The notes below the pieces were generated by a model. The model worked only from the letters and a program-made list of their open reading frames with translations, was not told the DNA's origin and ran no database searches. Both the position numbers and the translations under genes were made by a program. Positions 1-25,631 of a DNA stretch of 25,631 bases are shown in pieces. This DNA comes from Nitrososphaerota archaeon (lineage in GTDB: Archaea > Thermoproteota > Nitrososphaeria > Nitrososphaerales > UBA57), in NCBI GenBank assembly GCA_002713205.1, contig PAVW01000019.1:1-25631 (forward strand), written 5' to 3'. Numbering within the stretch: the first letter of the stretch is position 1; each line of letters starts with the position of its first letter.

Positions 1-124
1 CAAATGCTTGCGGTGAGGTTACCTCATGAACAAGATGACGATCAATGTAAATCAAAGAAGGTTCGTTTTCTCGTTCAACTACAACATGGGACTTCCATAT
101 TTTCTCAAATAATGTTTCGGTCAT
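1..124 (-). CDS. leuC: 3-isopropylmalate dehydratase large subunit, N-terminal fragment (gene runs off the left edge)
   Basis: Minus-strand translation from the ATG at 124-122 gives [41 protein letters not shown] and stays open to position 1. This matches the N terminus of bacterial-type LeuC ([16 protein letters not shown] block). It is absent from the ORF track because it is truncated. The listed + ORF 4..186 is its antisense shadow. Confidence 0.85.
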
Positions 125-205
125 TATTTTCTAAACCTGCATGTGTTGCTATGATTTTCTCCGTTATTGCCATTTTTATTCACTAAAAAAATTGTTTTAT
201 ATTTT

Positions 206-1741
206 TTAAGGATTTGGTAATGCAGCTTTTGGCTTGGCTATCTTTTTCTTTGTAAGAATCTTATTGATTCCATCAATCATTGCCTCTGCACTTGCTACAA
301 CAATATCTCCATGAGATGAGCGCGCAGTAGCAACATTGCCTTCATCATCTTCTACTTTAATCACAACTTCTCCTAATGCATCTGTTCCTCCTGTTATTGC
401 ATCTATTTTAAAGTCCTTTAATCTAATATGAGCAATTTTATCACTAATTTTTTGAATTGCTTTAATGGCTGCATCTACAGGTCCTACTCCTGTTTCAGAA
501 GCTAAGAAAGTCTCTTCTTCCATTACAACCTTAACTGAAGCAGTTGGAGTTGATTTAATTCCTGTCATTACTGATATATCGACGAGTTCAATGATTCTTT
601 CTTCAGATACTTTTCCTAATATCGCTCTAGCAATTGAATCCAAATCTACATCAGTTAATTTTTTTCCTTTATCGCCTAAATCTTTCACACGCGATAATAT
701 TTCTTTCACTTGTTTTTCCGATGCATTATATCCTAATTCTTCTAATTGTGCCTTTATTCCGTGTGTTCCTGCATGTTTACCTGCTTGTATCCATCTCTTT
801 CTTCCAACTGTTTCTGGTTCCAATGGTTCATATGTAATTGGCATGTTGATAATTCCATGAACATGAATTCCTGACTCATGTCCAAATGCATTATCTCCTA
901 TAATTGCTTTATTTGGTTGTGGACCTATACCTGTTAATCTAGTAACTAATTTCGATGTTTCATAAATTAATTTTGTATTCACGTTAGTTTTTTTCTGATA
1001 TAGATTTTGACTTGCCATTACGACTTCTTCTAATGCTGCATTTCCAGCCCTTTCTCCTAGGCCATTAATTGCAACATGGATTCTTTCAGCTCCAGCAAGC
1101 ATACCTGCTAATGAATTTGCAGTTGCTAATCCAAAATCATTATGACAATGCATGCTTATTGGTCTTTTAATTACTTGTTTAACTTTAGATACTAACTCAT
1201 ACATTGTTGTTGGATTCATTATTCCTACTGTATCTGCTATATCTATCCTGTCTGCCCCAACATTACTTACTTCTTGAAAAACTTTAATCAAAAAATCTGG
1301 ATCTGATCTACAGGCATCTTCTGCTGAAAATTCTACTGGTACTCCTCTATCCTTGACTATTTTTACCATGTCTCTAGCGGCTTTTAAGACTTGGTCTCTG
1401 TCCATTTTCAATTTATATTTCATATGAATATCTGACGTAGCTATAAACACGTGTACTAAATCTACATTACAACTTAATGCTGTTTCAATATCTCTTGGTT
1501 CTGCTCTTGCCAATCCGCATATTTCGCTTTTCAATCCTAATTCTGCTATATTCTTAACAGCTTCTGATTCTCCTTTTGAAGTTATTGGGAACCCTGCTTC
1601 AATAGTATCTACTCCTAGTTTATCCAATTGAATTGCGATTTGTACTTTTTCTTCTGGTGTAAGACTAATTCCAGGAGTTTGTTCTCCATCTCGAAGAGTA
1701 GTGTCAAATATTTTAATAATATTAGAATCAGACAAAATCAT
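206..1741 (-). CDS. leuA: 2-isopropylmalate synthase (LeuA/CimA family)
   Basis: 511-aa ORF with HMGL-type motifs [29 protein letters not shown] and [14 protein letters not shown], plus a C-terminal LeuA-dimer-like region. Isopropylmalate and citramalate synthase cannot be separated by eye. Its position between ilvN and leuC favours leuA. Confidence 0.88.
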
Positions 1742-2220
1742 TATTCGCCTCTTTCAATTGCGGTCAATCCCGTTCTAGCTATTTCTACTTTTCCATATTT
1801 GTTAATATTGTTAATAAAATCAACTATCTTTTCCGACGTCCCTGTAATTTCAATAACCATTGATTTCATCGATTCATCAATAATTGTTCCTATATTTGCA
1901 ATATCTCTAATTTCTGGAATCAATTTTGGATTATCAACATATATTTTGATTAATGCTAATTCTTTTTTTATTATTCTATTTGTATCAAGGATTTTCGCTT
2001 CTACTACGTCAGTTTGCTTATTCATAACACTTACTAATTGATTAATTGCTGATTCTTCAGCATCTACTACAAATGTCATTCTTGACATTGAACTATCGTT
2101 TAGTTCTCCCACTGATATGCTTCTGATATTATATCCTCTTTGCCTGAATACATTTACGGCTCTATAAAGAACTCCTGGTTTATTTTCTACAACGGTTGAA
2201 ATTAAAAATTCATTTTTCAT
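1741..2220 (-). CDS. ilvN: acetolactate synthase (AHAS) small regulatory subunit
   Basis: 159-aa ORF with an N-terminal ACT domain (VENKPGVLYRAVNVFRQRGYNIRSISVG..MSRMTFVV). Its stop overlaps the leuA start as TAATG, sharing the A at 1741. Confidence 0.88.
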   Translation of the reverse strand: MKNEFLISTVVENKPGVLYRAVNVFRQRGYNIRSISVGELNDSSMSRMTFVVDAEESAINQLVSVMNKQTDVVEAKILDTNRIIKKELALIKIYVDNPKLIPEIRDIANIGTIIDESMKSMVIEITGTSEKIVDFINNINKYGKVEIARTGLTAIERGE

Positions 2221-2541
2221 TTTTTTATATTCACCAATAATTAATATACAAATATTTTAGATTAAGCACGCAATAAAACATAATATTCACCAAAAAGCGT
2301 TATTCGGTGTATCGGTTTATAGATTAAGTAAGAGACTAGGTAAAGTCTCCAATTTTAATACTGATAGCAATTTATTATTAACGCTCACACTTCTACCAGC
2401 ATTGATGCAATTAATAAATCTTACTACGTGATATGATTATTTTTACCTATTACCGTTTAATATCACTATTTTCATTATTGTAACAATCATCTTTCATTAA
2501 TTTAAAGTCAAATTTATTATTATGATTTGTATTCTATTATT

Positions 2542-3477
2542 ATGATGAATAGTTCTGATATGGTTAAAATATATCTTAGTCTAAATAATTATGCTTTTTA
2601 TTGGTCTTTTCCAGAACTAGTTGCAATTGAAAATGGTTATTATGCTGATCAAGGACTTGAACTCAATCTCAATGATATAACTCCTGTAGAAAAAATTTCA
2701 AATAAAAGTCAGTTATATGGAAATCTTCAACAAAATAAATTATCTGATTTCTATCACGCTGCAGAACTTGTTTCAATATCACGTGTTATTGAATCTCATG
2801 GAAATTCTAAAATTATTGCACTGTCTCCATGGACCGAATCTGGTGTTAATGGAAGTTTTGCTTTATTTACAAAAATGAGTTCTATTGTTAATAATTTCCA
2901 TGACTTATTTGATAAAAAAATAGCAATTGAATCTGGTACAGGTTCATACTATCGCACAATTGCTGAACTTGAAGCATTATTTCCAATTAAAGAAGATAAT
3001 CTAGTAAAAATGGGTGATCCTCATGAACGTTTATTATCAGTTCTGAATGATGATGTTTTTGCATCTAGTATTATGGGAATTTATGTTGATATTGCTAATA
3101 TACTCGGTCTAAAAAAAATCATGACTTACTCTGGAAAGACCGGAACATTAATGGTAGGAAAATCTGATATTGATGTTGAACTTATTAATTCATTTATTAA
3201 AGGTACGAATCGTGCTATAACTGAAATTAACCATAGATCAGAAACATTGAAGGAATTATGGTTTTCAAAAATTGAGTTTATTATTAAAAATGCATTTCCT
3301 GTTCATTTACAAGGGATTATTCTTGAACACAAAGATGATATTACTATTCCAAAATGGGAACCATGGCAAAAATATCCCAAAATTCAATTTGAAGAAAATT
3401 ATAGTTGGTTAATTGATAGAAATCTTGTACAATCTGGTTACAGTTATGATCAATTGGTCCGTTCATCTATTTTTTGA
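2542..3477 (+). CDS. NMT1/THI5-SsuA-like substrate-binding-fold protein, no signal peptide
   Basis: The ORF opens at TTG 2527. In-frame ATGs lie at 2542, 2545 and 2560, so the start is uncertain. The pattern VKIYLSLNNYAFYWSFPELVAIENGYYADQGLEL..IAIESGTGSYY resembles cytoplasmic members of the periplasmic-binding-protein type 2 (NMT1/SsuA) fold. No hydrophobic leader is present. Confidence 0.5.
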   Translation: MMNSSDMVKIYLSLNNYAFYWSFPELVAIENGYYADQGLELNLNDITPVEKISNKSQLYGNLQQNKLSDFYHAAELVSISRVIESHGNSKIIALSPWTESGVNGSFALFTKMSSIVNNFHDLFDKKIAIESGTGSYYRTIAELEALFPIKEDNLVKMGDPHERLLSVLNDDVFASSIMGIYVDIANILGLKKIMTYSGKTGTLMVGKSDIDVELINSFIKGTNRAITEINHRSETLKELWFSKIEFIIKNAFPVHLQGIILEHKDDITIPKWEPWQKYPKIQFEENYSWLIDRNLVQSGYSYDQLVRSSIF

Positions 3478-3484
3478 TAATTAT

Positions 3485-4141
3485 TCATTTATTTCTTAAT
3501 GCTTCTTTCCAGTAAGGACATCTGTTGTTTAACATACAATTATTACAATCGGGTTTTTTTGCCTGACAAATAGTTCTTCCATGAAGAATGAATAAAATCG
3601 AAATTCTGCCCCAGAATTCTTCTGGAATGACTTTTAGTAAATCATTTTCAATTTTCTTTGGATTGATATTTCTTGTCAAATTTAGTCTTTTACTTAATCT
3701 TGCCACATGAGTATCTACTGCAATTCCTTCATTTTTATTAAATGCAACAGATAATACGATATTTGCTGTTTTTCTTCCAACTCCATCAAGTTCTAATAAA
3801 TCTTGCATATTATCTGGAATTTTCTCATTATGCTTTTCAATTATTCTATTAGAGGTGTTAATTATTCTACGTGCTTTTAATTTATAATAACCTGTGGATT
3901 TGATAAGTTTTTTTACATCTTCGATATCTGCTTCTGCTAAATCTCTAACATATGGATATTTTTTAAATAGATTTACCGTTGTTTTATTTACAATTTTATC
4001 AGTGCATTGTGCAGACAGTATAGTTGCAATAAGAAGTTGAAATGGTGAATTATAAATTAATTCAGTGTTTATATTGCGATAAGATTTATCTAATTTTTTT
4101 ATTATATGATTTATATATTCATTCATGGTAGATTCTTGCAC
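3485..4141 (-). CDS. nth: endonuclease III (DNA glycosylase/AP lyase)
   Basis: 218-aa ORF with the HhH-GPD motif LLELDGVGRKTANIVL and a C-terminal 4Fe-4S cluster loop CQAKKPDCNNCMLNNRC (C-x6-C-x2-C-x5-C). Confidence 0.92.
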   Translation of the reverse strand: MQESTMNEYINHIIKKLDKSYRNINTELIYNSPFQLLIATILSAQCTDKIVNKTTVNLFKKYPYVRDLAEADIEDVKKLIKSTGYYKLKARRIINTSNRIIEKHNEKIPDNMQDLLELDGVGRKTANIVLSVAFNKNEGIAVDTHVARLSKRLNLTRNINPKKIENDLLKVIPEEFWGRISILFILHGRTICQAKKPDCNNCMLNNRCPYWKEALRNK

Positions 4142-4242
4142 AATCTTTTTTAGACGTATAACTACGTAAAATCTATATTTAAGTTAATTTATTTTTAATT
4201 CAAATAATAATATACAAATATTTGTTTTTTTTCTTACTGTAT

Positions 4243-4542
4243 ATGGTTGTCCGTAAAAAATCACGTAAATTAACTAAACGTAAAACCTCTAAAAAATTAC
4301 CTAGACGTAAATCTTCTAAAACAAAAACGAAAACACCAACAAAACCAAAATTCACTATGCTTATTAAACAAAGTCAACGCAATAGTGCAGATTTGAAGAT
4401 CTTTGTATTGCGCAATGATAAAGTTGCCGGTGAATTAAAAAACATTCGTTCAAGTCAGGTTGTTGGCAAAGCTGTTAAAATACTTAATTATGCCAAACGT
4501 AGAAAAGTTAATTTAGTTAAGGCTTGGGACGCTGTAGCGTAA
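4243..4542 (+). CDS. small highly basic protein (K/R/T/S-rich N-terminal tail plus about 55-aa globular C-terminus), function unknown
   Basis: ATG at 4243 gives MVVRKKSRKLTKRKTSKKLPRRKSSKTKTKTPTKPKF.... The track ORF opens at TTG 4222. CGTAAA (Arg-Lys) recurs at 4252, 4264, 4279 and 4306. The spacings of 12, 15 and 27 nt are all multiples of 3, which supports translation of the tail. Confidence 0.5.
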   Translation: MVVRKKSRKLTKRKTSKKLPRRKSSKTKTKTPTKPKFTMLIKQSQRNSADLKIFVLRNDKVAGELKNIRSSQVVGKAVKILNYAKRRKVNLVKAWDAVA

Positions 4543-4604
4543 TAAACATTCAATTCGCATTAAGATGTATTTATTCAGGCTTTGCTATTGATTTTTATTA
4601 ATTA

Positions 4605-6281
4605 TTACGCAATACACACTGCGCCTTCAGATGCTGATGATACTAATTTAGCATATTTTGCTAATACTCCCCATTTATATTTGGATTCTGGCAATATCCA
4701 ATTCTTAGTTCTTTTTTCAATTTCTTCATCAGTGAGGTCTACATTAATTATTTGATTAATTGCATCTATTGTGATTTTATCTCCATTTTTTATTATCGCA
4801 ATTGGTCCTCCAACTGCAGCTTCAGGTGAGATGTGGCCCACCATTAATCCATGTGTAGCACCTGAAAAACGACCATCTGTTATCAATCCTACTTTTTCTC
4901 CTAGTCCTTGTCCATATAATGCTGCTGTTACACCTAACATTTCTCTCATACCAGGTCCTCCTTTTGGTCCTTCGTATCGTATTACTACTATATCTCCTTC
5001 AATAATCTTATTTTTAGAAACATCCATGAATGCATCTTCTTCTCCATTGTATATTTTTGCATTTCCAGTAATTTGTAATTTTTTCACACCTGCAGTTTTT
5101 ATCACTGCTCCTTCTGGAGCTAAGTTTCCACGTAGTATGGTTAACGTTCCTGATTTACTAATTGGCGAAGTAATTTCCTTTACTATGATGTTCGGTTTTA
5201 CAATATTGAATTCTCTTAAATTTTCTTCCATTGTTTTTCCAGTTACCGTTAAGATTTCTCCATTCATTAAATTTGCATTTAATAATTTTTTTATTACAAG
5301 TGGTACTCCTCCGACTTTGTCAAGATCTAACATTACATATTTTCCTCCTGGTCTCATGTCTGCTATATGCGGTACTTTTTTTCTTATTCGTTCAAAATCA
5401 TTCATTGATAACTTTATTCTTGCTTCTTTTGCCATTGCTAAAAGATGTAATACCCCGTTAGTTGATCCTCCCATAGCTTGTAACATTACAATAGCATTTT
5501 CAAATGCTTCAAAAGTGAGAATGTCCCTTGGCCGAATATTTAATTCTAATAATTTCATTAATGCGGAACCAGTATTTTTACATATATCATTTCTATTGTT
5601 ATCTATTGCTGGTGGTGATGCACTTCCAGGTAGTGCAATTCCAATTGCTTCACTGATAGACGACATCGTATTTGCTGTATATAATCCGCCACATGAACCA
5701 GCTCCTGGACATGCATTATCTTCTATTTCTTTGAGTTGTTCAATTGTGAGTTTTCCTGCTGAATAACTTCCAACTGCTTCAAATACATCTTGAATTGTGA
5801 TATCTTTTCCTGCCACATTTCCAGGCATAATAGTACCTCCGTAAACAAATATTCCTGGTAAATTCAACCGAGCTAATGCCATTATTGAACCTGGCAAGCT
5901 TTTATCACATCCTGCTATTGTTACTACTCCGTCGTATCTATGCGCATGGACCATTAATTCAATTGAATCCGCTATGATTTCTCTACTAACTAATGAAGCA
6001 CGCATTCCTTCATGACCCATTGCTATTCCATCACTTACTGAAACTGAAATAAATTCTCTTGGTGTCCCTCCTGCCGCTGAAACTCCTTCAGATGCTTTAT
6101 GTGCTAATTTATCTAAATGCATGTTACATGGTGTTGCCTCATTCCAAGTACTTGATACTCCGATTAGTGGCTTTCCAAGATCTGTATCATTTAATCCCAT
6201 TGCTTTCATCATAGCTCTTGCAGGCGCTCTTTCAGGACCTTCAGTTACTTCTTGACTTTGTATTTTTAATTTATTAATCAT
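4605..6281 (-). CDS. ilvD: dihydroxy-acid dehydratase
   Basis: 558-aa ORF with full-length IlvD/Edd family pattern: [57 protein letters not shown]. Confidence 0.95.
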
Positions 6282-6363
6282 TATTAACGTAATAACAAAT
6301 AATCTAATATTTTTGCTTTTATAATAACCTAAATATTACACTATATTTGTAAATTATAATACG

Positions 6364-7620
6364 ATGACAAAACATAACTCCAAACGTTTAACTCGCGAAA
6401 TTGAAGTTGATGGTCATCTTATCGATTCTATGATTCTTACAAAAATTTTTGATCGCGTAATGGATCTAAAAGGCGATTTTATGGTTAAAGATTTTCGCAT
6501 AGGACGTGGAAAAAAAGATCACAGTTATGCGAAATTAGTAATTACTGGTCGAAATAAATCACATTTAGATGAAATGCTTCAAGAAATATACCGTGCAGGT
6601 GGTGTTGCTGTTGAATTGGAAGATGTTGATTATGTTAAAGTGAAAAAAGATTTTGTTCTGCCTGATGATTTCTATTCTACTACAAATAATCCTACATTCA
6701 TTTATTTAAATAAAAAATGGATTAAAGTTAAGAATCAGATGATGGATAAAGCTATAGTTATAAATATAAAAAAACAAACTGCGACTTGTAGAATGCTACG
6801 TAGTGTTCAAAAGAATGATTATGTCGTTGTTGGCGAAGAAGGAATTAAAATTATTCCTCCCGAGCGACCCAGAGAAGGTCTTGACGCATTTCAATTTATG
6901 AGTAGTCATACGTCGACTGAAAAACCTATTCAATCACTTTCATTGAAAATTGCCAAAGATCTTGTATCCATAAGAAGTAAAAAGGGTAAAATCATTGTAG
7001 TTGGTGGTCCTGCTATTGTACATACTGGTGCCGTTGGCTCACTTTCTGAATTAATTAAGTTAGGATATGTTCAAGGACTATTGGCTGGTAATGCGTTATT
7101 AATTCACGATGTTGAAAATTCATTACTTCATACATCACTTGGAGTGGATATTGAAAAAGGTTCATCTACTCTCATGGGTCATAGGAATCACATTATTGCA
7201 GTTAATGAATTATTTAAGGCAGGATCAGTAAAAAAGATAGTTAATTCTGGAAAAATTAAATCAGGCATTTTTTATGAATGTATAAAAAATAACATTCCTT
7301 TTGTTTTAGCCGGTTCTATTCGTGATGATGGTCCTGCTCCTGATGTTATTACTGATGTAGTTGAATCACAAAAGAAATATCAAACAATTCTCGCAAATGC
7401 CGATCTTGTTATAATGCTTTCAACTATGTTGCATTCTATAGCAGTAGGTAATATGCTTCCATCTACTGTTAAAGTGGTTGCAATTGACATTAATCCCTCG
7501 TCAGTTACAAAACTATTAGATAGAGGAACTGGTCAAGCAATTGGTGTAGTTTCTGATGTTGGTACATTTCTTCCAATTTTATTACAGAATGTTAAACGTA
7601 TTCAAAAATCTCTAAAATAG
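6364..7620 (+). CDS. LOR/SDH-domain protein (TIGR00300-like), candidate ornithine-cyclodeaminase-type enzyme
   Basis: 418-aa ORF. The N-terminal about 90-aa small domain is followed by a Rossmann-like region (IIVVGGPAIVHTGA...LLAGNALLIHD...VLAGSIRDDGP), as remembered for archaeal proteins annotated 'LOR/SDH bifunctional enzyme conserved domain'. Confidence 0.65.
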   Translation: MTKHNSKRLTREIEVDGHLIDSMILTKIFDRVMDLKGDFMVKDFRIGRGKKDHSYAKLVITGRNKSHLDEMLQEIYRAGGVAVELEDVDYVKVKKDFVLPDDFYSTTNNPTFIYLNKKWIKVKNQMMDKAIVINIKKQTATCRMLRSVQKNDYVVVGEEGIKIIPPERPREGLDAFQFMSSHTSTEKPIQSLSLKIAKDLVSIRSKKGKIIVVGGPAIVHTGAVGSLSELIKLGYVQGLLAGNALLIHDVENSLLHTSLGVDIEKGSSTLMGHRNHIIAVNELFKAGSVKKIVNSGKIKSGIFYECIKNNIPFVLAGSIRDDGPAPDVITDVVESQKKYQTILANADLVIMLSTMLHSIAVGNMLPSTVKVVAIDINPSSVTKLLDRGTGQAIGVVSDVGTFLPILLQNVKRIQKSLK

Positions 7621-7644
7621 CTTTCATAAGAGAAATATTGTAAC

Positions 7645-8883
7645 ATGATTGTTGATACTTATAATAATCCATATTCAAAACAAGTACTTGCATTATCTCT
7701 TGCTATCGCAAATATGACATTTGGATTTGGAATATTTTTTCCATATCTTCCATTATTTGCCGAATCACTTGGGGCCAGTTTGGGATTGCAAATTGGTTTA
7801 CTCACAACTGGATTTATGCTAGCTAGAACTATAACAGCTTTACCATTTGGTTCTGTTTCTGACAGTATTGGAAGAAAGAATGCTATTGTTGTTGGTTTAT
7901 TATTATATGGCGTTATTACTTTATTATTTTATTTTTCTCAAGATTGGATTCATATTCTGATATTGCGTTCTTTACAAGGAATTACTGCTGGATTGATCTG
8001 GCCATCTTCTCGTGCTATGATCTATGATTTAGTTGGACCTGGTGCACGAGGAAGAGCAATTTCTGTTTTGAACGTATCTGCTAGTCTTGGTATGGCATTG
8101 GGTCCTATCTTTGGAATGTTTTTGCTTTTTTATTTTCAATCTGCTTTTCTATTATCTGACGTTGATAGCTTTCGAATTCCATTTTTGTTTGCTGGGAGTT
8201 TTGGTTTGCTTTCATCGATATTTGCTTTTTTTACATTATCTTCTACTTCTGTTTCTTATCCGAGAATTCGTTTTTTTAAGATGATTGATAATTTAGATTC
8301 TCAATACGTTTCTACATTTTATAGTTCACTTTTAATGAATTTTTCACATGGATTTGCTTTTGGAATGTTTAGACCCGTTCTTGTAATATACATATATCAA
8401 GTTCTTGGATATTCACTCATAGAAACTGCAGCCATATCTGCCATATCCTTTTCTTTAGGGGCTATTTTTAATTCATTCAGCCAAATTGTTGGTGGTCGAC
8501 TTGCTGATAGTCAAAATAGAAAATTTATTATTTTTTTCGCAGTAATATTTGGTCAACTTGCAACTTTCTCATTAATCTTCGTTAATGATATTATACAATT
8601 ATACATTGTTGTTATTTTTAGGTTTTCTATGATTGGACTATTTATTCCATCATTAGCTTCCTTGGAAGGTGATATAATTCCAGCTAATCAACGAGGACAA
8701 TTATCCGGTCTAGTTGAGGGTTTTAGAGGAATTGGTTCTGCTATTGGTCCCTTGATATGCCTTGGATTTTACGATTATGTTTGGGTCGGCTCTCCTTTTG
8801 TCATATCTCCTTTACTCTTTATTCTTTGTTTGTTTATTTATTTTATTAATTTCAAAGATCCTTTAAAGATGAAAAAAGTTTAA
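7645..8883 (+). CDS. MFS transporter
   Basis: 412-aa polytopic ORF (about 12 hydrophobic segments) with MFS motif A (GSVSDSIGRKNAIVVG). Confidence 0.8.
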   Translation: MIVDTYNNPYSKQVLALSLAIANMTFGFGIFFPYLPLFAESLGASLGLQIGLLTTGFMLARTITALPFGSVSDSIGRKNAIVVGLLLYGVITLLFYFSQDWIHILILRSLQGITAGLIWPSSRAMIYDLVGPGARGRAISVLNVSASLGMALGPIFGMFLLFYFQSAFLLSDVDSFRIPFLFAGSFGLLSSIFAFFTLSSTSVSYPRIRFFKMIDNLDSQYVSTFYSSLLMNFSHGFAFGMFRPVLVIYIYQVLGYSLIETAAISAISFSLGAIFNSFSQIVGGRLADSQNRKFIIFFAVIFGQLATFSLIFVNDIIQLYIVVIFRFSMIGLFIPSLASLEGDIIPANQRGQLSGLVEGFRGIGSAIGPLICLGFYDYVWVGSPFVISPLLFILCLFIYFINFKDPLKMKKV

Positions 8884-8907
8884 TGTTACCTCGATTAATG
8901 TATTATA

Positions 8908-9420
8908 TTGCCAAAATCATTTGAGGATTCTTTTATAAAAGTTGCAGGGTTGATTGGTGGTCCAGAATATATGATAGTTGCTAAAGCTCTTTCAACTGCT
9001 GAAAATTCTACTGACGAAGAAATTGCTGAACTCACTGAACTAAAAATTAATATTGTAAGGAAATCTCTTTATGATCTTTTCGGCAGATCATTAATCACAG
9101 GTACTCGTGTGAGGGATCTTAAACGTGGATGGTTTGTTTACCGATGGAAAGCACAACATGATCAAGTTGAACCTTTCGTTGAAAGACAAAAAAAGAAAGC
9201 CGCAACGCGTCTAAAACAAAGATTGAATTATGAATTTGTTAATGAATTTTACCACTGTGGAAATCCAACTTGTATAAAGTATACATTTGATTCTGCTGTT
9301 CAAGTTGCGTTTAAATGCCAAGTTTGTAATTTAACTCTCAATTTGTATGATAATAGTGACTTAAAAAAAGCCTTAGATTTTAAAATTAAGGAAATTACCA
9401 CTGAAGACGATACCGATTAA
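8908..9420 (+). CDS. tfe: transcription factor E (TFE alpha / TFIIE-alpha homolog)
   Basis: 170-aa ORF with an N-terminal winged helix (TDEEIAELTELKINIVRKSLYDLFGRSLI...RGWFVYRW) and a Cys-rich ribbon (HCGNPTC...FKCQVCN). The start is TTG at 8908. The first in-frame ATG (8971) would delete conserved N-terminal sequence. Confidence 0.85.
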   Translation: MPKSFEDSFIKVAGLIGGPEYMIVAKALSTAENSTDEEIAELTELKINIVRKSLYDLFGRSLITGTRVRDLKRGWFVYRWKAQHDQVEPFVERQKKKAATRLKQRLNYEFVNEFYHCGNPTCIKYTFDSAVQVAFKCQVCNLTLNLYDNSDLKKALDFKIKEITTEDDTD

Positions 9421-9535
9421 TCGTTTTTTCTATTTCACGGCCAATTTCTATAACCTTATAGGTATGATTAACGACTTTTTTTTTAGAATTATTTTAGCGA
9501 GGTGGGGAAGTCAGGTTTATCCCGGCGGGCTCATA

Positions 9536-9548
9536 AATTAATTGAGAT
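9536..9548 (+). other. tRNA intron 1 (canonical 37/38), 13 nt
   Basis: Relaxed bulge-helix-bulge motif. The central helix is CUCA(9530-9533)/UGAG(9543-9546), flanked by 3-nt bulges UAA (9534-9536) and AUA (9547-9549). The inferred cuts fall after the 2nd nt of each bulge. Confidence 0.8.
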
Positions 9549-9563
9549 ACCCGCAGATCGGTG

Positions 9564-9595
9564 TCTGCATTTGAGGATTTCAAATGTAGCCGAAA
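9564..9595 (+). other. tRNA intron 2 (non-canonical, inside the T-stem, 52/53), 32 nt
   Basis: The central helix is UCGG(9558-9561)/CCGA(9590-9593), with bulges UGU (9562-9564) and AAG (9594-9596). The inner 10-bp hairpin is CUGCAUUUGA-GGAUU-UCAAAUGUAG (9565-9589). Removing it restores the T-stem GGUGG/CCACU. Confidence 0.8.
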
Positions 9596-9613
9596 GTTCA
9601 AATCCACTCCTCG

Positions 9614-10486
9614 CTATCTTTTTCTGATTTTCAATATATCTGTGCTTTTTACATTTAATATTATGTTTGATAATCCAATTAATCCGATTCCTATTATTTC
9701 TAATTCATAAGGAATTTCATTTAATAAGATGATTGCATATATTATTGCACTTCCAGGTTCTATATATGATATTGTAGCTGCTTTTTGCGCACTTATTTTC
9801 ACAAGTCCATCAATATATAGAAATTCTGCCAATGCTGTGTGAATTAGTCCTAATACCAGAAGAAGAATAATATTATCTATTATCATTTTTTGCTCTACCA
9901 TTAGAAATGGTGATAATACTAATGCAGATATTATTATATGCATTCCTACTATTGTAATGCTTGAATAATATTTGCTTAGTATTTTTGTAGAAATTATTAC
10001 AAATGCAAATAAAATTCCAGATAAAACACCAAATAACAACCCTCTGTTACTTAATTCATTTCCTAGTCCTTGATTATATATTAATAATATGCCCAGCATT
10101 GATAAAATTAAACACAGGTTTGCTTTCTTTTCTCTGATTTCTTTAAGAAGTAGAGGTGCTAGAATTGCTACATATATTGGCCCTGTGTAAAGTAATGTTA
10201 CTGTATTTGCAATTGAAGTTAGTTTGAACGCAGAAAAATGTGCAGTCCATGCTATTGCTATTGCAATTCCAGATAACATTAAAAGCTTATAATTTCCACT
10301 TTTTATACTTTTTACCCAGTGTTTTTGTCTCAATAATAAAAAAACCATAATTGGCGCTGCAATGATTGATCTATATGCTACTACTGTTCCTGCTTCTAGT
10401 TCAATTGATCTGACAATTATTCCTAGAGTTCCCCAGATTAAAGTTGCAATTATTATTTCAATTATTCCTTGTCGTTTAGAATTCAT
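9614..10486 (-). CDS. EamA/DMT-family transporter
   Basis: 290-aa ORF with about 10 TM segments arranged as two EamA-like halves. Its stop codon (9616-9614) overlaps the last 3 nt of the convergent tRNA. Confidence 0.78.
   Translation of the reverse strand: MNSKRQGIIEIIIATLIWGTLGIIVRSIELEAGTVVAYRSIIAAPIMVFLLLRQKHWVKSIKSGNYKLLMLSGIAIAIAWTAHFSAFKLTSIANTVTLLYTGPIYVAILAPLLLKEIREKKANLCLILSMLGILLIYNQGLGNELSNRGLLFGVLSGILFAFVIISTKILSKYYSSITIVGMHIIISALVLSPFLMVEQKMIIDNIILLLVLGLIHTALAEFLYIDGLVKISAQKAATISYIEPGSAIIYAIILLNEIPYELEIIGIGLIGLSNIILNVKSTDILKIRKR
9619..9623 (+). terminator. oligo-T tract downstream of tRNA-iMet
   Basis: A T5 run lies 3 nt after the discriminator base. Archaeal RNA polymerase terminates at oligo-T. 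The tract lies inside the convergent EamA coding sequence. Confidence 0.3.
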
Positions 10487-10502
10487 ATATTTTTGACCAT
10501 GT

Positions 10503-11819
10503 TTAAAATACTTTGAACCACATTCCTTTTGGTTTATTCTTTATTTTGTGGTTTTCTTTTCCATATCTGTTACTTGGTTTTGTTAAATGACGTTGTGCTG
10601 AAGGGATGGGTAGGTATAGCCCTGATTTTATTTCTCTTTTTATTGTATTTTTTTTAGATTCTTTTGTTTTTATGCTGCATTTTTTACATTTGAATCCTTT
10701 TTTATATCCAATTGATTTCATTGTTTTTTGACATTTCTTACATATGGGCTTTATAATTATTGTTTTTTGAACTAAATTATTGATTTTTATATATTCTGTA
10801 TTCAATATTCTCTTATGTTTTTTTGATCTTCTTCTAATTCCTCCTCCTACCTCTACTGAATCTCCTTTTTCTAATTTTCTTGCTACTTTTTTTAATGTTA
10901 TTGATGGGGCATATATTGCACAATTTATAATTTTATTTTTTGATTTTATTTCTAAAAATACATGACCTCCTCTTTTTGTAACTGGTTTCTTGTTAATTAT
11001 TCCATTAGTATAGCCTGATTGAAAACTTTTTAATTGATTTAGATCTAATTTATTTTTTAAATGTTCATTAGTTCCTTGATTTGTTCTAAATATTGCAAAT
11101 CTCTCTATTGGCTCATAAAGCTCCAACATTGTCATTGCTTTGTATACCCCCTTTGAATTGTTTCCTCTAATTGCAAAGCATATTGGATCTCTTCCATGTG
11201 GCGTTATTAATATTCGATAATTGTTATAATCTATATTATTGAATGTTGAAAGCTCCGTGCACTTATCCATTTTAATTACAGACGTTAAACTTACTCCTCT
11301 TTCTCCATTGTTATTCTTTCTATATCCAATTAATTCATAAGTATGATCTGAAGAAAGTGTATTTCCAATTGCAGCCAATGCACCAATTAATCCTCTTTTT
11401 GTTCCTTGACCAAAATACTCTATTTCATGTGAATCTATAATTTGTTTTAATTCTGATATCTTTACGGATTCATATAGGCACTTTATTGCAAATTTTTTTA
11501 TTTCATTTGGAACTTGTTTTGAACAAAGCATAATTAAGCCCGAATTAGCTTTTCCTTTTCTACTTTCTGAGTATTTAATTACACAATTCTTTGCAATTTT
11601 GAATATTCTATTGGGATTATTTGTTTTTAATCTTAAACATAGTGCTGCATTTCCTCTTGTTTTCCATGGTATGTTAGGATTTAATCTAATAAGATTTGGA
11701 TAATCTAGCATTATTGTTTCTTCTTTTAATAATTTTTGTAGAATTATAGTTATTAGATATGTTGTACACATGCCTTCCTCCGAATCTGTATCATCCAAGC
11801 CTAAATGAACACTAAACAA
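10503..11819 (-). CDS. tiaS: tRNA(Ile2) 2-agmatinylcytidine synthetase
   Basis: 438-aa ORF. The N terminus FSVHLGLDDTDSEEGMCTTY is typical of TiaS, and there is a C-terminal Zn ribbon (CKKCQKTM...FKCKKC). The start is TTG at 11819. The first ATG would remove the DDTDS motif. Confidence 0.85.
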   Translation of the reverse strand: MFSVHLGLDDTDSEEGMCTTYLITIILQKLLKEETIMLDYPNLIRLNPNIPWKTRGNAALCLRLKTNNPNRIFKIAKNCVIKYSESRKGKANSGLIMLCSKQVPNEIKKFAIKCLYESVKISELKQIIDSHEIEYFGQGTKRGLIGALAAIGNTLSSDHTYELIGYRKNNNGERGVSLTSVIKMDKCTELSTFNNIDYNNYRILITPHGRDPICFAIRGNNSKGVYKAMTMLELYEPIERFAIFRTNQGTNEHLKNKLDLNQLKSFQSGYTNGIINKKPVTKRGGHVFLEIKSKNKIINCAIYAPSITLKKVARKLEKGDSVEVGGGIRRRSKKHKRILNTEYIKINNLVQKTIIIKPICKKCQKTMKSIGYKKGFKCKKCSIKTKESKKNTIKREIKSGLYLPIPSAQRHLTKPSNRYGKENHKIKNKPKGMWFKVF

Positions 11820-11835
11820 AATTTATCAAATTCTT

Positions 11836-12066
11836 TTAATATTTAATAACCGTCATTGTTTCGGTTGAAAGTACATTTTTATTGTTTCTAATTTTCTTTA
11901 ATGAATTATTTAATTCTTGTACATTAGAAGTTTTTACAATGGCAATTAAATCGTAAAATCTATAAACTAGATTTATTGCTGTGATATTTTGATTTTTTTT
12001 GATTTTACTCAAACAGTTTTTTTCTTTACCCTGATTTGTATTAATTAAAACGTATGCAATTGGCAT
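11836..12066 (-). CDS. stand-alone RAM (Lrp/AsnC ligand-binding) domain protein
   Basis: 76-aa ORF with a beta-alpha-beta-beta-alpha-beta pattern: AYVLINT..G.E......IKK...I.A..LVYRFYDLIAIV....V.EL......IR....V..TETMTVI. No HTH domain is present. It ends 16 nt upstream of tiaS. Confidence 0.7.
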   Translation of the reverse strand: MPIAYVLINTNQGKEKNCLSKIKKNQNITAINLVYRFYDLIAIVKTSNVQELNNSLKKIRNNKNVLSTETMTVIKY

Positions 12067-12121
12067 TTTGTGAATAAAAACAAGTATTTATTTTATAAAA
12101 CAATTTGGTTTTTGTTTAGGA

Positions 12122-13915
12122 TTATCTGACACTATCTAGCATTTGATTTAAAATTGATAGTGTTTCATTTATCCTTTTTTCTATATCTTTTTGCAACTGC
12201 TTGATTCTTTTTTCAAAGTCATTTTTATTAATATTTTTATGATTTAATTGCTCATATGACTTTATGATTTGAAATATATCTCTTTCTAACGATTGTTCCA
12301 ATTGATTTATTTTATTTATTTTTTCTTTTTGTGTATTGTCTAAATTTGATATTTCTCGTTTTAATAGCCCTAATGTATTTGCATACCTATTTTTAATTGC
12401 GGTTAATTCATTTCTTATATTATTAAGATGTTCTTGCTTAACATTTTCTGAACTTAAATTTATTAATCCGCTTAAAATATTTTTTTCAAATGTAATTTTT
12501 TCACTATATTTTGATAATAGTTCTCTTGTTTTTTTAATTATTTCTTTTTCTTCTTCTTCTTTTGGTTTTTCTCTATAGACTAATAACCCTAATAATATTG
12601 TAATAAATATTATTGAAGTTGTGGGTATTATGTTCATACTTGCCCATGATAAAGTTGGTGTAAATTCTACTGTGATATTTTTTCCATATAATTGTTCACT
12701 GTTTTTAAGTTCAGTTATCATGGATTTTGTTTTTACTGAAAAGGCATCTGGACTATTTATAACAATACTATATTTCTCACTAATTGTTGGTAATGGTGAT
12801 TCCGTTGGAATTGTTACAGTTATTGAATTGATATTGTGACTTATGTATTTTTCAGGTAATGGATATACAAAAGTTAAGATCGCAGATTGTTCTTCTGGAA
12901 TTCCTATTCTCAAAATTTCTGTAATACTTAATCTGTTAGCTGGTGGATTTAATAATATCACTAATTTTTTACTATTTAATGCAGGTTCTCTATTTGGTAC
13001 TGTTGTAATTGTTTTTGCTAGCGGAACTCCATTTTCGTCTACTTCAGGTCCAATTAAATTTACTGGAATGTATTTAAGATCATAAAATCCTTTGTTGGTT
13101 ATTTTTATCGTTTCTTTTATCATAATTTTTCCATTTTTGGCAATAAATATTTCTCTCACAATTTCGTCTACTATGACTTTTGAAAATGCATTAGAATCTT
13201 CAGTTTCTGTTAAGAAAAAATATTCAAATTTTTGATCCCACATTGGCTCAATATTTGCATGTACTGATGTAATCACATCGTAAATTTGAAAACTTGTTCG
13301 TGTATAATGTTGTGAAATATTTGCATAAGTAGCAGTTTCAGGAACATACATTATGAAGTTTAGTCGATCTAAATGGAAATTTGTTGTTGTAATTTCAGGA
13401 ATTAAGACTTTATATAATCCTTCTTTTTCAGTTAATTCAACCACATCTACAAGAATTAGCTTAAGAGTAATTTCAATATCGCTTCCTTTTATAATTTCAA
13501 AATTCTCATTTCTGAAATCTATTGTAACAACTGTGTTTCTTTTGTTTTGAGAAATTATTACTAATTCGTTCACATGTTTAATATTTAGTTCTTCTAAAGA
13601 CTCAGATGAGGCTTCATAGGCACTTATTTTATTTTCATATTCTTTTGGCAAGAAAAATGAAATTGGCTGATTGAATTTTATAGCTGGAGCAACTGTGTTA
13701 TTGTTGGTTAATGTGATTCTGTATTCAATTAATAATCTTCCTAATTCATTTATCTCAAATTTACTCTCTAATGTTATTGGCAATTGATTCCTGTCAACAT
13801 CGCTTGAAAAAGGACATTCCACCATTGAAGTTCCAGGAATGCATTCTTCATGTGCGTTTGCTACTTGAATTATTGTGCCAAATAAAAGCAAAAAGCAAAT
13901 AATTAATATCTTCAT
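12122..13915 (-). CDS. type-I membrane protein: signal peptide, about 400-aa ectodomain, one TM, about 150-aa coiled-coil cytoplasmic tail (possible ribophorin-I-like)
   Basis: 597-aa ORF with a leader MKILIICFLLLFGTIIQVANA|HEE and a TM segment IIPTTSIIFITILLGLLVY at about aa 425-447. The K/E/N-rich heptad-like tail runs to the C terminus. The coding call is strong. The functional idea is speculative (see findings). Confidence 0.8.
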   Translation of the reverse strand: MKILIICFLLLFGTIIQVANAHEECIPGTSMVECPFSSDVDRNQLPITLESKFEINELGRLLIEYRITLTNNNTVAPAIKFNQPISFFLPKEYENKISAYEASSESLEELNIKHVNELVIISQNKRNTVVTIDFRNENFEIIKGSDIEITLKLILVDVVELTEKEGLYKVLIPEITTTNFHLDRLNFIMYVPETATYANISQHYTRTSFQIYDVITSVHANIEPMWDQKFEYFFLTETEDSNAFSKVIVDEIVREIFIAKNGKIMIKETIKITNKGFYDLKYIPVNLIGPEVDENGVPLAKTITTVPNREPALNSKKLVILLNPPANRLSITEILRIGIPEEQSAILTFVYPLPEKYISHNINSITVTIPTESPLPTISEKYSIVINSPDAFSVKTKSMITELKNSEQLYGKNITVEFTPTLSWASMNIIPTTSIIFITILLGLLVYREKPKEEEEKEIIKKTRELLSKYSEKITFEKNILSGLINLSSENVKQEHLNNIRNELTAIKNRYANTLGLLKREISNLDNTQKEKINKINQLEQSLERDIFQIIKSYEQLNHKNINKNDFEKRIKQLQKDIEKRINETLSILNQMLDSVR

Positions 13916-14084
13916 TTATTTAACAAAAGTGCTGATTTTTTATATAATATATCTTTTTTTGAATTTCAAATAATTAAATCTGAATTAAAGTCAAATTTAA
14001 TTCATTAATTGTATAATTTATTCATTATTAACAAATAAAGACTTTTTTGTTCTTATATTAAGGTGTGAAGGGGGCATTTATTTA

Positions 14085-15098
14085 ATGGAATCAGAAATTA
14101 TCTTTGTTGGACTAGGCGATTTTGGTTGTCGTATTCTATCAAAAATTGAACAACAAAATCACAACATTGCTTCGTTTTGTTACTTAAGTAATAATGCTAA
14201 CGATTTTCCAAAATTTACAACTGGCGAGAAATTAGAAATTGTTCTCAATATTGGCGGTAAATTATCTCCTGCTCATATTCGTGGCATTGTACTGAGCCAA
14301 TTAGAGGCTCTCTCTTCTAAATTTAAAACTTCTAAATTAGTCATTATAATTTCATCAGCAGATGGAGACCTTGGTTCTGCTCTTTTACCCTACCTATCAA
14401 ATATTTGTTCGAATAATAATGTTAAATGTTTATCTATATTATCAATGCCATTTTCATTTGAAAAACAAAAACATTTCAATGCAGGTTTAACTCTTCGTCA
14501 CTCTAAACAATATTCCGATGGTATAATATTGATAAATAAAGATGAAATATTTAATGCATTTCCTCAAATTCCAATAGTTCAAGCTTATGATTTTGTAGAT
14601 GATAAAATTGCATTTTCTATTTCTAGTTTACTTGGTCCTAATGATTACGGCGATATTAATTTGCATAATTTATTTGAAATCACTGAAAGAAATAATTTTT
14701 CTGTTCTAAGTATTGGTGAATCTAAAAATGCTTCGAATAACAGTGACATTGCTATCAAAGGCGCACTTAAAATGCTCTCAAAAACTGTTAATCCATCTTC
14801 TGCTGATCGTGTTCTATTATTTCTTAATAGTGGAAAACAACTTTCTACTAGTGATGTTGCATCTTCAATTAATTCTGTACGCGGTTTGATTGGTAAAAAA
14901 TTATCTCATTTCACTCATGGTTATAAGACCAGTGATTCTATTCAAACCACTGCAATAGTTTTATCTTCTGGTTTCCAAAGCACTATATTTGATGATTATG
15001 ATCCATTGTCTACATTACTTGCTGGTAAAGAAATTGACGATGATCTAGAATGTAACTTAGATATTGATATTGGAATTGATACAATATCTGAAGCATAA
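14085..15098 (+). CDS. divergent FtsZ/tubulin-superfamily protein with degenerate GTP-binding motifs
   Basis: 337-aa ORF that aligns colinearly by eye with FtsZ. IIFVGLGDFGCR replaces the T1 motif GxGGxGxN. IIISSADGDLGSALLP replaces the T4 motif GLGGGTGTGSAP. DGIILINKDEIF matches DxxxVIxNExL. INLHNLFEI replaces the T7 motif NxDFAD. FSVLSIGES matches xAxxGxGxx. Confidence 0.8.
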   Translation: MESEIIFVGLGDFGCRILSKIEQQNHNIASFCYLSNNANDFPKFTTGEKLEIVLNIGGKLSPAHIRGIVLSQLEALSSKFKTSKLVIIISSADGDLGSALLPYLSNICSNNNVKCLSILSMPFSFEKQKHFNAGLTLRHSKQYSDGIILINKDEIFNAFPQIPIVQAYDFVDDKIAFSISSLLGPNDYGDINLHNLFEITERNNFSVLSIGESKNASNNSDIAIKGALKMLSKTVNPSSADRVLLFLNSGKQLSTSDVASSINSVRGLIGKKLSHFTHGYKTSDSIQTTAIVLSSGFQSTIFDDYDPLSTLLAGKEIDDDLECNLDIDIGIDTISEA

Positions 15099-15114
15099 GA
15101 TTAAATTCACACGT

Positions 15115-15534
15115 TTATTTTTCTTCTTTCAATTCAGGATTATTATCTGACGGTTTATCTTCTTTAGATTCTTCTACTTCTGGTAAGGCACTAGTCTTTT
15201 CTTCTTTCAATTCAGGATTTATATCTATGATTTTGTTTTCTTTTTTACTTAGTTTTTCTTTTGGTATTGTCTTTTTTGATTCTATGTTACTTATTGTAAC
15301 TACTCCTTCTTTATTTTTTATTAATTTAATTTGAATTTTTCGTGGTGGATGCCTTTTTCCTCTTTTCCATAAGAATTCACTAACATCTGTAGAAATTTTA
15401 ACTTCTTCTGTTCGTCCATGTCTTTTAGCAAACTTTCTTAATATATTGATAGCTTTATTCGTTCGTTTTTGTCTTGGTACGAGCCAAGCTTTACCTAAAT
15501 TTACATTATAAATTCTTTCAAATTCCTCTGACAT
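15115..15534 (-). CDS. rpl31e: 50S ribosomal protein eL31 (L31e) with an acidic/lysine-rich C-terminal extension
   Basis: The first 85 aa or so (ERIYNVNLGKAW.VPRQKRTNKAINILRKFAKRH...WKRGKRHPPRKIQIKL) match L31e. The remaining 50 aa or so are low-complexity and contain NPELKEEK twice. Confidence 0.9.
   Translation of the reverse strand: MSEEFERIYNVNLGKAWLVPRQKRTNKAINILRKFAKRHGRTEEVKISTDVSEFLWKRGKRHPPRKIQIKLIKNKEGVVTISNIESKKTIPKEKLSKKENKIIDINPELKEEKTSALPEVEESKEDKPSDNNPELKEEK
15119..15219. repeat. 23-nt perfect direct repeat (TTTTCTTCTTTCAATTCAGGATT) at 15119-15141 and 15197-15219
   Basis: Read directly from the sequence. The copies are offset by 78 nt (26 codons) and both encode NPELKEEK in the eL31 tail. 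Confidence 0.85.
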
Positions 15535-15690
15535 CTATTTCACCTCTAATTTTGTTCTTCTCCAATGTCTTCTTTTTGGATTTGTTGTAACTGCTCTTCT
15601 AGTTTTAACTACTACCCAAGTTGGAACTGCTACGTTTTGCCTTCTTTTTTTTAATAATCTTTTTTTTATACCTGATGTTTTTTTTGACAA
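15535..15690 (-). CDS. rpl39e: 50S ribosomal protein eL39 (L39e)
   Basis: Absent from the ORF track (51 aa). Minus-strand translation from TTG at 15690 gives (M)[50 protein letters not shown]. This is the eL39 signature (VP.WV..KT.R.V...PKRR.WRRTKL). The upstream gene's TAA abuts the TTG, and its own TAG abuts the eL31 ATG. Confidence 0.9.
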
Positions 15691-15984
15691 TTATGCCCAC
15701 CTTATTTTAAAGTCTTTTTGTGGCTGCTGCATAGATGTTAAAAATTCCTTGATTTCTTTATCGGTTATTGCTTTTTTCAATCTACCCGAAGATGCTAATT
15801 GTATTATATTATCTTCAATTATTTTGGCTGTATCGGGTTTAACCATTCTTATTTTGTAAAGTCTTTCTCTTGCTTCTGACGTAAGCAATACTTTGAGCAT
15901 TTGCTCCCGCATTGCTTTTTGACTGTCTACTGTCTTCGCTTGGGATGATTCAAGTTCTTTTATATTATCTGGTGATTCTGCCAT
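15691..15984 (-). CDS. PDCD5/TFAR19-like dsDNA-binding protein
   Basis: 97-aa ORF. The segment LLTSEARERLYKIRMVKPDTAKIIEDNIIQLASSGRL..ITDKEIKEFL is typical of the archaeal dsDNA_bind (PDCD5) family. This family commonly precedes rpl39e-rpl31e. Confidence 0.85.
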   Translation of the reverse strand: MAESPDNIKELESSQAKTVDSQKAMREQMLKVLLTSEARERLYKIRMVKPDTAKIIEDNIIQLASSGRLKKAITDKEIKEFLTSMQQPQKDFKIRWA

Positions 15985-16032
15985 TTATTTGCCACTTTTT
16001 ATATACATTATCAAAATGGATGTGTTTTAAGT

Positions 16033-16194
16033 TTATTCTTTGATTTCATTATCAGTTAATACATCATCAAGTTTATCTGATAATTCCTTCAATTCTTCCC
16101 TTGATTGTTTGTATAAATTTTCAAATTCCTTGAATAAACTTTGAAGCTCTATAGTAACACGTTCAATTTTCTCATTATTATCTTCAATTTCCAC
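16033..16194 (-). CDS. candidate small acidic coiled-coil protein (53 aa), hypothetical
   Basis: A GTG-initiated ORF: VEIEDNNEKIERVTIELQSLFKEFENLYKQSREELKELSDKLDDVLTDNEIKE*. It fills an otherwise empty 305-nt gap upstream of the ribosomal cluster. I recognised no homology. Confidence 0.3.
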   Translation of the reverse strand: MEIEDNNEKIERVTIELQSLFKEFENLYKQSREELKELSDKLDDVLTDNEIKE

Positions 16195-16259
16195 TTTTTA
16201 CTCACAATCAACTATTTTATACTTGAATAATAAAGTTACTTATTTTTTTACCCTAAAAC

Positions 16260-16267
16260 TTTTAAAA
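16260..16267 (+). promoter_or_regulatory. TATA-like element (TTTTAAAA) upstream of coaBC
   Basis: Centred about 26 nt upstream of ATG 16290, which fits a leaderless archaeal transcript. The AT-rich background makes this weak. Confidence 0.3.
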
Positions 16268-16289
16268 TTTTGATATTATTGATTAATTT

Positions 16290-17528
16290 ATGCCTATTGA
16301 TATTTTACTATCAAAAGGAAACGAACTTCAAGATAGACGTATTTTATTCTGTATAACGGGTAGCGTGGCAGCTATGGAATCTCCACGTATTATAAGAGAA
16401 CTAATTAAACATGGAGCTGATGTTATTCCAGTTCTTAATGATAATGCGATAAATCTAATTAGTCCTATGCTTTTAGAATGGGCCAGTGGTAATCCTCCTA
16501 TTACTAAATTGTCTGGTAAAATGGAACATGTTCAATTAACAAATGGGAAAAAAGATAGTGCGGATCTTATCTTAATTGCTCCTTGTACTGCTAACACAAT
16601 TGGAAAAATTGCTAATGGTATTTGTGATGATGTAATTACAACTATGTGTTGTGTTGGATTGGGTTCCGATACACCTATTGTTCTAGTTCCTGGAATGCAT
16701 GAACCTATGTATCTTAATCCAATGGTTCAAAATAATCTTATGAAATTAAAATCCATGAATGTATCTATTATTGATCCTGTTATTATGGAAAACAAAGCAA
16801 AAATGGCAAATTACGATGCCATATTATCTGTTACAGTTGCAAAATTATTTAAACAAGATCTCCATGGTAAAAATATTCTTGTTACTGCTGGACCCACTGT
16901 TGAAAATATTGATCCTGTAAGAATTATTACGAATAATTCATCTGGCAAAATGGGATTGTTGATTGCAAGTGAAGCTCACAGACGCGGAGCTAACGTTACT
17001 TTAATTTATGGAACTGGTAACCAATCCATTCCAAATAATATACGTACTTTAAGAATTCAAACTTCTGCAGAACTGTTTGATGTTACTCAACAGGAATTAA
17101 CATCACATAATTTTGATTTATATATTGCTGCTGCAGCTCCTACTGATTTTAAAGTAATTAATTCTTCGCAAGAAAAGATTTCTTCAAGAAATTTGGATTC
17201 ATTAAAACTTGAACTTGTTCCTTATCCCAAGACAATTGATACGGTTAAAAAAATACGTCCTGCTACTAAATTGATAGTTTTTAAAGCGATTTATGACGTG
17301 AATAAAACTGATACTAAGAAAAATATTAATGACTTATTTGTCACCAGCAAGGCCGATATAGTTATAGTTAATGATGTCTCACGTGAAAATTCTGGATTTC
17401 AATCTGATTTTAATGAGGTAACAATCCATTCAAAATCTAAGTCTTTTTCTATCTCACATACTTCCAAATCTAATATTGCTCAAGCGATTATTAATTCAAG
17501 TGTTGAACTTCTTAATTCTGAAAACTAA
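16290..17528 (+). CDS. coaBC: bifunctional phosphopantothenoylcysteine decarboxylase / phosphopantothenate-cysteine ligase
   Basis: 412-aa ORF. The N-terminal flavoprotein domain shows ILFCITGSVAA and APCTANTIGKIANGICDD. The C-terminal DFP domain shows VTAGPTVENIDPVRIITNNSSGKMG. Confidence 0.92.
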   Translation: MPIDILLSKGNELQDRRILFCITGSVAAMESPRIIRELIKHGADVIPVLNDNAINLISPMLLEWASGNPPITKLSGKMEHVQLTNGKKDSADLILIAPCTANTIGKIANGICDDVITTMCCVGLGSDTPIVLVPGMHEPMYLNPMVQNNLMKLKSMNVSIIDPVIMENKAKMANYDAILSVTVAKLFKQDLHGKNILVTAGPTVENIDPVRIITNNSSGKMGLLIASEAHRRGANVTLIYGTGNQSIPNNIRTLRIQTSAELFDVTQQELTSHNFDLYIAAAAPTDFKVINSSQEKISSRNLDSLKLELVPYPKTIDTVKKIRPATKLIVFKAIYDVNKTDTKKNINDLFVTSKADIVIVNDVSRENSGFQSDFNEVTIHSKSKSFSISHTSKSNIAQAIINSSVELLNSEN

Positions 17529-18313
17529 AATCGTTGTTCTAAACCTGATCTTTTTAGGCTTTTTATTACAGGTACTCCTACTATTGTAGCTAGTATTGCA
17601 ATTGCAATTCTTTCTATTGGATATACGTAGAATATTAATTGCCAAATTCCTGGAAATGCTTCTGCCTCAATAGCGCCCAAGTATATTCCCAGAGTTGTTT
17701 GGAACATAATTCCTCCTATTACATGTTGAAATAAAGTACTAGATATTGCTATGATGAAGAATCCTGTAAATTCTCTTCTTTTTATTACAAATGAGGTATT
17801 GAAATTTGATATTGATTTTACTGCTGATTTACCTATTGGTGATATAATTACTAATAATACAATAATATGCATCCAATTAAATGGTATCTGCACTTGATCA
17901 TTCAATGATATTAAAATTTCCGTATATGGCAATGTTAAAAATATTGTTAATGCTATTAAAAACAAAATTACACTAATTATTCTTTTATTTCTCATCATTA
18001 ATCCTATGAATAATGTTGCCGAGGCCGCTGGTAGAAAATCCCAACCAAGAAATATTGGTGGTTTTCCTAATACAAATCCTAGGAATGTACCTAACATTAT
18101 ACTTGCAAATCCTATTGTCGGACCTAGAAAAATACCATAAATTGGTACTAAAACATCTCCTAATGAAAAACTCGCTCCAGGAACTCCCATTACTGGAAAA
18201 GATGGAATTATTCTGAAAATTGCATAAATTACAGAAAAAGAACTAATTATAGCAATTTTTCTACTATCTAAATTTATAAAAGATTTCATATTTACATCCC
18301 TTTTATTTCGCAT
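17525..18313 (-). CDS. polytopic membrane protein, ECF-transporter S-component-like
   Basis: 262-aa ORF with 6-7 TM segments and Gly-rich helices (LGDVLVPIYGIFLGPTIGFASIMLGTFLGFVLG) reminiscent of ECF substrate-capture subunits. The start is uncertain: ATG 18313 overlaps the upstream gene by 11 nt, and an alternative ATG lies at 18289. The stop overlaps the coaBC stop by 4 nt (convergent). Confidence 0.55.
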   Translation of the reverse strand: MRNKRDVNMKSFINLDSRKIAIISSFSVIYAIFRIIPSFPVMGVPGASFSLGDVLVPIYGIFLGPTIGFASIMLGTFLGFVLGKPPIFLGWDFLPAASATLFIGLMMRNKRIISVILFLIALTIFLTLPYTEILISLNDQVQIPFNWMHIIVLLVIISPIGKSAVKSISNFNTSFVIKRREFTGFFIIAISSTLFQHVIGGIMFQTTLGIYLGAIEAEAFPGIWQLIFYVYPIERIAIAILATIVGVPVIKSLKRSGLEQRF

Positions 18314-18923
18314 TATAAATTATTGATACAATCCTTAATTCAATATCTTCTTCTTGAACTAAACATGGATCTGATATATTATTCGCATCTCCTTTTGTTT
18401 TGAATTCTACATTGTTTAAATTATGTTTTATTTCTTCTATTCGATGAATTATTCTATCTCCAGTAAAAGTTTCACAGAGAGGTCCTGATCTTTCTTTAAA
18501 AACAATTATATCTCCTATTTCTATATCCTTTAATTCTGGTACATATCCAAATACTAAATCTGAACAATCAAATGTTGGTTTCATACTCATACCGCCTCCT
18601 TTACATTGTACATTCGCTAGTACTAATACTGAATTATCATAATATAATGGCGGATCTTCAAAATATTTTGGAATCCATACTCCTTCTCTTTCTGATAGAG
18701 TTTTTGTTATTTCTCCAATTTTAAGACTTAAACTAATCCTTGATTGCCTATTAGACTCGTCAATTTTTCTTATATTCTGTTCAAGATTTTCTATTTTTTG
18801 AGTAGCATTGACTAATTTTTCTTCTAATTGAGATACTTGAGGATTTAAGTTGAAATAACCTGAAATTGAACCTAAAAAAATACCAAATAATAAAAAAAAC
18901 ATTACAATACTAATGTTGTTCAT
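18303..18923 (-). CDS. signal peptidase I, archaeal/ER type (S26B), with N-terminal TM plus coiled-coil insertion
   Basis: 206-aa ORF with catalytic boxes GMSMKPTF (Ser), GDIIVFKE, RIIHRI (His) and TKGDANN..D. It is preceded by the TM segment IVMFFLLFGIFLGSISGYF and a coiled segment of about 50 aa (QVSQLEEKLVNATQKIENLEQNIRKIDES). Confidence 0.75.
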   Translation of the reverse strand: MNNISIVMFFLLFGIFLGSISGYFNLNPQVSQLEEKLVNATQKIENLEQNIRKIDESNRQSRISLSLKIGEITKTLSEREGVWIPKYFEDPPLYYDNSVLVLANVQCKGGGMSMKPTFDCSDLVFGYVPELKDIEIGDIIVFKERSGPLCETFTGDRIIHRIEEIKHNLNNVEFKTKGDANNISDPCLVQEEDIELRIVSIIYNAK

Positions 18924-19013
18924 TATTAAATTATTATTGTTTTAATCCATAATAAATAATTCATACTCGTAATATAGCAAGAATTATATTAATTAATTGT
19001 ATTTTTTATAATA

Positions 19014-19841
19014 ATGGATTCTTCTATTGGGAAACATTCGCGGTTAAAAACAATATTTCATGATTCTGATAGTGCTTTTGTTGTAGCTTTTGATCATGGT
19101 ATTCTAATGGGTCCTATAAATGGAATCCAAGATATATCATCTTCTGTAAAAAATGTTGTATTAGGAAACCCTGACGCAATTCAATTAACTCCTCCTCTTG
19201 CCAAAATACTTTCTGAAAATTTTCTTGGACGTAATAGTCCTTCATTAATTGCTAGATTGGACACTTCTAATCTATGGAGATCTGCCCCTCCTCCAAAAAA
19301 TGGTTATTATACTGATTTATTTTCTGTAAAAGATGCAGTACGATTAGATGCAGATGCAGTTGTAACTTATTTACTTGTTGGTTTTGAAAATGATTATGAC
19401 GAAGCTAATAATATTAAAATTCTTAGTAATATTGTACATGAAGCCCATGACTATGGCATGCCTCTTATTATTGAACCTTTAGGCATTTCGAAAGGTTCTC
19501 AAGTTGTTCGTGACAAAAAAATAATTTCCCTTGCCGTGAGAATGGCTACTGAGATTGGTGCTGATCTTCTTAAAGTTGATTATACTGGTGATAAAATTTC
19601 TTTTGGAGAAATTCTTAATTCTACAACTTGTCCAGTTTTAATTAGAGGCGGTCCTAAAACAAAAACTGTTGAAGATTCATTGAAAATGGTTTTGGATTCC
19701 CTTGATTTAGGAGCCAAAGGTATTGTATTTGGACGTAATATTTGGCAATCTTCTGATTCTACAATGACTACTCAAATTTATTCAAATTTCATTCATCGCA
19801 AAATTACTATTGAAGAAGCAATTAAACAACTAAGTGATTAA
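19014..19841 (+). CDS. DhnA-family class I aldolase (FbaB / ADH-synthase AroA' family)
   Basis: 275-aa ORF colinear with archaeal DhnA-type aldolases: AFDHGILMGPINGI, DAVVTYLLVG, GMPLIIEP, GADLLKVDY (Schiff-base Lys context), IRGGPK, GIVFGRNIWQ. The substrate cannot be assigned by eye. Confidence 0.78.
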   Translation: MDSSIGKHSRLKTIFHDSDSAFVVAFDHGILMGPINGIQDISSSVKNVVLGNPDAIQLTPPLAKILSENFLGRNSPSLIARLDTSNLWRSAPPPKNGYYTDLFSVKDAVRLDADAVVTYLLVGFENDYDEANNIKILSNIVHEAHDYGMPLIIEPLGISKGSQVVRDKKIISLAVRMATEIGADLLKVDYTGDKISFGEILNSTTCPVLIRGGPKTKTVEDSLKMVLDSLDLGAKGIVFGRNIWQSSDSTMTTQIYSNFIHRKITIEEAIKQLSD

Positions 19842-19844
19842 CTC

Positions 19845-21788
19845 ATGTCTGACTCCGAACTGAGTTCTTTACCATTTAATGAAAGATATTTCCAAGATTC
19901 TTCATCTAACTATCATAAAATAAGAAACTCTGCTCTTGATAATCCGGAGACATTTTGGAGCAATATTGCCAAAGAATTATCTTGGTTTCGTGACTGGGAT
20001 GAAGTTCTTGATTGGAAACTGCCGTTTGCAAAATGGTTTACAGGTGGGAAAATAAATGCATCATTTAATTGCTTGGATCGATATATGGGCTCTGAATTAA
20101 AAAATAAAATTGCTTATATTTGGGAGGGTGAAAATGGAGATAAAAGAACCCTAACTTATTTACAACTATTTGAACAGGTTAATCATTTTGCTGACGCATT
20201 GTTAAAATTAGGTGTAAAAAAAGGGGATAGAATTGCATTTTATATGCCTATGGTTCCTGAATTTCCTATTGCTATACTTGCTGCTACTAGGATTGGAGTC
20301 ACGTTTACAGTCGTTTTTTCAGGATTTAGCGCTTCCGCACTTGCCGATCGCATCAATGATTCTCAAGCAAAATTGGTTATTACCTCTGATGGAGGTTTTC
20401 GTCGAGGAAAAATATTAAAACTTAAAGATATTGTTGATGAAGCACTTGATAAAACATCTAGTGTAGAAAAAGTCATTGTTTTGAAAAGAGCTGATATTGA
20501 AATTAATATGACTGAAAATCGGGATGTCTGGTGGCATGACTCCATAAAAAATACTCGTGATTTTGTTGAACCTGAACAACTTGAATCAGATCATCCTTTG
20601 TATATCTTGTACACATCGGGAACTACTGGAAAACCAAAAGGTGTATTGCATGGCACTGGAGGATATTTAACTTACGTATATGCAACTACTAAATGGGTTT
20701 TTGATATTCAGAATGATGATATCTATTGGTGTCCTGCTGATATAGGTTGGGTTACTGGACACAGTTACTTTATTTTCGGCCCATTGCTTCAAGGTGCTAC
20801 ATCAATTATGTATGAAGGTGCTCCTGATTATCCAAATCCTGAAAGACTATGGGAAATGATTGACAAGTATAAAGTTTCAATTTTTTATTTTACTCCAACT
20901 GGAATTCGAGCATTAATGAAACATGGAGATGAATTACCGAAAAAACATAATCTGAATAGTTTACGACTTCTTGGTACGGTTGGTGAACCTATTAATCCTG
21001 CAGCTTGGAAATGGTATTATGATGTAATAGGAAACAAAAAATGCCCAATAGTGGATACTTGGTGGCAGACTGAAACAGGGGGTATAATGTTATCTGCATC
21101 TCCACATTTAGGACTCGTTTCATTGAAACCTGGTTCTGCAACCTTTCCTCTCCCTGGTATTGATGCTGACATAGTTGATGAACAAGGAAATTCTATGAAG
21201 TTTGGAGAAAAAGGTTTTCTTGTTATCAAAAAACCATGGCCGGGTATGTTTTTAACACTATACAATGATTCAGAAAGATATAAGCAAGTTTATTGGGAAA
21301 AATTCCCAGGTTATTATTATCCGGGTGACTATGCTATTCGAGATCATGATGGATATTTCTGGTTACTTGGCCGAGCAGACGAAGTTCTTAATGTTGCTGG
21401 ACATCGTCTTGGAACAATTGAAATTGAAGATGCTATGGTTGAACATGCTGCAGTTGCTGAGGCAGCTGTTGCTGGAAAACCTGATGAAATTAAAGGCGAA
21501 TCCATTGTAGTGTTTGCAATATTACAAAAAGGAAATAATCCCTCTACAAAACTTCGTGTTGAATTACGTAATCATGTAAGATCTGTTCTTGGTCCAGTCG
21601 CTACTCCTGAAGAAATATATTTTGTAAATATGTTGCCAAAAACGCGTAGTGGAAAAATTATGAGACGTGTAGTTAAGGCAGTAGCATCAGGAAAAGATAT
21701 TGGTGATGTTACTACTTTAGAAGATGGAGCATCTGTCGATGAAATTAAAAGAACAATTGATGAATTTCGCCAATCGGTCGAGGATTGA
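19845..21788 (+). CDS. acs: acetyl-CoA synthetase (AMP-forming)
   Basis: 647-aa ORF with YTSGTTGKPKGV, WWQTETGG, YFWLLGRADEVLNVAGHRLGT and the C-terminal PKTRSGKIMRR motif. It starts 3 nt after the aldolase stop. Confidence 0.92.
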   Translation: MSDSELSSLPFNERYFQDSSSNYHKIRNSALDNPETFWSNIAKELSWFRDWDEVLDWKLPFAKWFTGGKINASFNCLDRYMGSELKNKIAYIWEGENGDKRTLTYLQLFEQVNHFADALLKLGVKKGDRIAFYMPMVPEFPIAILAATRIGVTFTVVFSGFSASALADRINDSQAKLVITSDGGFRRGKILKLKDIVDEALDKTSSVEKVIVLKRADIEINMTENRDVWWHDSIKNTRDFVEPEQLESDHPLYILYTSGTTGKPKGVLHGTGGYLTYVYATTKWVFDIQNDDIYWCPADIGWVTGHSYFIFGPLLQGATSIMYEGAPDYPNPERLWEMIDKYKVSIFYFTPTGIRALMKHGDELPKKHNLNSLRLLGTVGEPINPAAWKWYYDVIGNKKCPIVDTWWQTETGGIMLSASPHLGLVSLKPGSATFPLPGIDADIVDEQGNSMKFGEKGFLVIKKPWPGMFLTLYNDSERYKQVYWEKFPGYYYPGDYAIRDHDGYFWLLGRADEVLNVAGHRLGTIEIEDAMVEHAAVAEAAVAGKPDEIKGESIVVFAILQKGNNPSTKLRVELRNHVRSVLGPVATPEEIYFVNMLPKTRSGKIMRRVVKAVASGKDIGDVTTLEDGASVDEIKRTIDEFRQSVED

Positions 21789-21795
21789 TTAGATT

Positions 21796-22155
21796 ATGGA
21801 TAATCCTATGGATGGCGCCGTTGAAATTATGAAGAAGGGCGGAACTCTTCTTGGTGAAAAATGTCCTCGCTGTGGTGGTGTTCAAATGAAATACAAAGGC
21901 AGAGTAATTTGTATAACTGAAGATAATTTATCAGAAAATTTAAAGACTAGTAAAATTTCCGATGATGCTACATTATCAAATCTTCGTGATATTGTGATTG
22001 AAAAGCTTGATATTGTTAGTAATTCATTAAGCAAGGAGAATGATGTATCTAAACAAGCTATTTTGGTTGATTTACTTCAAAAATACGTTTTATTACTAAA
22101 AGACTGTGAAAATTCAAATCAAAATACTAAAACCTCAGATAAAACAACAAATTAA
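21796..22155 (+). CDS. UPF0148 / autoantigen-p27-like small Zn-ribbon protein
   Basis: 119-aa ORF. The N-terminal segment MKKGGTLLGEKCPRCGGVQMKYKGRVIC resembles the archaeal UPF0148 family. Only the first CxxC pair is intact; the second half has a single Cys. Confidence 0.55.
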   Translation: MDNPMDGAVEIMKKGGTLLGEKCPRCGGVQMKYKGRVICITEDNLSENLKTSKISDDATLSNLRDIVIEKLDIVSNSLSKENDVSKQAILVDLLQKYVLLLKDCENSNQNTKTSDKTTN

Positions 22156-22199
22156 TAGTTCGATTTATCTTTTTATTATTGCCTCGGGCTCGCCTCGGT

Positions 22200-22212
22200 T
22201 CATTTGTGAGAA
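22200..22212 (+). other. tRNA intron (non-canonical, 8/9), 13 nt
   Basis: The central helix is CUCG(22194-22197)/UGAG(22207-22210, one G:U pair), with bulges GUU (22198-22200) and AAA (22211-22213). Cuts after the 2nd bulge nt yield U8 A9. Confidence 0.75.
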
Positions 22213-22243
22213 AGCTCAGCCTGGTTAGAGCGTTTCCTTGGTA

Positions 22244-22254
22244 TAAAAACAAAA
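22244..22254 (+). other. tRNA intron (canonical 37/38), 11 nt
   Basis: The anticodon stem UUUCC/GGAAA encloses 18 nt. The weak central helix UUG(22238-22240)/CAA(22250-22252) has 3-nt bulges UAU and AAA. Removal leaves the 7-nt loop UUGGUAA. Confidence 0.75.
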
Positions 22255-22300
22255 AGGAAAAGGTCCCGGGTTCAAATCCCGGCCGAGGCTTAATTAAATA

Positions 22301-22308
22301 TTTTTTTT
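22301..22308 (+). terminator. oligo-T (T8) tract downstream of tRNA-Thr
   Basis: A T8 run lies 10 nt after the discriminator base. It abuts and slightly overlaps the 3' end of the convergent YHS-MauE gene. Confidence 0.4.
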
Positions 22309-22924
22309 ATGCAAAAATTATTATTGTGGCCATAATTACCATAATAATATTTTCTATTAGTGTAAATTTTGTTAGAGGGATTTTTATTTTTGTTCCAAGA
22401 CAAGCACATTTCACTTGATTTTTTGATAATAAATTTTTTGTTATTCCTATAGATCCAATTCCCATAATTAATAATGTTATCCACGCAGCTATGATAATGA
22501 CAACTTCATTAAAGTAAAAAACTCCAATTAAATATATAATTCCTAAAATAAATTCAATTTCAGGATATAACAACGCATATACATTTATTCTCTTTGCAAT
22601 GACGTCGTATTTTGAAAATGCTTTGACAAAACCTTTCAAGTCAGAGATTTTCGCGATTGAAAAAACAATAAAATAGATTCCCATGTATGCTATCATAAAA
22701 TCATTTATTACTGCCCAAATTGCCACTACGGTTAATGTTATTCCTATAATCCATGGAATTCTATCATTGAATTTATTTTGTTTTTGAAATTTCTTTGCAG
22801 TGAAAATTTCTTTACAATTATTATTACAAAAATAATATTTTATTCCTGTTCTTTCAAAAACTAGATTGTTTTTTATTGCTTCTTTTTCATTTACTTCCAT
22901 ATTGCAAATGGGGTCTCTTTCCAC
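22307..22924 (-). CDS. YHS-domain / MauE(DoxX)-like membrane fusion protein
   Basis: 205-aa ORF. The N-terminal YHS/TRASH-type metal-binding motif is DPICNMEV....YYFCNNNCKEIF. It is followed by 4-5 TM helices and a CACLG motif, as in the MauE family. The start is GTG at 22924. The first ATG would cut the DPICNM motif. Confidence 0.7.
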   Translation of the reverse strand: MERDPICNMEVNEKEAIKNNLVFERTGIKYYFCNNNCKEIFTAKKFQKQNKFNDRIPWIIGITLTVVAIWAVINDFMIAYMGIYFIVFSIAKISDLKGFVKAFSKYDVIAKRINVYALLYPEIEFILGIIYLIGVFYFNEVVIIIAAWITLLIMGIGSIGITKNLLSKNQVKCACLGTKIKIPLTKFTLIENIIMVIMATIIIFA

Positions 22925-23024
22925 ACTTTTATTTCGATTTATTCATATAAAATTATGATTTTTTTAAAATTTACGCTTATTCTTATCAAAAAGGGTAAAA
23001 TTATAGCAAATTATAATTATATTA

Positions 23025-23939
23025 TTGTTAGTAAATATTCCTCAATTATTTGTAGATAGTATTTTAACTGGAAGTGTTCTTGCTTTGGGAGCTATTGGGC
23101 TTACTCTTGTATACCGTGTCATGAAATTTCCGAACTTTGTTCATGCAGAATTCCTGACTTTCGGAGCTTATGCCGCATATGCCGCAAATCAATATCTTGG
23201 TCTTGGATTGTTAGCTGGAAGTATCTCGTCTTTCATTGCATCTGGACTATTGGCTGTTATTTCTTATCGTTTTGTATTCTCAAAACTGGAAAATGTCAGC
23301 TCGTCTGGAACTACCACCAAGCTTACTTCCATGTTGATTGCATCTATAGGGCTCGGTTTTATATTTAGACATTCAATCCAGGAAATCTGGGGTGCAAATG
23401 TTTTGTATTTCAATATTAAAGTTCCTGTAATCTATGAATATTTTACTGCAAGGTTCACAAGTTTTGATCTTATAATTATATCATCTTCTATTTTTCTTGT
23501 TTTATTCCTCCATGTATTTTTGACTTACACCAATCTCGGTAAATCAATTCGTGCTACATCCGATAATCCTAATCTTTCTTTGATCAGCGGAATAGACACT
23601 GACAGAGTAATTTATACCGTGTGGTTCCTCAGCGGAGGCACTGCAGGGTTTGCAGGTTTCTTGCGAGGTATTGATACTCGTCTCTCTCCATGGCTTGGTT
23701 GGAATATATTGCTTATTGCGTTTGCAGTTGTCATTCTTGGCGGGATTGGAAGCTTTTACGGAGCAATTATTGCAGCGTATCTTATTGGATTCGTTGAGAA
23801 TATAGGAGTCGTTGCGTTGATTAATTTGGAACTACCCACAAGCTACCGACCTGCAATAGCTTTTTCTATATTGATCATTATGCTAATCTTCAGACCTCAG
23901 GGTCTCTTCAGTACTTCCAGTACTCGGAAAGGTGGTTAG
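23025..23939 (+). CDS. livH: branched-chain amino acid-type ABC transporter permease (LivH family)
   Basis: 304-aa polytopic ORF with a LivH-like N terminus (LTGSVLALGAIGLTLVY) and the IRATSDNPNLSLISGI loop. The start is TTG at 23025. Confidence 0.85.
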   Translation: MLVNIPQLFVDSILTGSVLALGAIGLTLVYRVMKFPNFVHAEFLTFGAYAAYAANQYLGLGLLAGSISSFIASGLLAVISYRFVFSKLENVSSSGTTTKLTSMLIASIGLGFIFRHSIQEIWGANVLYFNIKVPVIYEYFTARFTSFDLIIISSSIFLVLFLHVFLTYTNLGKSIRATSDNPNLSLISGIDTDRVIYTVWFLSGGTAGFAGFLRGIDTRLSPWLGWNILLIAFAVVILGGIGSFYGAIIAAYLIGFVENIGVVALINLELPTSYRPAIAFSILIIMLIFRPQGLFSTSSTRKGG

Positions 23940-24866
23940 TTGCTAAATTTCATACTTGATGCTTTGATATATGCTGGCGTATTTGGAATTCTAGCAATCA
24001 GTCTGAATCTTGAAGCAGGATTCACTCGTTTGATGAATTACGGAAAAGTTGCCTTCTTTGGTATTGGTGCATACACCTCTGCACTGCTAGCATTAAACGG
24101 ATACAATTTCATATTCACTTTGATAGCTGCTATCCTTTTATCAGCATTTGCAGGATTTCTTATCTCTTTGCCTACACTCAGGCTTCGCGAGGATTATTTC
24201 GCAATTGTCACAGTATCTTTTGGCGAAATCCTACGGCTGTTCTTTATCAGTGAAGCATGGCTTACCAATGGCACAAGGGGGCTTCCAGGTATACCTAGAC
24301 CATTGGCTGACGTCATTCCAACCAATAATTATCTCTTATTTTACGTTCCTGTCGTTTTCATATTTGTATTTGCGTGCTATTTGATAGCTACACGAATAGT
24401 AAACTCTCCGTTTGGACGAGTTCTGAAATCTATTCGAGAAGATGAAGTTGCATCAAAGTCACTTGGAAAAGACATTTTCCAATTCAAAACAAAATCTTTG
24501 ATTATTGGTTCATCTATGGCAGGTATTGCAGGACATCTTTTCTCATATCATCTTCGTTTCATATCTCCAGACATGTTCTTTCCTGTTCTTACATTCACTA
24601 TCTGGACGATGATGGTTATTGGAGGAATTGCAAATATCAAGGGTTCAATTCTTGGAGCTTTGATTGTACAAACTTTCGAAAGAGGCATGTCAATTGTTAA
24701 AGATTATATCGTTCTGCCAATTGATCCACTAAACTTTAGGATCATTGTTATTGGTTTTATTTTGATATTGTTTATGATTTATCGACCTGAAGGTATTCTC
24801 CCTGAAGAAAAGACTCAATCTATCTCTACGAGGTTGGAAGGAAATGGAACATCTAAAAATAATTAA
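23940..24866 (+). CDS. livM: branched-chain amino acid-type ABC transporter permease (LivM family)
   Basis: 308-aa polytopic ORF with the LivM-like motifs FGIGAYTSALL and LRLREDYFAIVTVSFGEI. The TTG start abuts the livH TAG stop. Confidence 0.85.
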   Translation: MLNFILDALIYAGVFGILAISLNLEAGFTRLMNYGKVAFFGIGAYTSALLALNGYNFIFTLIAAILLSAFAGFLISLPTLRLREDYFAIVTVSFGEILRLFFISEAWLTNGTRGLPGIPRPLADVIPTNNYLLFYVPVVFIFVFACYLIATRIVNSPFGRVLKSIREDEVASKSLGKDIFQFKTKSLIIGSSMAGIAGHLFSYHLRFISPDMFFPVLTFTIWTMMVIGGIANIKGSILGALIVQTFERGMSIVKDYIVLPIDPLNFRIIVIGFILILFMIYRPEGILPEEKTQSISTRLEGNGTSKNN

Positions 24867-25608
24867 CATTCATAAATCCTTTGGAGGGATAGTTGCACTA
24901 GACGGTGTTGATTTCTCTGTGAAAAGAAAATCAATTACAGGATTGGTTGGACCGAATGGTTCTGGTAAAACTACTTTATTCAATAGTATAACTGGATTCA
25001 TTCCTGTAGACGACGGTTCTATTAAGTTCAATGACCTTGATATAACCAATCTATCTCCTGATAAAATCGCTAATCACGGAATAATCCGTTCATTCCAAAT
25101 ACCTAGACCTTTCTCCAAGATGACAGTTTTGGAAAATGTATTGTTGAGTGGTAAGAATCAACTTGGTGAGAATATCATTCCGCTAATTTTCCGTAAGAAA
25201 GACGTCCTCAAACAAGAGCAAGATAACCATAAACGAGCAAAGGAACTACTAGAACTACTTGATTTGTCGCATTTGACGAATGAATATTCTGCAGGTCTTT
25301 CTGGCGGCCAGAAAAAACTACTTGAACTTGCTAGAATTCTTATGGCCGATCCTGAAATAATCCTTCTTGACGAACCTATTGCAGGAGTGAATCCTACTCT
25401 AGCAAACAAGATATTTGAAAAGATTATCGAAATGCGAGACAAATACGATAAAACATTTTTGATTGTAGAACACAATATAGATGTTGTTCGGGATTACTGT
25501 GATTATATTGGCGTTATGAATCGTGGAAAAATAATTGCTGATGGAGATCCTTCTAAAGTCTTTGAAGACAAAAAAGTATTGAACATATACTTGGGATTGG
25601 ACGATTAA
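24844..25608 (+). CDS. livG: ABC transporter ATP-binding protein (LivG family)
   Basis: 254-aa ORF with Walker A GPNGSGKTT, signature LSGGQKKLLELAR and Walker B IILLDEP. It overlaps livM by 23 nt. Confidence 0.9.
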   Translation: MEHLKIINIHKSFGGIVALDGVDFSVKRKSITGLVGPNGSGKTTLFNSITGFIPVDDGSIKFNDLDITNLSPDKIANHGIIRSFQIPRPFSKMTVLENVLLSGKNQLGENIIPLIFRKKDVLKQEQDNHKRAKELLELLDLSHLTNEYSAGLSGGQKKLLELARILMADPEIILLDEPIAGVNPTLANKIFEKIIEMRDKYDKTFLIVEHNIDVVRDYCDYIGVMNRGKIIADGDPSKVFEDKKVLNIYLGLDD

Positions 25609-25610
25609 AT

Positions 25611-25631
25611 ATGTTTGAAGTATCCGGATTG
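25611..25631 (+). CDS. probable start of the second ATP-binding subunit (LivF-like), truncated at the window edge
   Basis: An ATG 2 nt after the livG stop gives MFEVSGL.... This resembles LivF N termini (..LEV..L), but only 7 codons are visible. Confidence 0.4.

Follow-up and report, generated by a model that had tools for sequence, protein, structure and literature searches.

A homologue of the oligosaccharyltransferase subunit OST1/ribophorin I in Nitrososphaerota archaea

OST1 in eukaryotes and archaea

The archaeal enzyme AglB is usually taken to work as a single subunit, and in mammals the four-helix bundle of RPN1 (ribophorin I) contacts the ribosome in OST-A. Homologues of OST1 and OST3/6 were first reported in Asgard archaea, where they have been treated as eukaryotic signature proteins (PMC10307638; PMC8993221), and an earlier HMM survey had found no promising prokaryotic candidates for the non-catalytic OST subunits (PMC4973528). 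The C-terminal domains of human OST1 and of OST1 from the Asgard archaeon MK-D1 (Ca. Prometheoarchaeum syntrophicum) both pull down ribosomes, and the same 2024 paper, in one sentence, places OST1 in TACK archaea as well (PMC11417166). In the literature that we searched, no mention was found that links ribophorin, in the OST1 sense, to Nitroso- taxa.

The gene considered here lies in a window of 25,631 nucleotides, by which we mean the whole stretch of DNA that was analysed, and belongs to a metagenome-assembled genome of Nitrososphaerota (Thaumarchaeota) and not to an Asgard archaeon; the host is a marine ammonia-oxidiser-type archaeon. We hold with high confidence that the encoded protein is a homologue of OST1/RPN1. 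It is a previously unannotated, Pfam-invisible OST1 member in a second archaeal phylum and not a new kind of system.

The OST1 of Asgard archaea (MK-D1, Lokiarchaeota P0074) has the same length, about 600-620 aa, and the same order of parts as the thaumarchaeal protein, and shares with it the blocks R-E-I-x-[IV]-S-x-x-G, [FY]-E-E-K just after the transmembrane helix and D-x-L-N-L-x-E in the tail, at an identity of only about 19-24 %. A passing score on Pfam PF04597 is reached by most of the Asgard proteins but not by the thaumarchaeal ones, and while the MK-D1 tail has been shown to bind ribosomes (PMC11417166), the corresponding evidence on the thaumarchaeal side consists of a basic pI and conserved K/R columns. 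Mammalian RPN1 (OST-A/OST-B; 6S7O, 6S7T, 8B6L, 8PN9) has the same topology and size and gives the best structural match, with its signature block at an equivalent position (230, against aa 254 in the thaumarchaeal protein) and an identity of about 9-11 %; it is one of eight subunits of a complex in the ER membrane, where it has TMEM258/Ost5 as partner, whereas the thaumarchaeal protein is presumed to sit in the cell membrane. Yeast Ost1p (6EZN, 6C26, 7OCI, 8AGB) matches in the fold of its ectodomain and transmembrane helix (E about 1e-13, about 475 columns) but, judged from the modelled chain length of 432-438 residues, is devoid of the long cytosolic four-helix bundle that the thaumarchaeal protein has in common with metazoan and Asgard OST1.

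Layout of the gene and its product

The gene, the parts of the protein and the adjoining spacer occupy the following positions of the window.

12122..13915, minus strand: complete coding sequence of the OST1/ribophorin-I-like protein, 597 aa plus stop, with an ATG start (open reading frame list)
13853..13915, minus strand: signal peptide, aa 1-21, MKILIICFLLLFGTIIQVANA, predicted cut before HEE (hydropathy peak aa 1-23)
12644..13852, minus strand: beta-rich extracellular domain, aa 22-424, homologue of the RPN1/Ost1 luminal domain (AlphaFold2, Foldseek, hhalign)
13088..13156, minus strand: conserved block REIFIAKNGKIMIKETIKITNKG, aa 254-276, aligned with RPN1 (family and Asgard profile alignments)
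12575..12643, minus strand: single transmembrane helix, aa 425-447 (hydropathy, model helix 422-447, Asgard alignment of the transmembrane region)
12125..12574, minus strand: basic cytoplasmic four-helix bundle, aa 448-597 (AlphaFold2 model of the tail, best PDB match RPN1)
13916..14084, no strand: AT-rich 169-bp spacer between the OST1-like gene and a divergent FtsZ/tubulin-like gene (direct read)

With a 19-residue Kyte-Doolittle window, only two hydrophobic segments are found in the 597-aa protein, at aa 1-23 and aa 424-448. The N-terminal leader reads MKILIICFLLLFGTIIQVANA|HEE, which is consistent with an A-x-A cleavage site, and by this rule signal cleavage is predicted before HEE. The transmembrane region, IIPTTSIIFITILLGLLVY, is followed by REKPKEEEEK, so that the basic residues YREKPK stand after the membrane span as expected from the positive-inside rule. 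While the ectodomain is acidic (pI 5.0), the 150-aa tail contains 14 % K, 13 % E and 12 % N and has a pI of 9.2; the REIFIAKNGKIMIKETIKITNKG motif begins at aa 254. The preliminary description, made before any database search, had recognised a leader (VANA|HEE), a beta-rich ectodomain of about 400 aa, a transmembrane segment at about aa 425-447 and a K/E-rich tail of about 150 aa, and each of these parts is present where it had been placed.

This type-I layout, with a leader, a transmembrane segment near 430-450 and a predicted cytoplasmic C-terminus, is common to all 32 members of the family alignment described below, the N-terminal hydrophobic leader being present in every one. The gene itself is real, given the homologues of 76-95 % identity on many marine metagenome contigs and a phylum-wide family of the same architecture. 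The G+C content is 25-28 % around the reading frame and about 30 % in the window overall, and in the spacer upstream of the gene there is a TATA-like run, TATATTATATAAAAAA, located 21-36 nt before the ATG (about 13936-13951), which is a putative promoter element.

Homology with ribophorin I

A word-indexed homologue search returned relatives of 76-95 % identity only, and the alignment of this close set found no relative when scanned against genome contigs. An exhaustive phmmer search with aa 1-450 as the query, over 1.84 billion representatives, yielded 39 proteins at E<=1e-3, and the family alignment comprises 32 full-length members (526-597 aa) that can be aligned with the query over its full length, the distant ones at 16-36 % identity. 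Invariant in this alignment are G59, Y351 and F437, and nearly invariant are N71, P192, R254, G262, N274, P311, L313, P374, W424, P431 and R545. The tail carries the family motifs FEEK and D-R-x3-D-x2-N-L-Y-E-Q-Y, together with K or R in more than 90 % of the members at columns 473, 501, 508, 510, 519, 545 and 576. When GTDB species representatives were scanned with a degenerate pattern from a terrestrial sub-alignment, relatives appeared at no fewer than 58 loci in species-level genomes of Nitrososphaerota, whose sources include soil, peat and groundwater; among the 58, the lineage-named records are Nitrososphaerales, 'Nitrosopumilales', Thaumarchaeota or Nitrososphaerota, the rest being titled 'archaeon' and one 'bacterium'.

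Direct comparison of the sequence with ribophorin I gives little. The check proposed at the outset, comparison of the window protein with PF04597 by hmmscan, returned no match even at E<=10, and the gathering threshold of Pfam Ribophorin_I (25 bits) is not reached by this protein. Searched singly against Pfam, NCBIfam and the PDB, it produced only chance-level coiled-coil matches (RST, LysB, Txe/YoeB, keratin). Weak PF04597 matches appeared in two of the 32 family members when each was scanned singly (best E 8e-4), and the 32-member family profile, run against PDB sequences, reached human RPN1 (6s7o_E) at a sub-significant E of 0.11, ranked below chance matches to an arginine repressor, a CBM and a cadherin; as direct signals of homology, these two results are suggestive and no more. 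The tail profile found nothing relevant among PDB sequences. Pfam matches to DUF2207 (E 0.016) and CdvA (E 8.5e-4), each confined to single members, were dismissed as noise.

Where the family profile meets human RPN1, the REIFIAKNGKIMIKETIKITNKG block (aa 254-276) falls on residues 217-255 of RPN1, as anticipated in the preliminary description, which had taken it for the conserved block of the ribophorin I family; the E of 0.11 is that of the sequence comparison. By hhalign, the same block is also aligned to the Asgard REIYISPWGII.V.E...I.N.G. Within the pattern R-x-I-E-V-S-x-W-G-N-I-x-V-x-E...G, the W of WG is not conserved, and R254 and G262 are nearly invariant.

The bridge to ribophorin I is provided by Asgard proteins. 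In a large protein collection, the family profile retrieves the 613-aa Lokiarchaeota protein P0074 (E 2e-7), which itself scores 70.3 bits on Pfam Ribophorin_I against the cut-off of 25, and hhalign of the 32-member family with P0074 gives 98 % and E 1.6e-13 over 461 columns. A search seeded with P0074 collected 93 Asgard homologues of about 600-620 aa, with PF04597 in most of them. When the 32-member family was compared with an alignment of 17 Asgard sequences, hhalign returned 99.4 % and E 1.6e-21 over 475 co-linear columns, which span the first beta strand and the transmembrane helix and run into the tail (FEEK/YEEK; DLLNLYEQY/DSLNLLESRY). The 17-sequence Asgard profile in turn matches human RPN1 at E 8e-9 and, at E 2e-44, the crystal structure 8WHN, the C-terminal part of the MK-D1 'Ribophorin 1 superfamily protein'. 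For the tail alone, hhalign against the Asgard alignment gives E 4e-4 and a probability of 35 %.

The predicted structure leads to the same relatives. The full-length AlphaFold2 model, built from the 32-sequence alignment, has a mean pLDDT of 84.1 and is low only for aa 12-41; from aa 45 on the ectodomain is mostly at 85-96, aa 22-44 being low-confidence and variable. DSSP assigns strands between aa 47 and 420, the transmembrane helix to 422-447 and four helices to 452-596. In a Foldseek search of 350,542 PDB chains, all of the top eight matches are RPN1/Ost1 (E 2e-22 to 6e-13, prob 1.00): ranks 1-4 are human RPN1 (8b6l_O, 2e-22; 6s7o_E, 1.8e-19; 8pn9_E, 1e-17; 6s7t_E, 7.5e-15) and ranks 5-8 are yeast Ost1 (7oci_A, 8agb_E, 6c26_1 and 6ezn_A, about 1e-13). 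The ninth is a generic Ig-domain protein at 1.6e-6, after a gap of seven orders of magnitude. TM-scores of the full-length model against RPN1/Ost1 amount to only 0.34-0.50, which we attribute to a presumed difference in domain orientation.

Modelled alone, the tail forms four long helices (pLDDT 93.7, pTM 0.84), and among PDB chains it is closest to RPN1 in the ribosome-Sec61-TRAP-OST-A map, 8b6l_O (TMq 0.82, rmsd 2.4 Å, 143 columns), the second-best TM-score in the match list being 0.64. The Foldseek E of this match is only 0.047, and 8WHN does not appear in the first 50 Foldseek matches of the tail model; the four-helix bundle is also a widespread fold. Taken with its co-linearity, the shape of the tail supports an RPN1-like cytosolic bundle well, less strongly than is the case for the ectodomain.

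One may ask whether the resemblance could be one of topology only, a generic leader, beta-rich ectodomain, transmembrane segment and coiled coil having come together in a protein unrelated to ribophorin I. The lack of any direct Pfam, NCBIfam or PDB sequence match for the single protein would suit such convergence, as would the fact that beta-sandwich and helical-bundle folds are common. It is contradicted by the 475 co-linear columns aligned to PF04597 proteins, by top eight fold matches that are exclusively RPN1/Ost1 and by a signature block that aligns with RPN1, and we regard it as hardly credible. The preliminary description had given convergence equal standing with common descent, a balance that can no longer be kept: with the profile link to PF04597 Asgard proteins and the RPN1/Ost1 fold matches, convergent topology is very unlikely, and the likeness to ribophorin I/Ost1 that had been noticed is one of homology. 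A profile-profile link was indeed obtained, both with P0074 and with the 17 Asgard sequences, and the ectodomain, which might have turned out to have an unrelated fold, has RPN1/Ost1 as its eight best PDB matches. These comparisons show homology and the predicted fold and topology, and the family alignment and the genome scan show conservation across the phylum.

Genomic context and proposed function

The surroundings of the OST1-like gene are archaeal housekeeping. Its neighbours in the window are leuA, ilvN, nth, ilvD, an ArgZ/LOR-SDH-like gene, an MFS transporter, TFE-alpha, an EamA transporter, TiaS, a 76-aa AsnC-domain protein, L31e, L39e, a PDCD5-like DNA-binding protein and CoaBC, and further DeoC, acetyl-CoA synthetase and a branched-chain amino-acid ABC transporter; the dihydroxy-acid dehydratase and the acetate-CoA ligase are proteins of a Thaumarchaeota/Nitrososphaerota metagenome-assembled genome (MBE19216.1, MBE19232.1). 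The 20-kb gene order of the window is kept in marine relatives at 36 % protein identity, and one further Nitrososphaerota genome of this type has a different context around the OST1-like gene. In the terrestrial clade, the conserved neighbours are gcvP1/P2, a thioredoxin-reductase-like flavoprotein, MetRS, SAH hydrolase and a radical-SAM enzyme.

In the window, a divergent gene of the tubulin/FtsZ family stands head-to-head with the OST1-like gene, and across the loci such a gene is found upstream on the opposite strand, 0.14-4.7 kb away, in 53 of 59. This recurrence could point to a surface protein of the cell envelope or of division, only anciently related to OST1, whose Ig-like ectodomains would touch the S-layer and whose tail would touch FtsZ-like or Cdv proteins; a weak CdvA coiled-coil match in one member (E 8.5e-4) and a match to CdvA 9s9g (E 1.1) go in the same direction. 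However, gcvP1, gcvP2 and a 104-aa ORF, three genes unrelated to the pair, separate its members in the terrestrial clade, which argues against an operon, the CdvA matches are at the chance level that K/E-rich helices would give, and the best structural match of the tail is RPN1. We therefore consider an envelope or division protein improbable. A functional link to the neighbouring FtsZ-like gene was likewise judged unlikely, as unrelated genes intervene in most genomes.

Our preferred reading, to which we give moderate confidence, is that the protein is a divergent thaumarchaeal relative of OST1/ribophorin I at the level of an orthologue, whose mechanism involves a place adjacent to SecYE-beta and AglB and the docking of ribosomes. 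A single transmembrane helix anchors this type-I protein, with the acidic beta-sandwich ectodomain predicted to lie outside the cytoplasmic membrane and the basic four-helix bundle to face the cytoplasm. By analogy with eukaryotic OST-A and with Asgard (MK-D1) OST1, from which this mechanism is drawn, the protein would stand next to the SecYE-beta channel and to AglB, the catalytic oligosaccharyltransferase (STT3 homologue). Its cytoplasmic bundle would dock the translating ribosome, and its ectodomain would be placed near AglB and the emerging polypeptides; secreted and S-layer proteins would thus be N-glycosylated in step with their translocation. Contacts with AglB and with the ribosome, as well as any effect on glycosylation, are what we infer from these analogies. 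That the protein acts at the translocon and AglB with ribosome docking is, taken by itself, a proposition that we would put only a little above even. Counted in favour of the proposed function were the basic tail (pI 9.2), the seven K/R columns and the conservation in at least 58 genomes; counted against it were the want of a nearby AglB-like ORF, the housekeeping neighbours and the view of AglB as a single-subunit enzyme.

Synteny with aglB, which had been suggested as a way to examine the AglB connection, was not seen. No glycosylation gene is found among the genes of the window, and an AglB-like ORF (>400 aa with WWDxG, the STT3/AglB signature) is absent within 10 kb on either side in all 61 loci. 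These observations leave room for a translocon role independent of AglB, the neighbours being housekeeping genes: an accessory of OST1 fold would have SecYE-beta and the ribosome as its partners and might assist nascent exported proteins as a holdase or scaffold, and recruitment into an OST complex would have occurred only in the Asgard/eukaryote line. Such a role would agree with a tail that matches the ribosome-contacting domain of RPN1, with the missing genomic link to aglB and with the housekeeping and translation contexts (L31e, L39e, TiaS, MetRS). Yet OST1 is part of OST wherever it has been studied (6ezn, 6s7o, 8b6l), and missing synteny says little in archaea, where N-glycosylation genes are often scattered, and we see AglB independence as rather unlikely.

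What the preferred reading of a docked, AglB-adjacent OST1 would mean for the history of N-glycosylation is a more speculative matter. OST accessory subunits serve as markers of the Asgard-to-eukaryote transition, and a full-length OST1 with a predicted ribosome-docking bundle across Nitrososphaerota suggests that the subunit arose deeper in archaea; this "eukaryotic" OST1 part is conserved outside Asgard archaea too. One may go further and conjecture that Thaumarchaeota possessed a multi-subunit, ribosome-docked N-glycosylation translocon SecY-AglB-OST1, which would then go back to the ancestor shared by TACK and Asgard archaea; we advance this proposal as tentative and in some doubt. If it were true, OST1 would be an older archaeal invention and not an Asgard-derived eukaryotic signature protein, and AglB would not be single-subunit in a cultivable, globally abundant phylum. 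Nitrosopumilus and Nitrososphaera are cultivable organisms in which one can ask whether AglB has partners and works co-translationally. The surprise is limited, since OST1 in TACK archaea had already been stated in that one sentence of the 2024 paper.

A phylum-wide gene so far labelled 'hypothetical', or wrongly 'Txe/YoeB toxin', can now be named, and the PF04597 model could be extended with these sequences. The exact 597-aa protein is present in public collections, and MBE19223.1 (CMO11_04500), a 'hypothetical protein [Thaumarchaeota archaeon]' of 589 aa with a different called start, belongs to the same 90 % cluster. The JGI label 'Txe/YoeB family toxin' on one cluster member is spurious (TIGR02116, E 0.18), and other members of the cluster come from Tara Oceans mesopelagic samples.

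Neighbourhood of the OST1-like gene

The OST1-like gene of the window encodes a divergent relative of ribophorin I/Ost1. Its closest neighbours on either side are:
14085-15098, + strand, divergent gene of the tubulin/FtsZ family, 337 aa, matching Pfam Tubulin at E 2.3e-10
11836-12066, - strand, stand-alone Lrp/AsnC ligand-binding-domain protein, 76 aa, without HTH

The OST1-like and tubulin/FtsZ-family genes are arranged head-to-head in the window and are separated by a spacer of 169 bp. An FtsZ-like ORF lies on the opposite strand upstream of the OST1-like gene, at a distance of 0.14-4.7 kb, in 53 of the 59 Nitrososphaerota loci considered (L002 and L004-L061); members of the terrestrial clade have gcvP1, gcvP2 and a 104-aa ORF between the two genes. 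The pairing is probably retained synteny and not an operon. On its downstream side, the OST1-like gene is followed after a gap of 55 bp by the 76-aa Lrp/AsnC-domain gene on the same strand and then by TiaS, an order that is also kept in L002 and L003, two loci whose OST1-like proteins share 36% identity with that of the window.

Tail model and public annotation

The Asgard sequence profile matches strongly (E 2e-44) the crystal structure of the OST1 C-terminal domain of the Asgard archaeon MK-D1 (8whn_A). When the model of the thaumarchaeal tail was searched with Foldseek, human RPN1 ranked first and 8whn_A was not found among the top 50 matches; differing helix packing angles between 8whn_A and the modelled tail may account for this missing match.

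In public databases the protein appears at NCBI as a "hypothetical protein" (MBE19223.1), with a start called 8 aa shorter than ours, while the JGI label in its cluster reads "Txe/YoeB family toxin of Txe-Axe toxin-antitoxin module". The latter is a mis-annotation, corresponding to a chance NCBIfam match, TIGR02116 at E 0.18, that falls in the helical tail.

Further genes of the window and of locus L001

Two other genes of the window deserve mention:
15535-15690, - strand, ribosomal protein L39e, 51 codons, TTG start ([51 protein letters not shown])
22307-22924, - strand, 205-aa protein, N-terminal YHS domain and MauE/DoxX-like membrane domain

The L39e ORF, located between the L31e and PDCD5-like genes, is absent from the ORF list of the window because it is too short; its counterpart in L002 and L003 is called as PF00832. 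The YHS match of the 205-aa protein is weak (E 2.5e-5, under the Pfam cut-off), and its gene adjoins a branched-chain amino-acid ABC transporter.

Locus L001, from the Nitrososphaerota MAG GCA_033581455.1, carries:
13087-15795, + strand, 902-aa protein
640-3882, - strand, phage-like capsid (Phage_capsid_4) and Mu-type portal genes

For the 902-aa protein, whose gene is 4 kb away from the OST1-like one, the precomputed matches to TRAP_beta and to the Ig-like families CARDB/NPCBM_assoc are faint, the former probably reflecting generic Ig-fold similarity. The capsid and portal genes share the contig with the OST1-like gene, lying upstream of it by a few kb, and suggest that a remnant of a virus or provirus is integrated in this thaumarchaeal MAG.
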